Below, one piece after another: positions 1 through 64,000 of a stretch of 64,000 nucleotides of DNA. Position 1 is the first letter of the stretch; each line of letters begins with the position of its first letter. Both the position numbers and the translations under genes were made by a program. The notes under the pieces are model-generated. The model was not told the DNA's origin and ran no database searches. It worked only from the letters and a program-made list of their open reading frames with translations. Source of the stretch: Erysipelotrichales bacterium (GTDB lineage: Bacteria; Bacillota_I; Bacilli_A; RFN20; CAG-826); NCBI GenBank assembly GCA_022508535.1, contig JAFLUZ010000008.1, positions 10,467 through 74,466 of the forward strand, in the 5' to 3' direction.

Positions 1-3000
1 TCTTTGAAATATTAAAAGATGTCAGTGATTGACATTCATAAAATGCAGAATTTCCAATAGTTACAAGGTTATCTAAAGTACTTATCGATGACAAAGAACT
101 GCACCCATAAAATGCAGAATTTCCAATAAATGTAATAGTATTTGGAAGAACAATTGTTTCTAAGTTTTCATTATTGTAAAATACTTGCTCTCCAATTCCA
201 TAAACATAATAATTAATTCCATTATGATTAATAAAATCTGGTATAGTTATATTATTTGATGCATCAGAGATATATTCTGTCAATACAACACTTTCGTCTA
301 CTATTACGTATTTCATATTATCAATAGTTATTAACTTATCTTTTGTTACACCTAAATATACTGGTCTATTATTGTTCCAATACGAATCCCAATCACTTGG
401 TATGCTCTCCATTTCACAATAAATAATTAAGTTTGCGCAACTATAGAAAGCATGACCATCAATATTTTTAATACTCTTTGGAATTATGATTGAAGTTATT
501 AGGTCACAATTATAAAATGCAAAGTCACTAATTTTTTCTAATTTGCTTTCGTCCGCAAAAATTATAGTCTCAATTTTTTTACAATTATAAAAAGCGTGAT
601 CTCCAATGACTTTTAAACAATTTGGTAATTCCAATGAGTCAATTGAAGAACATTTATAAAATGCATGATTATAAATGGTTTCCAATTTGCTTCCATTTTC
701 AAATATAATTGTAGTCAAATTATTACAACCACTAAAAGCATAGGAACCAATACTTGTAACATTTCTTGGGATAGTTATTGATATTAATGAATTGCAACCA
801 TAAAATAAATAATCGCCTATTTTATCTAATTTGCAATCATCTTCGAATAATATATTTTCTAAAGCAACGCAATTATAAAATGCTTCTATACCGATATAGT
901 TTACTCCATATGGAATTTGTATAGAAGTTAATGATTCACATCCATAAAATGCATAATGGCCAATTATTTCTAATTTACTTTCATCTTCAAAAATTACTGT
1001 TTCCAAATATTTGCAATTATAAAATACAGATACTCCAAATTCTACAATAGTATTAGGAATAACAACTTCCCTAACATTAGTTTTCCCACTGAAAACAGTA
1101 TCATCTAAAAATCTAACTTCTTTTCCACCAATATATTTAGGAATATAACACTTGTTCTTCCCTACTTCATTGTATTTATTAATTGTGCAATATTCGTCAT
1201 TTAAAGTATATTCAAAAGCAAATGGCTTCTCTTCTTCTAACCAATGAGCATATACAACTAATTCAGTTGAACCTATTTTAAAATCAAATTCTTTCATTAA
1301 ATCAACATCTATGTACCAGTTATCGAATGTAAATCCTGCCCGTGTAGATTTTATAGATTTATCAACTTCAGAGCCATATTTTAGGTATATTGTTTCAACT
1401 TCTGTTCCACCATTTGAAACAAAAGTAACAGAATTAATTATTCTGTAATAATAATAATCGACTACCGCTGAACCATCTGGAAGTATTTTAACACTTTGAA
1501 TTGATGGCGTAACAAATCCATCAAATACAATAGGTTGTGGTGATACAATATCATCAGTTTTTCCTTTCAAAATTGATTTACTCATCAAAGTAAACTCACC
1601 ATCAAGATTCTCTTGATAATAATTAACTGTAAACGGAGTATTTGTATTAGCTACCCATTTGGCAACTAGTTCACAATCGTTTGGAATTGACCAAGTACTT
1701 TCTCTCACTTTTGTACCATTGTAGAACCAGCCATCAAATGTATATCCTGTTCTTGTGGGAATAGGAAGAGAATATGAACATCCAAAAGAGACAGTCATTG
1801 AATCTATTTTTTCTTCACCGCCATTTTCATTAAAATAAATTGTATATTCATTTTCTTTCCAATGTGCTAAATACTCTTTATTTCCAATAGTGCCACTTTC
1901 AATTTTTAGATTTAAAGTCGGTTCAAAATCAGAATTTTTTTCTGTCCATCCTAAGAATGTATATCCAACTCTTGTAGGATTTGGAATCGATACTCCTTCT
2001 TCTACAATATAATACTCAGGTGCATCTAAAAGAGTTCCACCGTCAAGATTATAAGTAATCGTATATTTAATTGCTTCCCAACTAGCTTTTAAAGTTAAAT
2101 CTGCTGAATATTTGTTCTTAGCATTGTTCACATCATATGATTCTAAAATCCACCCATGGAATGAATATCCTTCTTCATCACAACTAGCTTCGTCTTCGAT
2201 ATATTTCGATTTTTTAATTATGGTTGTTTCATTATCTGGCGTCCCACCATTTCCATCATATGTAACGTTGATTACACCACCAATGTTATATATGTAATCA
2301 ATACCAGTTTCATAGTCGCCAGCTTCAAAAGACTTGTTTGCTTTCACAATAGAAATTTGATTTTTTGCATCACTAAAATCGCCCAAATCTTCTAATATGA
2401 GTTGAGCATTATCATAATCACCTGATGACAAATATCTCATTGCTTTACCATACTTTGCAAGTGGTATAAATAAGGTACAAGTTAGGATAATTAAAACAAT
2501 CAATCCTGCCATAATTGGAGTACCAATTTTTATTCCTCTCTTAACTTTGTCTTTTCTTATGGCATTACGTGTTTTGATGTCATTTATTTGATCATTGAAG
2601 TTTTCGATTAATTGTTTAGAATCGCGATAATCTTTGATTTCATTTAAAATTTTAATAGCATTGGTGTATCCTGAAATTTTATCAATTTGAGCCGATTTTA
2701 TCGCGTTTTGATATATTCTTTCATTGTTTCTTAGGCTATTTGCTAATTCTAATTTATCATATGAATCTTTATAATTTGTAATTGTAGATAAAATTTTGAT
2801 TGCTTCATCAAATTTATAATTTTCAATACTTCTTAACGCTTTTTTGTATTTTGTTTCTTTTTCATTTAAGATCATATCATTGCATAACGCAATTAGATAA
2901 TTAACATCTTTATAATCTTTGATATATGATAGCTCATTAATTGCTTCATCATACATCTTTTTCTCGATGAATTTTTTTGCTATATCATAATTTATATCGC

Positions 3001-4489
3001 AAATACTAAGTTTACATTTTTCAATTAGAGATTCTACATCTTTATAATCTTTAATTGTTTCAAGTATTTTAAGCGCCTTTTTAAACTCTTTATTTTCTAT
3101 TAATGAAGTTGCTTCTAAATAATTTTTTTCTTTAATAGCAATTTCACACTCTTTAATTAACTCCTGAGCATCACTAAAGTTAGGTATTTCATTAAATAGC
3201 AAAATCGCTTGTTCAAAAAGATTATTGTTTTTTGCCACTACTCCTTTTGCATATATCTTTTCAAAGTTATCAATTTCAATGTTTTTTAAAACTTTTTGAT
3301 TATATTCTTCAAGAACAGCTTTATAATCTTCATCAGCAAACTCTAATGCCTTTTTGAAGTTTCCAAATTCCGTTAAAGGAATTTTAACTGTAACTAACTC
3401 ATTTTCATTGGAAAGTCTTAAATCAACGACAAGCGAAAGTATATATGCTCTTGCATTTTCTGGATTTTTATTTAATGCTTCATCGAGAACTCCACTCGCT
3501 TTCTCATAATTTTTATCATTAATTAAAATTTCTGCTCTTCTAAGCAATGATTGAATATTTACATTTTGAACAACTGATTGCGATGAATCACTTCTATCGA
3601 AAATCTTATCAATACCACGAGTTATGTCTTGAATAAAACCAAGTCTATTCATATCCTGTGCTTGAAATGATAATAATTCATCTGGTAGTTCATAGGCATC
3701 CATATTTCTAAAGCATGGAATTAAATACTTGTTTTTGTCTTTATTCATCAAAGACAAAAATCTTGACCATTCATTTTTTACCCATACGGCGTTAAAATAT
3801 TCTGGTTTAGTACCTAAAACAAGCATTACTTTAGAAGAATTCAATGCAGCAAAAATATATGGCTCATATTGAGTACCTAACTTCGATTCAAGAGTAACTT
3901 TTGCAAAGAACACTTTATAATTTCTTCTTGTTAATTCCTCATAAAGTTCTTGGGCAATAACTGAATCTCTTGTTCTTTTACCATATTCATCATTTTCTTT
4001 ATAACAAATAAAAATATCGTATGGTTTTTCGTTTTGCGAAACAGCAAGAATTCCTTTTTGAATTTTATTGATAGTTTCTGCTTCCGCTTGATATAAACGT
4101 TTTGCAACAACATCACTATTTTCAATTGCAGCTTTGTAGTCGATATCATCAAAAATTGATTTTAATTGAGTTCTATGGCATGTTGGTATTTTCTTACCAG
4201 TTTTTGGATCGTCAACATATTCAATTCCATAACGACAAAGTAAAAGTCCCCAATGCGCTTCGGCATCAGTTGGACATTCATTGACAATATTTTCATAAGT
4301 TAGCATAGCCTTATCAAATTCATTTTTCATTCTTAAGCTATTTGCTCTATTATGAAGCGAAGTTATTTTTAAATTATCTATTACTTGCGGTACTGTTTGC
4401 GTGGTTCCACAAAATTCACAAACGCATGTTGTTTGATTGTTTTGTACTTCAATTGTTCCACCGCACATTTTACATTTGAATTGTGCCAT
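1..4489 (-). CDS. Large single-pass membrane protein, 3' end outside window: N-terminal Zn ribbon + TPR + TIR domain + TPR-like repeats + TM helix + InlB-B (Listeria-Bacteroides) repeats + BspA-type LRR_5 repeats
   Basis: Absent from ORF track because it has no stop in the window. AGGAG RBS, ATG at 4489, MAQFKCKMCGG...CVCEFCG; TIR motifs PYDIFICYK...NAVWVKNEWSRF (~3600-4025); KDKVKRGIK followed by hydrophobic IGTPIMAGLIVLIILTCTLFIP (~2460-2530); PTRxGYTFxGW repeats (~1230-2290); IGxxAFYxCxxL LRRs (1-1100) in the same frame as the start. Confidence 0.9.
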   Translation of the reverse strand, partial: MAQFKCKMCGGTIEVQNNQTTCVCEFCGTTQTVPQVIDNLKITSLHNRANSLRMKNEFDKAMLTYENIVNECPTDAEAHWGLLLCRYGIEYVDDPKTGKKIPTCHRTQLKSIFDDIDYKAAIENSDVVAKRLYQAEAETINKIQKGILAVSQNEKPYDIFICYKENDEYGKRTRDSVIAQELYEELTRRNYKVFFAKVTLESKLGTQYEPYIFAALNSSKVMLVLGTKPEYFNAVWVKNEWSRFLSLMNKDKNKYLIPCFRNMDAYELPDELLSFQAQDMNRLGFIQDITRGIDKIFDRSDSSQSVVQNVNIQSLLRRAEILINDKNYEKASGVLDEALNKNPENARAYILSLVVDLRLSNENELVTVKIPLTEFGNFKKALEFADEDYKAVLEEYNQKVLKNIEIDNFEKIYAKGVVAKNNNLFEQAILLFNEIPNFSDAQELIKECEIAIKEKNYLEATSLIENKEFKKALKILETIKDYKDVESLIEKCKLSICDINYDIAKKFIEKKMYDEAINELSYIKDYKDVNYLIALCNDMILNEKETKYKKALRSIENYKFDEAIKILSTITNYKDSYDKLELANSLRNNERIYQNAIKSAQIDKISGYTNAIKILNEIKDYRDSKQLIENFNDQINDIKTRNAIRKDKVKRGIKIGTPIMAGLIVLIILTCTLFIPLAKYGKAMRYLSSGDYDNAQLILEDLGDFSDAKNQISIVKANKSFEAGDYETGIDYIYNIGGVINVTYDGNGGTPDNETTIIKKSKYIEDEASCDEEGYSFHGWILESYDVNNAKNKYSADLTLKASWEAIKYTITYNLDGGTLLDAPEYYIVEEGVSIPNPTRVGYTFLGWTEKNSDFEPTLNLKIESGTIGNKEYLAHWKENEYTIYFNENGGEEKIDSMTVSFGCSYSLPIPTRTGYTFDGWFYNGTKVRESTWSIPNDCELVAKWVANTNTPFTVNYYQENLDGEFTLMSKSILKGKTDDIVSPQPIVFDGFVTPSIQSVKILPDGSAVVDYYYYRIINSVTFVSNGGTEVETIYLKYGSEVDKSIKSTRAGFTFDNWYIDVDLMKEFDFKIGSTELVVYAHWLEEEKPFAFEYTLNDEYCTINKYNEVGKNKCYIPKYIGGKEVRFLDDTVFSGKTNVREVVIPNTIVEFGVSVFYNCKYLETVIFEDESKLEIIGHYAFYGCESLTSIQIPYGVNYIGIEAFYNCVALENILFEDDCKLDKIGDYLFYGCNSLISITIPRNVTSIGSYAFSGCNNLTTIIFENGSKLETIYNHAFYKCSSIDSLELPNCLKVIGDHAFYNCKKIETIIFADESKLEKISDFAFYNCDLITSIIIPKSIKNIDGHAFYSCANLIIYCEMESIPSDWDSYWNNNRPVYLGVTKDKLITIDNMKYVIVDESVVLTEYISDASNNITIPDFINHNGINYYVYGIGEQVFYNNENLETIVLPNTITFIGNSAFYGCSSLSSISTLDNLVTIGNSAFYECQSLTSFNISK

Positions 4490-4526
4490 AATCTACTCCT
4501 TTAAAACTTTAGTTTTAAATTGAACA

Positions 4527-4559
4527 AAAGTATCAAAAGCAAATCTGCTATGATACTTT
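4527..4559 (-). terminator. Hairpin (possible terminator or attenuator) between the 4-TM gene and the TIR gene
   Basis: AAAGTATCA...TGATACTTT inverted repeat with a short T-run on the minus strand. Confidence 0.45.
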
Positions 4560-4570
4560 AAAAATAATAA

Positions 4571-5269
4571 CTATTTTGATGATTTACATCTTGCACTTCT
4601 CTCATTCACTAACAAGAGAAGCTTATCAATTTGTTTTTCAAGTTCGACATAGTCTTTGTTATATAATGCATCTTTTAATAAGATATAGTTTTTATCCATT
4701 TCATCCTCAATTAATATCAAACTTTCATTTGAAACAGGATCACTATAATTTATTGAATCGTATAATTTATTAAATTTTGCTTTTAATGGTTCATAATTAA
4801 ATGTGACTAGCAATGATTTGAACTCTGTTTTCAAGTTATCGATGAAATGAGTATCGTAAATAATTTTATCATCTTGCCTTTCAATTTCTTCTTTTACTGC
4901 TTCTGTAGTAATGCATCCAATTGCTGCAAAACCAAGTAACACTACTGGTAAAATAATTGCTATCCAAAGCGGTACAGCAACAAACGCATTAACGACTGTT
5001 ATAATTATTGAAGTCAACAATGCAACAGACAAATAAATAATTCCTACTCTAAATATAGGTAGACCATATACTTTACTTTTTAAAGTATCTTTTTTACAAA
5101 ATGATACGTAAAATGTGTAGCCTTGTGAGGCAAATGCTACTACTGCGAATACATATGTTAGTGCAAATACAGTTGTATCCTTATGAGGGTATGGAATTAC
5201 AAAATAACAAACAGTATATAAAATAATTAGTATTGCCAAAACAATTGCAAATCTTAATTTGTTCTTCAT
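4571..5269 (-). CDS. Membrane protein: 4 N-terminal TM helices plus C-terminal helical domain (YSDPVS motif)
   Basis: 232-aa ORF with four hydrophobic segments, starting 3 bp after the SPFH gene. Confidence 0.8.
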   Translation of the reverse strand: MKNKLRFAIVLAILIILYTVCYFVIPYPHKDTTVFALTYVFAVVAFASQGYTFYVSFCKKDTLKSKVYGLPIFRVGIIYLSVALLTSIIITVVNAFVAVPLWIAIILPVVLLGFAAIGCITTEAVKEEIERQDDKIIYDTHFIDNLKTEFKSLLVTFNYEPLKAKFNKLYDSINYSDPVSNESLILIEDEMDKNYILLKDALYNKDYVELEKQIDKLLLLVNERSARCKSSK

Positions 5270-5272
5270 ATA

Positions 5273-6925
5273 TTATTCACCTCTTTTTTTACCACAAATC
5301 GGGCAGAATGGAGTCATGATGCCTTTTTGTCCACATGAACAATCCCATGCATCAATTACATTTTCAGGTCTTTTTGTTCCACATTGTGGACAAAATGGAG
5401 TTGTAACTTTATTGTGGCAATTAGGACATTCCCAAGTTTGCTCATTAGTTGTTCCAAGAGTTTTTCCGGCATCCACTGCTGGATTAACTGCACCTTTAAC
5501 AGAATTAACAACTTCTCCCATTACACCTAGTCCTACTCCTAATCCAACCATGCCATTTACTACACCTGTAACATCGCCTGCTGTTCCACCATTTCCTTGA
5601 TGACGCATAGCTTCAGTTGCAACTTGGCGTTGAGTTTCTTGTTGATAAGTGAAACCTTTAAGTTCCATTTCTCTTGCCTCTGCCTCCGCTTGAATTTTAT
5701 ATGCTTCTGCTCTTGCTTGTGCAGCAATTATTTCTTCTTGCGCAGTTGTTTGAGCTTCAACAATCTTTCTTTGTTGGGCTGCTTCGGCTTCAGCCTTTTT
5801 AATTCTTTCTTGTTGCACTAACAAGTATCTTTCAGCGTATTGTTCCTTCATTTTTTTGAAATTAGGATCATCATCTGGTGTCATAATTGAAGTAATATAG
5901 AATTCTGGCATCTCTAAGCCATAATCATCTAAAACAGTATTAATAGAATTTTTGAGTATCAATGAGATTTCTTCAATGTGTTCATCTACTTCAAGAATAT
6001 TTATATCGTGTTCTCTTATTGTCTTAGCTAACATTGATTTAACTTTTGTTATTACAAGAGCTTTAAATTTTCCTGTTGTTTCTTTTAAGGAATAATCGGC
6101 GCCCATTATTTCATTATTGTTAAATCCTTTTGATGATCCTACGAGCTTTAATAATAGTTTACGACCATTATTTACTCTAATATTGAATTGACCAGAAGCA
6201 CCAATTTCAATATGCAAACCTGAAACAGGATCAAACATTCTAACTTTTGAATCAGTACCCCACTTAATACCCATTTGGGTTGCTAAATTAACAAAATATA
6301 TTTCTGAATGAAATACTTCATCATTATTAGAAGGTAATTTATATAGTTCTTTTAGTAGAGGAATGTTACTTGTTGCAAGAGTGTGTCTTCCTGCGCCAAA
6401 TGTATCTAAAGCTCTTCCGTCTTTAAAAAATATTGCTTCTTGGGATTCGTGAACTATAAGTTGAGATCCTAAATTAAAATCTTCAAGCGGATGTTTCCAA
6501 ATTAAAGCATCACTTTCGCCCTCATATTTTATTACAGAAATTAAGCCGTTCTTTTTTATTTCTTCTTTTTTAATTTGTTCTTGAACATCAATCTTTGTGT
6601 TACATAATGGACATGTGTATGAACTAGCGTTTTTATCTGCAGTTAATTCACACGCACATGTCGGACAATGAAATTTTATCATAGCATTCACATCTCCATC
6701 ACTCATCAATTTATTTTTGCACGCAGGACATATTGCATTAGTGCCTAACGATTGATCACATACAACTACATTCTTACAATGCGGACAAGTCATACTTTTC
6801 ATGATATCTTTTTTTACATTAATCAAATGTCCACATTTGCATTTTATTATATTTTTCGAGAAAAAAGAGTCTGAGGCTTGATTTGGAGCCCCACAATTTG
6901 GGCATTCAATTATAAATTTTCCCAT
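5273..6925 (-). CDS. SPFH/band-7 protein (YdjI-like) with multiple N- and C-terminal Zn ribbons
   Basis: WKHPLEDFNLGSQLIVHESQEAIFFKDG..GAGRHTL and EIYFVN..IKWGT SPFH motifs; CxxC pairs at both ends; coiled-coil AEAEA region; GGAG RBS before ATG 6925. Confidence 0.88.
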   Translation of the reverse strand: MGKFIIECPNCGAPNQASDSFFSKNIIKCKCGHLINVKKDIMKSMTCPHCKNVVVCDQSLGTNAICPACKNKLMSDGDVNAMIKFHCPTCACELTADKNASSYTCPLCNTKIDVQEQIKKEEIKKNGLISVIKYEGESDALIWKHPLEDFNLGSQLIVHESQEAIFFKDGRALDTFGAGRHTLATSNIPLLKELYKLPSNNDEVFHSEIYFVNLATQMGIKWGTDSKVRMFDPVSGLHIEIGASGQFNIRVNNGRKLLLKLVGSSKGFNNNEIMGADYSLKETTGKFKALVITKVKSMLAKTIREHDINILEVDEHIEEISLILKNSINTVLDDYGLEMPEFYITSIMTPDDDPNFKKMKEQYAERYLLVQQERIKKAEAEAAQQRKIVEAQTTAQEEIIAAQARAEAYKIQAEAEAREMELKGFTYQQETQRQVATEAMRHQGNGGTAGDVTGVVNGMVGLGVGLGVMGEVVNSVKGAVNPAVDAGKTLGTTNEQTWECPNCHNKVTTPFCPQCGTKRPENVIDAWDCSCGQKGIMTPFCPICGKKRGE

Positions 6926-6926
6926 A

Positions 6927-7127
6927 CTAATTTTCTCCATCAGAGTCTGAAATTACGATATTATTCAATGCGAACTCTAAACACATAATCATAATTTCAT
7001 TTCTTGTTCTTCCAGTTTGTTCAGCAACATTATCCAACACTTTCACCAATTCAATTGGCATTCTAGCTGAAACAACAGATGATTCACCACGATACTTTTT
7101 TGCTTGTATCTCTAATTTTTTTTCCAT
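6927..7127 (-). CDS. Ribbon-helix-helix (CopG/Arc-like) transcriptional regulator
   Basis: VVSARMPIELVKVLDNVAEQTGRTRNEIMIMCLEFAL fits the RHH pattern; GAGGAG RBS. Confidence 0.8.
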   Translation of the reverse strand: MEKKLEIQAKKYRGESSVVSARMPIELVKVLDNVAEQTGRTRNEIMIMCLEFALNNIVISDSDGEN

Positions 7128-7151
7128 AGCAAAACTCCTCCATGCAATTAT

Positions 7152-7180
7152 ATAATATTACATTTGTATACATTTGTCAA
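7152..7180 (-). promoter_or_regulatory. Sigma-A promoter of the RHH-SPFH-TIR cluster, overlapping direct repeats (candidate RHH operator)
   Basis: TTGACA-17bp-TATTAT on the minus strand; TACATTTGT repeated at 7159 and 7169 (10-bp period). Confidence 0.65.
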
Positions 7181-7223
7181 CATCACATGGAAAAATTATA
7201 AGTATATAATTTTTATAACTATT

Positions 7224-7655
7224 TTATACTAAATCAAAATTATTAAATGCTTCTGATCTTATATCAAATACATCATCAATCTTAATAGTTGTGCCATCTT
7301 GCATGATAATCGCCTTATTTGTACTATCAAAACGCTTAACTATTCCTTCGATTGTAATATATTTACCACCAGTTTTTCTCTTGTCTTTTTGAAAATATGT
7401 TAGTGCTATTTGTGGCTTAATTTTGCATTCACTTAAAAGTAATAATTTCTCATTTAAAATCGCCATTTGATTTTCTGAAAGTTCAATTTTATTTTCGGTT
7501 TTTCTTGCTGTCTCGTGAATTACATCTTCATATCCTACCAAAGCTGCAAAAGGCGAAAATTGGGCAGCACGATCATTTATAGACATATGCTTATGAGTTT
7601 TTGACTCATGATGAGGAAGGTCAATAATATCATTATAATTTTTACTATTTATCAT
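7224..7655 (-). CDS. YolD-like protein (Y-family polymerase partner)
   Basis: YNDIIDLPHHES..MSINDRAAQFSPFAALVGY signature; ATGA overlap with the upstream polymerase. Confidence 0.85.
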   Translation of the reverse strand: MINSKNYNDIIDLPHHESKTHKHMSINDRAAQFSPFAALVGYEDVIHETARKTENKIELSENQMAILNEKLLLLSECKIKPQIALTYFQKDKRKTGGKYITIEGIVKRFDSTNKAIIMQDGTTIKIDDVFDIRSEAFNNFDLV

Positions 7656-9157
7656 GCTTTATGTCCTCCAATTTGCTTATTTCGATCAATCGTAGTTGCT
7701 CCTTCTTCTAAATCCATTCCTTTTATAACGGCGTTTTTCCCATATTTTCCTTTGATACTCAAAATAGTTTTTTGAAGTTTTTTCTCTTTATCTAGTTCTT
7801 TCTTTTCTTCTTCTTGTTTTTTCTTTAATGTCTCATAGTCCATAAAGATATCTAGTTGCTCATATTTTTGTTCTTTGATTTGACTCTCTTTTTGAACATT
7901 ACAAGCTACAACATAAATCCTTTTTACTAGTAATTTAGGATTCATTATTTTCTTATATAAATCCATAACCGCTGATGTTATAAGTCTAGTAGATGATGTT
8001 GGTCTTTTTAAATGAATTATTCCATGAGCAGGTTTTGGAATAGTTCTTCCATAATAATCCTTTGTAATTGGATCTTTTATATACTGATTTATCTTTGGAT
8101 TAGTAATGCATTCAATATCATATCCAATTGTTAAAACCATTTGATCAGTTACTAAATCTTTTTCAACTAAATCAAGCACGAGTGAATCTGTCATTTCTTT
8201 GACGACTAACCTTGCTTTTTCATAGGTATAGGCCTCTTGTAAAACTTGACCCGAACTCACACTATTATTTTCTGGTTTATACGCTTTAATGTCTTTAATT
8301 GTACAAGGCTCATAACCCCAAGCATGATCTATTAATAATTCGGCATTTATTCCAAAAAGTTCATATAGTAAATCTTCATTTTTAAGAGATACTCTTGCAA
8401 TATCTCCCATAGTAAACATGCCGTGTGCCTCAAGTTTATTCTTGTATCCTCTTCCAACTCTCCAAAAGTCTGTTAATGGAGTATGTGACCATAAGAGTTT
8501 ACGATATGACATTTCATTGAGTTCTGCAATTCTTACTCCGTCTTTATCTGCTTTTGTATGCTTTGCTCCAATATCCATAGCAACTTTCGCTAAATATAGG
8601 TTTGTTCCAATTCCTGCCGTTGCGGTAATACCAGTTTCTTTTAAAACATCTTGTATTATTTTTTTTGCAAGATCATGTGCAGATAATTTATATAGTTTTA
8701 AATAATTAGTAACATCCATAAATACTTCATCAATGGAATAAACATGGATATCTTCTTTGGCGATGTATTTTAAATATATTTCATATATTCTTGCACTATA
8801 TTTCATGTAATGTGCCATTCTTGGAGTGGCAGCAATAAAATCTAGAGCCAGACTAGAATTATTTTTTAATTCAAAATCACTAAATGATGAACCTTCTAAT
8901 ACTTTATTAGGTGCCTTCATTTTTCTTTCATTATTTATTTTTTTAACAATTTGAATTACTTCGAATAAACGAGGTCTTCCGGAAATCCCATATGCTTTTA
9001 AAGATGGAGAAACTGCAAGACAAATTGTTTTCTCTGTTCTACTTTTATCTGCCACGACTAAATTTGTAGTTAATGGATCTAAACCACGTTCAACACACTC
9101 AACTGAAGCATAAAAACTCTTAAGGTCGATGGCTATATATTGATGTTCTTTTTTCAT
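7652..9157 (-). CDS. Y-family (ImpB/UvrX/UmuC-like) translesion DNA polymerase
   Basis: YIAIDLKSFYASVEC, VYSIDEVF, GIGTNLYLAK motifs; C-terminal QIGGH. Confidence 0.92.
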   Translation of the reverse strand: MKKEHQYIAIDLKSFYASVECVERGLDPLTTNLVVADKSRTEKTICLAVSPSLKAYGISGRPRLFEVIQIVKKINNERKMKAPNKVLEGSSFSDFELKNNSSLALDFIAATPRMAHYMKYSARIYEIYLKYIAKEDIHVYSIDEVFMDVTNYLKLYKLSAHDLAKKIIQDVLKETGITATAGIGTNLYLAKVAMDIGAKHTKADKDGVRIAELNEMSYRKLLWSHTPLTDFWRVGRGYKNKLEAHGMFTMGDIARVSLKNEDLLYELFGINAELLIDHAWGYEPCTIKDIKAYKPENNSVSSGQVLQEAYTYEKARLVVKEMTDSLVLDLVEKDLVTDQMVLTIGYDIECITNPKINQYIKDPITKDYYGRTIPKPAHGIIHLKRPTSSTRLITSAVMDLYKKIMNPKLLVKRIYVVACNVQKESQIKEQKYEQLDIFMDYETLKKKQEEEKKELDKEKKLQKTILSIKGKYGKNAVIKGMDLEEGATTIDRNKQIGGHKA

Positions 9158-9295
9158 AATAGCCACTCCTTTCTTTATATTTATAGTTAGTATGTTGTAA
9201 TTAATTTATCATTAAACTTTTCATATAAAATTTTACCATAGTAACAAATAAAAAACACCTTTGAGATAAGATAAATCAAAAGTGTTTCTATGAAT

Positions 9296-9499
9296 TTATT
9301 TTTCATCTTTTCCATTTAAATATGTGGTTAATATAAGCATTATAAGTCCACCTATAAACATAATAAGCCCAACTATTGGTAAAAGCGGGATTTCAGATGA
9401 ACTTCTTGTATCAGCACTTATATAACTAGTCGCAAGAAATAAACCGCCTAAAACAGTTATAATGCAATATAATACAAATATACGATCTTTTTTGCTCAT
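9296..9499 (-). CDS. Small 2-TM membrane protein
   Basis: 67 aa, two hydrophobic segments, AGGAG RBS. Confidence 0.65.
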   Translation of the reverse strand: MSKKDRIFVLYCIITVLGGLFLATSYISADTRSSSEIPLLPIVGLIMFIGGLIMLILTTYLNGKDEK

Positions 9500-9541
9500 T
9501 CAATTATTCTCCTTTAATTAATAATTTAATTATTTTATTCA

Positions 9542-10168
9542 CTATACAAGTGAAATTGATATTACAATTAAAACTATGTTTGTGATTAACAAAAAAATAG
9601 CTGCAGACTCTAGCAAAAGCGATGATTTTTTATTCTTCATTCTAATTAAATATAAAACAAATAAAAATAAATCAACTACACAAAAAATTAATGTAATTAT
9701 TCCCATGGAACTATGATTATTTAAAGTACCACTTATGATACTATTATATTCATCAACTCTTACGCAATTTGCTAGTTCAAATGATGATAAATATTTATTG
9801 GTAAAATTGCATATTTCACCTAGAGTTGATGTACACGTATAGTTAGTTTTAGAAAATATTGGTAATCCGCATATAATCAAATAAATTGAGTTAATTATAA
9901 TTCCAAATATTGAAATAATTTTAAAGACAAGATTTCTTTTATGTTCGTCTTTCGACACTAATTCTATTTGCGAATCTCCATCACTAAAGTAACTTAATTC
10001 TACATCAAAAAAAGATGCCAATTTTTGTATATTTTCATTAGTTGGCAATGCAACTCCACTTTCATATTTTGCAATAACAGAGCGAGAAACATAAATGCTA
10101 TTAGCAAGTTCTTCTTGGGTAATACCTTTTTTCTTTCTCAGTTCTTTAAGTCTTTCAGAGAATTCCAT
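9542..10168 (-). CDS. XRE-family HTH regulator with C-terminal TM helices
   Basis: LKELRKKKGITQEELANSIYVSRSVIAKYESG HTH; three hydrophobic segments. Confidence 0.85.
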   Translation of the reverse strand: MEFSERLKELRKKKGITQEELANSIYVSRSVIAKYESGVALPTNENIQKLASFFDVELSYFSDGDSQIELVSKDEHKRNLVFKIISIFGIIINSIYLIICGLPIFSKTNYTCTSTLGEICNFTNKYLSSFELANCVRVDEYNSIISGTLNNHSSMGIITLIFCVVDLFLFVLYLIRMKNKKSSLLLESAAIFLLITNIVLIVISISLV

Positions 10169-10219
10169 AAAATACTTGTCTCCTTATGTTTTAATTATAA
10201 CAAAAGAAGTATACTTTTT

Positions 10220-10241
10220 AATGTTCTTTTAAAAGAACATT
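10220..10241. promoter_or_regulatory. Perfect 22-bp palindrome upstream of the XRE gene (candidate operator)
   Basis: AATGTTCTTTT|AAAAGAACATT. Confidence 0.45.
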
Positions 10242-10333
10242 TGTTATATAGTGGAAAACTCCAGTGTACTACCATTTTACACTATATCTTTATTAGTAAT
10301 ATCGTTGAAAAAAAGACTGAATTTCTTCAGCCT

Positions 10334-11461
10334 TTATTTCTTAAACATTTTTTTGAACTTATCAAATATTGATTCGTTTTTACCTTCAAGTTCTTTAAAT
10401 TTTTCTAACAATGCTTTTTGTTCTTTAGAAATTGTTGTAGGTGTTACAACTTTTACATGGATATATTGATCACCGTATATTCCTGTTCTAACATTTTTAA
10501 CACCTTTACCACGAACTTTTAGGATTTGTCCTGATTGTGTGCCACTAGGAATCTTAACTTCTACTTCTCCATATACAGTTGGAACAGTAACAGTTGTACC
10601 AAGTGCAGCATCTACCATAGAAATTGGAATTTCAATATGGATATTGTCGCCATCTCTTTCGAAATTGCTATGTTCTTTAATAGTAACTTCAATAATTAAG
10701 TCACCATTAGAGCCACCATTTAAACCACGTTCTCCTTTGTTTGGAACACGGATTTGTTGTCCTTCATTAATGCCAGCAGGAACTTTAACATCAACATTGG
10801 TATGAACATGTTTATAGCCTTTACCACCACATGAATCACATTTGTTTTTAATAACTTTACCAGTTCCTCCACAATGAGGACATGCAGATTGTGTTTCGAC
10901 AGTACCAAATAGTGTTTGTTGTCTAGAGCGAACACTACCAGTACCGTTACAATGGCTACAAGTTTCAATATCATTAGGGGATTTTGCACCTGTTCCGTGA
11001 CATTTATCACATTGTTCGTCAACATCTAGTGGAATAGAAATAGTTGTGCCATTAATTGCGTCCATAAAGCTAATACGGATACGCATAAAGGCATCATTAC
11101 CTCGTGTTGGTCCAGTTGGTCCTCGACGTGATCTTCTACCACCACCAAAGAATGAGCCAAATATATCGCCAAGATCTACATCTTGGAAACCACCACCAAA
11201 TCCGCCAAAACCACCGAATCCGCCTTGTCCACCATTTTGATCAAACGCAGCGTGACCAAACTGATCATAAGTAGAACGTTTATTATCATCATAAAGCACA
11301 TCATAGGCTTCTTGAATTTCTTTGAACTTTTCTTCTGAACCTGTTTCTTTATTATCTGGGTGATATTGTTTTGCTAATTTTCGATAAGCACTTTTAATTT
11401 CATCTTTACTAGCAGATTTAGAAACACCAAGTACTTCATAATAGTCTCTCTTACTCGGCAT
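10334..11461 (-). CDS. dnaJ: Chaperone DnaJ
   Basis: J domain with HPD, G/F region, four CxxCxGxG repeats. Confidence 0.98.
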
Positions 11462-11514
11462 TCATATCCCTCCTTTAACTCAAGAATGGGGCATTATATG
11501 CCCCATATTATTTT

Positions 11515-13347
<1,833 letters not shown>

Positions 13348-13355
13348 TTATTAAA

Positions 13356-13931
13356 TTAGTTCTCACTTGAACTATTGCTTTCTTCTTTTTTCTCTTCTTT
13401 AACTTCTTTTTTTCTTGCGACGATTACCATAGCAGGTTTAATAATACGATCTTTTAATTTATAACCTACTGATAATACTTTGATGACTGTATTTGGTTCT
13501 TCATCGCTTTCTTCTGAATCAATTGCATGCATATAAGATGAGTCAAATTTTGCATGTAAGCTTGGTTCTAATTTAGTGATACCTTCATTTTCTAAGACGC
13601 TTAATATATTTTTATAAATATATTCAAATCCTATTAGAAAGTTTTGCATCTTTTGATCATCAGGTTTTATTTGTAGAGCTACATGGAATGAATCTAATGC
13701 TGGCATTAAGTCTTCAACAAATCCTGCCGCGCGATATTTAATCATATCGAGATGTTCTTTTTCATACATCTTTTTCTCATTTTGCAAGTTTGCATAAGCC
13801 ATATAATATTTATTTTTCCATTCTTCAGCCTCTAACTTAGCTTTTTTTAATTCTTCTTCGAGATGGTGAATTTTTCTATTTTCTCTTTTAGAAACTTTCT
13901 CTTCTTTTACTACTTCTTTATTTTCTTCCAT
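13356..13931 (-). CDS. grpE: Nucleotide exchange factor GrpE
   Basis: GYKLKDRIIKPAMV C-terminus; lies between hrcA and dnaK; start chosen at MEENKE. Confidence 0.95.
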   Translation of the reverse strand: MEENKEVVKEEKVSKRENRKIHHLEEELKKAKLEAEEWKNKYYMAYANLQNEKKMYEKEHLDMIKYRAAGFVEDLMPALDSFHVALQIKPDDQKMQNFLIGFEYIYKNILSVLENEGITKLEPSLHAKFDSSYMHAIDSEESDEEPNTVIKVLSVGYKLKDRIIKPAMVIVARKKEVKEEKKEESNSSSEN

Positions 13932-14937
13932 TTTTATTCCTTTCTCTCGCAAAATATTTTTCTAATTCTTGTGCGACATATTCTAATGCTCCAACAACTT
14001 TCTCGTAGTCCATTCTTTTTGGTCCAACAAGAGCAATTGTTCCATCATCTTGACCAGGCATTTTAATCTTTGAGGTAATGATAGAAACATCGTTATCATT
14101 GATAGAGATGCTTATATCTTCACTGCCATCAGTGATCAACATTCTTCTCATCTCATCTGGTGAATCAAAGAGATTTAAGACTCTACGTAGTTTATCAGCA
14201 TCACTTGCGATATCTTCTTGATTGAAAAGTTGTCCTTTTCCAAATAAAGATATACGATCACGAGCGAATTTTAAGAACGCTTCCATGAATACTTGATAAA
14301 TCATATCATTATCAGATACATAGTTTTGAAGGACTGGTCTAATCGCATCCATTTTATCGATTAACTGCGAGACCGCGGTTCCTTTTAAGCGATCATTAAG
14401 CACTTTTACGCAACTTTCAATATCTTTAATTTCGGTATCCTCATCAAAGACAAATGTTTTGTTTTCAACGTAACCTTTATCAGTAACGAATACCACTGTT
14501 GCAGTCTTCGTAGAGATTGGAATTAGTTGCACAGAAATAAGATGTTCATCTTTCGCATTAGGACCTAACATTACGGAAGCAAGATTAGTCATATGCGAGA
14601 GGATTTCACAAGATTGTGTAATTGCTTGTTCTACTGTTAATGTTCTTTCCGACAAAAGATTTGCAATTTCATTTTTAATTCTCGTATCAACACTTTCATT
14701 TCTTAAGTGATCAATATAATAACGATAACCTTTTGAAGAAGGAACACGCCCACTTGAAGTATGGGTCTTTTCTAGATATCCTTCTTTTTCAAGTGCGAAC
14801 ATTTCATTTCGAATCGTGGCACTAGAGACATCAAGATGATATTCCTCAATAAGAGTGTGACTACCAACTGGCTGGGCATTCTTAATAAAGTATTCGACAA
14901 TAAGTTTTAAGATATAGTCTCTTCTTGATAAACTCAT
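13918..14937 (-). CDS. hrcA: Heat-inducible repressor HrcA
   Basis: SSATIRNEM..LE..GYL..HTSSGRVPS..GYRYY and GPKRMDY motifs. Confidence 0.97.
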   Translation of the reverse strand: MSLSRRDYILKLIVEYFIKNAQPVGSHTLIEEYHLDVSSATIRNEMFALEKEGYLEKTHTSSGRVPSSKGYRYYIDHLRNESVDTRIKNEIANLLSERTLTVEQAITQSCEILSHMTNLASVMLGPNAKDEHLISVQLIPISTKTATVVFVTDKGYVENKTFVFDEDTEIKDIESCVKVLNDRLKGTAVSQLIDKMDAIRPVLQNYVSDNDMIYQVFMEAFLKFARDRISLFGKGQLFNQEDIASDADKLRRVLNLFDSPDEMRRMLITDGSEDISISINDNDVSIITSKIKMPGQDDGTIALVGPKRMDYEKVVGALEYVAQELEKYFARERNKNGRK

Positions 14938-14950
14938 AGTTTCACCTCGT

Positions 14951-14977
14951 TTAGCACTCTATATTTCTTTGTGCTAA
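14951..14977. promoter_or_regulatory. CIRCE element 1 (HrcA operator)
   Basis: TTAGCACTC-N9-TTGTGCTAA versus consensus TTAGCACTC-N9-GAGTGCTAA. Confidence 0.9.
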
Positions 14978-14996
14978 TTCTATTATATGCCGTAAT

Positions 14997-15023
14997 TTAG
15001 CACTGTCAACAAAAAAGTGCTAA
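14997..15023. promoter_or_regulatory. CIRCE element 2, overlapping the -35 of the hrcA promoter
   Basis: TTAGCACTG-N9-AAGTGCTAA; minus-strand TTGACA (15004-15009) and TATAAT (14982-14987), 16-bp spacer. Confidence 0.88.
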
Positions 15024-15072
15024 AAATTGTAAAAATTTGGAAATAATCTATTTTATAGATTCTTTAATGCAT

Positions 15073-15105
15073 AAAAAAACCCATAACTTATTAGATTATG
15101 GGTTA
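15073..15105 (-). terminator. Intrinsic terminator after hemW
   Basis: AACCCATAA...TTATGGGTT stem followed by a T-run on the minus strand. Confidence 0.75.
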
Positions 15106-15118
15106 AAGTATTAATTTT

Positions 15119-16222
15119 TTATATTTCCATAAACATTTTTACTAATACACTATCAAGTAACATCATACCAAGATAGGTGGCTTTAATTCGAGTTTTAGTC
15201 TCTTTTAATAATTTGTTAGCGATGGTATTATCTAAAGAATTTTTAAAAACTTCTCTAATATCTTTTTTAAATCTTTTCTTAAATTCTAATTTACTAAATC
15301 CTTCTTCTTTTCTTAAATTAAGCATAACGAATTCTTCAATTTGTTCAGTTTGCGATAATTCTTCTTTATATACATAATAGTTACCTTTTAAATACTCTTT
15401 AATATTAGATGTATTCTGGTATCTAACACCATTTTCGTATCCATGTGCGCCTAAGCCAACTCCTATATATTCATTCGCATTCCAATAATTTAAATTATGT
15501 TTCGAGTACTTTTTGTCTTTAGCAAAGTTAGACACTTCGTAACGCTTAAACTTCTTCTTTTTTAACTCTTTATAAAGAAGATCATAATACGCTCGTGATG
15601 CCTCATCGCTAATCTCTTTTATTCCATCTTTATAAAAAGCTGTACCTTTTGAAACTGTCAAAGAATACGATGAAATATGCGTAATATTAAGTGACGTTAC
15701 TATTTCAATGTCTTTTTTTAATATTTCAAGGGTTTGAGAAGGTAGACCATATATTAAATCAACATTTATATTATTTATTCCAGCTTCATTAAACTTATTT
15801 ATCCAATAAATAACTTGTCTTTTATTATGATATCTATTAATTATTTTTAGTAATTCATCATTAAAAGTTTGAACACCAATTGATACACGATTAATGCCAT
15901 ATTCTTTCATAAGCATTAATTTTTTCTTATTCATTGGTTCAGGATTAATTTCAATTGTAAATTCTGTTGAACTTAATTTATGTTTACTCAATGCACTAAG
16001 TAGTAATTCTAAAAGATATGGAGAAAGGCTACTCGGTGTACCTCCACCAATATAAATAGTTTTAAATTTTACTTTTCCTAAGTTATCAATTTGCTTTACT
16101 AGCTCTTTAATATATTTTGAAACAAATGGACGTAAATAAAACATCTTTGTGAAATCACAATACCCACAAAGATGTTGACAAAATGGTATATGAATATAAA
16201 GACTATTTATCTTCCTCTTCAT
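15119..16222 (-). CDS. hemW: Radical SAM heme chaperone HemW (HemN-like)
   Basis: LYIHIPFCQHLCGYCDF, IYIGGGTPS, YEVSNF, HNLNYW motifs; located between lepA and hrcA. Confidence 0.93.
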   Translation of the reverse strand: MKRKINSLYIHIPFCQHLCGYCDFTKMFYLRPFVSKYIKELVKQIDNLGKVKFKTIYIGGGTPSSLSPYLLELLLSALSKHKLSSTEFTIEINPEPMNKKKLMLMKEYGINRVSIGVQTFNDELLKIINRYHNKRQVIYWINKFNEAGINNINVDLIYGLPSQTLEILKKDIEIVTSLNITHISSYSLTVSKGTAFYKDGIKEISDEASRAYYDLLYKELKKKKFKRYEVSNFAKDKKYSKHNLNYWNANEYIGVGLGAHGYENGVRYQNTSNIKEYLKGNYYVYKEELSQTEQIEEFVMLNLRKEEGFSKLEFKKRFKKDIREVFKNSLDNTIANKLLKETKTRIKATYLGMMLLDSVLVKMFMEI

Positions 16223-16439
16223 TTTTAACTTCTGATGTTTTTTCTTCTTCAATAGGGACAAGAATACGATCTAAAGATTCTTTAGCGGCTTCTTCTTCCG
16301 TTTCTGGTTTTTTAACATCATCGCGTAAAGCTGGTAATTTTCTTAATAAGAAAACCACTAATGCGATAGCACCAAAAATAACTACAAGAAGAAGAATAAT
16401 AATAAATGGATTATCTAATCCTGATGCAAAATTTAACAT
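16203..16439 (-). CDS. Small single-TM protein
   Basis: 78 aa; hydrophobic N-terminal half, acidic tail; overlaps the hemW start. Confidence 0.6.
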   Translation of the reverse strand: MLNFASGLDNPFIIILLLVVIFGAIALVVFLLRKLPALRDDVKKPETEEEAAKESLDRILVPIEEEKTSEVKNEEEDK

Positions 16440-16448
16440 ATTAAATAC

Positions 16449-17813
16449 CTACTTTCTTTCAACTGGCGTGTAAACAAATTTGTTTTTAATCATTTCTTTT
16501 TGATAAAAACCGAGTCTAGATAAATTATCCATCGATGTTCGTGCTGTTTCATAAGCACATTCATTCATTGCTTTAAATTGTTGGATTGTATAATACTTAC
16601 CAACCGTGCAATGATGGGCATAAAACAATGCTTCACCTTTTTTTAGCTTTGGGTTAAGTTCTAATAAATGTTCTGCAATTTTATCAGCGTCTTTTTCATC
16701 TAAACCAACTGGTAATTTAGGCAAGGCCACTCTTACCTCATAGTCAACATTATGCAACACTTGTGAAGATTTTTCCACAACTTCGACATTTTTTTCTAAT
16801 TTTTCTTCACTTTTTTCAATATTAAAGAATTCTTCTTTAATTTCATTCGCCGCATTTTTCTTTATTAAGTCTAAAATATTAGTGACTTTTTCATCTAAGA
16901 TAATCATAGAATGATGAATAATATAAGTCATATCATTTGATTCCATAACATTTTTAAAGACTTTAGTCATTTTCTCTTTTAAATCATCGATTAGTGTTTC
17001 AAAGTCAATTAAAGTGGCTATCTCATCAAAATCATATTGAGCTAATATGGCTTTAGAAAGCAACACAGCAATTTCTTCACTATAGAAAGAAAATGGTTGA
17101 ATCATACAAATATAGAAATAAGTGACGATTGATCGGAAAAGCGCCGAATACGAGCTGTTACCTATAAATTCATATAGGTCTTCCATCATCGGTTTTATTC
17201 TTTCGACAGGTGCAGCAGAGTATAAACGATCATAAAGTCTTATAGTGGTATCTTGCAATTCTTCTTTCCGATATAAAAAATCAACGTCATCTATCCCACT
17301 TAAAATTGACGCGAATTTTAATGCACGAGCCTCATTAACTGCATCAGCGGAATAATCCTCAATATTTTTCAAACATTCATAGTATTTTTGCAAAATAATT
17401 TGATTAGGCTTTAATGATGAAGCATTTCCATTGATGATATCAATAAATAAGTTATCATCAGTTTCAACATTATAAATATTTGCAATGTGCCTTAAAGAAA
17501 TAATAATTTGCTCATTTCTTGCACTTACACGAACATAATCGTTGTAATTCAGTTTAAGATATTTAATCATTAACTTTACTAATTTTCTCTCTAATAAAGT
17601 TTCTTTATTTAAAATTCCTGGTGTAAAAACAATATTAAAAGGAAGTCTTTCGATATTACGTAAAGGTAATTTACTCATAAACTGATCTCGGTAAGACATA
17701 ATCTTACCCCAAAAAACATCAATTCCTGCGCGAATTTGTAAGACTTCTTGTACTTCTAATTTAGTGGCATAGGTATCACTAGAAAAAGCTTTACCATAAT
17801 CATTTAAATCCAC
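16449..17813 (-). CDS. Fic-fold protein with degenerate catalytic motif and probable C-terminal HTH
   Basis: YRKEE..YSAAPVERIKPMMEDLYEFI..YFYICMIQPFSFYSEEIAVLL in place of HPFxDGNGR; C-terminal YETARTSMDNLSRLGF wHTH-like segment. Confidence 0.7.
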   Translation of the reverse strand: MDLNDYGKAFSSDTYATKLEVQEVLQIRAGIDVFWGKIMSYRDQFMSKLPLRNIERLPFNIVFTPGILNKETLLERKLVKLMIKYLKLNYNDYVRVSARNEQIIISLRHIANIYNVETDDNLFIDIINGNASSLKPNQIILQKYYECLKNIEDYSADAVNEARALKFASILSGIDDVDFLYRKEELQDTTIRLYDRLYSAAPVERIKPMMEDLYEFIGNSSYSALFRSIVTYFYICMIQPFSFYSEEIAVLLSKAILAQYDFDEIATLIDFETLIDDLKEKMTKVFKNVMESNDMTYIIHHSMIILDEKVTNILDLIKKNAANEIKEEFFNIEKSEEKLEKNVEVVEKSSQVLHNVDYEVRVALPKLPVGLDEKDADKIAEHLLELNPKLKKGEALFYAHHCTVGKYYTIQQFKAMNECAYETARTSMDNLSRLGFYQKEMIKNKFVYTPVERK

Positions 17814-17939
17814 ATCTAGTCACCTCATATGCACATTCTAGCAAAAAACTAAATTTCTTTCTATAAAAAAACTAAATAAATACTAAAAATCTACTAACAA
17901 AATGTGACGCAAATAAACAAAAAGACACGAATTTCGTGT

Positions 17940-19748
17940 CTATTCGTCATCATCAATAGAAAGTAAAGACATAAATGCTTCTTGTGGAACTTCCACAGAG
18001 CCAACTCTTTTCATTCTCTTTTTACCTTCTTTTTGTTTTTCAAGAAGCTTTCTTTTACGGGAAATGTCTCCACCATAACACTTAGCTAAAACATCTTTTC
18101 TAACAGCTTTAATGTCTGTTCGAGCAATAATCTTTCCATTTACAGATGCTTGTACTGGAACTTCAAATTGTTGACGAGGAATTACTTCTTTTAATTTGCG
18201 GGTAATTACATTTCCGCGATTATACGCTGTTGGTTTATAAACAATAAGACTCAAAGCATCAATCGGAACACCATTAAGTAAAATATCCATTTTTGCTAAA
18301 TTTGATACCTTGTAATCACTTAATTCATAGTCGAAAGATGCATATCCTTTTGAATAACTCTTTAATTTATCAAAGAAATTATAAACAATTTCACTTAGTG
18401 GTATTTCATATTTTAAGATCATTCTTGTATCATCAAAATATTCTAAATCAAGATATATACCACGCTTTTCTTGACATAGTTCCATTATAGGTCCCACATA
18501 TTCTTTTGGTGTCATAATATTTGCCTTAATATATGGTTCTTCTATTGACTTAATAAGTGTTTGATCTGGTAGTTTAGATGGATTATCAATGTCTATGACA
18601 CTACCATTAGTCATATTAATTTTATAAATAACTGATGGCGCGGTTAAAATTAAATCAATATTATATTCTCTCTCTAATCTTTCTTGCACAACATCCATAT
18701 GTAATAAGCCTAAGAATCCACATCTAAAGCCAAATCCAAGTGCTTGTGATGTTTCAGGCTCAAATACTAAAGATGAGTCATTAAGACACAACTTTTCTAG
18801 TGCTTCTTTTAAATCTTGATATTTTTTAGAGTCAACCGGATATAGACCACAATAAACCATCGGATTAATATGGCGGTATCCAGGTAAAGGTTGATCAGTT
18901 GGATTATCTCTTAATGTAACAGTTTCACCAGGATGAACATCTTTAATATCTTTAATTTGTGCACATAAATAACCTACCTCACCAGCATATAAAACATCAC
19001 GTTTTTCTTCTTTTGGTGTGCGTATTCCAAGCTCAGTGACTTGATAATCTTTATTAGCTGCGCATAAGTGAATTATATCTCCAACTTTTACTTTTCCTTC
19101 TTTTAAACGAATGTTAATAACAACACCACGATAAGAATCGTAGTTCGAATCAAAAATAAGTGCTTTTAATGGTGCATTAACATCACCAACTGGAGCAGGA
19201 ACTGATTCTACAATTTGTGCTAAAACTTTTTCAACATTTAAACCAGTCTTAGCAGAAACATTAACAGCGTTATCACAGCTTATCCCAATTCTTTTTTCAA
19301 TTTCCATTTTAACTCGTTCAGGATCCGAACTTGGTAAATCAACTTTATTAATAACGGGAATAACTTCTAAATCATTATCAACTGCCAAATATACATTAGC
19401 TAGTGTTTGAGCTTCTACTCCTTGTGTAGCATCTACAACAAGTAAGGCACCTTCACAAGCAGCAAGAGAACGCGATACTTCATAAGTAAAGTCGACGTGT
19501 CCTGGAGTGTCAATTAAATTAAAGATATAATCTTCACCATCTGTATGATGATAATTTAAAGTTACAGCATTAAGTTTAATTGTAATTCCTCTTTCTCTTT
19601 CTAAATCCATAGAATCGAGAAGTTGCTCTTTCATTTCTCTTTTATCAACACTACCAGTTAATTCTAAGATACGATCTGCAAGTGTGGACTTACCATGATC
19701 AATATGAGCGATAATAGAAAAATTTCGTATTTTCTTTTGATCAAACAT
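17940..19748 (-). CDS. lepA: Elongation factor 4
   Basis: [35 protein letters not shown]. Confidence 0.99.
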
Positions 19749-19946
19749 AAATCCACCTCCAACTCGTTAAATTATAACAAATTTATTTAATATATTAAAT
19801 ATATAAATTTATACTTTATAATTTCAAATTTGTCTCAATTTAATAATTTTTATACGATTTATAAGTTTGTCTCACCTATAAGTAATAATGAAGGAACTAG
19901 AACGGTCTAGGCGTGCAAAACTCCTGCACGAACGGAGATGATGTCT

Positions 19947-19985
19947 ATGAGAACTAAAAAGCTCACTGATAGAATCTCTAAGTAA
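19947..19985 (+). CDS. Putative 12-aa leader peptide MRTKKLTDRISK
   Basis: GGAG 9 nt upstream; TAA overlaps the next RBS (TAAGGAAGGAG); frame and length kept in copy 2. Confidence 0.5.
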   Translation: MRTKKLTDRISK

Positions 19986-19999
19986 GGAAGGAGATCCCA

Positions 20000-20098
20000 T
20001 TGGTGAGCAGTATTATCAATATTGCAAGTGTAATAATTACTTTAGTAACCATTATAACTACAGTTATCGAAATTATTAGAAATAATAAAAATAGATAG
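20000..20098 (+). CDS. Putative type I toxin, 32-aa hydrophobic peptide MVSSIINIASVIITLVTIITTVIEIIRNNKNR
   Basis: Strong AAGGAAGGAG RBS, TTG/GTG start, single TM-length helix plus basic tail; conserved in copy 2. Confidence 0.75.
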   Translation: MVSSIINIASVIITLVTIITTVIEIIRNNKNR

Positions 20099-20102
20099 GA
20101 AA

Positions 20103-20188
20103 TAAAAAAAAAGCCGCTAACAACTTTCAATCAACGCGGCTAACTATCTGCAGGAGTTAGTCACTAGATTGAACTAGGACCTTCCTTA
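20103..20188 (-). ncRNA. Putative antisense antitoxin RNA (copy 1)
   Basis: Minus-strand -10 TATACT at 20194-20199; terminator AGCCGC...GCGGCT followed by a long T-run. Confidence 0.55.
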
Positions 20189-20225
20189 TTAATAGTATAC
20201 AACAATTCAAATAAATTTGCTATTT

Positions 20226-20245
20226 TATATATATATATATATATA
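20226..20245. repeat. (TA)10 microsatellite
   Basis: Direct reading. Confidence 0.9.
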
Positions 20246-20409
20246 AAATTCCACATTTATAAATCTCTTTTTCAAAATGTCAAATAGAATGTAATATACA
20301 CTTTTTTATAAATCGTATAATTAATTTTGTTTCTAAGTTATATCCATTGCAAAATGCATTTTCATATATTATATTTCAATTAATAAAATATCTTTCGAGG
20401 TGAAAATAT

Positions 20410-21366
20410 ATGGGATGGATTATTGCCTTATGTGCTTTACTAGTTTTATTAATAGTTATACTAGTATTTTCATTTTTTGCTTATAGACTTGTGTTTTATG
20501 TCCCATCTAAGCATAAAGAAGATGTTTATGCAATACCAGACGATGAGCAATACGCACATGATCGAGATAAAATGATTTCATTAATCAAAGAGATTGACAC
20601 TCTTCCTTATGAAAGAGTATATTGCATTGCAAAAGATGGAATAGCGTTGTCAGGAAGATATTATCATACTAATGATAATGCTCCTATTCAAATTCAATTT
20701 CCAGGATATAAAGGATCATCAATTCGAGACTTTTGCGGTGGATGCAAATTAGCAAGGGAACTAGGTTTTAATGTATTACTTGTCGACCAACGCGCTCATG
20801 GAATGAGTGAAGGACATACAATTACATTTGGCGTTAAAGAACGTTATGATTGTTTATGTTGGATAGACTACGCTATTAATCGTTTCGGAAAGGATATACA
20901 AATTTATCTTGCTGGTGTGTCGATGGGTGGTGCGACAATACTTATGGCCTCAGAATTTGATTTACCTAAAAACATTCGTGGAATAGTGGCGGATTGTCCA
21001 TTTACTACTCCTCCTGCAATAATTAAAAAAGTATGCAAAGACAGAGGATATAATCCAAAAATCATATATCCATTTATTTACTTAGGAGCACTCCTTTTTG
21101 GACACTTTAAGTTAAATGCTGCAAATTCTTCTGAAGCAGTTACACATACTGATATACCAGTTTTATTAATCCATGGTGAAGATGATAAATTTGTGCCATG
21201 CGAAATGAGTAAAGAAATTAAAAATAATTGTGTATCTTACTCTGAACTTCATACATTTCCAGGTGCTGGGCATGGCATAAGTTTTATTGTTAATCATGAA
21301 AGATATAAAAATATCGCATCATCATTCTTAGAGTATTGTAAGAACAATAAAATCGAAAATAATTAG
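20410..21366 (+). CDS. Membrane-anchored alpha/beta hydrolase
   Basis: N-terminal TM; DQRAHGMSEG, GVSMGG nucleophile elbow, IHGEDDKFVP, GAGH. Confidence 0.92.
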   Translation: MGWIIALCALLVLLIVILVFSFFAYRLVFYVPSKHKEDVYAIPDDEQYAHDRDKMISLIKEIDTLPYERVYCIAKDGIALSGRYYHTNDNAPIQIQFPGYKGSSIRDFCGGCKLARELGFNVLLVDQRAHGMSEGHTITFGVKERYDCLCWIDYAINRFGKDIQIYLAGVSMGGATILMASEFDLPKNIRGIVADCPFTTPPAIIKKVCKDRGYNPKIIYPFIYLGALLFGHFKLNAANSSEAVTHTDIPVLLIHGEDDKFVPCEMSKEIKNNCVSYSELHTFPGAGHGISFIVNHERYKNIASSFLEYCKNNKIENN

Positions 21367-21460
21367 TCAAAACCACATGGTCATTCCTCATGTTTTAAAA
21401 ATAAATCGTTACAATATTCAGTATTTCAGCAATGAACGGTTACTTATTCTTTGAATTATA

Positions 21461-21495
21461 AAAGCCTAATTCAGCATATGACTGAATTAGGCTTT
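21461..21495. terminator. Bidirectional terminator
   Basis: AAAGCCTAATTCAG...CTGAATTAGGCTTT between convergent genes. Confidence 0.75.
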
Positions 21496-21556
21496 AACTA
21501 ATTTATCTTTTTTAAATTTTCAAAAACTCTTTACAAGTTCAATAATATTATCCTAT

Positions 21557-22180
21557 TTATCCATGATATTTTATTAAGCGATAGAAGCCTAAAAGGGAAA
21601 ATATTCCACAATAACCACCTTCTACAATAAGAGGAGCATATTTCATCCATGATGCAAATGATGGGTCATTATCTTTATAAATAAGAGTAGGTAAAACAAA
21701 GAACACTAATAGTAGAACAGCAACAGTTCCCAATTTTACACATATTCCCGATATAGTTTTCTTTATATCTTCTCTTGAAGTTTCACGAAATTCTCCAAAA
21801 GTTATATCATATTCATATGTAATTCTTGTATAGTGTTGCACAAAATCTTCAAATCGTGGGATGATTAAAAAGAGTAAAATCCCATGTGCCAAATAGATTC
21901 CAAAATCTAAGCCAAACATAGCAAAATTACCTTTCGAAATTTTAAAAAATAAAACTAAGGCAAAAGCTAAACATGATGGAAAATAAATATATGGGAATTT
22001 AATTGCAAAAAAGTTAAAAATCAAATCAAAAATTGCTTCTATTACCCCTACAAGTGCAATCCAACCTACAATAGTCCAAATTACTTCCCCTAACGAAGAA
22101 TTTTCATTAAGCTTCCCACATGAAGTTAATAAGAAAAGGGAAAAAAAGAATAACAAATATAATCTTATATTTTTTTTCAT
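21557..22180 (-). CDS. Polytopic membrane protein with lipobox-like N-terminus
   Basis: LLTSC, about five further hydrophobic segments. Confidence 0.65.
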   Translation of the reverse strand: MKKNIRLYLLFFFSLFLLTSCGKLNENSSLGEVIWTIVGWIALVGVIEAIFDLIFNFFAIKFPYIYFPSCLAFALVLFFKISKGNFAMFGLDFGIYLAHGILLFLIIPRFEDFVQHYTRITYEYDITFGEFRETSREDIKKTISGICVKLGTVAVLLLVFFVLPTLIYKDNDPSFASWMKYAPLIVEGGYCGIFSLLGFYRLIKYHG

Positions 22181-22183
22181 AAA

Positions 22184-23029
22184 TTAATCCTCTATTGTTA
22201 TAAACATTTTTTTATCGGCTTTGTGAAAGTTTTTCAATGAATCGCCGGAATTACTATAGTATTCCTTTTTTTCCGTTCTCGTAACTAAATGTATACATGG
22301 TCCAAAAAATAAACCAGCAAGAATTAAAATAATACCCACTACCCATTTAAAGAAAGGAATCCAACTTTTGTTTATAATTATCAAAGCAAGTCCACCGACG
22401 ATGGCTAAATATCCAGCCACGATAAGCATTATTCCCATGAGCGGTGATTTTACTGCCCCCTCATCAATATCTTTCCTTGTGAGCTTATTCTTTTTATTAT
22501 CACCTACAAAACCATTTACTGCATCTAATGCGTCAAGTACTTCATTAAGAACTCCCGCCCATGGAGTAAATAAATTAAATTTGTCATTCGTATAATCGAC
22601 AAGAGATATCCCAAACGCTGGATATTTTTCATTATCACCAACGATGCCACCTTCGTAATTTCTAAAAAGACACACATTTCTTAGACTAAATTTTGTTTTG
22701 TAAAGAACTTTATAAACAAATTCTTCATAATCAGATCCGTGTTTTTCAACTGATTTTTTTGCTATAAATTTGTCAAATATATTTCTAAAATCAAACACCA
22801 TAGTATTAACAGCACCATTTTCATCAAGATGGACATCAAAATACAAACGTGCCTTCCCGTATTTCATTTGACATATAACTATAGAATGCTCTTTAGTATA
22901 TTTTACTCTTCCCAGTCTTCCCCCTGGAGCTTTGTAATTAAAATAACAATATAATGAATTATACATTGGGTTACTTAGAAATTTTTTGTGGATAGAGTTT
23001 TCGTCAGCTGCAACTTTTTCGTATTCCAT
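22184..23029 (-). CDS. Hypothetical protein with two C-terminal TM helices
   Basis: 281-aa ORF with AAGGAG upstream. Confidence 0.7.
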   Translation of the reverse strand: MEYEKVAADENSIHKKFLSNPMYNSLYCYFNYKAPGGRLGRVKYTKEHSIVICQMKYGKARLYFDVHLDENGAVNTMVFDFRNIFDKFIAKKSVEKHGSDYEEFVYKVLYKTKFSLRNVCLFRNYEGGIVGDNEKYPAFGISLVDYTNDKFNLFTPWAGVLNEVLDALDAVNGFVGDNKKNKLTRKDIDEGAVKSPLMGIMLIVAGYLAIVGGLALIIINKSWIPFFKWVVGIILILAGLFFGPCIHLVTRTEKKEYYSNSGDSLKNFHKADKKMFITIED

Positions 23030-23529
23030 GATTTTATGACACTCCTTTTCTTGAAATAATATGTATTAATAAAATACATTATTATTTTTTCTCAAAATCA
23101 TATATTTAATTTATTGTAACACTATCATTAAAATATGTAAACTAACAACTACGTGGATTTTTGATGGCTAAATAATAGGTAGTAAGTTATTCTTCTTTAT
23201 ATGCAACTTATCAAAGAAATATAAGAGAAAAGCAGATAAAAGAGTAAAAAAACGATATACATCAAATTAATCAAAAAACACGTTATGATGGTTTTATACA
23301 TCAATTACACACCTAGATGATTTAGGTAAAGAAAATTGTTTTGGTCTTGTCATTTTTGTTTATTATCATTTCATAATCAATATAACAAAAAAGTATTCGT
23401 TGACTTTTTTTGTATCTACGAATACTTTACTAGTTCATTTTTTACTCGTCTTTTTCTTAAAATCAGTACTAGAACTTAAAACTCAAAAATTATATTTATA
23501 TAAATTAATCTCACACTGTTTCTACTATC

Positions 23530-24013
23530 TTAATCGCCTAATGTTTTAAAAAATTTTTTCTCAGCCGTATGGAAATCTTTCATTAAATCGCCAGAATTGG
23601 TGTAGTAATTTTTTTTATCAGATACCGACGAAGCATGTAAACCTGGTCCAAAAAACAATCCAGCAAGAATTAAAATAATAGCAAGCAACCATTTAAAAAA
23701 AGGAGCCCAACTTTTATTAAAAATTAACAATGCAATTCCACCAATGATAGCTGCAAACTACGACAATAATTTTATAATATGCAAATCCACTAACAAATCT
23801 AACTCCGCGTACATTTCCATTCATTGCTGCAGAGTTAACAACTGTATACAAAATATGGTGTGCAGCTTCTCGAGCATGAACTTGGTATTCAACATTATTT
23901 TTAATGGTAAAAGTCGAGCTATTATTTTTAATTTTTACACTGAATGTATCCTTTTGTACCGATCCATTTGTAATTTTCGGTCGTAAGCAATGAACTTTCA
24001 TCCAGTTTCCCAC
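23530..24013 (-). pseudogene. Degraded paralog of 22184..23029
   Basis: C-terminal 66 aa about 60% identical by manual alignment (NKSW.PFFKW...IILILAGLFFGP...YY.NSGD); the frame is closed by TAG just upstream of FAAIIGGIAL, and the upstream part is in another frame. Confidence 0.7.
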
Positions 24014-24053
24014 ACCAGTAAAACTAATAAAGTACCTTTATATTTGAAATATT

Positions 24054-26387
24054 TTATATATCTTCATAAAATTTTTTTAATTCGGTTTCGATATCTTTTT
24101 CATTTAAGACAACATCATAGTTATTCCACTCGGCTTTAAAAAGATCTTGATATCTTCTTTGCATATATCTTTCATCAATAAGCAATACAATTCCTTTATC
24201 ATTTTCACTTCTTATAACTCGTCCTACTGCCTGCATAACACGGTTCATACCAGGTTTTACATATGCGTAATCAAATCCATTTTCTTCATTCTCATCGAAG
24301 TAGTTTCTAATTAAATCACGTTCATATGATATTTGAGGTAATCCAACTCCTACAATTATTGCTCCAATCAAACGATTACCAATTAAGTCAATACCTTCTG
24401 AGAATATTCCTCCCAAAACGGCAAATCCAATATGAGTTTCAGTCGGATTTTCATTAAAATTATCTAAAAAAGCAGTTTTTTCCTCTTCTTTCATATCTTG
24501 AACTTGACTATGAATAATAAAATCTTCATTTTCAAAATATTCTAAGACGCTATTTAAATATTTATAAGACGGAAAAAACACAAAATAATTTCCAATTTTT
24601 TGTGATACAGCAGTCTTAATATAACTTGCTACATCACCATATGTCTTATCTCGATTTTTATAAGTTGTTGATATATTAGGAGCAACCATTAGCTTTAAAT
24701 TTTTTCTTGGAAACGGAGAAGGTATGCGTAAAACTGGTGAACTATCATTGCCACCAAGAAGTTTTACGTAATAGTCAAGTGGAGAAAGTGTCCCTGAAAA
24801 TAATACTGTACCTTTTAACTTTGACAATGAATCTTCAAATAGTTTCGCAGGATTTAAATTAAAGATATTAACACTTATGTCACCATTGTCCTTGTAAATA
24901 TAGAATTTAAAACTTCCATTAAAAAATTCAGAAATCTTAACAAAACGGATTGCGTCAAAATAATATTCTTTAAATTCTTCTTCAACATCATATGGAAGTT
25001 TTTTCATATAATCCGATGCTTGTTGTTGAAATGATGAAAGTGCTGAAATCAATTTAACATCTAAATCATCTCTTAAGTTATATCCAACTTCCGAAGTGAC
25101 ATCGTATTCTTTAAAAATCTTTCCTATTTTATTGACAGCTGTCTTTAATTTTTTGTGTTCAATGGACTTAATATTTTTCTTCATTCTTTTAAAATTTGAA
25201 TATGAAAGTGATGTTGAATACATTTCTCTTCCACGCTCAACTAGATTATGAGCCTCATCTACTAATCCTACCATTCGGTAAGTTGTTTCATCAAAATATC
25301 TGCGCATATACACAATTGGATCAAAAAGATAATTAAAATCACAAATGATAATATCGGAAAATAATGATGCATCTAACTGAAATTCAAACGGACATAATTG
25401 ATATTTATTTGCGTAGTCTAAAAGACAATCTTTTGAAAATACTATGTCATTTTTTAGTAAATCACTTAAAGCGGGTCGTATTTTTTCATAGTATCCTCTT
25501 GCGTATGGGCATTCATCAGGATTACATCCTCTTCCTGGACATAGACATATTTTATCTTTTGCTGTGATTTGAATTACTTTTGCTTTTAAACCATTATTAA
25601 GCAAGATTTTACTTGCATTAAATGCAGAAATAATGCCACTATTTTTTGCAGTTAAATAAAAAACTTTATCAATTGTTTCTTCAGCAAATATTTTTACTGA
25701 TGGAAATAAAGTTGACATAGTTTTTCCAATGCCAGTTGGAGCTTCAACAAAAAGGATTTCTTCTTTTTTAAAAGCAGAATATGTATATTTTGCAAGTTCT
25801 CTTTGACCTAAACGATAATTCTGAAAGGGAAATTCAATAGTTTTTGCACTCTCGTTTCGATCCTCAATTTGCTTAAAAATCATTTTATAAAAATCAAGAT
25901 ATTCTCTTATTAAACCAATCACATATTCTTCTAATTCATTTTTGCTATATGTAAACTCTTTAATAAGTTGTTTATTGTCTAATTGATTAATATAAGTAAG
26001 TCTAACACCCATACGATCTTTTTTCTTATCAAGAGCATAAATGAGCGCATATACTTTAGCTTGGCCAAGATGCCATTCGGCTTGTGAATTATAAAATTCT
26101 TCATTATCAATAACGCTTGTTTTAATTTCATCAATAATGGATAAAAAAGGGCGTTCAATTATTCCATCAGCGCGGCCTTGTAACGTCAAGTTAAAACCAT
26201 CGACATTAAAAGTATGGCAAAGATAGAATTCTGCAATATAGTCATCGCTTTGTCTTCTTTGATAGCTAGCGTGAAGGCGAGTTCCTTCAGTCATAGATGT
26301 TTTGTTATAAATACGGTTATCAATATCACCTTTACGGAGGAGAAAATCTACTAATTGGTGCACAGACATTATTAAATTCTTTTCCAT
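24054..26387 (-). CDS. Rad3/DinG/XPD-family Fe-S DNA helicase with N-terminal PD-(D/E)XK nuclease-like domain
   Basis: GRADGII..IDEIKT..QAKVYA; APTGIGKT; Cys cluster; VDEAHN; SGTL; EGIDL; QAVGRVIR. Confidence 0.92.
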   Translation of the reverse strand: MEKNLIMSVHQLVDFLLRKGDIDNRIYNKTSMTEGTRLHASYQRRQSDDYIAEFYLCHTFNVDGFNLTLQGRADGIIERPFLSIIDEIKTSVIDNEEFYNSQAEWHLGQAKVYALIYALDKKKDRMGVRLTYINQLDNKQLIKEFTYSKNELEEYVIGLIREYLDFYKMIFKQIEDRNESAKTIEFPFQNYRLGQRELAKYTYSAFKKEEILFVEAPTGIGKTMSTLFPSVKIFAEETIDKVFYLTAKNSGIISAFNASKILLNNGLKAKVIQITAKDKICLCPGRGCNPDECPYARGYYEKIRPALSDLLKNDIVFSKDCLLDYANKYQLCPFEFQLDASLFSDIIICDFNYLFDPIVYMRRYFDETTYRMVGLVDEAHNLVERGREMYSTSLSYSNFKRMKKNIKSIEHKKLKTAVNKIGKIFKEYDVTSEVGYNLRDDLDVKLISALSSFQQQASDYMKKLPYDVEEEFKEYYFDAIRFVKISEFFNGSFKFYIYKDNGDISVNIFNLNPAKLFEDSLSKLKGTVLFSGTLSPLDYYVKLLGGNDSSPVLRIPSPFPRKNLKLMVAPNISTTYKNRDKTYGDVASYIKTAVSQKIGNYFVFFPSYKYLNSVLEYFENEDFIIHSQVQDMKEEEKTAFLDNFNENPTETHIGFAVLGGIFSEGIDLIGNRLIGAIIVGVGLPQISYERDLIRNYFDENEENGFDYAYVKPGMNRVMQAVGRVIRSENDKGIVLLIDERYMQRRYQDLFKAEWNNYDVVLNEKDIETELKKFYEDI

Positions 26388-26437
26388 TTTCTCACTCCTT
26401 TATATTAATAATTTAATATAATTTTTAATATGTGGCA

Positions 26438-26528
26438 ATAAAAAAATAAGGTCTGCTGGAACCTTATTTTCTGTAAGTGAGTTGCTAAATCATAGGGGAG
26501 GAGGATGTCGATTTAACCTATCGACACT
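26438..26528 (-). ncRNA. Putative small RNA or structured UTR: 5' hairpin, C-rich anti-SD stretch, terminator
   Basis: GTGTCGA-N9-TCGACAT hairpin, CCTCCTCCCCT, then AAAATAAGGT-N8-ACCTTATTTTTTT. Confidence 0.45.
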
Positions 26529-26620
26529 ATATCTTATTCCTCAAAAAAAACTTGTGGGCGGTAAACGCCTATTTTTCATTAAAAATGTATTTTTACCTAA
26601 ATATAGGCTAAAGAGCCCAA

Positions 26621-27556
26621 TTATTTTAAGACTTTACCGACTAAATTTTGATTACCATTAATAAATGCACGGTAATCCATTTTGTTCTTTCCTTCTTTTT
26701 GGAGTTCAAGTAAAGATATTTGTCCATCTTTTCCTTGCATAATTAGTCCATTTTTATCAGCAGAAATAATTTCACCTATACTATATGTGACTTTATTATT
26801 AATTACTTTTGCTTTCCAAATTTTTACTTTTGCATCATCTAAAAGTAAGTACGCACCTGGGTGATCATTTAATGCTCGTACCCAGTTTACTACTTTTTGA
26901 GCTGATATCGACAAATCTAAATGTTCTTGCTCTTTTTTTATTGTTGGACAAAATGTCACTAAAGATTCATCTTGAACTTCTCCTTTTAATTTATCGTCCA
27001 AATAAAGAGGAAGTGCTTCTAAAATTAATTCTTTCGCACAGTCCACCATTTTACTAGTCAAGGTTGACAAAGTGTCATCATCACTGATTTTCACTTCTTT
27101 TTTTGCGTACATTACGCCAGCATCCATCTTATCAATCATTTGCATCAAGGTCATGCCTGTGACATTTTCCCCTTCAATAATTGCGTATTGCATTGGAGCG
27201 GCACCACGATATTTTGGTAATAATGATCCATGAAGATTAATACATCCTAATCGGGGAATATCCAATAATCCTTGTGGCACAATTTGACCATAAGCGAGAG
27301 TTAAAATCACATCTGGTTTTAGTTCTTTGACAAATTCATAGTCTAAACGAATTTTTTCTGGTTGAAAAACTGGAATGTTATACTTTTCTGCTACAACTTT
27401 TGTCGGAACTTTTTCTAAGATTTTCTTTCTTCCTACTGGTTTATCAAGTTGTGCAACTACTCCTATAATGTTATATCCTTCAAGAATTAATGCTTCAAGG
27501 ACATTAGCAGACATTTGTGGTGTACCCATGTATAAAATTCTTTCTACTCTTTTCAT
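26621..27556 (-). CDS. fmt: Methionyl-tRNA formyltransferase
   Basis: YMGTP, AYGQI, NLHGSLLPKYRGAAP, MDAG. Confidence 0.97.
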   Translation of the reverse strand: MKRVERILYMGTPQMSANVLEALILEGYNIIGVVAQLDKPVGRKKILEKVPTKVVAEKYNIPVFQPEKIRLDYEFVKELKPDVILTLAYGQIVPQGLLDIPRLGCINLHGSLLPKYRGAAPMQYAIIEGENVTGMTLMQMIDKMDAGVMYAKKEVKISDDDTLSTLTSKMVDCAKELILEALPLYLDDKLKGEVQDESLVTFCPTIKKEQEHLDLSISAQKVVNWVRALNDHPGAYLLLDDAKVKIWKAKVINNKVTYSIGEIISADKNGLIMQGKDGQISLLELQKEGKNKMDYRAFINGNQNLVGKVLK

Positions 27557-27605
27557 TTAACATCACCTATTAAAGTGTAGCAAATAAGTAAAACTTATAA
27601 AAGTA

Positions 27606-27920
27606 TTAACCGATGAATTTTGTTATTAGTTCTGCGATTAGTTTTAATAATTTACCAATTCCAGTTATGAGTAAAGAGCCCAAGCGATTAATAATTGTTG
27701 CAAGAGCATTGCTGGTCACTTCAACTTCACCTTCTACACTTGTTGCACCATTTATTACTCCATCTTTAATTACGCTACCATTAGCGATATCTTCTTCAAA
27801 TTGATTAATAACTGAAGTAAGAGTATTATTCCCAGAACTACTTGGCTTATTTCCTGCAATTGATGCAATAACTATTCCTACTAGTAACACTATTAGAGCT
27901 GTCTTAAAGAAATTTTTCAT
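27606..27920 (-). CDS. Small membrane-anchored protein, YqxA-like by position and layout
   Basis: N-terminal TM, C-terminal amphipathic helix; downstream of gpr as yqxA is in B. subtilis. Confidence 0.5.
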   Translation of the reverse strand: MKNFFKTALIVLLVGIVIASIAGNKPSSSGNNTLTSVINQFEEDIANGSVIKDGVINGATSVEGEVEVTSNALATIINRLGSLLITGIGKLLKLIAELITKFIG

Positions 27921-27953
27921 ATTTATCACCCAAAGTAATAATAAAAAAATAAA

Positions 27954-28823
27954 CTATCTAAGATTGTCGTTTATTGCTAATTGTGGATTTATTGCTAAAT
28001 TAATTCCGCTAGCAATATTCAAAGCAATGATATCAATTAAATCATCAATTTCTTTAGTAGTCATAATAAAATTATGATTATCTCGATCTAGTGAGTGATA
28101 TATTGTTTCAATCGTGTGGGAATTAAGTAATTTTTTATCTATGACATTTAGTGTATTAACCATTATACTTGCAACATCAACAACGGTAGCAACACCAATT
28201 GCAATTACTGGAATTTTCATAATTTTCTTGTTAACACCCATACGATTATTGTTGACACCACTGCCTGGATTAATTCCAGTATCTGTTAATTGATATGTTT
28301 TATATAGACGTGAAATACTGCGTGTTGCAAGCGAATCAATGGCAATAACAATATCTATTAAAAATCGATCAATAATGCTTTTAATCATTGCACTAGATTC
28401 TAGTCCAGTCACTCCCATTACACCTGGTATAAAACATGAAACGCTTGTGACCTTTTTCTTTTTTGCATAAAAATGCGAGGTTACATTAATTTCTTTTACT
28501 ACTTTTGGACCAAGTGCATCAGAAAGATATGAGTCATTTCCAAGTCCAACAACTAGCACTTTAGAATTTGATTTAAACCCATTTTTTTTCAATATCTTTT
28601 TCAAGTATTTTGCTAAGACTTTTTCATTGTCATGATCACTTTCGCATTCAATTGTTATGTAATTTCCAATTTCTTTTCCATATTTGTTATTTTTATCTTT
28701 AATTTCAATTTGAGTAATTTTTGCTCCATCCTCTTTGAAATGTTTGATAGAGATAGGATCACATTTTTTCTTCTTTATTATTTCATCTGCAATATCATTT
28801 TTAAATAAACGCTCTAAATTCAT
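27954..28823 (-). CDS. gpr: GPR endopeptidase (germination protease, A25 family)
   Basis: VVGLGN...DALGP, PGVMG.TG.E, IAIDSLA, GINPGSGV, IAIGVATVVD; divergent from rpsT. Confidence 0.9.
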   Translation of the reverse strand: MNLERLFKNDIADEIIKKKKCDPISIKHFKEDGAKITQIEIKDKNNKYGKEIGNYITIECESDHDNEKVLAKYLKKILKKNGFKSNSKVLVVGLGNDSYLSDALGPKVVKEINVTSHFYAKKKKVTSVSCFIPGVMGVTGLESSAMIKSIIDRFLIDIVIAIDSLATRSISRLYKTYQLTDTGINPGSGVNNNRMGVNKKIMKIPVIAIGVATVVDVASIMVNTLNVIDKKLLNSHTIETIYHSLDRDNHNFIMTTKEIDDLIDIIALNIASGINLAINPQLAINDNLR

Positions 28824-28942
28824 ATAATCACCACTACTTATTATTCGTTACCTTATGAATAATAATCAAAATAGGCTAAAAACTATTGAATAAAATCGCT
28901 AGTTATGATAAACTTTTTTCGTGTTTTGAAAGAGGTGAAATT

Positions 28943-29209
28943 ATGGCAAATATTAAATCACAAGTAAAAAGAGTTGGTACTAACGAAAAAAGTCGTATGA
29001 CTAATGCTAGTTTCAAGGCTAGTGTTCGCACTGAAATGAAAAAAGTTCGTCTTGCTGTTGAAGCAGGAGACATCGAAAAAGCAGAAGCAACTTTACGTGT
29101 AGCAGTTGCAAGAATTGATAAATCTGTTACTAAAGGTGTTCAAGCAAAGAAAACTGCTGCAAGACAAAAGAGCCATCTTCAAGCCTTAGTAAATAGTTTA
29201 AAGAAATAA
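28943..29209 (+). CDS. rpsT: 30S ribosomal protein S20
   Basis: MANIKSQVKR...KTAARQKS; GAGGTG RBS. Confidence 0.97.
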   Translation: MANIKSQVKRVGTNEKSRMTNASFKASVRTEMKKVRLAVEAGDIEKAEATLRVAVARIDKSVTKGVQAKKTAARQKSHLQALVNSLKK

Positions 29210-29215
29210 TTAAAT

Positions 29216-29247
29216 AACTGCTAGGATAAAAATTCCTAGCAGTTTTT
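29216..29247 (+). terminator. rpsT terminator
   Basis: ACTGCTAGGA...TCCTAGCAGT followed by a T-run. Confidence 0.85.
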
Positions 29248-29324
29248 ATATGTTTTATGATTTTATCAAAAAAAAGGTTAATGAGAATCAAGCCATCATT
29301 AACCTTTTAAAATTACTTTTTTAA

Positions 29325-31091
29325 TTAATCTTCATCATAATTTGGTGCAGGAAATGTATCATCTAAATTAAATGCTTCAATCCATGTACGATGTTCAGTG
29401 TCTTCTGGATCATCATATACTTTAAATGGGGTAAGATATCTAATTACAATATTATCTTTTTGATATGCATACCAAGTGTCACCAGCATCATCATCGTATT
29501 GTTCGACAAATTCATATCCTGCTTCAGTAAGAATATTTGCATATTCTTCTACAAATGTATCTTTTTCTTTAAATAATACTCTTGCGATAATAAATACACC
29601 AACTGCCGCAGTGTCTTCATCAATCAAATAACTTTCTTCAAAGAACATATCAAATGAATCAATTGAAGGAGGTTCAGGAAGTGCTTCACCTAATACATTA
29701 TTTGTAAAATCAGTGAAAGTAATTGAGCGTTCCACTCTACTTGTATCTCCAACGTATACAACTGGTCCATTTTCCCAACGGAATGTGACATTTTTAAAAT
29801 CAAGAGATACTCCACTTTCAATTTCTTCTGACCAGAACCAATCTCCAAATTCGCTTTTTGTATCTTCATCCATATCTTTGGATAGCACTACTTTTACTGG
29901 AACCTCACTATTAAATTGGCAGTTTAATACTGAGTCTTCACCAGCAATAATCTCACCATCAAGATAGGTTACAGTCAAATCAAGTGACATACCATTCATT
30001 GCTTGACCATGTGAAGGATAAACAAATTCATCTAACCATGTATCGGCATCAGTAACTTGAAATGTTGATGGCTCATCAGCTTCTTCGATATCTTCAACTA
30101 ATTCAATATCAGTAAATACTACTGCCCCATCTAAAGATGAAACTGTAGCCCTTACAGTAACCTCATGCAAATAGTAAACCCATGGATCTAATTCTCCTGC
30201 ATCTGGGAAGAAAGCTGGAGCTCCATTACTAATAATTGATGTTGATGCACCAGCATTAATAATTGATGATACAACACCAGTAAACTCTGCTCTTACGCCA
30301 TCATATAAAGGTTTTCCATCTTCACCCATTCTCAAAAGCATACTAACTTCTGGAGTATGAACTTCCATTCCTCCATTCGCATATTCATCAATATAATCGA
30401 TTTTTGAAGTTCCGATATCGTCGACAGTAATACTATAGAAAATATTATTTTTAAGTGCCACTGGTTTATCTAACATTGCCTGATTAACACCTAAGAAATT
30501 AATTTGTTTTAATGCGAAATTTTCATCTAAGATAACATCAATACCATCATGTGCGTGTCCAAAGAAATAAGCCATTACATGGTTTGTCAAGTCTAGTAAT
30601 CTCAAAATTGATAATTCATCATCAGTATGGAAAGTTAATCCCTTACGATCACGAATTGATTGAGTAAATGTATCAAGGTTTAGAACATACTCTAAATCCT
30701 TCATTCTTGCAAAATCTTCACTGCTATAATCTTCACGACCAAAATCATCAAATCCATCGTAGTATTCATCTGCGATTTCTGGTGAATATACATAATAATG
30801 AATTGTATCATCGTCATCAGTTACACGCATATAACCATCAATTTGACCAGATGGCATGAATTTGCCGTAGTAGTTTTCTGATACAACTGTCTTTCCTTCA
30901 TCACCACTATAATCAATGGAGTTCAATGTGTAGTTTGTTCCAAGTTCTTTTATAGCATTTTTAAAGTCACTTAAACTTGCTACATGTGATTGTGGAACAG
31001 ATGTGTCTTGCGATACTGACCCATTTTCACCACAGGAAGTTAATAATAGGAAAGAGACCGCCAAAATAAGAGCGTTTTGTGCTTTTTTCAT
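29325..31091 (-). CDS. Acidic lipoprotein, unknown function
   Basis: Lipobox LLTSC, D/E-rich. Confidence 0.8.
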   Translation of the reverse strand: MKKAQNALILAVSFLLLTSCGENGSVSQDTSVPQSHVASLSDFKNAIKELGTNYTLNSIDYSGDEGKTVVSENYYGKFMPSGQIDGYMRVTDDDDTIHYYVYSPEIADEYYDGFDDFGREDYSSEDFARMKDLEYVLNLDTFTQSIRDRKGLTFHTDDELSILRLLDLTNHVMAYFFGHAHDGIDVILDENFALKQINFLGVNQAMLDKPVALKNNIFYSITVDDIGTSKIDYIDEYANGGMEVHTPEVSMLLRMGEDGKPLYDGVRAEFTGVVSSIINAGASTSIISNGAPAFFPDAGELDPWVYYLHEVTVRATVSSLDGAVVFTDIELVEDIEEADEPSTFQVTDADTWLDEFVYPSHGQAMNGMSLDLTVTYLDGEIIAGEDSVLNCQFNSEVPVKVVLSKDMDEDTKSEFGDWFWSEEIESGVSLDFKNVTFRWENGPVVYVGDTSRVERSITFTDFTNNVLGEALPEPPSIDSFDMFFEESYLIDEDTAAVGVFIIARVLFKEKDTFVEEYANILTEAGYEFVEQYDDDAGDTWYAYQKDNIVIRYLTPFKVYDDPEDTEHRTWIEAFNLDDTFPAPNYDED

Positions 31092-31157
31092 AAATATATC
31101 CTCTTTTTCTTTAAAATATTTGCTATAAATATATACTAAATTATAAACATTTTTTAA

Positions 31158-31171
31158 TGAAAGTGTTTACA
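31158..31171. promoter_or_regulatory. cre-like (CcpA/LacI-family) site in divergent lipoprotein promoter region
   Basis: TGAAAGTGTTTACA, one mismatch to TGWAANCGNTNWCA; second LacI-like core AAAAAGCGCTTGCA at 31314-31327. Confidence 0.35.
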
Positions 31172-31478
31172 TTTGCACCTATTTCATACTCAAAATTATT
31201 ATTTTGTGTTCGCATTTATGGTAAATTTACCCTATTTTATCGTATTTTCTAGCACAAAACATATTTTTTTACTAAAATGTAAGTGTAAAGTTGCTTTGTT
31301 TTAAATATATTTAAAAAAGCGCTTGCATTTTGCTGTTTGAATGGCAAATTTTATTGACTATTATATTCAAAAAGCGTATGATATATACATATTATGTATT
31401 ATTAATTATTTATCTTATTTTCGACAAATATAATGTCACAGAATTAGTGAATAATTGAATAACTTGAAAGGAGTATAA

Positions 31479-32609
31479 ATGAAGAAAAGAATTGGTTTAT
31501 TATTAACTTTACTAGCATTTTTGATTTGTGGATGTGATCTTAAAGGTAGCACTTCAAGTGGAAATATATCTTTGGAGAACTCTAATCCCACAAGCCAAAA
31601 TGAAAGTAAATTTGAGTGGAATACTTTATATTCTTCCACTTCTTGGGATGAAAATGTTGTCGATTTAATTGGTGTCATAGCTGGGGATGATTATAAAGAA
31701 TTAATTCCAGGTATTGATGCTAAGCGACTAGACTATTATCTCACAGTTGATACATCAACCATTAGTATCGCAGTCATTAACTGTTATGTTAATAATCTTA
31801 ACACCATTGTTGATGATTATGAATATGCATTGACAATATGCGGATTCCAATTGTCATATGACTCTCCATATGGATGGATGGAAGTATCAGCGACTGAAGA
31901 ATTAGTTGTGCAATATAGTATTTTGGAAGATTTACATGGTACTTCTTATTTCGAGCTTATAATTTACAGAGTAGAAATGAGAATGTCTGATTGGCCTACT
32001 GACTATATTGGTCTTGTAACTGCAGAAGATATTCCAGTTTTTGATGCTAAAGCGTATGAAGCATCTACAGATTACAATTATGCCTATCAATTTTATGTAC
32101 TAGTCTGTGTATATTATCCAGAAATCACATTAGAACAATATGAAAGTAAATTGATATCTGCTGGTTATACAATAGGTGATTCTTATTATGGATCTGAGGC
32201 TGTCAGCAAATTGGGAACACGTATTAATTACTACGAGGATTACGATGGATCAATTATTCTTATGATTTCTAACGACTGGCCATATCTTGATATTATGGCA
32301 TATCTAGGCATGGATTTACCTCGCTTAGATGATGATAATGCTGCTATGTCTTATTCTTATGTTAGAAATGGCGATTATTCAAACCTAGCAATCTATTACG
32401 ATTATGTTGATTCATCAGCATTAGCAACATATGGACATCAATTAGAAGAAATTGGTTTTGTGCAAGATGGTAATGAGTATCAGAATGGTGGCACATACAC
32501 AATTACTTCAAGAAACTACGTTATGAACGATGGTCAAGAAGACGAACACTACTTAGTACTAATGTACTGCTTAGAAATGCAGATGTTAGCAATTGTTATT
32601 TATTATTAA
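31479..32609 (+). CDS. Acidic Tyr-rich lipoprotein with internal repeats
   Basis: Lipobox LICGC; three W/WP...G.(D)IP-type units. Confidence 0.8.
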   Translation: MKKRIGLLLTLLAFLICGCDLKGSTSSGNISLENSNPTSQNESKFEWNTLYSSTSWDENVVDLIGVIAGDDYKELIPGIDAKRLDYYLTVDTSTISIAVINCYVNNLNTIVDDYEYALTICGFQLSYDSPYGWMEVSATEELVVQYSILEDLHGTSYFELIIYRVEMRMSDWPTDYIGLVTAEDIPVFDAKAYEASTDYNYAYQFYVLVCVYYPEITLEQYESKLISAGYTIGDSYYGSEAVSKLGTRINYYEDYDGSIILMISNDWPYLDIMAYLGMDLPRLDDDNAAMSYSYVRNGDYSNLAIYYDYVDSSALATYGHQLEEIGFVQDGNEYQNGGTYTITSRNYVMNDGQEDEHYLVLMYCLEMQMLAIVIYY

Positions 32610-32627
32610 TAATTAGGAGGAAAAATT

Positions 32628-35600
32628 ATGAAAAAAAGTAAATTATTAATTTTATCAGCCGCACTTTTTGCTTTAGTAGGATGCCAAAATGGTAACTCTA
32701 CTAATTCTGAACAACCTAGTTTACCAAGTGTGGGTGGTACAAGTACAGGAACAAGCCAAAGTGTTCCTGGAACAAGCCAAGGTAATTCAACAAGCACACC
32801 TTCAATTACACAAAGTGCTGCTCGTGCATTATTTAAAACAGCTTTAAGTAAAGATTATAGCAATCTTACTTTAATTAGTTATCAACAATATGAAGATGGC
32901 GAATATTCTGAAACAGACTATGAATACATTGACAATGGCTATATTGTTAATGAATCATATGATCTTATAGAATCAGGCTATGATCGCAAAGATGCATCCG
33001 CTATTTACCACATTGATGACGAAGGTAAATCTTGGATGTATTGGGAAGCTGAATCCAACAACCCTGCTTCAAAGAGTGGCTGGATTAACAAAGGTGCTTC
33101 TAATTCTGATCTTTCAATTTGGCGCGCATACTTCCACTTACCTAAAATTTTAGAAAACATCACTGAAGATGATGTGACTTATACTGGTGGAATGTATTAT
33201 GTCACTTCAAGAGATAAAATTGAAGAATTAAATATGGATGCATTTGGTTATGCAATATATAATGATATTATTAGCATTTCATTCTCATTATCTAATGGCT
33301 ATATCTCAAGAATTATAGGATACTGTGATAATAATATGTCCAATCCATTGAATTATGTTGAAATTCAATTAGGCTATTTCGGAGAAACAGTACTTCCATC
33401 TTATTTTGGTGATGTATTACCATTTAGCGAAGAAACAAAAATGGCTTATTGGGAATACAAAGGATGGCCACAAGATTATCAAAGAGCTTACTATACTAAC
33501 GCCGAAACAGAAATACTCACTGATAATTTAGAAAGTGATGATGATCACGATGTTATTATCGATGTTGACAAGAAATTTGAAGTTCGTTATAGTCTTACAC
33601 CTAATTCATTCAATCCATGGGAATTAGTTGACGAAGCTGATAAAGTTGTCACATGGCACTACGATTCATCAATTCTTGAAATGAAAAACTCATACAAGAG
33701 TAATACACGTGAATTCCGTGGTATTGCTGATGGTGTTTGTGAAGTTTATGTCTCTGTTAACGGTGAAAACGGACCAGTCGAATCAGAACATATTATTGTT
33801 AAAGTTAATGGCTTGAAAGAACAAGATAAGACTGGCGCTGTTTATGGTTTTAAATGGTTAGGCTTAGAAGCTCAAGGCGAAGGCGCAAATGTATATTACA
33901 ATGTCTTAGCTACTAACGAAGTTGAAGGCTCAAATGCTTTATTTGAAATCACAGCTGGTCCTGGTGTCTGGATGAATGATGGTAGAAATGCTGAAAGCAA
34001 CTACTTCGTAAGTGGACAACAATATATGCATTTACAACCAAGCAGCAATAATGTTATGAATAAAACTAGAGGTGCTGATATATTCTTTGATTTCGGCGAA
34101 CAACAAGTTTCTAAGATTTCATTCAATTATGGAACTTTCTGGGCTTCTCACTTAAATGAAATGTCTTGGTTAAATAGTTTCGTTATCCGTACATACAATG
34201 ATGGCGAAGATGCTCATGAAGTTGATATCGCTAGCGTAATTAAAGCAAATATCTCTGCTGAATTTGTTAAAAACTTTGAATTAGAATTCGAACCTGCAAA
34301 TCATGTTGAAATCGTTGCAAAATCAAATATGCTTGGTAAGAATATGTCAATTGCAATTGATTCAATTTACTTTATGGCAAATGAAGATTGCAGCAACTAT
34401 GTACCACCATCAGATAGAGTAGCTGTTGAAAGTGTCGCAGTTGTTCCTAATTCTGTTGATTCAATTTATGTAGATGGAACAGTTCAATTAAGTGCATCTG
34501 TTTTACCACAAAACGCTACTGATAAATCAGTTACATGGCATGTCGAAGATGAAAGTGTTGCTTCTGTTAATAACGGCTTAGTAACTGGCTTATCAGCTGG
34601 TACTACTGAAGTTTGGGCGGTTTCAAATGATAATGATGAAATTAGCTCAAACAAAGTTTCTGTCACTGTTAAAGAACTTCCAAATATGGAAGCTTACGAA
34701 GGTAATAAATATACTGGTAATGTTGCTTTTGAAGTTTTAGATAAACATACAGCTAAAGCTACATATAGCGGATGTGATGTCACTGCTTCTATCACAGGCA
34801 TAGATGGAGAATTCCTTGTATTCGGCGATTCTGAAAATGGATTTAAGGCTTCATTTAGTAATAGTAGAGTTACTGTTAAAGAATTTGTTTATAATGGCGA
34901 AAACAAAATGTCAAGTAAGCCAAGCGGTTATGACGCAGATTTACTTGTAAGATTAACAAGTTTTACATTAAGCTTTAATAGCTCAAGTAGCTATACCGAC
35001 CGCGTCGATTCTGAAAAAACATATGATGTTCAAGTAGGCGACACAAAATATATGTATATCTATACAAATGATAATGCTTCATTTGATGTCTCATACGAAA
35101 GCACTGATGATAGCAAAGTTGACATGAATTCTGGTGTAGGTGGATCAAGGCATTTCGTCAGTGTTAAATTTGTTGAATCTGGCGATGTAACTGTCACTGT
35201 TACTCTTAAAGATAATTATGGAACAGAAAAATCTATAGATGCTAAATTTAGTATTGCAACAAAAGTCTTCCCAACTGAAGACAACTGGGAAATAAAATAT
35301 AATAAAGACTTAACTGCTGTTAAAGTTGGAAACCAAGTACAATTCAGCGTTGAATGGAAAGATAACAATACAATTAATACTGATAAAACTGTAACATGGT
35401 CTGTCAGCGATACAAAACTTGCTAGCATTAGTAATGCAAGTGATTCTAAAGGATTATTGACAGCTAAAGAAGTTGGTGAAGTTACTGTCACTGCTTCTGT
35501 CAAGGGTGAAAATAACACTCCAATTACTAAAACAGTAACATTCACAATATCTGCTGCTGAAGAAGGCACATTACCAGATGCAATTGTTGGTGTATGGGAA

Positions 35601-35882
35601 GGCGAAGATGATAATTATACATCTTATACATTAACAATTAATGCTGATGGCACTGCTGTTATAGAAAATGATGACGTTGAATATCATTTTACATTTAAAG
35701 AAATTAAAGGTGGAAATGAATATATATTTACGTGTGACGATGCAGGCGATGATGGTGTATATATCGGAGTTCGCGCAACTAACAGTGATATTGAATTCTA
35801 TGATGAGCATTCTTCGGGTTTCTGGATGGATGATTATTTCATGATTTATTCTGATTCACCATTAGATATTAAAAAGAGATAA
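32628..35882 (+). CDS. Large surface lipoprotein with Ig-like (Big_2) domains
   Basis: Lipobox LVGC; VQLSASVLPQNATDKSVTW..VASVNNGLVTGLSAGTT and VTWSVSD..LASI..GLLTAKEVGEVTVTAS. Confidence 0.88.
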   Translation: MKKSKLLILSAALFALVGCQNGNSTNSEQPSLPSVGGTSTGTSQSVPGTSQGNSTSTPSITQSAARALFKTALSKDYSNLTLISYQQYEDGEYSETDYEYIDNGYIVNESYDLIESGYDRKDASAIYHIDDEGKSWMYWEAESNNPASKSGWINKGASNSDLSIWRAYFHLPKILENITEDDVTYTGGMYYVTSRDKIEELNMDAFGYAIYNDIISISFSLSNGYISRIIGYCDNNMSNPLNYVEIQLGYFGETVLPSYFGDVLPFSEETKMAYWEYKGWPQDYQRAYYTNAETEILTDNLESDDDHDVIIDVDKKFEVRYSLTPNSFNPWELVDEADKVVTWHYDSSILEMKNSYKSNTREFRGIADGVCEVYVSVNGENGPVESEHIIVKVNGLKEQDKTGAVYGFKWLGLEAQGEGANVYYNVLATNEVEGSNALFEITAGPGVWMNDGRNAESNYFVSGQQYMHLQPSSNNVMNKTRGADIFFDFGEQQVSKISFNYGTFWASHLNEMSWLNSFVIRTYNDGEDAHEVDIASVIKANISAEFVKNFELEFEPANHVEIVAKSNMLGKNMSIAIDSIYFMANEDCSNYVPPSDRVAVESVAVVPNSVDSIYVDGTVQLSASVLPQNATDKSVTWHVEDESVASVNNGLVTGLSAGTTEVWAVSNDNDEISSNKVSVTVKELPNMEAYEGNKYTGNVAFEVLDKHTAKATYSGCDVTASITGIDGEFLVFGDSENGFKASFSNSRVTVKEFVYNGENKMSSKPSGYDADLLVRLTSFTLSFNSSSSYTDRVDSEKTYDVQVGDTKYMYIYTNDNASFDVSYESTDDSKVDMNSGVGGSRHFVSVKFVESGDVTVTVTLKDNYGTEKSIDAKFSIATKVFPTEDNWEIKYNKDLTAVKVGNQVQFSVEWKDNNTINTDKTVTWSVSDTKLASISNASDSKGLLTAKEVGEVTVTASVKGENNTPITKTVTFTISAAEEGTLPDAIVGVWEGEDDNYTSYTLTINADGTAVIENDDVEYHFTFKEIKGGNEYIFTCDDAGDDGVYIGVRATNSDIEFYDEHSSGFWMDDYFMIYSDSPLDIKKR

Positions 35883-35886
35883 GCTT

Positions 35887-36735
35887 ATGAAAAAAACATT
35901 TAAACTCGCATTAATCACACTTTGTTCATTATTTATTGTAGCATGCAGTGGTAAAAACAATCCTTCTACTAGCGATTCTCCTTCATTAGATGATTCAGTA
36001 ACATCGGTTGTGGAAGAATTACCTGTTAGCCAATGGGGTGAAGAATATAGTGAACTAATTATTGGCACTCTTGGTGCTGATATTCCTTATATTGAATGTC
36101 CAAGTTTTGAAATTAAATTATCAATAGATGCCTATGGCGATCCAATGGTTATCTTCTATCTCTACTTCAATGATTCAGAATTAGAAGAAAAACTTGAAGA
36201 ATATGCAATGATTGCAGATTATTCAGGTTACTATGTAGAATTCTCAACTCAAAATTCATATGATCCATCTTATGGATTTATACAATACGACCTCTACTAC
36301 GCTGATAAAGCAATTTCTGATACTAGAGGTATTGAAATGCAATTCCTTATCGGTTCAAATGGTTATCGCGATTGTATTGGTATATTTGCTTATAATTATG
36401 TTGTAGATACGCCAAATTATTGGCCATCTAATCTTGTTGAATCATTATTAGGTTATGATATACCTCATCTACCTGATACTGGTGAATATGAATATTATGC
36501 AAAAATTAATCCAGAAGGATATATTGATATGATTATTTACAATGTATCTGCCACTGCTGAAGATGAATATTGTTCAATTTTAGAGGCAAACGACTATCTT
36601 GTCACCGAAGAATTATGGGACGAAGAAACTGGCGAATACATGGGTAGATACGCTTCTTCTCCAGACGGAGAAGTTATTATCCAATTTGGATTATCTCAAT
36701 ACGGATTAGAAATTTATATATATAAAATGGCATAG
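35887..36735 (+). CDS. Acidic lipoprotein, paralogous to 31479..32609
   Basis: Lipobox IVAC; WGEEY..LGADIP and WPSNL..LGYDIP units. Confidence 0.8.
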   Translation: MKKTFKLALITLCSLFIVACSGKNNPSTSDSPSLDDSVTSVVEELPVSQWGEEYSELIIGTLGADIPYIECPSFEIKLSIDAYGDPMVIFYLYFNDSELEEKLEEYAMIADYSGYYVEFSTQNSYDPSYGFIQYDLYYADKAISDTRGIEMQFLIGSNGYRDCIGIFAYNYVVDTPNYWPSNLVESLLGYDIPHLPDTGEYEYYAKINPEGYIDMIIYNVSATAEDEYCSILEANDYLVTEELWDEETGEYMGRYASSPDGEVIIQFGLSQYGLEIYIYKMA

Positions 36736-36763
36736 TCCATTAAAGCATATTCAATTAAAAATG

Positions 36764-36797
36764 AAAACCTAGATGCACGATTGCATCTAGGTTTTTT
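36764..36797. terminator. Bidirectional terminator
   Basis: AAAACCTAGATGCA-CGAT-TGCATCTAGGTTTTTT. Confidence 0.85.
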
Positions 36798-36828
36798 ATT
36801 GTTGATTCACTATTTTAAACGATTATAT

Positions 36829-37365
36829 TTATGAGTTATAATATCTTTTTGTTATTTCAATAGGATATTGGTTATAAATCATGAAGTCATCATTCATCCA
36901 AAAATATGTACCATTATGATCATAGAATTCAATGTCATTTACATTTCCAGCACGAACACCAATATAAACTCCATCATCATTTGCTTCATCACAAGTATAT
37001 CTATATTCTGCACTTAAGCCATCACCAATCTTTTCACTAAAAGTAAAGTGGTATTCAATATTTTCATTTGTAATAATTGCTTTTCCATCATCACTAATTA
37101 CAAGTACAAATGGAGTACCATAATCATCCTCTCCATCCCATGTTCCTAAGAGTCTACTTGAAAAAATGCTTTCTTCTTTTGTTGAATTTGTGGAATTATT
37201 ATCTTCAATAGATGAGGAAACAGATGCAAAAGGATCAAAAACACTATTACTATTCTGAAGTACTCCTTTTGCAGATTCTGAAGTTGCAGGAAGATTACCA
37301 CATGAATTTAGAATTGTTACTCCAGATAATAACATAAATGCTAAAAATAAATAACTCTTTTTCAT
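36829..37365 (-). CDS. Small lipoprotein whose C-terminal domain is shared with 32628..35882
   Basis: Lipobox LNSC; GTWDGEDD...YHFTF...DDGVYIGVRA...DIEFYD. Confidence 0.82.
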   Translation of the reverse strand: MKKSYLFLAFMLLSGVTILNSCGNLPATSESAKGVLQNSNSVFDPFASVSSSIEDNNSTNSTKEESIFSSRLLGTWDGEDDYGTPFVLVISDDGKAIITNENIEYHFTFSEKIGDGLSAEYRYTCDEANDDGVYIGVRAGNVNDIEFYDHNGTYFWMNDDFMIYNQYPIEITKRYYNS

Positions 37366-37558
37366 AGAATATTACCTCTTTTTCTTATTTTTAATTTATC
37401 AATGTAATATTTATATTGCATATTATAAATAATATTATTAATTAAAACAACAAAAACTTATAATTATCAAATTAAAAGCGCCATCACATATTTAATGCGA
37501 CAGCACATTTTTCATTAGATTTTATAAATTACTGTATTCAAATCTTAGGTGAATAAAA

Positions 37559-38074
37559 TTATATTTTTTCAACCCATGCTTCATCATAAGCATAAAGAAT
37601 ATCATTAATTGTTCCTACTTCATCTTCTAAGCTAAACCATACATGTGATACTTGGAAATCTAATTTGACGATAATTTCGGCATTATCATTGTAGGTAAAT
37701 GAATAAACTGTGTTTTCAATTTCTTTAAAAGTAAAATCAAATGTTGGTATTTCATCATAATCATTAATCTCCAACACTGCTGATCCATCTGATTTTACTT
37801 CAAATGTAAACTCGTATCCTGAAGGATAATATCCCCCATCGTTATACCATTTACCAATTGCACGTGCAAATAATTCTTCTTCTGTTGGTTCATCTGAAGA
37901 ATTGTTATCTCCATCATCAATAGATGTTGATGGAGCAAAAGGATCGAATACGCTATTACTGTTTTGAAGTACTCCGCCAACTGATTCTGGTGTTGATGCA
38001 TTATCTCCACAAGAATTAAGTGCTAATACTCCTATTAGTAATGTGAATGCTGAAAGTATAATTCCTTTTTTCAT
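37559..38074 (-). CDS. Small lipoprotein, N-terminus paralogous to 36829..37365
   Basis: LNSCG...GVLQNSNSVFDPFA shared; divergent IGKWY beta domain. Confidence 0.82.
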   Translation of the reverse strand: MKKGIILSAFTLLIGVLALNSCGDNASTPESVGGVLQNSNSVFDPFAPSTSIDDGDNNSSDEPTEEELFARAIGKWYNDGGYYPSGYEFTFEVKSDGSAVLEINDYDEIPTFDFTFKEIENTVYSFTYNDNAEIIVKLDFQVSHVWFSLEDEVGTINDILYAYDEAWVEKI

Positions 38075-38077
38075 ATT

Positions 38078-40660
38078 TTATGCCGCCTTTCTTCTACGTT
38101 TAAGGTCGCTAAGTCTTAATTTACGTAACATAACATCTACGATAAATAAAACTATAGTAACTAGTAATAAATAAGGTGTAATACTATCATAGAAACGTAG
38201 ATTTGTTTCTGAATCAAGTAATGAGTAATCTAAATTTTCAGATACAGTTCCTTCTTCGCCAGCTAGAAGATATAATAGTTGTTCATCGCCATTTAAGAAG
38301 TAATCATATTCTTTTGAATATGAGAAGTCAAAATATTGAATATCGCTGTAAGAATTATTTTTGTAATGATATATAAGTTCTAAACGATATAAACCAATTT
38401 CTTCTGTGACAGTAATAAATTGATATGATGTCGAATCATTCTTCAAATATGTTGTTATCTTTTCATTTGATGGAGTAAACATATTTACTTCTAGATAGGC
38501 ATCTTTATTCATTAAATCAAGTTCTATATTAATTTCAGAGCTAAATCCTTTCGTATTGGCATTTACTTTAAAAATTGTATCTACTCTTTCTTTTGGTTCT
38601 AAGTATTCATTAACATTTTTAAATAAATTTTTACCACCAGATGAACTAACAAACTCATTTGCCCATGAGGTCGATATATCACTTGTAAATGACACTACTT
38701 TACCTTTTCCAAATGTCCAATATGCAAGTAATGGTACTTCTCTTTCTCCACCTAATTCGTTGGTGTATGTTACCGTATAAACAGTATTGGCACTACCTTT
38801 GATTCTTGAGAAATTATATCCTTTAATATTTGGTAAATCAGAAACATTTTTAATTAATGTATCATTTTCTCTATTGGTGTGAATAGCAAAATTACCTTCA
38901 ATTTTAGTATTTGTAACAACATCAGCAACTGATGTTAGAATTACATCAACAATATCTTCAGCATTATTAATGTAGTAATATGATCCATTACCAATTTGTG
39001 CAAGTGTTCGCATTAAGCGTTCACCTTCGATACAACTAATATTAATAAATGAAGAAACAATATTGTTTTTTGCCATATTTGTAACAACACTATCTAGTGA
39101 TTGTTCATAACCATTTTCAGTTGGAAGTCCATCAGATAGTAAAATAACATGTTTATTATCAAAGTTAGCATTACGAATTTGTGAATAAGCTTCTTGTAAT
39201 CCTCTTGTCATATTTGTGGCATATGAGACATTAATTGAACGAATTGACTTAATTATTTGGTCACGGTTCTTTGCGCTTGTTAAAGGCTGTAAAACGGTTG
39301 TTTTTTCGCCAAATGAGATAACAGTAACAGAATCTTTTTCGCCTAATAAGTCTAAACAAGCAATTGCTCCTTCGACAGCTTTATCTAAGCGATTATCTGT
39401 AAGCATTGAAGATGATGCGTCAATAACCAAGGCAACACATTTAGCATCGCTAGATTCAAATTGAACAGGTAGCATATTATTGTATTTAGACATCGTAGTA
39501 CTACTTGTTCCACTTGCATAAGTTGTGCCATATGTAATTAATGATTTACCGTATTGCGAAACAACTTTTTCGAGATTAATAACAAATTCTTCATGATCAT
39601 TAAATGAAACAATATTAGTATTTGATAACACAATTTCATCATATTTACACAAATCTTCTAATTTATATGGGACATCTTCCCCATTAAAGAAATAATCAAT
39701 CTCACAATTATCATTATAAAGTGCACCTACACTATAACAATCAGTGGCACGAGCACCAATAATCAAAACTTTAAATCCTTCAGTAACCTTTTGAATAAAG
39801 TATTTCTCATTATTTCTTAAGTCAGTATCATTTTTTGCCTCTAATTGTACTTTATAATTAAAGGTACCCGCTGTTGATGTATCTAACTCAAAATTAATAA
39901 TATCTATACCTTTTGATAAAGTGGCATTAACACTATCAACCTTTTTGTCATCTTTAAATAAATTAACAGTTACACTACTTGTTTTACCTGCTTGAACGGA
40001 AACTTTTAAATTCTCTACTTTATCAATATAAGCATTTTTTGTATAATCTAGGCCATTGATTTGTACTTCATTTTCAGGAAGCGCGTGATTTAAATAAAGA
40101 GCATCAACATTAATATCTTCACTTCTTAAAAACTCAATAGCGTTTATCGCGTGGTTATCAGTTTCAATACCATCAGACATAATTAATACTTTCTTGATGA
40201 CATTGTTATGATATAAAGAAGCAGTATAATTTAGTGCTCCTTCTAAATCTGTTGCACTTGTATCGACTTTAGCATTTTTTACACTTTTAATTTGTCCACC
40301 AAGTGGAGTCAACAACTCATAATTTTTAGCAAAACATACTATACCTATTTTTGTTTTTTCATCTACCTGTTGAGTAAGCTTTTTAATATTTTCATCGATT
40401 TTATCATATTCTTGAGTATTTGATGATGATACATCAGCAAGAACATATAGTTCGGTATTTGTCGTAGCGTTTAAAAAATTAAAATCTGCAATAGCGACAG
40501 TAAGTAATAAACAAATAACAATATGAATAGCAAATGATGCGATATTCTTTGGTCTTTTTCGATCTTGTTTATTTATTTTAAAATATCCCCAAATAGTTAC
40601 AGCAAAAAGAGGAATGAGTAACAAGAATAACCATGGATTAGAAAACTTAATATTGTCCAC
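38078..40660 (-). CDS. Membrane protein with two vWA domains and a split glutamine-amidotransferase-like domain
   Basis: LADVSSS..TD..MSDG and VIDASSSM..TN..LSDG MIDAS motifs; PLLAYWTFGKGKVVSFTSD. Confidence 0.88.
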   Translation of the reverse strand: MDNIKFSNPWLFLLLIPLFAVTIWGYFKINKQDRKRPKNIASFAIHIVICLLLTVAIADFNFLNATTNTELYVLADVSSSNTQEYDKIDENIKKLTQQVDEKTKIGIVCFAKNYELLTPLGGQIKSVKNAKVDTSATDLEGALNYTASLYHNNVIKKVLIMSDGIETDNHAINAIEFLRSEDINVDALYLNHALPENEVQINGLDYTKNAYIDKVENLKVSVQAGKTSSVTVNLFKDDKKVDSVNATLSKGIDIINFELDTSTAGTFNYKVQLEAKNDTDLRNNEKYFIQKVTEGFKVLIIGARATDCYSVGALYNDNCEIDYFFNGEDVPYKLEDLCKYDEIVLSNTNIVSFNDHEEFVINLEKVVSQYGKSLITYGTTYASGTSSTTMSKYNNMLPVQFESSDAKCVALVIDASSSMLTDNRLDKAVEGAIACLDLLGEKDSVTVISFGEKTTVLQPLTSAKNRDQIIKSIRSINVSYATNMTRGLQEAYSQIRNANFDNKHVILLSDGLPTENGYEQSLDSVVTNMAKNNIVSSFINISCIEGERLMRTLAQIGNGSYYYINNAEDIVDVILTSVADVVTNTKIEGNFAIHTNRENDTLIKNVSDLPNIKGYNFSRIKGSANTVYTVTYTNELGGEREVPLLAYWTFGKGKVVSFTSDISTSWANEFVSSSGGKNLFKNVNEYLEPKERVDTIFKVNANTKGFSSEINIELDLMNKDAYLEVNMFTPSNEKITTYLKNDSTSYQFITVTEEIGLYRLELIYHYKNNSYSDIQYFDFSYSKEYDYFLNGDEQLLYLLAGEEGTVSENLDYSLLDSETNLRFYDSITPYLLLVTIVLFIVDVMLRKLRLSDLKRRRKAA

Positions 40661-42476
40661 GAGAATACACCACCCAATCTATAGCAAAGACAACTGCACC
40701 TAAGAGTATGATGATAAACAAATGATCAAAAACTGCAGTGTTTTTCTTTATATTTTCATTTTTTGATAAACTAATTGACTCTTCGTTTACAGTAACTTGT
40801 CCTTCTTCTATATCAAAAGCAACATAAACACGATAATTTCTTTCGCGTCCATTTTCTGTAACAACTACATTGTAGGTTCCAACTTCGCTTAAAGTGTAAT
40901 ACTCAATACTAGAGTTTAAATTTATAAAGCTAACTTTGTTTGATGGAGTTGTTATTTTAACACTTTCAATATCATTAGAAACATTTATTTGCATAGAATC
41001 TCCAACAACGTAATTTTTATCTTCCACAGGATGAGGTAAAGAATAATTTAAAAGATTACGCATGATCGGTGCAAAATCATATAAAAGAGGTAAATCAGAA
41101 TCATGCAAATCAAATGCAAAAACGACTTCTCTTAAATTTGTTTCTGTCATACCAACAAATAATAATGGAATTGAGTCATAACTAAATACTGTGGTAAAGT
41201 TTCGATATAAGCTATATTTCTTATATTTGTATAACATAATTGGATTATATTTAACATCTTTTGTCATTTGCTCATACAAAGGAGTATTTTCATTATTATA
41301 TGTAATAACATTTTCTGGCGTTACAATTCTTTCATCTTGCACCAAAAATCCCGTATGATCAATGTTCTTTTCAGTATTTAAGAGCCACACTGAGCCACTA
41401 CTAGGTAATTCTTTTGGAGTATAGCAATCAAATATATATAAATCATAATCACTTTCAGGTTGATATTCTTCTGGTTTTACAGTTTTAATGGCATAATCAC
41501 CAATTGCGTTAATCATAGCATTTAAATAAAATGGTGATTCACTAACTAATAAAATTGACGACTCATTTTCTTCAGTAATGTTATATATGAAATTGTAATT
41601 ATCTAAAGATAATGCATCTACATTTTCAATTTCTACTGCTGCTTCTTGATAATCAACTTTTTCTATTTCAAATTTGTAATCGCCCTCAACATTTTGAACA
41701 ACGTCGACTTCTTGTGTATCAATTAATTCTTCATCCAAATATAAATTTATTTTTAAAGAAACATTACTTTCAAATGAAATAAGTTTGCCACTAAATACAA
41801 ATGAATCTTTTGATTCTTTTACTTTTAAATCATAAGTTGCATAGTTCTCTTCATGACTAGAAACATTAATTAATTCAATATTTTCTACTTCTTCATAATT
41901 TTTGTCAGTTAAAAGAATTAGTTTAGAAATTTCACCATTTTGATAGTATTCTTCAGCTTTTTCTAAAGCACTATCTAATTCAATATAAGCATATTCAGGT
42001 GCCAATTGTTTACTAAATTGAAAGAATATATCCTTATTATCGGTCTTTTTTACTATAGTTTTAGTTTCTAAACCAGCGTATATTATTGTATAAGTACTAC
42101 CTTGATTTGCTTGTTTTACTATTTCATCCATTTTTTCTTTAGCAAGATCAAATCTCGATGTATTTTCATTTAAAATATTCATACTACCTGACGCATCAAT
42201 GATGAAGCATAAGTTTTCGGCATTATCGCTCTTATAAAAAATTGGATGCGCTAAAGAAATAGAAAGAATTAAGACTGCAACAATTTCTAAAATTAAACTA
42301 AGTAAACTTTCAAAACGTTTCTTTTTCTTCTTCTTTTTTAAGAAACGATTACTTAGTTCAAATAAATATGAAGAAGAAACAGTGTGTTCTTGATATCTAT
42401 TTCTTAAAATGTAAATAATAATTAAAATCGGAATAGCAATTAAGCCAAGTAAACCAAGAGGGAATAAAAAACTCAT
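40647..42476 (-). CDS. BatA-domain + vWA membrane protein
   Basis: MSFLFPLGLLGLIAIPILIIIYIL BatA N-terminus; IIDASGSM; LLTD; C-terminal TM. Confidence 0.88.
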   Translation of the reverse strand: MSFLFPLGLLGLIAIPILIIIYILRNRYQEHTVSSSYLFELSNRFLKKKKKKKRFESLLSLILEIVAVLILSISLAHPIFYKSDNAENLCFIIDASGSMNILNENTSRFDLAKEKMDEIVKQANQGSTYTIIYAGLETKTIVKKTDNKDIFFQFSKQLAPEYAYIELDSALEKAEEYYQNGEISKLILLTDKNYEEVENIELINVSSHEENYATYDLKVKESKDSFVFSGKLISFESNVSLKINLYLDEELIDTQEVDVVQNVEGDYKFEIEKVDYQEAAVEIENVDALSLDNYNFIYNITEENESSILLVSESPFYLNAMINAIGDYAIKTVKPEEYQPESDYDLYIFDCYTPKELPSSGSVWLLNTEKNIDHTGFLVQDERIVTPENVITYNNENTPLYEQMTKDVKYNPIMLYKYKKYSLYRNFTTVFSYDSIPLLFVGMTETNLREVVFAFDLHDSDLPLLYDFAPIMRNLLNYSLPHPVEDKNYVVGDSMQINVSNDIESVKITTPSNKVSFINLNSSIEYYTLSEVGTYNVVVTENGRERNYRVYVAFDIEEGQVTVNEESISLSKNENIKKNTAVFDHLFIIILLGAVVFAIDWVVYSRGQY

Positions 42477-43354
42477 TATTTTACTACCTCCATAGACATT
42501 AAGTCTTTAAAGAAAATGTCTTGTAATGAACGATCGCTAGGAACTAATAAATAATTAGCGTCTCTAATTTGGCAATAATTTCTAATACGCGATGTTACAT
42601 AATCTAAAGCTTCTTGATAAGCTTCTACGACACTTTTATTAATATTATTTTTATAATATTTTTGATTGTTTTCACTATCGTATAAGATAACTTTTCCACG
42701 GAATGAAGGATTTAACTCTTCCGGTGCTAAAACTTGAAGGCATAAAACATCTCTTCTTTTTCCTCTTAAATGATCAATAACGTTATCGTAATTACTATCT
42801 GTTAAGAAATCAGAGATGATAATTGAATTACCATCACCATATCCAACGACAGATGTAACAATTGCATCAGATAAATCACTAGAGCCTTTAAATGTAATAT
42901 CATTCAATTTTCCAATGGAATTTAAAAAAGAGTCTTTTCCTACGACATTTTCTAATAAACCATAAATTTTATTATCTTGAATGTAATATATTGATACTTT
43001 ATCCATGTATTTAATGGAAAGATAGGCAAGTGAGGCTGCTAATTCTAAAGCTTTTTCTCCTTTAGAAAAGAACCCCATCGATGCACTAGCATCAATATAA
43101 ATTCTTGTATGTAATTGTCTTTCGTCTAAGAATAATTTTAAGAACAAATTTTCAGTGCGTGCGAAAACACTCCAGTCAATTTTAGAAATGTCATCGCCAG
43201 GAATATATTCACGATAATCAGCAAATTCTACTGATGAACCATATGTTTTTGTCTTATGATTACCGCCAAAACGACCTTGCAATACATCATTTATAGATAA
43301 CTGAAGCAATTCGATTTGTTCTAGAAATTTTTCATCGACTACTAAATCTTTCAT
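42476..43354 (-). CDS. DUF58 family vWA-like protein
   Basis: GSSVEFADYREYIPGDDISKIDW, IDASASM, ISDF. Confidence 0.93.
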   Translation of the reverse strand: MKDLVVDEKFLEQIELLQLSINDVLQGRFGGNHKTKTYGSSVEFADYREYIPGDDISKIDWSVFARTENLFLKLFLDERQLHTRIYIDASASMGFFSKGEKALELAASLAYLSIKYMDKVSIYYIQDNKIYGLLENVVGKDSFLNSIGKLNDITFKGSSDLSDAIVTSVVGYGDGNSIIISDFLTDSNYDNVIDHLRGKRRDVLCLQVLAPEELNPSFRGKVILYDSENNQKYYKNNINKSVVEAYQEALDYVTSRIRNYCQIRDANYLLVPSDRSLQDIFFKDLMSMEVVK

Positions 43355-43365
43355 TTTTATAATCC

Positions 43366-44343
43366 TTATTTTTTGTTTTCTTTAATGAGTAAACTAATGA
43401 CATCATCGCATGATAAATGTTCATTAATTGCTGTATAGTTAATTTTAATTCTATGTCTTAAAATTGGATAAGCTAATGCATCAATATCCTCATAACTTAC
43501 ATTGTATCTTCCTTCGATTAACGCACGAATTTTAGCTGCTGTAATCAAGTTTTGACCAGCACGAGGTGAGGCACCATAACGAATATATTTTTTTGCAGTG
43601 TCAGATGCATCTCTTAATTCAGGATGTGAAGAAGAAACGAGTTTAATTGCATAAGCAACTATTTCATCAATAACAGGAACGTCTTTAGCTAATTTGCGCA
43701 TAGCTAAGATTGTATCACCATCGACAACAGTTTCAGCAACTTCATCCATAGTTACTTGGGTCATATTAACGATATCTACTAATTCTTTATCACTTGGGAA
43801 CTCCATGACTAATTTAAACATAAAACGGTCCATTTGAGCTTCTGGAAGTGGATATGTTCCATCTTGTTCAATTGGGTTCTCTGTTGCTAAGACAAAGAAT
43901 GGTTCATCAATACGATATGTTTGATTTGAAACTGTAACACTATGCTCTTGCATGACTTCGAGTAATGCAGATTGTGTTTTAGGTGTAGCACGGTTAATTT
44001 CATCGGCGAGAACTAAATTAGCAAAAAGAGGTCCTTTTTGGAATCTAGTATTTAATTTTCCGTTTTCATCTTTCTCAATAATGTTCATACCGATTAAATC
44101 AGAAGGCATTAAATCTGGTGTAAATTGAATACGAGAGAATGGTAAATTTAAAATTTTACTTAAAGATCTAACAAGCCTTGTTTTACCAACACCTGGAACA
44201 CCTTCTAATAAAACGTTTCCACCTGCAAGAATTGCAATGACGATATCATCAATAACTTGTTCTTGACCGACAACATCCTTATGTACTTCTTCTTTGATTC
44301 TCTTTACTAATTCATAAAATTCTTTGATATCTACTGTTTTCAT
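43366..44343 (-). CDS. moxR: MoxR-family AAA+ ATPase
   Basis: EGVPGVGKT, RIQFTPDLMPSD, LADEINRATPKTQSALLE, GTYPLPEAQMDRF. Confidence 0.96.
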   Translation of the reverse strand: MKTVDIKEFYELVKRIKEEVHKDVVGQEQVIDDIVIAILAGGNVLLEGVPGVGKTRLVRSLSKILNLPFSRIQFTPDLMPSDLIGMNIIEKDENGKLNTRFQKGPLFANLVLADEINRATPKTQSALLEVMQEHSVTVSNQTYRIDEPFFVLATENPIEQDGTYPLPEAQMDRFMFKLVMEFPSDKELVDIVNMTQVTMDEVAETVVDGDTILAMRKLAKDVPVIDEIVAYAIKLVSSSHPELRDASDTAKKYIRYGASPRAGQNLITAAKIRALIEGRYNVSYEDIDALAYPILRHRIKINYTAINEHLSCDDVISLLIKENKK

Positions 44344-44366
44344 TGTTTAACTCCTTTTCTTCTTTT

Positions 44367-45884
44367 TTAATGATATAGTGAGCCAAAGTAATCGCCTAAT
44401 ATGTCACCAATATCATCTGGCGTATCACCTTTTGATTCTTCATCGACAACTTTATCATAGTAATCATCTAATACATCACCATATTCACTATGGCCATTAT
44501 CAGAATAAATTGTATCGTTACTACCGTAGATAGTTTCTCCATCTCCTGGAACATCTGGATTATCAGGATTTTCTTCATCTCCATCATCTGGATTATCAGG
44601 ATCATCCTTTTTGTCATCTCCATCGTCTTCTTTTTGTTCTCCATCGCCATCTCCATCATCTTCACCTGGCTCTGTGTTTTCTAACTCTTCCAATAATTGT
44701 TCCAAGAACATTTTGACTAGGTCACCTAATTCTTGATTATTCTTTTGGAGAATGACATCTTGGATAATTTCATCTTTTGCTTTTTCAATTGCTTCGTGAA
44801 TTGCATCTTTTGCATTGTTTTCACTTAACGAACCTCTTTCTAAAGATTCTGCAATTTCATTTAAGCTATCTAATAAGTGTTTAAAGGCAACGTATAATTC
44901 ATCATCTTCATCAACACCAGAATTTATTAATGCATCTTCAATTTGGAATGCAACATCTTTTAAGTCATCTATTAAATCTTTGCCATTCAAATTAATAAAT
45001 TCACTTTCTAGATTATCTAATGCGGATTTGATGCCATCAATATCTCCATCTATAAGTGCATAGCCTAAGTCAACAAGATTTGAGTTTGTCTCTTGCGTTA
45101 AGCACACGCCGATTTCTTCTTTTGAGTTAGCATCATCAACGATCTTATCAATTTTGTTAATTGCATCTTTTATTGCGTTTTCCATTTCTTCTTTTGAAGA
45201 TGCATTTTGTAAAGCTTCTTCAAGTTGATGCAATACATCCTTGATGCCTTCTTTAACTTTATCCTCAGCGTCAGAACGATCGATAAGATCATATATATCT
45301 TCGATTTGATCGCCAATTCCATCACCCGAGCCACTTGTTAAATCACCACTACCAGGGATAACACTTGCCGGAACATCATCTGAACCAGGAAACGAACCAG
45401 GTCCTGGTTTATCTTTCGCTGGTGCAGCAGGTACCACACATGACGTTGCAACAAATAAAATCGCAATTATAGCAAACACATAATAAATGTACGATAACTT
45501 AAATGGTAAACTTTTTGGAGAGATTTCACTTAAGCTCTTTTCAGCATCTTCTTTTTGCATTTTTAAAATCGGATTATATCTGGTTTTATCTTTGTTGACA
45601 ACCATCGTTTGGACTTTTTCTTTTAATGCAAATGTTTTATCTAGTCTCTTAGCTATTTTTTCATCAGTAGGCATTAAGAGTTTATATAGCATAAATGTCA
45701 AACCGGCTGCCAAAACTATTGATAATAAAATGTAAATGAGAAAATGCACATGTAAAGGTATACGCTTAAATATGATAGCAAGCAAAGCAATTACAATAGC
45801 ACTTAATGAAACACCCATAATAATGCATTTTATTAAATGTTCCTTTAATACTTTACTTTTAAATTTATTGAACTCTTCATTCAT
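44367..45884 (-). CDS. MoxR-associated membrane protein with long acidic helical/low-complexity C-terminus
   Basis: 3 TM helices, AKRLDKTFALKEKVQT segment, G/D/P-rich linkers. Confidence 0.75.
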   Translation of the reverse strand: MNEEFNKFKSKVLKEHLIKCIIMGVSLSAIVIALLAIIFKRIPLHVHFLIYILLSIVLAAGLTFMLYKLLMPTDEKIAKRLDKTFALKEKVQTMVVNKDKTRYNPILKMQKEDAEKSLSEISPKSLPFKLSYIYYVFAIIAILFVATSCVVPAAPAKDKPGPGSFPGSDDVPASVIPGSGDLTSGSGDGIGDQIEDIYDLIDRSDAEDKVKEGIKDVLHQLEEALQNASSKEEMENAIKDAINKIDKIVDDANSKEEIGVCLTQETNSNLVDLGYALIDGDIDGIKSALDNLESEFINLNGKDLIDDLKDVAFQIEDALINSGVDEDDELYVAFKHLLDSLNEIAESLERGSLSENNAKDAIHEAIEKAKDEIIQDVILQKNNQELGDLVKMFLEQLLEELENTEPGEDDGDGDGEQKEDDGDDKKDDPDNPDDGDEENPDNPDVPGDGETIYGSNDTIYSDNGHSEYGDVLDDYYDKVVDEESKGDTPDDIGDILGDYFGSLYH

Positions 45885-46030
45885 TTTGAATCACTCTCAC
45901 TTCAAAACACTTTATTAATTATAATTAATAAAAAGATAATGCATTATACCATATATGTTATGAAATTGAAACATATTTTGACAAATTAAATTTTTGTTTA
46001 CAAAAAAAGGTAACATCTATAATAGAATTG

Positions 46031-46996
46031 TTACCTATTAAAATTCAAAATAAATAGTTCTAGCCCAAAAAATCTATCAATTCGCCCCGACTTTATGTCA
46101 TAATCCAGTTTATAAAGATTTTCCATATTATCTTTCAAAGATTTTAACGATACATATCGTTTATTATTTAAAGCTAATTTAACACGGTATGGATGAGCTT
46201 TTAGTTGTTTTGCAATATCATCTTGATACATTTTTTCTTCAGCTAAGGTAAATACATCAATATAGAAACGTAACTGTGTCGATATTAATGCAATCAATGC
46301 AACTGGCTCTTCATTTTTAATAATTAAGTCGCGGTACAATTTTATTGCTTCTTCTTTTTTGTTTGCCATAATAAAATTAACTAAATCAAAAATATTATCA
46401 TCTATAGGTCTAGCCACTAAAAGATCTAAAGCATCCATAGTAATTTTATCTCCATAAAGAGCTAACTTTTTAACTTCATTATTAATGCGCATTGCATCAT
46501 TATTTGTACGTTTTATAAATTCACTAATAACATCATTACTCGCAGTAATCTCGTATTTTTCAAACAATTTATAAACATACGCCATCCATTCTTTTTCATT
46601 TGGATTTACAGATTCTACTATTTTACCTACTTCTTTTATTTTTTTATATATAGCGTTACTTTCATTTAATGTTGAAGAATGCACAATAAAATACAAATCA
46701 CAATACTCATTAGATGAACTTAAATAACTTAATATTGATTTCTCTTGTTCTTTTGTTAATTGTTTTTTATTGGTTTTTTCGCCACTTAAAAAGTTTGCGT
46801 TATCTAGAACTACAGCTTTTTTTTCTGAGCCAAGAGGCATCATTGTGCACTCAAACATTACATCTTCAATCTCGACATTATCCGCATTAAATTTGACACA
46901 ATTAAAATCATCGACTGATCCTAGTCGCTCGTTTAATAATTTATTTAATCTATTTTTTATCATCAAATCTTGTGCACCAAATATTAAACAAATCAT
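46031..46996 (-). CDS. holA: DNA polymerase III delta subunit
   Basis: NEVKKLALY, IFDLVN, HPYRVKLA, DYDIKSG; follows comEC. Confidence 0.93.
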   Translation of the reverse strand: MICLIFGAQDLMIKNRLNKLLNERLGSVDDFNCVKFNADNVEIEDVMFECTMMPLGSEKKAVVLDNANFLSGEKTNKKQLTKEQEKSILSYLSSSNEYCDLYFIVHSSTLNESNAIYKKIKEVGKIVESVNPNEKEWMAYVYKLFEKYEITASNDVISEFIKRTNNDAMRINNEVKKLALYGDKITMDALDLLVARPIDDNIFDLVNFIMANKKEEAIKLYRDLIIKNEEPVALIALISTQLRFYIDVFTLAEEKMYQDDIAKQLKAHPYRVKLALNNKRYVSLKSLKDNMENLYKLDYDIKSGRIDRFFGLELFILNFNR

Positions 46997-47021
46997 AACT
47001 TACCTCGTTTATTATTATAAA

Positions 47022-48986
47022 CTAAAATGATATTTTTTTGTATATAATTGTTCCCTCAATATCTGTTCTTCTTACTTTTATTTGATATTTATTAAATCTT
47101 TCTATAACTTCTTCATTTGGAAAGTTGTATATGTTATTAAATCCTAATGAAATTATTGCTTCACATGGCATTATCTCTAAAAGCAAACTATCAGAACTCC
47201 CTGTTTTTGATCCATGATGAGAAACTTTAATAACATCTACTGGGCTTAGATCATAATCTCTAACGATTTGTTTTTCAATATCTGATGAGGCATCTCACAT
47301 AAATAAAAATGTTTTATCCATGAAATTAAACATATTAACCAATGAGTTATCGTTAATGTCCTTTCCATAATAATTATTTAAATTTTCTATTTTAATTCCG
47401 TAAAAATTATATGGAAAGAATTCTCTTTTGAATATTACATTTTTTACTTTAAAATTTTCTTTTAGCGATGACAAGGCACCAATATGATCATAATCAGAAT
47501 GAGAACAAATAATACTATCAATCTCTTTTAAATGATATTTTTTAAAAAATGGTATCAATGTTGTAATTGCCAAATCTTCATATGATAGTCCACCTGTATC
47601 GATTAAAAGGCTCTTATTTTTATGAATTAAAAGTGCACAATCACCTTGCCCAACATCAATAAAACACATATAGTCAAATATGTAATTGTGAAAATTCGAT
47701 GAAAGAATTGTTACGCAAACAAAGACATTGATAATTGCATATTGTATTAATTTTTGATGTTTAATATAGGCTCCATATAAAATTATTAAGGCTATTAAAA
47801 CAAAAATCAAACTGCTAATTGCGCCTGGATATAGATATATTTTTATATCAATGCGCGACATGAAATTAAAAGTATTAAACAATGTTTTTGATAATGAATT
47901 GATTAAATTAGGAAATAATCCTAGTGGAACAAATAACATCGCACACAAAAAAAACACAAAAATAATTGGAAGCAAAACTATGCGTTGCAAAGGTGATAAT
48001 AAAAATACCATATTATCTTTTATTATTGATATTGAATAAATTACTAATACTATTAAAAATGCTTTTAATATTTTTTTGATTTTTAAGCTTTTCACAAATT
48101 TTAATAACACACTTAAAATAAGTGGAATCATTAATCCTTCATTAAAAATATTAAAAGGAGAAAAAATCAAATAAATTGAAATAATAACCATAATACAATT
48201 GTTATAAGAAATATGGTGTTTTACACGTAAATATTTAAATACTATTAAATATATTATTAGCCTAAAAAAACAAGCCTTATCAAAGATAAATAACATGTAT
48301 GGAAAAAGTATTAGACACGTTATTAATTCAGACTTACGAATTTTTTTAGATATCAAGCTATTTATTCCAAAAAACAAGGTAGTTAACAAATAATTATTTA
48401 ATCCGAGAAAGTATGCAAGCGAAGTATTCGAATATTCTTTTAAATATTCGCCACGCGACATACCAAAAAGAAACGATTTTATCAATTCTTTGCTTAATGG
48501 ATCATATTTATTTGTCCAACCATTGACAATTTTTCTTCTAGAAAATAAAGAATTAAAAACAACATCTATATTATGAGCATCAATTTCATAATAAATCCCC
48601 TTGTTTTCAAGATATTTTTGAAAATCAAAATGTGACTCAATTGAATGCATTTTTATTCGTGTTAAATCACCATTAACTTTTATCAAATCACCAACTTCAT
48701 ATTGATTGTTCTTGAATGAAACGTAATATTTACGGAAAACATCTTTAACAATAAGATAATTTTCTTTTGTTTCAACTACAATCATTGTTCGATCTATCGT
48801 GTTTAGTGAAGAATTGCTCGAGATTATTATATATAAAAAACAATATGAAAACATAAAAACAAATAGTATTATATTGCTTTTGTTTTTTTTATTTTTTATT
48901 AAAAATACGAGTGAAATCGTGATTGAAATTAGCGGATAATTTAAAAATAAAGATCCTGCAATTAGTCCAATAACAATATTAGACAT
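47022..48986 (-). pseudogene. comEC: Competence channel ComEC interrupted by an in-frame TGA at 47295-47297
   Basis: FIDVGQGD, LIDTGG, SHSDYDHIG; FLFM*DA continues in frame through KVSHHGS..RTD..GTI to TAG at 47022. Confidence 0.85.
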
Positions 48987-48987
48987 T

Positions 48988-49524
48988 TTAATAAATAACT
49001 ACATAATCTTTTATTTTTTCAAATGTGGCATTTCCGATACCTGAAACATTTTTTAGTTCTTCAAGATACGTAAATTCTCCGTATTGCTCACGATAATTAA
49101 TAATCGCATCTGCAATAGACGCACCAATTCCATTCACTTGCATGAGTTCTTCCTTACTTGCAGTATTAATGTTTACTTTATCAATTGTTTCAATTTCACA
49201 TGTATCTGGTGTCTTTGTTTTCTTTGCAATATAATAATCCATACCATCAATTAGAAATATCGATGAATTAAATGCCAAATCATCTGCATTTGCAGTTAAC
49301 CCACCTGCATTAGATATTAAGTCTAAAAGAGTAGAATCACTATTTAAGACATAACTTCCAGGACGATTTACTTCACCACTTATCGTACATGTAACATAGT
49401 CCTTTGAAACTTGTGTAGTCGAACTACTTTGTCCTTGATTCGATGAAATATTTGGATCAATTTTTGTAAATATTAACATCAAAATCGCCGTTAAGATTGC
49501 ACCAATTATCACTACTTTTGTCAT
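48988..49524 (-). CDS. comEA: Competence DNA receptor ComEA
   Basis: SLBB domain (ISGEVNRPGSY), KVNINTASKEEL..GIG..A..II.YR HhH; GAGGTG RBS before ATG 49524. Confidence 0.93.
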   Translation of the reverse strand: MTKVVIIGAILTAILMLIFTKIDPNISSNQGQSSSTTQVSKDYVTCTISGEVNRPGSYVLNSDSTLLDLISNAGGLTANADDLAFNSSIFLIDGMDYYIAKKTKTPDTCEIETIDKVNINTASKEELMQVNGIGASIADAIINYREQYGEFTYLEELKNVSGIGNATFEKIKDYVVIY

Positions 49525-49544
49525 AATAATCACCTCATTAATAA

Positions 49545-49557
49545 TATAGGTGAGACA
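49545..49557 (-). promoter_or_regulatory. TGTCTCACCTATA motif upstream of comEA, also upstream of both toxin modules
   Basis: Identical 13-mer at 19868-19880 (+) and 59910-59922 (+). Confidence 0.55.
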
Positions 49558-49572
49558 CTTAACAAAAAGCGT

Positions 49573-49600
49573 AAAAAAAACTCCCAAATTTTTGGGAGTA
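49573..49600 (-). terminator. greA terminator
   Basis: ACTCCCAAA..TTTGGGAGT followed by a T-run on the minus strand. Confidence 0.8.
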
Positions 49601-49606
49601 TTTCTT

Positions 49607-50086
49607 TTATCTTACTAAAGCGATATTTAATATTTCTACTTCGTATGGTACTTGTGAGTTAACTAAAGTTTTTTCTCCGATATGTTTGCCAATCATTGCA
49701 ACACCAAGTGGACATTCGTTAGAAATATTATCAATTAATGGGTTTGCTTCAACTGAACCAACAATTGTTACTGTTTTTTTAGTTCCATCACTTAAATCTC
49801 TGAAAGTTACTTTTGTTCCTAAAGCAACAACTTCGGTATTTACTGGTTTATCATCAATTACAATAGCATTAGCCAAAATTTCTTCGATTTCTTTAATACG
49901 ATGTTCCACTTTAGCTTGTCTATCTTTTGCAGCATCATAGTCAGCGTTTTCAGATAAGTCACCTTGTGCACGTGCGGCTTTAATTTCTTCAATAACTTCT
50001 GGACGAACAACATCAATAAGATTTCTTAATTCACTTTCTAATGATTCTTTACCACGTTTTGTAAGTTCTATTTTTTTATCTGCCAT
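49607..50086 (-). CDS. greA: Transcription elongation factor GreA
   Basis: ARAQGDLSENADYDAAK; ISNECPLG. Confidence 0.97.
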   Translation of the reverse strand: MADKKIELTKRGKESLESELRNLIDVVRPEVIEEIKAARAQGDLSENADYDAAKDRQAKVEHRIKEIEEILANAIVIDDKPVNTEVVALGTKVTFRDLSDGTKKTVTIVGSVEANPLIDNISNECPLGVAMIGKHIGEKTLVNSQVPYEVEILNIALVR

Positions 50087-50236
50087 ATATATCACCTCAT
50101 GATTCTTTAATAGTATATCAACTTTCTTTCAATAATTCCACCATTATTTAATTAGATTATCTAATTAATATCAATATTTGCAAAATTATTTATTATGTGT
50201 AAAATTATATTGGAATTTATAAAGGAGATTTTTAAA

Positions 50237-50488
50237 ATGATTGAATTCAGATATGACACACAACTATTAATTGAAGGAAAAGGACTTGATGAAGATAAAA
50301 TTAATGACTACATCACAGAACATTTTGTAGGAGATTGCCTACTTGCCGTTGGTGATGATGAATTAATTAAAATCCATTACCACACTAACGAACCATGGAA
50401 AGTATTAGAGTATTGTGCATCTCTTGGTGAAATTTATGATATCGTCGTCGAAGATATGAATCGCCAAGCACGTGGTTTAAAGGGCTAA
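50237..50488 (+). CDS. Stand-alone FakA/DAK2-family middle-domain-like protein
   Basis: YDTQLLI..GDCLLAVGDDELIKIHYHTNEPWKVLEY..SLGEI..I.VEDM..Q; AAGGAG RBS; own terminator at ~50502-50525. Confidence 0.75.
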   Translation: MIEFRYDTQLLIEGKGLDEDKINDYITEHFVGDCLLAVGDDELIKIHYHTNEPWKVLEYCASLGEIYDIVVEDMNRQARGLKG

Positions 50489-50721
50489 TTAGTATATTAT
50501 GAAACTCGGATTAATCCGAGTTTTTATTTTTTTTAATTTCAATTATAAATTCAATTATTCAATTGATTTAATAATTTTAACCTTTAAAAGGCACACAACT
50601 ACCATGTCGTGTGCCTTTGATAATCTTATATACCAATGATATTAAAATATTTATTTCTTATTTTGCTAAAAAATACAACTTAATAAAATGCTGATTTTAT
50701 ATTTGATTCGAGAAATGACTA

Positions 50722-53058
50722 TTATTTATAATGGTTGGAACTTTCTCCACCTAACCAATTCATGTTATTCCGCGCATGATAATATGTAACTTTAGCATAA
50801 TCTACATCTTGGAGATCAATTGATGCTGTTTTATAATCGTTTGAAATAGACCATAAATTATCATCGCCATAGGTTGATTTATTATCATATTTCCATGACC
50901 ATTTAGATATCTCAATTATATCATAATCCCCAAATGGTATGATGATTGTTGTATAACTATTACCCTTTACAGATACAATTAGGTCTATACTCATTCCATT
51001 CTTAGTATCACCTTTAATTTGATAAAGGAAACTTTCGGTACTTTGCCCACCTTTTTCTTCAATTGTTAACATACTAAAAGATATATTTACAACAATTTTC
51101 AGATGTACAACAATTACATAACAGTTAGCACGCCTTTTTATTCCATCTCTATAATATGGGAGATTATCATGGAATACATTATCCTCACCACTATGAGTAT
51201 GCTCATTATTACTTTCTATGTTTAGAGACAGCTCTTTAATAATAGTGCCATCCTTTGTCCATTCATAAGTTCTTGTGTCACTATTATATTGAAGCATACT
51301 TGTATATTCAAACTCATCATTTGTATTTACTGTCATGCTAGCTGAAAAATCCCAATCATCTGAAACACTATCTCCATCTGCTAAATTTTTTACAGCGACT
51401 TTATAGCTATCTTGAATATCTTTACTGCTGAAGTTTATGGTAGTTTCTTCTACCAAATTAGGAAGTTTTACTTCTCTCTCAATTAATAATTGCTTTGGTT
51501 GAATTGTTAACGAAGCTTCAATTACATCTACATCATGATACGTATCTCTTCTTTTATTATGCAACCTAAAGTCAAAATGATAATAATATGTGCCAGCACG
51601 AACCTGTCTTATGTGTATTCTATCGCTATCATTTTCTACATCTGCTTGTACATCATCAAACCATATTTTATATTCAAATGAGGTATCGCCTTCTTTATAA
51701 TCAAGTACTTCTGTGGATAATCTAATATCTTTAAGCTCTTTGCCATTGAAAACATCTTTTGCGAAAGTTTCATTTCCATTCTCATCTTTACCACCATCAG
51801 TGATTGATAAATAAAACTCTGGCTCCATAATATCATAGAAATATTTCAAACGTTTGTCGTTATCAAGGCCACCACCATTTCCAAGACCATCAGAAAGTTC
51901 TATTTTTAAGCCATCCAAAATAAACAATCGATGTTCATAGCCATCATATTGATAAGAGCGATGTAATTTAAGTCCTTCCTCTAACCTTAAATAAACATAC
52001 ATAAGGTCAAAAGATCGAATGGACATCCAACTAAGTTCTGTTACATCACCTTGGTTTAAAAATAATAAGCCAGAGCTTAAATCATCAGGATTAACTTTTT
52101 TATCGATCCAACCAACAGGAACGAATGAATCGTCATCTTCACATTTAGTATCTGGTGTATCAACTACTACTTTACTATTAGTATTATTTGCATATCCACC
52201 ATCTGCAACAATGTACTTTGACGACATTCCATCAGCTGTAGTGTCATAATATCGCATTAGCGTCCCAGCAGAATTTCTTGCACCTTTTCTAATGCCATTT
52301 TCTTCTCCAACAAAATAAATGTCTTGGGGTGCTAAAACATATCCTAAAGTATATCCAAGTAAGGCGGGGTAAGCATATACAGCATACAAATGAACCACAT
52401 ATTTACTATAGTCATCATTCCACTCTGCCTTAGTAAGGTCTAATACATCCTTAAGTACATCAATAGTCACAGCATTCGTAGATGGAAAGCCTGCACTTCC
52501 TGCACGAGCATATTGACTATTGTAAATATCCACAAACTCATGGGCATTTCCATTACTTTTTCCAATATCGCTACTATTACAACGAATTATAGCATCAACA
52601 GCTTCTTCATTTTGACCCCAACCAATAAGTTGCACGCCATCTACCCCACTAACAGTCAACTTTACACCATCTTTAGATGCTGTTGGAGCACTTAAATTAC
52701 TTGAAACTTGAGTGCTGTTGCTATTGCGCATATTAAAAGTACCGCTACCGCTATAACCCTGTACATCAATAACTGTCGAATCATTATCAAAAAGACTCGA
52801 ATACGTACTATTATATGAGCTACCTGATTGTATACCGTTTCCAGCATGGTAAACAAATAAATATTCAGACAGTTTTTCCGATGGAATTCTTTTTGTTATT
52901 GTGTTATCGCGTGTTTCATTGCCATCAGAAGTCATTTTATCATCCGCTATGTTTTTTATTTCATCATTATTATTAAACATTGATTGTGATGAACAAGACA
53001 CCAACATAAATGCTAATGACATCAATGTAAATAGAACACTTAAAGCACTTCGTTTCAT
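50722..53058 (-). CDS. Large lipoprotein with C-terminal pilin/SpaA-like beta domain
   Basis: Lipobox LVSC; C-terminal FLYQIKG...GDYDIIEISKWSWKY. Confidence 0.7.
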   Translation of the reverse strand: MKRSALSVLFTLMSLAFMLVSCSSQSMFNNNDEIKNIADDKMTSDGNETRDNTITKRIPSEKLSEYLFVYHAGNGIQSGSSYNSTYSSLFDNDSTVIDVQGYSGSGTFNMRNSNSTQVSSNLSAPTASKDGVKLTVSGVDGVQLIGWGQNEEAVDAIIRCNSSDIGKSNGNAHEFVDIYNSQYARAGSAGFPSTNAVTIDVLKDVLDLTKAEWNDDYSKYVVHLYAVYAYPALLGYTLGYVLAPQDIYFVGEENGIRKGARNSAGTLMRYYDTTADGMSSKYIVADGGYANNTNSKVVVDTPDTKCEDDDSFVPVGWIDKKVNPDDLSSGLLFLNQGDVTELSWMSIRSFDLMYVYLRLEEGLKLHRSYQYDGYEHRLFILDGLKIELSDGLGNGGGLDNDKRLKYFYDIMEPEFYLSITDGGKDENGNETFAKDVFNGKELKDIRLSTEVLDYKEGDTSFEYKIWFDDVQADVENDSDRIHIRQVRAGTYYYHFDFRLHNKRRDTYHDVDVIEASLTIQPKQLLIEREVKLPNLVEETTINFSSKDIQDSYKVAVKNLADGDSVSDDWDFSASMTVNTNDEFEYTSMLQYNSDTRTYEWTKDGTIIKELSLNIESNNEHTHSGEDNVFHDNLPYYRDGIKRRANCYVIVVHLKIVVNISFSMLTIEEKGGQSTESFLYQIKGDTKNGMSIDLIVSVKGNSYTTIIIPFGDYDIIEISKWSWKYDNKSTYGDDNLWSISNDYKTASIDLQDVDYAKVTYYHARNNMNWLGGESSNHYK

Positions 53059-53175
53059 TGTATAATCTCCTTATCTGTAACTTAAATTACAATATATATT
53101 ACGCTAAGTTAACTAATACGTATTTTTTTATATTTCAATGGAAAATAAACACTTTTATAAGTATTTAACATTCCA

Positions 53176-53718
53176 TCAATTAGGGAAATACCCCCAAGCA
53201 TCCTCTATTGCAGCGGAATCAGTGTCATCAGTTGTTCCTACTGCTTGAATTGTTTGTGCAATAATCTCTACATCAAACGTAAATCCTTCTGGTGCAGTAA
53301 CATTGTCTTTTAACTTACAACTATTGATTAAATTTGTTGTTTGACCACCACTAGCTACTGATTTATTGTAGTAATAAAAACGATCGCTTAAATTCCAATC
53401 AGCATCATTTAAAACAATCTCATAATCCTGATTTATAATTGGTTTATTATAATATGTATTTCCATTTTCATCTTTCCAATTAAAAATGATTGTTGCTCTT
53501 ACATAAACAGGATATCCTGGATTTCCAACCTTTATAAATACATCTTTCTTTTCACCATTTTCAAATGTTTCTTCAACAGTAGGCATTATTGACTCTGCTG
53601 GAGTAAAAGAATTATTAACATTGTTTGCATCTGCTTTAAAATATGCTATTGTCAATGGAATTGACATGATTACAAGTGCTGTCAATAATATAAATACTTG
53701 AAAAAATCTTTTTTTCAC
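53176..53718 (-). CDS. Secreted protein with SipW-type signal (TasA/BsaA-like fibre subunit)
   Basis: Hydrophobic leader ending LTIAYF; NSFTP..VEETF..K.DV..KV.N.G.PVYVRA; AQTIQA..AW. Confidence 0.7.
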   Translation of the reverse strand: MKKRFFQVFILLTALVIMSIPLTIAYFKADANNVNNSFTPAESIMPTVEETFENGEKKDVFIKVGNPGYPVYVRATIIFNWKDENGNTYYNKPIINQDYEIVLNDADWNLSDRFYYYNKSVASGGQTTNLINSCKLKDNVTAPEGFTFDVEIIAQTIQAVGTTDDTDSAAIEDAWGYFPN

Positions 53719-53761
53719 GATAACAACTCCTTTTTCTATTTAGTAAAACTATTATTTTCGA

Positions 53762-54313
53762 TCAAAGACATTGCTGAATCCATGCTGAGAATGTTAATTC
53801 AAATCCTCCACTTCCTTGATAATATTGACTAACAATTAACTTATTATCTTCCAAAATATAAACATCTTGATTCAAGTCTTCATTAAGTTTTATTTCATTT
53901 TTATATTTATAAGTATCAGTTTCACCTATAACGGGAGCCCAATTATCTTCTCTAATACTAAATGTAATGGTTTCTGGAAAACTATTCTTAACTATTTTTA
54001 CATATAATTCACATGACACCCCAAATGTTCCACTAATAAAAACAAACGGATCTTTTGCTATGTCCACGCCAGGTATTACGTAATCATATTTATTGCCAGA
54101 TTTAGTTAATGATTCTTTATTAATTACATACATGCCATTTTCATATTTTACTTCATGCTCTTTTAGTTCTACTGTTCCAAATTTAGCGACATTCGCATTA
54201 TTTTCAGAAACTTTATTTGCAGCAATATATTTCGAATATGTGGCATCTACAAAAGTTAAAACCAATAGTACGCCTAAAAAAGTTAAGGTCATGTTTTTTA
54301 ACAATTTATCCAT
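53762..54313 (-). CDS. Secreted protein with SipW-type/TasA-like signal
   Basis: Leader ending ATYSKY..ANVAKF; IPGVDIAKDP. Confidence 0.65.
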   Translation of the reverse strand: MDKLLKNMTLTFLGVLLVLTFVDATYSKYIAANKVSENNANVAKFGTVELKEHEVKYENGMYVINKESLTKSGNKYDYVIPGVDIAKDPFVFISGTFGVSCELYVKIVKNSFPETITFSIREDNWAPVIGETDTYKYKNEIKLNEDLNQDVYILEDNKLIVSQYYQGSGGFELTFSAWIQQCL

Positions 54314-54755
54314 AAAATCCTCCATTATACTTACTATATAAGTATATTTTACAATTAGTCTAATGTATATGCAAACTTTTTTACTATAAATTATTGTCTA
54401 CAAAATGAAGTAATATCAATTTACTGGTGGTATTATATAAATTGATTTTTTAATAAATTTAAATTATAAATATCTTATTTTTGTTTAAAAAATAAAAAAA
54501 TCCTAGTCTAATAACTAGAATTTTTTTATGTCGATTAAACGCCTATCACTCCTACAAAAACACAATTAATTACAATTATTATAATACGTTTAATATTGTT
54601 GATTTTTTATAATTATTTGATATGCATTTTCAATTACAAGAACAATAGCGTAATAAATTAGACATATTTCACAAATATAATAGTAATTTTATAACAATCA
54701 AAATGAATATGTTAAAAAGCAGTAGGTATTTTTGAATTTTTGTTGTTTTTTAATA

Positions 54756-55370
54756 TCAAATTTCTAATTTAAAGAAATCGTCACCAATTTTAGCATTTTC
54801 ATCAAGAACTAAAATTCCTCTAACTTGTGGTGCTCCTTCCAAATGTAGTTCACGAGGAGAACAAAGCATTCCATTTGATTTTATACCACGTAGTTCACTT
54901 GGAATAATCTTTTTCCCATCAAACATTGTAGTGCCTAAAGTTGCCACTACTACTTTTTGCCCTACTTTAACATTTGGTGCCCCACAAACAATGTCTAACA
55001 CTTCATCTTTTACATCTACTGTTAAAACATGCATATGATCAGAATCGGGATGCTCTTCACAAGTTAAGACATGTCCAATTTTAAATCCTGATTCTTCTTT
55101 ATAATCTAAAGTTTCTACTTCTGCGTTTGTTAAGATATTATTAATAACATCAATCATTTCTTTCATTGGAAGCACGATTAATCCTTTTGATTTAATCTTT
55201 AAAACGCTTGAAATGTTGAAAATATTGATACCGATTAATTTATCGTTTTTATATAAACTAACGACATCTCCACTTACTACTTTTTTATCTGGTTTAGTAT
55301 CCAAATCTTTAACGATAAGTAAGACATCACCAATCGTGTGATAATCGTAAAATAATGCGTAATCTTTCAT
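54756..55370 (-). CDS. ytpR: YtpR-family tRNA-binding protein (DUF4479 + OB fold)
   Basis: IGDVLLI N-terminus; HPDSDHM..IVCGAPN..LRGIKSNGMLCS. Confidence 0.88.
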   Translation of the reverse strand: MKDYALFYDYHTIGDVLLIVKDLDTKPDKKVVSGDVVSLYKNDKLIGINIFNISSVLKIKSKGLIVLPMKEMIDVINNILTNAEVETLDYKEESGFKIGHVLTCEEHPDSDHMHVLTVDVKDEVLDIVCGAPNVKVGQKVVVATLGTTMFDGKKIIPSELRGIKSNGMLCSPRELHLEGAPQVRGILVLDENAKIGDDFFKLEI

Positions 55371-56455
55371 TATCTTCTTGCTCCTAACAATTCATCAAAT
55401 TCACTTGTGTTTAATCTTTTTAACATTACTAACAATGATTCTCTTGCAGAAATATAGTCATTAGTATCAAAAATAGTTGAGCAAGTATGAATGCTACGAG
55501 CACAAATACAATGTGTTAAAGTTAAAACTCCATCTCTTAATTTATGGATATTACCTGCGTCTGTTCCACCTGGAGAATCAAAATATTGATAGTTTACTTT
55601 TGCCTCTTCGCAACACTTAACTTGGAAATCTAATAGTTCTTTAAATGCAATCATATTTCCATCCATAAAGCGTACCAATACACCTTTTCCGAGTTGCCCT
55701 AAAGCAGATGTGTCTCCACTTGTATCTCGTGCTGGAGAACAATCTAAAACGATAGCCAAATCAGGATTTACTAAATAGCCAGATGTCATTCCACCACGAC
55801 ATCCAACTTCTTCCTGCACTGATCCACCAACATATAAATCATAATCAAGTTCGACATCTTTAAGTGATTCTAACATCTCTAAACCAAGAACTAGACCGTA
55901 TCGATCATCAACAGCTTTAGTTAAGATTCGTTCTTCGCCATTAAGTACTTCCATTTTCCCTTCAATGACCATCATTGCACCAATATAAACACCGTTATTA
56001 AGCGCATCTTCTTTAGAGATAAATCCAAAGTCAAAAAGCATATTGCTTATATCAGTTTTAGTTCCTTCTGCACCTTTTAGTAAATGAGGTGGGAGTGAGG
56101 CAATCGCACCTTTAAGATATCTTCCATCTTTCGTTTTTAATAAAACACGTGATGAAAGTAATGTTTCACTATTTAATCCACCAACAGGATTTGCTTTGAT
56201 CATACCGTTAGGTAAAATATTTACAACCATAAAGCCAACTTCATCCATATGGGCAACTAAAAATACTTTCTTAGCATTTTCTTTTTTTGATTTTTTAACA
56301 GCAATAATTGAGCCTAATTTATCAAACATTAAATCTAAACCTAAATCAGAATATGCTTTCTTTAGATATGCTCGTATTTCATCTTCTTGACCAGCAATAC
56401 CATTAAGTTGCGTTAAATCTTCAAATAATTGTAATTGGTGTTTATTTAGCTTCAT
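55370..56455 (-). CDS. M42-family (glutamyl) aminopeptidase
   Basis: AHMDEVGF, KAVDDR, QEEVG.RG, GGTDAG, RSIH. Confidence 0.93.
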   Translation of the reverse strand: MKLNKHQLQLFEDLTQLNGIAGQEDEIRAYLKKAYSDLGLDLMFDKLGSIIAVKKSKKENAKKVFLVAHMDEVGFMVVNILPNGMIKANPVGGLNSETLLSSRVLLKTKDGRYLKGAIASLPPHLLKGAEGTKTDISNMLFDFGFISKEDALNNGVYIGAMMVIEGKMEVLNGEERILTKAVDDRYGLVLGLEMLESLKDVELDYDLYVGGSVQEEVGCRGGMTSGYLVNPDLAIVLDCSPARDTSGDTSALGQLGKGVLVRFMDGNMIAFKELLDFQVKCCEEAKVNYQYFDSPGGTDAGNIHKLRDGVLTLTHCICARSIHTCSTIFDTNDYISARESLLVMLKRLNTSEFDELLGARR

Positions 56456-57092
56456 TACTTTTTCCTACCTTTGCTATTAATTTTTTAATTGGTGTATTAA
56501 TATTTCTGAAATATGTTTCATATTCCGTTTGAACATCATTTTGGTCTTTACCATCATAATCAAAATTAACTAATTCTAATTCATAACCATTTTCCTTAAA
56601 ACTCTCTAAAGAAAATTCAAACAAATCAAGATTATCAGTTTTCATTACAATTCTACCATCTTCTTTTAAAATAGTTTTATATCTATCTAAAAAAGTTTTA
56701 TATGTTAATCTTCTTTTAGCATGTCTTTTCTTTGGCCACGGATCAGAGAAATTCAAATAAATTTTATCCATAGAATGATGGGGTAAAGCTTCAAACACTT
56801 GTTCAACATCATCACATATCAATAAAACGTTTTTTAGCCCTTCTGAAACAATTTTCTTTGCCGTTATAGCAAGACACGTAACATTCTTCTCAATGCCAAT
56901 AAAATATCCGTTTGAGTTATTTTTTGCCATGTTAAGAATAAAGTCACCTTTTCCTGTTCCTATTTCTAAGAAAAGTGGGTTGTTTTTAGTGAAGTTCACT
57001 AGCGTTTCGTTTTTATAGTCTGCCCCATAAAGGGCAATCTCAGGGTGGTCATTTAGAAAAGGCACTGACCACTTCTTATTTTTCATTCTCAT
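56442..57092 (-). CDS. trmB: tRNA (guanine-N7)-methyltransferase
   Basis: LEIGTGKG, LNFSDPWPKKRHAKRRLT, KTDN, TEYE. Confidence 0.97.
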   Translation of the reverse strand: MRMKNKKWSVPFLNDHPEIALYGADYKNETLVNFTKNNPLFLEIGTGKGDFILNMAKNNSNGYFIGIEKNVTCLAITAKKIVSEGLKNVLLICDDVEQVFEALPHHSMDKIYLNFSDPWPKKRHAKRRLTYKTFLDRYKTILKEDGRIVMKTDNLDLFEFSLESFKENGYELELVNFDYDGKDQNDVQTEYETYFRNINTPIKKLIAKVGKSNEAK

Positions 57093-58438
57093 AGTTTTGA
57101 TAAGTACATAATCGCAGTTGCATAAATCGAAATTGATTTTTCAAAATCACATAAATGAATACTTTCATTAGCATCATGAATTTTATCATTTCGACCTGGA
57201 AATGCAGAACCAAAGGCAATAGTGTTCTTACATTCTTTAGCGTATGTACCTCCTCCAATTGTCATTATTTCACTCTTATAATCACCTGTTACATCTTGAT
57301 AAGCTTTTAAAAGTGTTTGAACCATTTCTGAGTTTGGATCAAAGAGTAAATGTTTTGATTCGCTCATCAAAGTTGTTTTAAGTGGTAATTTTTTATTTAA
57401 TGAAATAATTACTTTTTCAATTTTTACATTTTCTGGATAACGGAAGTTAACTTGCATTACAAATTTATTATTTTCATAATTAATTAATCCAACATTATAT
57501 GTTGAATTGTGGAGTAATGGAGTTTCAAAATATAAGTCTAAATTCTTACCAAATGGTTCATCGTATGCTTTAGTTAGCATATTTAAAAATTCATTTTTAT
57601 AATGTTTTCCAATTATTTTTAAAAGTTCAAGTCCGGCATTAACTCCATCTTGAGGCAAAGATCCATGACTTGCTTTACCGAATAAAGTAACTTCCATTTT
57701 GTCTTCAAAATATTTAATTTCATATTTATGTTTAGAATCTTTCAATGAATTTTCTAAACTTTCATCTTTAATTAAAAGAGCCTTTGCAACATCTGGTACA
57801 GAGTTAATTACAACACCTGCATCAAATTTAATTAACGGATATAAATCAACATCCATCTCTGATTTATAATTAGAAATTCCTTTTTCACCATAAATTAAAG
57901 GGAAATCGCCATCTGGAGTAAAACCATAATCAGGATTAGGTTTATGTAAAACATGGAAATAGTGTTCTAAACATCTACTACCTTTTTCTTCATTTCCACC
58001 TATTACTAATCGAACTTGATATTTTCCTAAGTCAAAGTTATCTTTGAGGTATTTTAAAGCATAGAACGCTGCCATTGCCGGTCCTTTATCGTCACTTGTT
58101 CCTCTTCCATACATTACCTCACCATCAATAATTCCTGAAAATGGTGGATGAATCCAATCACCAGATACAGGAACAACATCAGCGTGAGCGTAAAGTGAGA
58201 TAAGTTTTGGTCCATTACCTAATTTAATTTCTGTGCAATATCCTTCACATTCATCAACTTCAAATCCCGCATCTTTAGCAAGACGTGCGATAAATTGAAG
58301 AGCGTTATACACTCCTTCTCCAAATGGTTTAAGAGGTTTAGCGTTAATAGAATCATCAATCGAATTAATTTGAATCCATTTTGAAAGATTATCTAACGCT
58401 TCGCTTAGATTTTGTTTTACAAATTCCTCTAATTCCAT
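57089..58438 (-). CDS. pepV: PepV/Sapep-family M20 dipeptidase
   Basis: HADVVP, GRGTSDDKGP, GNEE, HGSLPQDG.NA, GGGTYA. Confidence 0.9.
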   Translation of the reverse strand: MELEEFVKQNLSEALDNLSKWIQINSIDDSINAKPLKPFGEGVYNALQFIARLAKDAGFEVDECEGYCTEIKLGNGPKLISLYAHADVVPVSGDWIHPPFSGIIDGEVMYGRGTSDDKGPAMAAFYALKYLKDNFDLGKYQVRLVIGGNEEKGSRCLEHYFHVLHKPNPDYGFTPDGDFPLIYGEKGISNYKSEMDVDLYPLIKFDAGVVINSVPDVAKALLIKDESLENSLKDSKHKYEIKYFEDKMEVTLFGKASHGSLPQDGVNAGLELLKIIGKHYKNEFLNMLTKAYDEPFGKNLDLYFETPLLHNSTYNVGLINYENNKFVMQVNFRYPENVKIEKVIISLNKKLPLKTTLMSESKHLLFDPNSEMVQTLLKAYQDVTGDYKSEIMTIGGGTYAKECKNTIAFGSAFPGRNDKIHDANESIHLCDFEKSISIYATAIMYLSKL

Positions 58439-58468
58439 AAAAGCCACTTCCCTTTCACTTTATTTCTA

Positions 58469-58996
58469 CTATTTCTTTACTATTTTTATAATTCTTATAA
58501 TTGCTGGCGCAAGCATAATATTGATAGCCACTTCAATTAAGAAGTTAACACTAACAAGAATTGATATTAATTCTCCAAAAACGCCTTGGAAAAATATCAA
58601 TGATCCAATAATAAATAACGATGTATTCACAATTGGAACTATTAATGCAGTAGCAAATGTACTTATGATTTCATTTTTACCTGATAACCACTTATACAAA
58701 TATCCTGCAAGTAAACCTGCAACTGAAGTTTTAAGAAGACACACGATTACTGTTCCAATAGGACTGACAGCAAAGAATGCTTGGGCAGATAACATAACAA
58801 ATCCACCGTTTATAAGTCCCACAAAGAATCCCGCATATGGTCCAAATATAATCGCCGCTAATACGATTGGAATTAAGGATAAATTAATACTAATTCCACC
58901 GATTATAATATAGTTAGATACTATTGTTAAAATAATTGTTAAAGCAGACAATACTGCAATACCTGCAATTTGTCTTATTTTTTGTTGTTTATTCAT
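58469..58996 (-). CDS. panT: ECF transporter S component, PanT-like (pantothenate)
   Basis: Multi-TM S-component pattern (IP....A..FGP..G..VG); overlaps coaX. Confidence 0.7.
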   Translation of the reverse strand: MNKQQKIRQIAGIAVLSALTIILTIVSNYIIIGGISINLSLIPIVLAAIIFGPYAGFFVGLINGGFVMLSAQAFFAVSPIGTVIVCLLKTSVAGLLAGYLYKWLSGKNEIISTFATALIVPIVNTSLFIIGSLIFFQGVFGELISILVSVNFLIEVAINIMLAPAIIRIIKIVKK

Positions 58997-59744
58997 GTCT
59001 ATTTTTTAAATATATAACTCTTAATCCGTCTAAGATCAAATTAAAGTCATATGTAAACCTTTCTAAATCATTAATAATATGGGCAAATCCACCTGTTATA
59101 ACTTTGTTAGTGCTGTAGCCCAATTCTTTTTCCATTTCACTAACAAGGCTTTGAATCATCAATTTTGTACCCGTAACAATACCTGCGTTCATGCAATCAG
59201 TAGTGTTTTTACAAATTACACTTTTTGGATACTCAAGAGATATTTCGCTTAACTTTGCAGCCTTACCTGCCAAAGCTTCCATCGAGATTTTAAGTCCCGC
59301 AGCGATGATTCCTCCAACAAAGGCTCCTTTATCATCAATGACAAAGATTTTAGTCGCAGTACCTAAGTCTACGACAATAGTTTTTGGTCCATATTTTGCT
59401 ATGGCACCTACGCCGTCACATACCAAATCCGCTCCTAATTCATTAGGGTTATCAATGCGAATTGGTAAACCTGTCTTAATACCAGCTTCTACTAGTATTG
59501 GCTCAACTCCGTATAAGTACCTGACGGCAGTCTTGAGAACATGATTCAAGCTCGGTACTACGGATGAAATGATTACGCCTTCAATTTTCTCTTTATAATC
59601 TTTCAAAAGAGAATCTAGAACTAAGGCGTACTCGTCACCAGATTTATTTATGTCTGTCGAAGTACGGAAAGTCTTAATAACTTTTTCGTCATCGCAAACG
59701 CCAATAAATAAATTGGTGTTTCCTAAGTCTAATGTTAAAAACAT
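58989..59744 (-). CDS. coaX: Type III pantothenate kinase
   Basis: LDLGNTN, SSVVP, ELGADL, VDLGTAT, ITGG. Confidence 0.95.
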   Translation of the reverse strand: MFLTLDLGNTNLFIGVCDDEKVIKTFRTSTDINKSGDEYALVLDSLLKDYKEKIEGVIISSVVPSLNHVLKTAVRYLYGVEPILVEAGIKTGLPIRIDNPNELGADLVCDGVGAIAKYGPKTIVVDLGTATKIFVIDDKGAFVGGIIAAGLKISMEALAGKAAKLSEISLEYPKSVICKNTTDCMNAGIVTGTKLMIQSLVSEMEKELGYSTNKVITGGFAHIINDLERFTYDFNLILDGLRVIYLKNRHE

Positions 59745-59989
59745 AATTTCCTCCTGCTACGATCAATAAATGTATCGTGCATTGTTATTATATAACAATT
59801 ATTTGTTAATACCAAAAGTAAAATGCTTACAATAGTTAAAAAACAACTCATTAAAAGTAGTTTATCTCAAATTTGTCTCAATTTAATAAATTAATCCGAT
59901 TTTTAAGTTTGTCTCACCTATAAGTAATAATGAAGGGACTAGAAAAGTCTAGGCGCGCAAAACTCCTGCTCAGAACGGAGATGATGTCT

Positions 59990-60028
59990 ATGAGAAATAA
60001 AAAACTCACTGATGGAATCTCTAATTAA
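59990..60028 (+). CDS. Putative 12-aa leader peptide MRNKKLTDGISN
   Basis: Same position, length and stop/RBS overlap as copy 1. Confidence 0.5.
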   Translation: MRNKKLTDGISN

Positions 60029-60042
60029 GGAAGGAGATTTCG

Positions 60043-60141
60043 TTGGTGAGTTTACTTATCAATATTGCAAGTATAATTGTGAATTTAATAAGCATTATAA
60101 CTACAGTTATCGAAATTATTAGAAATAATAAGAGTAAATAG
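60043..60141 (+). CDS. Putative type I toxin, 32-aa peptide MVSLLINIASIIVNLISIITTVIEIIRNNKSK
   Basis: AAGGAAGGAG RBS; 23/32 identical to copy 1, mostly conservative changes. Confidence 0.75.
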   Translation: MVSLLINIASIIVNLISIITTVIEIIRNNKSK

Positions 60142-60144
60142 AAA

Positions 60145-60227
60145 CAAAAAAGCCGCTCTGAACATTCAATCTTAGGCGGCTGATTAGCAGTTGAGTTAGT
60201 CACTAGGTTGATCTAGGACCTTCCTCA
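60145..60227 (-). ncRNA. Putative antisense antitoxin RNA (copy 2)
   Basis: Minus-strand TTGCAA(60257-62)-18bp-TATAAT(60233-38); AGCCGC...GCGGCT plus T-run terminator. Confidence 0.58.
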
Positions 60228-60290
60228 TTTATATTATATAGCAAGTATTAAATATTTTGCAAAATATTTTTAGAAAACCAATACTAAAAT

Positions 60291-61028
60291 CTAAGATAGC
60301 CAATAACTTTTCTTAAGAGGCAGTTCACCATCTTTTCTTTGCTTAATGGCCTTTTTAATTAATTTTCTTTTTCCATCAACAAAATCGTATACATCAATAT
60401 AATCTTCATCAATATTTTTAGGAAAAATTACTTTGCCATTTGGTTTATATTTTTTTTCTACATTTTTGCTAATATTATGAGCAAAATCAAGATCTTGTTC
60501 AAAAAGATAGTAAATCGAAAATGATGCTATAGGATCATTATGATCAAAAAATATACATTTATATCTTACCTTTTTTACATCATATTCCATGACTTGTAGA
60601 TAATTAATATTGTCAGTGTTTTCATTAAACAAAGGAACGTAATATACGATATCACCAAAATTAAATTTTGTTTTTCGAGGTAGATATTCTCCACCCCAAT
60701 GTCTAAAAGCTTTTCTAATTAATTTTTGTTTTTTACCATCAAATTCATAAATATCGTAATAATTATCATCAAGATTTTTTGGAAATATTGGTCCACCTTC
60801 TAAATACCATCTCGCACGTATAGGATCAACTTTATCAATAAAATCAATGTCTTCTTCTTTAAAATAAATGATAGTAAAAAAAGATTGTGGAGCTAATGCA
60901 TCAAATGATATGCATTTATATTTTTGCATATTTTCGTCATATTCCATTACTTGCATATAATCTATACCAGTAGAATTGTCTTCTAAAAATGAAACATTAT
61001 ATACAATATCGCCAAAATGAAATTTCAT
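60291..61028 (-). CDS. Hypothetical protein made of two tandem ~120-aa repeats
   Basis: KF.FGDIVY.V...I.Y.QVMEYD....YKCI.FD...FPKN.D..Y.D.Y.F.....KLI.KA occurs twice. Confidence 0.8.
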   Translation of the reverse strand: MKFHFGDIVYNVSFLEDNSTGIDYMQVMEYDENMQKYKCISFDALAPQSFFTIIYFKEEDIDFIDKVDPIRARWYLEGGPIFPKNLDDNYYDIYEFDGKKQKLIRKAFRHWGGEYLPRKTKFNFGDIVYYVPLFNENTDNINYLQVMEYDVKKVRYKCIFFDHNDPIASFSIYYLFEQDLDFAHNISKNVEKKYKPNGKVIFPKNIDEDYIDVYDFVDGKRKLIKKAIKQRKDGELPLKKSYWLS

Positions 61029-61051
61029 ATCTTCGCTCCATTGATTTAGAA

Positions 61052-61564
61052 CTATTTAATGCCCTTCTTTTTAACATTAACATATGTTAAAAATTGTATT
61101 TCATAATCTCCATCTTGAATAACTTCACTACTTTCACTTAAAACAAAATCATTATTTTCATCAAGATTAGTAAAAAACACTTCTGCCTTTCCATCCGCAT
61201 GAACTTTTGTTAAAAGCACTTTATCTACATAGGGTAGAGTTTGATTATAAATTGATGCTCCACCAATGACATAAACATCTTCACATTTTGAAAATTCGTT
61301 TATTTTATTTAAAAATTCTTCAAAAGTATGAACGTTAATAACTCCTTCATAATTATGAGTTGGATCTTTTGATAAAACAATATGCGTTCTATTTTTTAGT
61401 GGCTTACTATTTGGAAAAGATAGTAAAGTATTTTCCCCCATACATACCACATGATTAAGTGTGGTTTCACGGAAAAATTTCATATCTTTAGGAAGTGAAA
61501 AAAGTAAACCGTTTTTCTTTCCTATTCCCCAATTTATATCACAATTTAAAATTGAAATAATCAT
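61052..61564 (-). CDS. folA: Dihydrofolate reductase
   Basis: GIGKKNGL..DMKFFRETT..MGENT..KPLKNR..VIGGASIY. Confidence 0.95.
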   Translation of the reverse strand: MIISILNCDINWGIGKKNGLLFSLPKDMKFFRETTLNHVVCMGENTLLSFPNSKPLKNRTHIVLSKDPTHNYEGVINVHTFEEFLNKINEFSKCEDVYVIGGASIYNQTLPYVDKVLLTKVHADGKAEVFFTNLDENNDFVLSESSEVIQDGDYEIQFLTYVNVKKKGIK

Positions 61565-61565
61565 A

Positions 61566-62396
61566 TTATATCGCCACCGGAATCTTTTTATCTAATTCTT
61601 CGTATTCATAGTCTTCTAACTTAAATGAATCAACTGTAAAATCATAAAAGTTTGTAATTGATTTATCAATTATTAATTTAGGTGCTTTATGTTGTGGTTT
61701 ATCAATAATTTCTTTTACGATATCAACGTGTCTATCGTAAATATGAGCATCCGCAATAACGTGCACTAATTCTCCGACCTTAAGACCTGATACTTGAGCA
61801 AACATTATAAGAAGCAAAGAGTATTGTAAGACATTCCAGTTGTTCGCTGTTAACATATCATTACTTCTTTGATTTAAAATACCATTTAATGTATCACCAA
61901 CAACATTAAAGGTCATTGAATATGCACATGGATAAAGATTCATTTCATGTAAATCTTCAAAATTATAAATATTAGTCATAATGCGTCTTGATTGAGGATT
62001 ATGTTTTAAATCATATAAAACACGATCAACTTGATCAAATTCTCCTTCGGGATATTTGGATTTTTTCGCTAATTGATAACCATAAGCTTTTCCAATTGAG
62101 CCATTTTCATCAGCCCATGAATCCCAGATATGACTTTTTAAATCATGAATATTATTAGACTTCTTTTGCCAAATCCAAAGTAGTTCATCTAGACATGATT
62201 TAAAAGCTGTTTTTCTAATCGTTAAAATTGGTAATTCTTCTTGTAAGTTATAGCGATTAACTATACAAAACTTTTTCACAGTATGAGCCGGAGTTCCATC
62301 ATCCCAATGTGGTCGAACTTTTAAATCTGTATCCCAAAAGCCATTTTCAAGAATGTCTTTCATATTTTTCACAAATATTTCATCTGCTTTTGACAT
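61566..62396 (-). CDS. thyA: Thymidylate synthase
   Basis: ELLWIW, IWDSWADE, AYGYQ, LYPC, QRSND, HIYDRH. Confidence 0.97.
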   Translation of the reverse strand: MSKADEIFVKNMKDILENGFWDTDLKVRPHWDDGTPAHTVKKFCIVNRYNLQEELPILTIRKTAFKSCLDELLWIWQKKSNNIHDLKSHIWDSWADENGSIGKAYGYQLAKKSKYPEGEFDQVDRVLYDLKHNPQSRRIMTNIYNFEDLHEMNLYPCAYSMTFNVVGDTLNGILNQRSNDMLTANNWNVLQYSLLLIMFAQVSGLKVGELVHVIADAHIYDRHVDIVKEIIDKPQHKAPKLIIDKSITNFYDFTVDSFKLEDYEYEELDKKIPVAI

Positions 62397-62407
62397 ATTT
62401 TTACCTC

Positions 62408-64000
62408 CTACTCGGCTTGTTTTATAGATAAGCCAATACGTTTTTTAGCTACATCAACACTTATAACTTTGACATTAACAATTTGGTTAATATTTACAAC
62501 ATCAAGTGGATGTTTAACAAATTTATTAGATAATTCAGAAATGTGGACTAAACCATCTTGGTGAACACCAATATCCACAAATACACCAAAGTCCATAATA
62601 TTTCTTACTGTTCCTTTTAAAACCATGCCAACTTGCAAATCTTTAATGTCGATAACATCATGACGAAGCTCTGCAACTTCAACATCTAAACGAGGATCAC
62701 GTCCTGGTTTAATTAATTCTTCTACAATATCAGAAAGTGTTGGTGCTCCAACATTCAATCTTTTTGCATATTCTTCAACATTTAAATCTTTAAGCATTTC
62801 TTTTAAAGACTCATCATTTAGATCTTCCACAGAATGCTTTAATTCTTTAAGTAATGCGATAGCGAAGTGGTAACTCTCAGGGTGAACTGCGGTGTTATCT
62901 AAAGGATAACCATTTCTAATACGTAAGAAACCTGCACATTGTTCATAAGCTTTTGGTCCTAATTTATTAACTTTTAATAAATCTTCACGATTCTTAAATG
63001 GTCCGTTTTCTTCGCGGTATTTAACAATTGATTGAGCAAGAGTTGAAGAAATACCTGATACGTATTCTAAAAGTGATGGTGATGCGGTATTTAAATCAAC
63101 ACCAACATTATTAACACAAGTTTCAACAACTCCACCTAATACTTCTCCTAGTTTCTTTTGGTTCATATCGTGTTGATATTGACCAACACCAATGGCCTTA
63201 GGATCAATCTTAACTAATTCTGCTAATGGATCTTGTAAACGACGAGCAAGAGAAACTGCACTACGAAGCGCAACATCAAAAGTAGGGAACTCTTTTGTGC
63301 CTAAAGGTGAAGCACTATAAACAGATGCGCCTGCTTCATTAACAATGACATAATCAACTTTTGTGTCTAATTCAGAAAGTAATCCTCTTAAGAATGCTTC
63401 AGATTCTCGAGATGCTGTACCATTTCCAAGGGCAATCATATTGATGTTATATTTAGAAATTAATAATTTAATTGTTTTCTTTGCTTCTTCAATTCTATTA
63501 TGAGGTTCAGTTGGATAAACAACCGAAGTTGCTAAAACTTTACCTCTTTCATCAACAACTGCTAATTTACAACCTGTTCTAAAAGCAGGGTCAAAACCTA
63601 AAACAATCTTATGTTCTACTGGAGCAACAAGGAGTAGTTGTTTTAAGTTTTCTTTAAATACCCCCATTGATGTTTCTTCAGCTTTTTCTGTTAATTCATT
63701 TCTTAATTCATTTTCTAAGCTTGGAAAAATAAGACGTTTATAGGCATCATCAATTGCTTCTAAAACATATTTTGATGAATCACAATCTCTTGTGACCATT
63801 TTCGATTTAATACGTGACAACGCTTCTACTTCATCAATAACTAGAGTCACTTTTAAGCACTTCATATTCTCGCCACGATTAATGGCTAAAATTCGGTGTG
63901 GTGGAATACGATTAATTGCCTCTTCATAATCTTTATACATTTCAAAAGTATTCTTTTCATCAGGTTTATCTTCAATAGTTTTTACTTTACCTGTTTTATA
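62408..64000 (-). CDS. tex: Tex RNA-binding transcriptional accessory protein, 5' end outside window
   Basis: HRILAINRGE, GFDPAFRTGCK, GNGTASRE, VGQYQHD, C-terminal S1 domain; frame open to the window end. Confidence 0.96.
   Translation of the reverse strand, partial: YKTGKVKTIEDKPDEKNTFEMYKDYEEAINRIPPHRILAINRGENMKCLKVTLVIDEVEALSRIKSKMVTRDCDSSKYVLEAIDDAYKRLIFPSLENELRNELTEKAEETSMGVFKENLKQLLLVAPVEHKIVLGFDPAFRTGCKLAVVDERGKVLATSVVYPTEPHNRIEEAKKTIKLLISKYNINMIALGNGTASRESEAFLRGLLSELDTKVDYVIVNEAGASVYSASPLGTKEFPTFDVALRSAVSLARRLQDPLAELVKIDPKAIGVGQYQHDMNQKKLGEVLGGVVETCVNNVGVDLNTASPSLLEYVSGISSTLAQSIVKYREENGPFKNREDLLKVNKLGPKAYEQCAGFLRIRNGYPLDNTAVHPESYHFAIALLKELKHSVEDLNDESLKEMLKDLNVEEYAKRLNVGAPTLSDIVEELIKPGRDPRLDVEVAELRHDVIDIKDLQVGMVLKGTVRNIMDFGVFVDIGVHQDGLVHISELSNKFVKHPLDVVNINQIVNVKVISVDVAKKRIGLSIKQAE

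Follow-up and report, generated by a model that had tools for sequence, protein, structure and literature searches.

A horizontally spread SPFH/4-TM/TIR gene cassette of gut Bacillota as a candidate ligand-triggered TIR NADase sensor

In this study, we report an apparently undescribed gene cassette of gut Bacillota, whose predicted conserved core consists of an SPFH protein with zinc ribbons, a membrane protein with four transmembrane helices (4-TM) and at least one protein that joins a zinc ribbon, a TPR and a TIR domain. We propose, with a probability of about 0.5, that the cassette is a ligand-triggered TIR NADase sensor that would be organised or restrained by an SPFH/4-TM platform and would most likely act in an anti-phage conflict response. 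The basis of this proposal, as observed or computed, is the gene content, the domain folds, the predicted topology, conservation, mobility and the hypermutation of the sensor in related loci.

Results

Organisation of the locus

The original prediction, made on the window (the whole stretch of 64,000 nucleotides of an Erysipelotrichales genome that was analysed), was of a cluster of four genes encoding an RHH protein, an SPFH protein, a 4-TM protein and a TIR receptor. The list of open reading frames bears this out, and all four genes lie on the minus strand (Table 1). The span assigned to the cluster, 1..7180, contains the four genes, but its left edge cuts the TIR gene: this gene starts at 4489 (-), extends 572 nt beyond the window start, is complete on the contig at 14955..9895 (focal locus L003) and encodes a full product of 1686 aa. 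Gaps of 1-3 bp had been described between the first three genes. This holds for SPFH and 4-TM, which are 3 nt apart; RHH and SPFH are separated by 1 nt only if the second ATG of SPFH (6925) is used, and with the first ATG (6940) they overlap by 14 nt. The distance of 81 bp between the 4-TM and TIR genes agrees with the ORF coordinates. This spacer folds with an MFE of -17.3 kcal/mol (z -2.86; 1/200 shuffles equally stable), and its hairpins could possibly serve attenuation or translational control of the TIR gene.

Table 1. Coordinates of the features of the focal cassette in the window.
Feature	Position	Strand	Basis
Sigma-A-type promoter-like site TTGACA-17-TATTAT, upstream of RHH	7152..7180	-	11/12 matches
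Two tandem ACAAATGTA repeats within promoter spacer	7159..7177	-	read from sequence
RHH (CopG-like) small DNA-binding protein, 66 aa	6927..7127	-	RHH_1 profile
Cytosolic SPFH protein, 555 aa	5273..6940	-	Band_7_1 (PF13421) E 1.6e-34
SPFH N-terminal zinc ribbons	6581-6940	-	profile search and alignment
SPFH Band_7_1 domain	5870-6481	-	profile search
SPFH two C-terminal zinc ribbons	5282-5434	-	CxxC pairs conserved in alignment
4-TM membrane protein, 232 aa	4571..5269	-	structure model, 4 helices
4-TM/TIR spacer, 81 nt	4490..4570	-	folds into two hairpins, second reaching TIR ribosome-binding site
Conserved TIR-protein head, residues 1-155: zinc ribbon, one TPR, beta-hairpin/helix region	4025..4489	-	invariant columns, TPR profile, model
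Head zinc ribbon C6, C9, C24, C27	4409-4474	-	invariant columns
TIR domain, residues 159-281	3647..4015	-	TIR_2 42.5 bits and fold matches
Invariant Glu240, WVKNEW motif of helix alpha-C	3770-3772	-	20/20 sequences
TPR-like helical cytoplasmic region, residues ~305-640	2570..3577	-	TPR families
Single TM helix, residues 659-677	2459..2515	-	hydropathy 2.7, sole TM segment found
Predicted extracellular part: Listeria-Bacteroides (Flg_new) and BspA-type LRR_5 repeats	1..2458, on to residue 1686 outside window	-	profiles

Upstream of the RHH gene, a single sigma-A promoter had been proposed. Site and position were confirmed, and TTGACA-17-TATTAT (7180..7152) is the top scorer among the 64 promoter-like sites of the region. 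However, sites of this kind are no more numerous than in shuffles (64 vs 66.4 +/- 8.4), and taken by itself the match is therefore weak evidence for a promoter; it is the position directly 5' of the RHH ribosome-binding site that fits this reading. Potentially, the tandem ACAAATGTA repeats are an operator of the RHH protein. This protein scored 18 bits against RHH_1, under the cut-off of 20.5, and its homologue in locus L017 scored 25.4 bits. Since an RHH gene was found in just 7/19 family loci and 14/77 loci of a wider set, RHH is an optional regulator of the cassette, which corrects the four-gene core that had been assumed. A type II toxin-antitoxin system with an RHH antitoxin is not supported: the scores against BrnA (19 bits, cut-off 60) and RelB-like (17.4 bits, cut-off 50) were low, and the gene following RHH encodes the 555-aa SPFH protein and no small toxin.

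The SPFH and 4-TM proteins

Apart from its Band_7_1 domain and zinc ribbons, the SPFH protein carries a coiled coil and a Gly-rich segment, and a hydropathy scan detected no TM segment. It is encoded by the only Band_7_1 gene found in this genome. In a phylogenetic tree, the TIR-linked SPFH proteins all fall on one side of a branch with an SH-aLRT of 96 and bacterial classes are intermixed; the TIR-linked proteins appear to be a dedicated subfamily. CxxC zinc ribbons had been noticed in both the SPFH and the TIR protein, and both are confirmed, at either end of SPFH and at C6, C9, C24 and C27 of the TIR protein.

The model of the 4-TM protein (pLDDT 90.8) contains four TM helices, three of which (3/4) are also detected by a simple hydropathy scan, and a cytoplasmic four-helix C-terminal domain with a conserved YSDPVS motif. 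The protein matched no Pfam or NCBIfam family, its model matched no PDB structure at E<=0.001, and sequence-cluster matches were to 'hypothetical protein' clusters only. Its structural resemblance to LiaF-TM is weak (TM 0.40, under the tool's bar). Starting from the 4-TM side, SPFH-4TM pairs without TIR were found in 7/9 loci, which makes the pair a general module and not one specific to TIR proteins. The TIR-less pairs adjoin YidD-domain proteins and other zinc-ribbon proteins, and within the family every such module is next to proteins with N-terminal zinc ribbons.

The TIR protein and its variable sensor

The head of the TIR protein is strongly conserved (63% mean column identity). The TIR domain exceeds the TIR_2 cut-off of 28 with 42.5 bits, and its model (pLDDT 86.4) gave 44 Foldseek matches at E<=0.001, all of them TIR domains among the matches listed. 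They include the NADase TIRs of SARM1, AbTir (7uxu; TM 0.78, rmsd 2.9), RUN1, L7 and SPARTA, and the domain, as modelled, resembles NADase TIRs and is predicted to be of the enzymatic kind. Glu240 is located in helix 235-250 of the model and is invariant, together with its W-x-x-x-E context, in 20/20 aligned sequences. We regard E240 as the putative catalytic Glu and presume from the motif that it is the equivalent of SARM1 E642 or RUN1 E100. The ectodomain was assigned by profiles of LRR_5 (E 3.5e-114) and Flg_new (E 5.7e-38).

The C-termini of the homologues are of different types, namely LRR/Ig-like, RCC1 propeller and C-lectin-like DUF6273; among 100 TIR proteins, DUF6273 was found in 36, RCC1 in 28 and LRR_5 in 11, and an RHS-repeat tail is present in loci L018 and L106. 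Tandem TIR paralogues (22 pairs) have a median identity of 61% in the head vs 37% in the tail. A hydropathy scan detected no TM helix in 27/107 complete TIR proteins, and therefore the term surface receptor is not valid for all members; the TM-less proteins keep their SPFH partner, e.g. in L143. In L063, L092, L127, L148 and L153, diversity-generating retroelements (DGRs; bAvd, TR, RT) target the tail of the TIR protein. TR-to-VR mismatches are located at TR adenines in these five loci (16/17, 17/21, 15/18, 18/21 and 18/18), a pattern that shows hypermutation of the sensor domain by the DGRs in these relatives. A VR/TR repeat scan of the focal locus gave no match and hence no DGR.

Recurrence and mobility of the cassette

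Strong homologues of the TIR protein are encoded in 21/400 other family genomes searched. SPFH adjoins the TIR gene in 19/21 of these loci, and in the remaining two the contig ends 329 and about 1,000 nt upstream of the TIR gene. In a set of 77 loci drawn from species-representative genomes, SPFH accompanies the TIR gene in 61, from gut Clostridia and Bacilli; the distance is <1.6 kb in all 61 and the strand is the same in 60. Six loci of this set have no SPFH although >=5 kb upstream and 2.4 kb downstream were available, and among distant TIR loci SPFH is present in 6/13. The gene neighbourhoods that were proposed as a check of recurrence thus revealed co-occurrence far beyond chance, and a lack of recurrent co-occurrence is refuted by the family and the wider counts.

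In this genome, the cassette is part of an insertion of ~9.7 kb between dnaJ and S8-rsmE that is absent from 4/5 same-genus genomes searched (the four that were compared at the site). Integrases and transposases flank the cassette. In other loci, genes for SIR2, HEPN, DUF4365, HNH, FRG, PDC-S31-like and ThsB-like TIR proteins are inserted within it, and the FRG gene matches PADLOC PDC-S15 at 3e-55. Matches of inserted or flanking genes to the phage-defence candidates PDC-S15, PDC-S31, AbiL and PDC-S01/S02 are plain occurrences, with no enrichment claimed. The cassette is a patchy accessory element that has spread horizontally in gut Bacillota.

Discussion

It had been suggested that the cluster is not a named defence system. 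This holds as far as tested, since PADLOC-DB v2 gave 0 families at E<=0.01 for RHH, SPFH, 4-TM and TIR, and a literature search found no description of an SPFH and TIR cassette of this kind. An assignment to Thoeris is not supported: NCBIfam ThcB4 scored 28 bits vs a cut-off of 220, PADLOC matched none of the four proteins, and the loci share no conserved effector gene. Like the TIR NADase sensor-effectors (Thoeris ThsB, TIR-STING, SPARTA TIR-APAZ, AbTir) and the SARM1 and plant TIRs, the cassette has a TIR fold with a conserved, putatively catalytic Glu in helix alpha-C, a TIR joined to domains of the repeat or sensor kind and an accessory genomic context. In contrast to these systems, it has no ThsA-type effector, cyclase, Argonaute or NTPase, its TIR domain is preceded by a zinc-ribbon-TPR head in a protein that usually spans the membrane, and is paired with SPFH and 4-TM proteins. 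The antigen-sensor conflict systems described in multicellular bacteria (Dore et al. 2024, PMC10907252) likewise link DGR-hypermutated C-lectin-type domains to TIR or other effectors, and their sensors are predicted to face either side of the membrane. According to that source, STAND or MoxR-vWA NTPases form the core of those systems, which belong to Chromatiales and cyanobacteria, whereas in the cassette of gut Bacillota sensor and TIR share a single polypeptide that has no NTPase and is partnered by SPFH and 4-TM, and the focal locus has LRR/Ig-like repeats without a DGR.

It is tempting to speculate how the cassette might work; each biochemical step below is our inference, as are docking, ligand and outcome. 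The RHH protein would repress the operon promoter. The 4-TM protein would anchor the SPFH oligomer beneath the membrane, and the zinc-ribbon head of the TIR protein would dock on this platform, which may keep the TIR domains apart or organised. Binding of a ligand to the variable domain would allow the TIR domains to assemble and to cleave NAD+, either for depletion or for signal production, and growth arrest or abortive infection might follow. In the focal genome, the sensor would be formed by Ig-like repeats and BspA LRRs displayed outside the cell. Since BspA LRRs, like Listeria-Bacteroides repeats, are characteristic of adhesins, this ectodomain may bind host or neighbouring cells and not phage. 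The idea that a platform assembles or restrains the receptor has a precedent in SamI and SamH of B. subtilis: SamI is described as a cytosolic SPFH protein of the Band_7_1 type whose C-terminus bears a zinc finger; it is recruited to the membrane by membrane proteins and restrains SamH (PMC13713150).

The same system is the model for another, unlikely reading, in which the cassette performs envelope-stress or membrane-homeostasis signalling in the manner of SamGHI/Psp surveillance, with SPFH monitoring the membrane and TIR making a second messenger, and has no role in defence. As reported for PspA-SamGHI (YdjGHI), the cassette encodes a cytosolic SPFH protein in which a Band_7_1 domain, a coiled coil and a low-complexity segment precede C-terminal zinc ribbons, the architecture of SamI (PMC13713150, PMC11237479), and it likewise encodes membrane proteins; among these is a possible counterpart of SamG, with an N-terminal zinc ribbon predicted to lie in the cytoplasm and a TM helix after it. 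The SPFH-4TM pairs without TIR in related genomes and the weak likeness of 4-TM to LiaF-TM also favour this reading. However, pspA is missing from the focal locus and a search of the genome (95.3% complete) gave no PF04012 match, the middle gene encodes a 4-TM protein without the TPM domain of SamH, and the zinc-ribbon partner bears TIR, TPR and a large variable sensor domain. Moreover, the cassette is mobile and patchy instead of core, as its low frequency in the family illustrates, the SPFH tree mixes classes, and DGR hypermutation and arrays of sensor paralogues are unexpected in a housekeeping stress sensor. Alternatively, SPFH and 4-TM might insert, sort or hold large type II membrane proteins with a zinc-ribbon head (adhesins) in surface-protein biogenesis or quality control, the TIR domain being an interaction or regulatory module without NADase killing. 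SPFH proteins in general are reported to organise membrane clients (PMC11237479), the ectodomains LRR_5, Flg_new and DUF6273 are of adhesin type, and paralogous SPFH-4TM modules in L020, L021 and L022 adjoin large zinc-ribbon-headed proteins and the YidD domain, a membrane-insertion factor family. We consider this quite improbable in view of the conserved head with its invariant putative catalytic Glu, the TM-less members that retain SPFH, and the effector-type genes (SIR2, HEPN, nucleases, extra TIR) inserted into the cassettes of other loci.

A fainter prospect still is a sensor-effector for non-viral extracellular cues, such as competitors, kin or host molecules (e.g. mucus glycans or antibodies), that responds by arresting growth or by altruistic death. 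Binding of host or cell-surface ligands is known for the ectodomain families, RHS-repeat tails occur, and DGR targets of gut bacteria are described as including surface proteins and the C-lectin-like fold of DUF6273 as a general ligand binder (PMC10743442, PMC11792537). The matches to phage-defence candidates near the cassette speak against this, as do the soluble members, from which it follows that intracellular ligands are also sensed. Finally, that the genes are neighbours by chance or through shared mobility only, with no functional link, is so improbable as to be nearly negligible. The promoter-like match, not above chance by itself, would agree with it, but it is contradicted by the neighbourhood counts, with adjacency, order and strand kept across classes, by the short or overlapping intergenic regions and by the dedicated SPFH subfamily.

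As an analogy only, the proposed TIR NADase sensor can be compared to animal Toll-like receptors, in which one polypeptide likewise joins extracellular LRRs to a cytoplasmic TIR domain through a single TM helix. Unlike in these receptors, the topology is reversed, with the TIR domain at the N-terminus and a signal peptide lacking, the LRRs belong to the BspA type and the TIR domain is predicted to be enzymatic instead of adaptor-recruiting; no homology is claimed apart from the TIR fold. In summary, the cassette places a flotillin-like scaffold and a small membrane protein beside a predicted TIR receptor with a highly variable outer binding domain, an arrangement that is reminiscent of Toll-like receptors.

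Results

Layout of the four-gene cluster

All four genes of the predicted cluster were found in the ORF list, closely spaced and each on the minus strand (see table). The TIR gene is intact on the contig and encodes 1686 aa. Its distance of 81 nt from the 4-TM gene was as originally stated, and the 3 nt between the SPFH and 4-TM genes fall within the proposed gaps of 1-3 bp; the RHH/SPFH junction fits them only if SPFH begins at its second ATG (1-nt gap) and is otherwise a 14-nt overlap. The proposed sigma-A promoter outscores every other promoter-like match of the region, but such matches are no commoner than in shuffled sequence (64 found vs 66.4 +/- 8.4). Its spacer contains two tandem ACAAATGTA repeats. 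The small RHH protein, whose Pfam match to RHH_1 is sub-threshold, is probably an autorepressor. The 81-nt spacer 5' of the TIR gene is more stably folded than 199 of its 200 shuffles; it may keep expression of TIR below that of the scaffold. A look-up of sequencing runs for window positions 1-7300 listed none. No contrast in base composition was detected between the cluster and its surroundings.

Coordinates of the cluster, its neighbourhood and the diversity-generating retroelements (window positions unless a locus is named; L numbers designate loci with their flanks, L003 being the window's locus on its contig)
Feature	Position	Strand	Remarks
RHH gene	7127..6927	-	66 aa, ORF list
SPFH gene	6940..5273	-	555 aa, ORF list
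4-TM gene	5269..4571	-	232 aa, ORF list
TIR gene	start 4489	-	passes window edge, ORF list
Promoter-like match	7180..7152		TTGACA-17-TATTAT
YolD-like gene and UmuC-like Y-family DNA polymerase	7224-9166	-	just upstream of the cassette, within the ~9.7 kb insertion
Variable dnaJ-to-rsmE spot	9296-11461 and L003:6375-9774		same-genus comparison
Retroelement, L127	10424-12477		template/variable repeat mismatches at template adenines 16/17
Retroelement, L148	11451-12299		likewise 17/21; 17/18 for second target gene
Retroelement, L092	2885-4742		likewise 15/18
Retroelement, L153	10422-11250		likewise 18/21
Retroelement, L063	5683-6313		likewise 18/18

Recurrence of the cassette

Residues 1-650 of the TIR protein matched 50 of 401 family genomes at E<=1e-5, and 21 genomes besides the window's own gave strong matches (E<=1e-98). 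In 19 of these 21 loci, the TIR gene has an SPFH gene as its same-strand neighbour; in the other two the contig extends just 329 and ~1,000 nt upstream. A 4-TM gene was detected in 17 of the 19 SPFH-bearing loci and an RHH gene in 7. Among more distant TIR homologues, SPFH was adjacent in 6 of 13 family loci.

Species-representative genomes were scanned with an alignment of the TIR head, the conserved N-terminal zinc-ribbon-TPR-TIR part, which makes this a census from the TIR side only. At least 678 pattern matches were obtained, at least 661 of them encoding a relative. Neighbourhoods were labelled by HMM in the best 77 of these at least 661 loci, at least four of which are the same contigs as family loci. 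SPFH was found in 61 of the 77, every time within 1.6 kb of a TIR gene and in 60 cases on its strand. The 4-TM gene was labelled in 53 loci and RHH in 14, and 23 loci have at least two TIR paralogues. SPFH is missing from 16 loci: eight of these have less than 1.2 kb upstream, two others run out within 1 kb downstream, and six offer ample context, one of which retains 4-TM and RHH. Gut MAGs and isolates are the source of the best 77 loci; they represent Clostridia (Ruminococcus, Oscillospiraceae, Lachnospiraceae, Blautia, Acutalibacteraceae) as well as Bacilli (Erysipelotrichaceae, Acholeplasmatales, 'Mollicutes'). Records titled as cultured strains occur among the carriers, namely Ruminococcus flavefaciens MC2020, Pseudoflavonifractor capillosus An827 and Blautia sp. 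HCP3S3_H10_2. By these adjacency counts, the gene association on which the original prediction turned therefore does recur in other genomes.

Seen from the 4-TM side, a 4-TM homologue occurs in 13 of 201 family genomes (the window's own searched and counted), and SPFH adjoins it in all nine loci fetched, of which two contain RHH and only one a TIR homologue. Seven SPFH-4TM pairs of these loci have YidD-domain proteins and N-terminal zinc-ribbon proteins as neighbours. In an SPFH tree of 83 rows, built without proteins of HMM score <=200 or length <=350 aa, one branch (SH-aLRT 96) parts the 7 non-TIR from the 76 TIR-linked SPFHs. The SPFH of the family locus L018 is nested among Clostridia, which indicates transfer between classes. 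The SPFHs of L091 and L108, from MAGs titled Bacteroidales or Sodaliphilus, are almost the same as Clostridia ones or lie among them in the tree (L108 vs L137) and would reflect either binning contamination or recent transfer. At L071:4656-7133, in another genome of the family (G352), two genes, 4-TM and the first of a pair of TIR genes, are split into short ORFs and are therefore probably pseudogenes.

Conserved head and variable tail of the TIR protein

Pfam assigned TIR_2 to the TIR protein (42.5 bits, cut-off 28), together with TPRs, four Listeria-Bacteroides repeats and BspA-type LRR_5 repeats. A hydropathy scan placed one TM helix at residues 659-677, which predicts a topology with Ig-like repeats and LRRs outside the cell and the zinc ribbon, TIR and TPR on the cytoplasmic side. 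The head shows 63% mean column identity over 20 sequences; the zinc-ribbon cysteines (four) are invariant, as are a block at ~87-106 and the TIR core with E240 (motif WVKNEW). We take E240 to be the putative catalytic glutamate, following the W-x-x-x-E motif of helix alpha-C. The CxxC zinc ribbons ascribed to the SPFH and TIR proteins are present, at the head of the TIR protein and at both ends of SPFH. The head model (pLDDT 86.4) matches enzymatic TIRs, namely SARM1, AbTir (7uxu; target TM 0.78, rmsd 2.9), plant L7/RUN1/RPV1 and the SPARTA TIR. A sequence search of the PDB with the head alone returned nothing at E<=1, and its profile found mostly designed TPRs and TIRs only weakly. Two further TIR-like stretches lie elsewhere in the window's genome (G000:C12:31091-31537 and G000:C1:151394-151789), the second with an in-frame TAA.

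Hydropathy divides 107 complete TIR proteins into 66 with one predicted TM helix (start at residue 372-665), 14 with at least two and 27 with none. In the 25 of these 27 that were rechecked, the best hydropathy window was <=1.45, so that they are probably soluble. Pfam analysis of 100 C-terminal parts, one duplicate pair included, assigned DUF6273 to 36 proteins, an RCC1-type propeller to 28, LRR_5 to 11, Flg_new only to 2, RHS to 2, and MORN and FtsK_gamma to one each; 19 had no Pfam domain. TIR paralogues of the same locus (22 pairs) share a median of 61% identity in their first 300 residues vs 37% in their last 300. At L143:2757-10553, L129:8001-16329 and L150:1447-10628, TM-less and TM-bearing paralogues share the kind of sensor domain; such mixed arrays suggest sensing on both sides of the membrane.

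In five loci, L063 of the window's own family among them, a diversity-generating retroelement (DGR) directly follows the TIR gene. Each has a bAvd-like gene and a template repeat, joined by a reverse transcriptase wherever the contig is long enough. The 3' end of the TIR gene, within DUF6273, forms the variable repeat, and one template of L148 serves two TIR genes. The DGRs hypermutate this C-terminal domain, the mismatches between template and variable repeat being adenine-specific (see table). In L118, bAvd and reverse transcriptase are present and no repeat was found by the scan. The window's TIR gene carries LRR/Ig-like repeats and no DGR. DUF6273 is described as a C-type-lectin-like domain that is DGR-hypermutated in phage receptor-binding proteins (PMC10743442, PMC11792537).

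SPFH and 4-TM proteins

In the SPFH protein, Band_7_1 (Pfam, E 1.6e-34) is combined with a coiled coil rich in Ala/Glu, a low-complexity stretch rich in Gly, and zinc ribbons at the C-terminus. Further zinc ribbons form an extra block at its N-terminus, seen in only 6 of 19 aligned sequences, and no TM segment was detected by hydropathy scan. The SPFH gene is the sole Band_7_1 gene found in the window's genome; by sequence search of the PDB, only QmcA was returned (E 0.1).

The model of the 4-TM protein (pLDDT 90.8) bears out the predicted four TM helices and adds a cytoplasmic four-helix bundle. A YSDPVS motif is conserved. The protein has no Pfam match, as is the case for all 70 homologous clusters in a large protein database; its fold had no PDB match at E<=0.001, and its atlas clusters were all unnamed, a LiaF-TM resemblance being under the tool's bar. 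We considered it as an effector of the TIR signal, which is unlikely because SPFH-4TM pairs exist without TIR. At three such loci (L020:6551-11593, L021:6258-11539, L022:323-4321) the pair lies beside a YidD-domain membrane protein and large zinc-ribbon-headed proteins, some with DUF5050. These loci point to a general theme of an SPFH platform plus a zinc-ribbon client. The head HMM gave two weak matches to the zinc-ribbon-headed proteins of non-TIR modules (E 1.6e-4 and 7.6e-4).

Genomic setting and inserted genes

In four same-genus genomes (fetched of five searched) the interval reads dnaJ-(HTH)-S8 protease-141-aa gene-rsmE and spans 3.1-7.5 kb, vs 13.7 kb in the window's genome, where the Y-family polymerase, the YolD-like gene and the four-gene cluster make up the extra ~9.7 kb. 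The S8 protease was rejected as a system part, since these four genomes, which lack the cassette at this site, keep it between dnaJ and rsmE as core synteny.

Elsewhere, SIR2-like (L073), FRG-domain (L072, L057), DUF2971, HEPN, DUF4365, HNH and stand-alone TIR genes lie inside the cassette. Single-gene insertions between cassette genes were seen at L073:9021-9929, L153:7408-8001, L156:7486-8001, L160:7515-7967, L133:7193-7984 and L100:1927-2724. The inserted SIR2, HEPN, DUF4365, TIR, HNH and DUF2971 genes look as if they were exchangeable accessory effectors. PADLOC recognises 6 of 32 genes inside cassettes at E<=1e-8 (PDC-S15, 3e-55; PDC-S31; PDC-S66/ThsB-like, 4e-41; HNH; a weak Aga REase match, ~1e-9 to 1e-10). 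Among 118 flanking genes it matched AbiLi/AbiLii, PDC-S01 (2 loci), PDC-S02, PDC-S48, PDC-S31 and SoFic (2 loci), besides DGR reverse transcriptases and generic ABC and E1 domains; these are raw counts, and no enrichment over background is claimed. The flanks also hold integrases, transposases, a resolvase and a relaxase. A phage-borne cassette was rejected, as just two loci occur in IMG/VR viral contigs.

Discussion

The cluster was originally described as belonging to no named defence system, and PADLOC indeed returned no match for the RHH, SPFH, 4-TM or TIR protein. A NCBIfam ThcB4 match was far under threshold and, in contrast to Thoeris, the cassette has no ThsA-type effector. Among studied systems, PspA-SamGHI of B. 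subtilis comes closest. There, the cytosolic SPFH SamI is taken to the membrane by SamG, a cytoplasmic zinc finger with TM, and SamH, whose activity SamI restrains (PMC13713150, PMC8581546, PMC11237479). The window's SPFH has the same build as SamI (YdjI), with Band_7_1, coiled coil, low-complexity stretch and C-terminal ribbons; however, its cassette lacks a TPM domain and pspA. In the Clostridia locus L134:1540-4670, a TPM-domain gene and a zinc-ribbon gene adjoin a weak SPFH match beside the TIR genes, a putative SamGH-like set near the cassette. DGR-diversified sensors tied to TIR effectors are reported from multicellular bacteria but sit on NTPase cores (PMC10907252). The cassette would work like a TIR sensor-effector and like a SamI-type scaffold module, yet is a member of neither named system. 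No description pairing SPFH with TIR in this sense was found in the openly accessible article text searched, nor did a term search of the accessible text of a 2025 preprint surveying TIR systems (10.64898/2025.12.03.692087) find this cassette. The locus is a member of a large cassette family that is apparently undescribed.

The interpretation of SPFH and 4-TM as a platform that assembles or restrains the TIR receptor is supported. Potentially, and by analogy with PspA-SamGHI, the 4-TM protein anchors an SPFH oligomer on which the zinc-ribbon head of the TIR protein would dock; the platform might then hold the TIR domains unassembled until a ligand engages the variable domain, whereupon TIR assembly would lead to NAD+ cleavage. 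Docking is suggested because the head and the SPFH-4TM pair are conserved while all else varies, and because zinc-ribbon-headed proteins accompany non-TIR SPFH-4TM modules too. A complex prediction with SPFH 120-555, 4-TM and TIR head 1-330, using our own alignments, scored 0.00 and is evidence neither way.

It is tempting to speculate that the TIR proteins are bacterial counterparts of Toll-like receptors, in which an outward binding repertoire is connected by a TM helix to a TIR NADase silenced on the SPFH platform. We give this reading little more than one chance in four. Retroelements would rewrite the repertoire in some lineages, phage particles or other external threats would be detected before or at adsorption, and soluble paralogues would watch the cytoplasm. 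Several observations speak against a role in defence: the adhesin-type ectodomains, the generality of the SPFH-4TM pair, which is not TIR-specific, the six well-covered loci that do without SPFH, and the mixture of membrane and soluble members in the family.

As far as is known, the TIR systems of bacteria detect infection from within the cell. If the Toll-like reading is true, a TIR enzyme joined to a surface-exposed, diversifying binding domain would sense from outside, following the logic of animal pattern-recognition receptors, and SPFH/flotillin-type scaffolds would gain a concrete client as well as a regulatory role open to testing. Gut Bacillota commonly carry the cassette, as the at least 661 loci with a head relative in species-representative genomes show, and experiments are feasible because cultured-strain records are among the carriers. 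The DGR-targeted members would offer a natural system in which to study how programmable recognition of ligands is coupled to the output of an enzyme.

What the first reader, a model, noticed from the sequence alone, without database searches (positions are those of the whole stretch)
19824..20199. Unannotated two-copy type I toxin-antitoxin-like module (second copy 59867-60238)
Seen: two ~365-bp copies 40 kb apart, each in an intergenic gap divergent from a housekeeping gene (lepA, coaX). Each encodes a 32-aa hydrophobic peptide with a basic tail (23/32 identical), a strong RBS held in an ATCTC/GAGAT hairpin, and a convergent minus-strand promoter and terminator defining an ~85-nt antisense RNA over the 3' UTR. 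The terminator loop differs between copies, as expected for copy-specific antitoxins. Established: this layout matches Gram-positive type I TA systems (TxpA/RatA, Fst, BsrG/SR4). I cannot assign the peptide to a known family. No transposase or target duplication is visible.
Basis: partly seen in the sequence, partly recalled or inferred. Interest (0 to 1): 0.75.

Follow-up and report, generated by a model that had tools for sequence, protein, structure and literature searches.

The report
Multi-copy type I toxin-antitoxin-like family
An uncultured gut bacterium carries about seven unannotated copies of a small module that looks like an RNA-controlled membrane-toxin gene of a known general kind, but belongs to no described family.

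Summary
The module is not two-copy. The 1.5-Mb genome holds 5 contiguous full copies, 4 half copies at contig ends (probably 2 more modules) and 1 remnant that keeps only the antisense half. One sister species has about 9-10 antisense genes, mostly at the same loci.

It is predicted to be a single helix with a basic tail. The ~300-nt mRNA fold is supported by compensatory changes. It has a 5'-3' closing helix and an 18-21-bp hairpin that buries the ribosome-binding site and start codon. A convergent ~83-nt antisense RNA gene has a conserved promoter and a terminator that works only on the minus strand.

The layout closely parallels Bacillus subtilis bsrG/SR4. No Pfam, NCBIfam or Rfam model reaches threshold; Hol_Tox scores only 15-18 bits. 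Searches of about 900 related genomes, plasmids, phages and metagenomes found nothing more.

Verdict: probably a new, lineage-restricted type I toxin-antitoxin family. I found no transcript or toxicity data.

The parts
19826..19874 (+). Copy 1 promoter region. It holds two direct repeats AA(A/G)TTTGTCTCA (19826-19837 and 19863-19874), 37 nt apart. They may be an operator or an unusual promoter element.
   Evidence: the repeat finder D3 finds them in both copies. They are conserved in the 5' flanks of most copies.
19877..19889 (+). Copy 1 tandem -10-like block TATAAGTAATAAT. There is no canonical -35 at 17 nt. The TSS is inferred near 19890-19896.
   Evidence: The block CTATAAGTA(A)TAAT is present in 7 of 7 G000 5' ends; its only other genome matches are at two unrelated sites (C12:86739, C23:46557). 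The TSS is not measured.
19890..20190 (+). Copy 1 predicted toxin mRNA, about 300 nt. The 3' end is inferred after the CUAG hairpin.
   Evidence: MFE is -81.1 kcal/mol with z = -6.05. The consensus fold of 6 full copies has 86 pairs, 93.9% of cells paired and 10 pairs with compensatory change.
19890..19927 (+). 5' arm of the long 5'-3' closing helix, the counterpart of helix P1 in bsrG mRNA.
   Evidence: Alignment columns 1-38 pair with columns 272-306. Inverted repeat I2. All 6 full copies close this way in the MFE fold.
20150..20184 (+). 3' arm of the closing helix. It lies wholly inside the stretch covered by the antisense RNA.
   Evidence: The variable part co-varies with the 5' arm (UGCA/UGCA in copy 1; AUGCU/AGCAU in the C1b copy).
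19934..19985 (+). Pseudo-SD (GGAG, 19934-19937) followed 9 nt later by an AUG (19947) that opens a 12-codon upstream ORF. Its stop (19983-19985) abuts the true SD. The pseudo-SD strand can pair with the anti-SD strand as an alternative hairpin.
   Evidence: The block GGAGATGAT(G/A)T(C/T)TATG is invariant in 9 of 9 5' ends. The alternative hairpin has 14 pairs, 98.8% of cells paired against 30-49% when slid, and 2 compensatory pairs. Translation of the uORF is speculation.
19962..20007 (+). Hairpin that buries the Shine-Dalgarno sequence (GGAG, 19990-19993) and the GTG start (20003-20005). The anti-SD strand is 19962-19979.
   Evidence: I10. Helices 4 and 5, where the GUG-to-AUG change is compensated by CAC-to-CAU. 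P(unpaired) of SD-start is 0.00-0.19 in 5 of 6 copies and 0.51 in copy 1.
20003..20098 (+). Copy 1 toxin-like ORF: 31 aa, MSSIINIASVIITLVTIITTVIEIIRNNKNR, stop at 20096-20098.
   Evidence: AlphaFold2 gives one helix over residues 2-30, pLDDT 93. GRAVY is 0.95 and the tail charge is +3.
20105..20187 (-). Copy 1 predicted antisense (antitoxin) RNA, about 83 nt. It has a 5' hairpin, a variable spacer, and a terminator hairpin (20113-20140) with a U-run (20112-20104). It ends about 5 nt short of the ORF.
   Evidence: The CM built on 14 copies gives 97.7 bits here.
20194..20222 (-). Copy 1 antisense promoter: -35 TAGCAA (20222-20217), 17-nt spacer, -10 TATACT (20199-20194).
   Evidence: The same layout is seen by eye in 15 of 15 3' ends from G000 and G002.
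59932..60229 (+). Copy 2 predicted toxin mRNA. The SD/start hairpin lies at 60002-60053.
60046..60141 (+). Copy 2 ORF: 31 aa, MSLLINIASIIVNLISIITTVIEIIRNNKSK.
60146..60262 (-). Copy 2 antisense RNA gene (RNA about 60227 to 60147) with its promoter: -35 TTGCAA at 60262-60257, 18-nt spacer, -10 TATAAT at 60238-60233.
   Evidence: 99 bits.

Best explanation
This is a lineage-restricted, multi-copy family of type I toxin-antitoxin modules. Its architecture is that of Bacillus subtilis bsrG/SR4 or bsrE/SR5.

The plus strand gives an mRNA of about 300 nt for a 31-residue single-helix membrane peptide with a basic C-terminal tail, the presumed toxin. The mRNA is held translationally silent by an 18-21-bp hairpin that buries the ribosome-binding site and the start codon. 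A long helix between its first ~38 nt and its 3' UTR closes the whole molecule.

A convergent gene gives an antisense RNA of about 83 nt, the presumed antitoxin. It is fully complementary to the 3' UTR, including the 3' arm of the closing helix.

Inferred steps, by analogy with SR4:
1. The antisense terminator loop first kisses the complementary mRNA loop.
2. Pairing spreads into the 3' arm and displaces the mRNA's own 5' arm.
3. RNase III cuts the long duplex and the toxin mRNA decays.
4. In some copies the freed 5' arm (CUCCU) may also capture an upstream pseudo-SD and so reinforce the closed ribosome-binding-site hairpin.

Shown here: the sequences, their conservation, the ORF and the RNA pairings. 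Inferred: transcription of both strands, toxicity, and the order of events.
For: Copies:
- 12 matching pieces in the own genome: 5 full copies, 2+2 halves at contig ends, 1 remnant of the 3' half, and 2 short promoter-like pieces.
- 8 antisense genes by covariance model.
- One pair of halves (C9 end plus C7 end) is joined by synteny with a full copy in the sister species.

Coding:
- The ORF is open with exactly 31 codons in 5 of 5 full copies, the C7 piece and G002 L013.
- There are no indels in the CDS, while the UTRs have several.
- pN/pS is 0.36-0.85 in 15 of 15 pairs.
- The simulated chance that all 5 diverged copies stay open is 0.017.
- The peptide is predicted as one helix, pLDDT 93.

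mRNA fold:
- z = -6.05, and the closing helix appears in the MFE fold of 6 of 6 copies.
- 86 consensus pairs, 93.9% of cells paired against 33-50% in slid controls.
- 10 pairs with compensatory change against 1-3 in slid controls; 0 of 500 shuffles reach the observed values.

Antisense gene:
- The promoter is seen in 15 of 15 3' ends.
- Two invariant hairpins flank a hypervariable spacer and loop.
- The terminator's U-run is on the minus strand only.
- Predicted cognate binding gain is about -100 kcal/mol over the free RNAs.
- An RNase III gene is present at 215.6 bits, cut-off 166.

Parallel in print:
- In bsrG mRNA (296 nt), nt 1-35 pair with nt 232-262 in helix P1 and the SD lies in a stem. 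The SR4 terminator loop makes first contact and frees nt 1-33 (PMC3834814: abstract and sections 13-14 read).
- Gram-positive families place the antisense RNA on the 3' side (PMC8594479, passages).
- B. subtilis toxins are 29-59 aa (PMC6562991, passages).
Against: - I have no transcript evidence for either strand; no RNA run was listed.
- I have no toxicity data.
- The purifying-selection signal on the ORF is modest. RNA-structure constraints overlap the CDS (helix 3 pairs the 5' UTR with codons), so part of the conservation could be at RNA level.
- The toxin promoter has no canonical -35, and the generic promoter scan shows no excess over shuffles.
- No clear intrinsic terminator is found for the plus-strand mRNA.
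- If the TSS lies 7 nt after TATAAT, the outermost 5 bp of the closing helix are not in the RNA.
- Thermodynamic modelling shows almost no change in SD accessibility when the 3' arm is blocked. It stays at 0.00-0.05 in 4 copies, goes from 0.51 to 0.41 in copy 1, and from 0.19 to 0.11 in the C53 copy. A translation-level effect of the antisense RNA is therefore weakly supported.
- The peptide reaches no family threshold.
Confidence: 0.7

Rival explanations
1. The module encodes a harmless small membrane protein, for example a regulator or subunit of a membrane complex. Its expression is tuned by a cis-antisense RNA, and there is no toxin-antitoxin behaviour.
For: Everything shown here (ORF, helix, antisense gene) is equally compatible with a non-toxic micro-protein. 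No known toxin family is matched.
Against: A micro-protein partner of one complex would not be expected in 7-8 diverged paralogous copies in a 1.5-Mb genome, each with its own antisense gene. One locus keeps only the antisense half (C53:50266-50419), which is what loss of a toxin looks like. Triple sequestration of the translation start is typical of genes whose product must not be made.
Confidence: 0.13
2. It is a non-autonomous mobile or repetitive element (MITE- or REP-like). Its long inverted repeat is a transposition or recombination feature, and the ORF and promoters are incidental.
For: It is dispersed in intergenic gaps next to housekeeping genes. It has a long internal inverted repeat (I2). 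The lepA site is empty in two sister species. Spacer and loop modules appear shuffled between loci.
Against: Most loci are shared with the sister species, so recent movement is rare. The inverted repeat is internal (transcript ends), not terminal. The possible end repeat I5 is seen only in copy 1, and I saw no target duplication. The ORF frame, length and hydrophobic character are kept. Pairings show compensatory change, which indicates RNA-level rather than DNA-level function. No match in plasmids or phages.
Confidence: 0.07
3. The functional product is the minus-strand small RNA family, acting in trans on other targets. The plus-strand transcript is only a sponge or a by-product.
For: The most invariant stretch of the whole element lies in the antisense RNA (GTCC...CTAGTGACTAACTC, invariant or nearly so in 14 of 14 copies). 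An antisense gene survives alone at one locus.
Against: The invariant stretch is also the 3' arm that must pair with the conserved mRNA 5' arm. The ORF and its SD hairpin are conserved too. I did not search for other complementary targets, so there is no positive support.
Confidence: 0.05

Closest known systems
bsrG/SR4 and bsrE/SR5 type I toxin-antitoxin systems of Bacillus subtilis
   Same: - The toxin mRNA is about 300 nt (bsrG is 296 nt).
- Its first ~35 nt pair with a 3' segment in a long closing helix (P1), and the SD is buried in a stem inside it.
- The toxin is small and hydrophobic (BsrE 30 aa, BsrG 38 aa, against 31 aa here).
- A convergent antisense RNA pairs with the 3' part, including the 3' strand of the closing helix.
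- Its terminator loop faces a complementary mRNA loop.
- RNase III is available.
Sources: PMC3834814 sections 13-14 and PMC6562991 passages. This work.
   Different: - No detectable peptide similarity.
- The antisense RNA is about 83 nt, against 163-183 nt, and stops about 5 nt short of the ORF instead of overlapping it.
- The antisense terminator sits between the stop codon and the 3' arm.
- The SD hairpin is 18-21 bp and includes the start codon, against 4-5 GC pairs.
- Copies lie between housekeeping genes, not in prophages.
- There are 7-8 copies per genome.
hok/Sok (plasmid R1) and aapA1/IsoA1 (Helicobacter pylori)
   Same: The full-length toxin mRNA is closed by a 5'-3' long-distance pairing. 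There are alternative or metastable anti-SD hairpins. A short upstream reading frame ends at the toxin's ribosome-binding site, which recalls mok. My knowledge of hok and mok is recalled. The title of Franch 1997 was seen in a reference list. For PMC6733600 only the search listing and the start of the abstract were seen.
   Different: In those systems the antitoxin pairs with the 5' leader or translation-initiation region and acts on a 3'-processed mRNA. Here the antisense RNA covers the 3' UTR. They are Gram-negative families with unrelated peptides.
Pfam PF16935 Hol_Tox (putative holin-like toxin)
   Same: The length class is similar (model of 34 positions): a single hydrophobic helix with a basic C-terminus. 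It is the only model that scores at all.
   Different: Scores are 15.3-17.6 bits against a gathering cut-off of 23.3. Only 4 of 7 members match at E up to 10 (best 0.0025). In the whole-genome scan a transmembrane segment of an unrelated 252-aa ORF scores about the same, 14.1 bits.
Fst/RNAII (par of pAD1) and SprA1/SprA1as
   Same: Convergent transcripts, with an antisense RNA that does not overlap the ORF (PMC8594479 passage).
   Different: In those families the interaction occurs outside the overlap. Here the extensive complementarity is the overlap itself. No Fst-family hit in Pfam or NCBIfam.

Membership tests
Type I toxin-antitoxin system (general kind) | Small (<60 aa) hydrophobic, membrane-helix peptide ORF, conserved | tested here: met
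   31 aa. Open in all full copies of two species. One helix, pLDDT 93. Core hydropathy 2.2-2.7. Basic tail.
Type I toxin-antitoxin system (general kind) | Antisense RNA gene with its own promoter and terminator, complementary to the toxin mRNA | tested here: inconclusive
   The promoter is seen in 15 of 15 ends and the terminator is oriented for the minus strand. The CM finds 8 copies in G000 and 10 in G002. No transcript data were available.
Type I toxin-antitoxin system (general kind) | Toxin mRNA folded so that translation is intrinsically repressed | tested here: met
   The SD-plus-start hairpin has compensatory changes. P(unpaired) is at most 0.19 in 5 of 6 copies.
Type I toxin-antitoxin system (general kind) | The peptide is toxic and the RNA neutralises it | not testable with these tools
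   Needs expression experiments.
BsrG/SR4 - BsrE/SR5 group | Peptide homologous to BsrG, BsrE or BsrH | tested here: not met
   No such hit in Pfam or NCBIfam at E up to 10. The only type I toxin model listed is YonT at E 0.51. I did not check whether the libraries hold models for BsrG, BsrE or BsrH.
BsrG/SR4 - BsrE/SR5 group | A long 5'-3' helix (P1) enclosing the SD stem, with its 3' strand inside the antisense target | tested here: met
   compared with PMC3834814 section 13.
BsrG/SR4 - BsrE/SR5 group | The antisense RNA overlaps the 3' part of the ORF | tested here: not met
   The terminator U-run ends at 20104 and the stop codon is at 20096-20098. The rule is from PMC8594479.
Pfam Hol_Tox PF16935 | Score at or above the gathering cut-off of 23.3 bits | tested here: not met
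   Best score 17.6 bits. 4 of 7 members match at E up to 10.
Rfam antitoxin or other RNA families | Covariance-model match at the gathering score | tested here: not met
   0 matches in the 64-kb window. At E up to 10 there is only noise, and nothing recurs across 6 copies.
MITE / REP-like repeat | Conserved terminal inverted repeats and target-site duplication | tested here: not met
   An end repeat is seen only in copy 1 (I5). I saw no duplication. The long inverted repeat is internal.

The most novel reading that the evidence does not exclude
The module may be a three-state RNA switch rather than a simple antisense pair.
- One anti-SD strand can pair either with the true SD and start (closed) or with an upstream pseudo-SD (open). 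Both hairpins are conserved with compensatory changes.
- A 9-12-codon upstream ORF that ends in or just before the anti-SD/SD region would open the lock by translational coupling, as mok does for hok.
- The antisense RNA, whose 5' half is a near copy of the mRNA's own 5' arm, would work by evicting that arm from the 3' UTR so that it captures the pseudo-SD.

With 7-8 partly cross-reactive copies and an orphan antitoxin beside ribosomal and tRNA-synthetase genes, the family would form a genome-wide network, for example for phage defence or to protect core regions against deletion.
Probability: 0.15. Interest if true: 0.65.

Novelty: new member of a known kind. Interest (0 to 1): 0.45.

Why it matters
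Type I toxin-antitoxin systems are short and fast-evolving, and annotation pipelines usually miss them. The T1TAdb paper lists 24 families from 218 species (PMC8594479). My search for the term 'type I toxin-antitoxin' together with Erysipelotrich* found 2 papers, neither about such a system by title.

If the reading holds, this family would add:
- A family from an uncultured gut Erysipelotrichales genus. That taxon label comes from earlier scan notes and I did not check it.
- A natural set of 15 or more diverged sense/antisense pairs for studying antitoxin specificity.
- An independent second example of the bsrG-type architecture, in which the closing helix is the antisense target.

It is also a practical annotation point. 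None of the 6 peptide sequences looked up (4 own copies, 2 from the sister species) is in a 15-billion-protein collection. The repeats also break the assemblies of both species at several loci.

Tried and rejected
- RNA evidence: the look-up of sequencing runs (kind rna) listed no RNA holder.
- Protein searches:
  - The profile of 7 peptides against 1.84 billion representatives gave only 2 hits. P0001 and P0002 are 30 aa, E about 2e-4, and are unnamed singletons. Their DNA context could not be fetched.
  - The search for related loci on genome contigs and metagenome contigs matched patterns, but nothing passed tblastn.
  - The ESM Atlas gave only unnamed hits at 0.80-0.81.
- DNA searches:
  - A 26-nt motif of the antisense core found 0 matches in genome contigs and 0 in metagenome contigs. 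The tool notes that the own or very near genomes may be left out.
  - blastn and tblastn against plasmids and phages gave no match.
- Genome panels:
  - DNA search of 60 relatives: only G002 has real copies. The short hits in 8 other genomes had no peptide ORF and look like AT-rich chance matches.
  - Peptide HMM over 401 order-level genomes: G000, G002 and one 18-residue contig-end fragment, which I rejected on inspection.
  - Peptide HMM over 401 class-level genomes: 11 weak hits of 17-22 bits. The 2 best that I inspected lack a start codon or lie inside longer ORFs.
  - Antisense CM over 150 relatives: 2 of 150 genomes match.
- Minus-strand ORF of 44-65 aa opposite the toxin ORF: open in all copies, but its start is not conserved and it lies beyond the antisense terminator. 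I rejected it as a mirror image of a hydrophobic AT-rich ORF.
- rli28 (Rfam) at E 7.9 in copy 1 did not recur in 5 other copies.
- Earlier scan notes searched by sequence and by words held nothing on this element.
Full report
**What is there**

Pfam confirms the divergent upstream neighbours as LepA and type III pantothenate kinase.

Each copy has the following parts:
- an upstream block with two direct repeats AA(A/G)TTTGTCTCA and a tandem -10-like TATAAGTA(A)TAAT;
- a leader of about 110 nt;
- a strong SD (AAGGAAGGAG);
- a small ORF;
- a GC-rich hairpin preceded by an A-run, which is a terminator for the minus strand only;
- a second small hairpin;
- a minus-strand sigma-70-type promoter.

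**Copy number**

The module is not two-copy. blastn of the own 1.5-Mb assembly (55 contigs) finds the following:
- 5 contiguous full copies: C54 twice (the window), C1 twice, and C53;
- two 5' halves at contig ends (C9, C23);
- two 3' halves at contig ends (C7, C34);
- one internal remnant that keeps only the last third of the ORF and the antisense half (C53:50266-50419);
- two short promoter-like pieces.

A covariance model of the antisense RNA finds 8 genes in this genome. Synteny with a full copy in the sister species G002 shows that the C9 and C7 ends are one module. That the C23 and C34 ends form the other module is inferred by elimination only.

My estimate is therefore 7 complete modules plus one orphan antisense gene. 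All lie in intergenic gaps beside ordinary genes. By my reading of their N-termini these include lepA, coaX, trpS, thrS, infC-rplT, rplU-rpmA and hpf. Only lepA and coaX were checked with Pfam.

**The ORF**

The next codon is GTG in most copies and ATG in the C53 copy. In G002 it is ATG preceded by TTA. The product is therefore 31 aa.

Evidence that it is coding:
- It is open in 5 of 5 full copies, the C7 piece and G002 L013. The four other partial pieces are in frame as far as they go.
- The CDS has no indel, while both UTRs have several.
- pN/pS is 0.36-0.85 in all 15 pairs of 6 sequences.
- Replacements are conservative (I/V/L, S/T, K/R).
- A simulation with the observed numbers of substitutions keeps all five diverged copies open in 1.7% of trials.

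AlphaFold2 on the 9-sequence alignment gives one helix over residues 2-30, pLDDT 93. The hydrophobic core scores 2.2-2.7 on the Kyte-Doolittle scale and the last seven residues carry +2 to +4. This evidence for coding is good but not overwhelming, because part of the CDS is also constrained by RNA pairing.

**The mRNA fold**

Copy 1 from 19890 to 20190 folds at -81.1 kcal/mol with z = -6.05. All six full-length copies close their first ~38 nt onto the 3' UTR in the MFE fold.

On the six-sequence alignment, the RNAalifold consensus has 86 pairs. 93.9% of cells are paired, against 33-50% when partners are slid by 1-3 columns. 10 pairs show changes on both sides, against 1-3 in the slid controls. 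0 of 500 shuffles reach the observed values.

The informative helices are:
- **The 5'-3' closing helix** (columns 1-38 with 272-306). Its variable inner part co-varies between copies.
- **The SD/start hairpin** (18-21 bp). It pairs an anti-SD strand with the SD and the start codon. The GUG-to-AUG change is matched by CAC-to-CAU, and AAUCUC/GAGAUU changes to AGUCUC/GAGACU.
- **A leader-to-CDS helix** between the leader block GGAGAUGAUGUCUAUGAG and codons in the middle of the ORF.

The SD-start segment is predicted to be almost fully paired in 5 of 6 copies (P unpaired 0.00-0.19) and half open in copy 1 (0.51).

**An alternative hairpin and an upstream ORF**

The leader block is a near copy of the true SD strand. 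It can pair with the same anti-SD strand. That alternative hairpin has 14 pairs, is 98.8% paired across the six copies (30-49% when slid) and has 2 compensatory pairs. It is the MFE form in copy 1.

The block also reads as GGAG, then 9 nt, then AUG. This opens a 9-12-codon upstream ORF in every complete leader. The stop lies within 10 nt of the toxin SD in most copies, but the peptide sequence is not conserved.

I regard a toggle as plausible. I regard translational coupling as speculation, because short open frames are common in AT-rich DNA.

**The antisense gene**

In 15 of 15 3' ends from the two species, I see by eye a -35 close to TTGCAA, a 17-18-nt spacer and a TATAAT or TATACT -10. These lie about 7 nt upstream of (A/G)AGGAAGG. 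For copy 1 the hexamers are at 20222-20217 and 20199-20194. The generic scan reports the copy 2 promoter with 10 of 12 matches.

The RNA would run from about 20187 to about 20105, roughly 83 nt. It has an invariant 5' hairpin, a hypervariable spacer, and an invariant GCCGC/GCGGC terminator stem with a large variable loop and a U-run. It ends about 5 nt short of the stop codon.

It is complementary to the 3' arm of the closing helix, so its 5' half is necessarily a near copy of the mRNA's 5' arm. The two must compete for the same site. Predicted cognate binding gains about 100 kcal/mol over the separate folds.

Non-cognate pairs are still predicted to form long duplexes (-94 to -141 kcal/mol, against -159 to -179 for cognate pairs). 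[quoted passage not shown]

**Mechanism**

The closest described system is bsrG/SR4:
- bsrG mRNA is 296 nt.
- Its nt 1-35 pair with nt 232-262 in helix P1.
- The SD sits in a stem inside P1.
- SR4's terminator loop makes the first contact.
- SR4 binding frees nt 1-33 and lengthens the SD stem.
- RNase III cuts the duplex.

These points come from PMC3834814 (abstract and sections 13-14) and PMC6562991 (passages).

I propose the same sequence of events here. An RNase III gene is present. When the 3' arm is blocked in silico, the freed CUCCU of the 5' arm pairs with the pseudo-SD AGGAG in the C1a and C1b copies. SD accessibility falls slightly in the two copies where it was not already near zero. 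This fits a bsrG-like translational effect but is weak evidence. RNA decay is the safer inference.

**Distribution and evolution**

- Among 60 relatives searched by DNA, only the congener G002 has copies (11 pieces).
- The antisense model finds 10 hits in G002 and none in 148 other relatives, including 5 other species of the genus.
- The peptide profile finds nothing convincing in 401 order-level or 401 class-level genomes.
- Whole-collection scans, plasmids and phages are blank.
- Two unnamed 30-aa metagenomic peptides share the I-N-I-V...T...N-N-K/R pattern.

Four loci are occupied in both species. One locus is full in G002 but reduced to a 70-nt promoter remnant in G000. The lepA locus is empty in G002 and G003.

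At the shared infC-thrS locus the flanks are 89-93% identical, but the element is only about 75% identical to its positional counterpart and 80% to a paralogue elsewhere. Spacer and loop variants recur at different loci in the two species. This points to exchange between copies rather than transposition.

**Family assignment**

No family threshold is met:
- Pfam Hol_Tox scores 15.3-17.6 bits (cut-off 23.3), in 4 of 7 members. An unrelated membrane segment scores about the same in the genome scan.
- In NCBIfam, the only type I toxin model that appears is YonT, at E 0.51.
- Rfam has nothing.

The module therefore works like a bsrG/bsrE-type type I system but is not a demonstrable member of any described family.

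**Verdict**

This is a real, conserved, unannotated module family. It is most likely a new lineage-restricted type I toxin-antitoxin family of known architecture. Transcription, toxicity and neutralisation are all still inferred.

The organism label (uncultured gut Erysipelotrichales) comes from earlier notes of this scan and I did not check it.

Noticed in passing
L049:2487-3126 (G002, lepA-hydrolase spacer): Where G000 has copy 1, the sister species has two paralogous minus-strand genes for small membrane proteins of 77 and 80 aa (MDERPVNVQDEGSLGLGIVLGIF... and MYEEKPQDEGSVGLGIVLGIF...). Neither has a Pfam match. The same spacer seems to be a landing site for different small membrane-protein genes.
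   Followed up: partly
window 19826-19874 and 59869-59916; C1 copies (L003, L004): The direct repeat AA(A/G)TTTGTCTCA occurs twice, 36-37 nt apart, upstream of the toxin -10. In the two C1 copies the distal repeat sits in the loop of a perfect 11-12-bp palindrome (AATCTCAAATT / AATTTGAGATT). It could be an operator for an unknown regulator or an insulating hairpin. There is no canonical -35.
   Followed up: partly
G000 C53:50266-50419: This remnant keeps the antisense RNA gene (92 bits with the model) and the last ~20 codons of the ORF, but has lost the leader, SD and start. It looks like an orphan antitoxin, next to rplU-rpmA-obg-like genes.
   Followed up: partly
window 20224-20246: A (TA)n microsatellite lies immediately after copy 1. 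It also forms the strongest local inverted repeat, I1.
   Followed up: no
window 60291-61028 (minus): A 245-aa ORF downstream of copy 2 has no Pfam match. It has an obvious internal duplication (FHFGDIVYNVSFLEDNSTGIDYMQVMEYD... and FNFGDIVYYVPLFNENTDNINYLQVMEYD...).
   Followed up: no
L013:1260-1372 (G002) and L004:99-206 (G000 C1): Two near-threshold Rfam matches lie beside copies. One is the L20 leader at 57.0 bits (cut-off 58.7), next to the infC-rplT-side copy. The other is a SAM riboswitch at 36.1 bits (cut-off 44.4), upstream of the C1b copy.
   Followed up: no
alignment A7 (antisense RNAs of G000 and G002): The spacer and terminator-loop variants are mosaic. For example, the spacer CCAAATGCTCGAATT is shared by the G000 C7 and C34 copies and by the G002 copy at the coaX locus. 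The loop CTAAGTATGGAATG(A/G)ACTAAG is shared by G000 C1a and the G002 copy at the C1b locus. This suggests recombination between paralogues.
   Followed up: partly
G000 C2:11857-11879: Three TTTGTCTCA motifs lie in tandem at 11-nt spacing on the minus strand, unrelated to any copy of the module.
   Followed up: no
whole window: The Rfam gathering-score scan of all 64 kb returned no family at all, so no tRNA, riboswitch or leader reached threshold.
   Followed up: no
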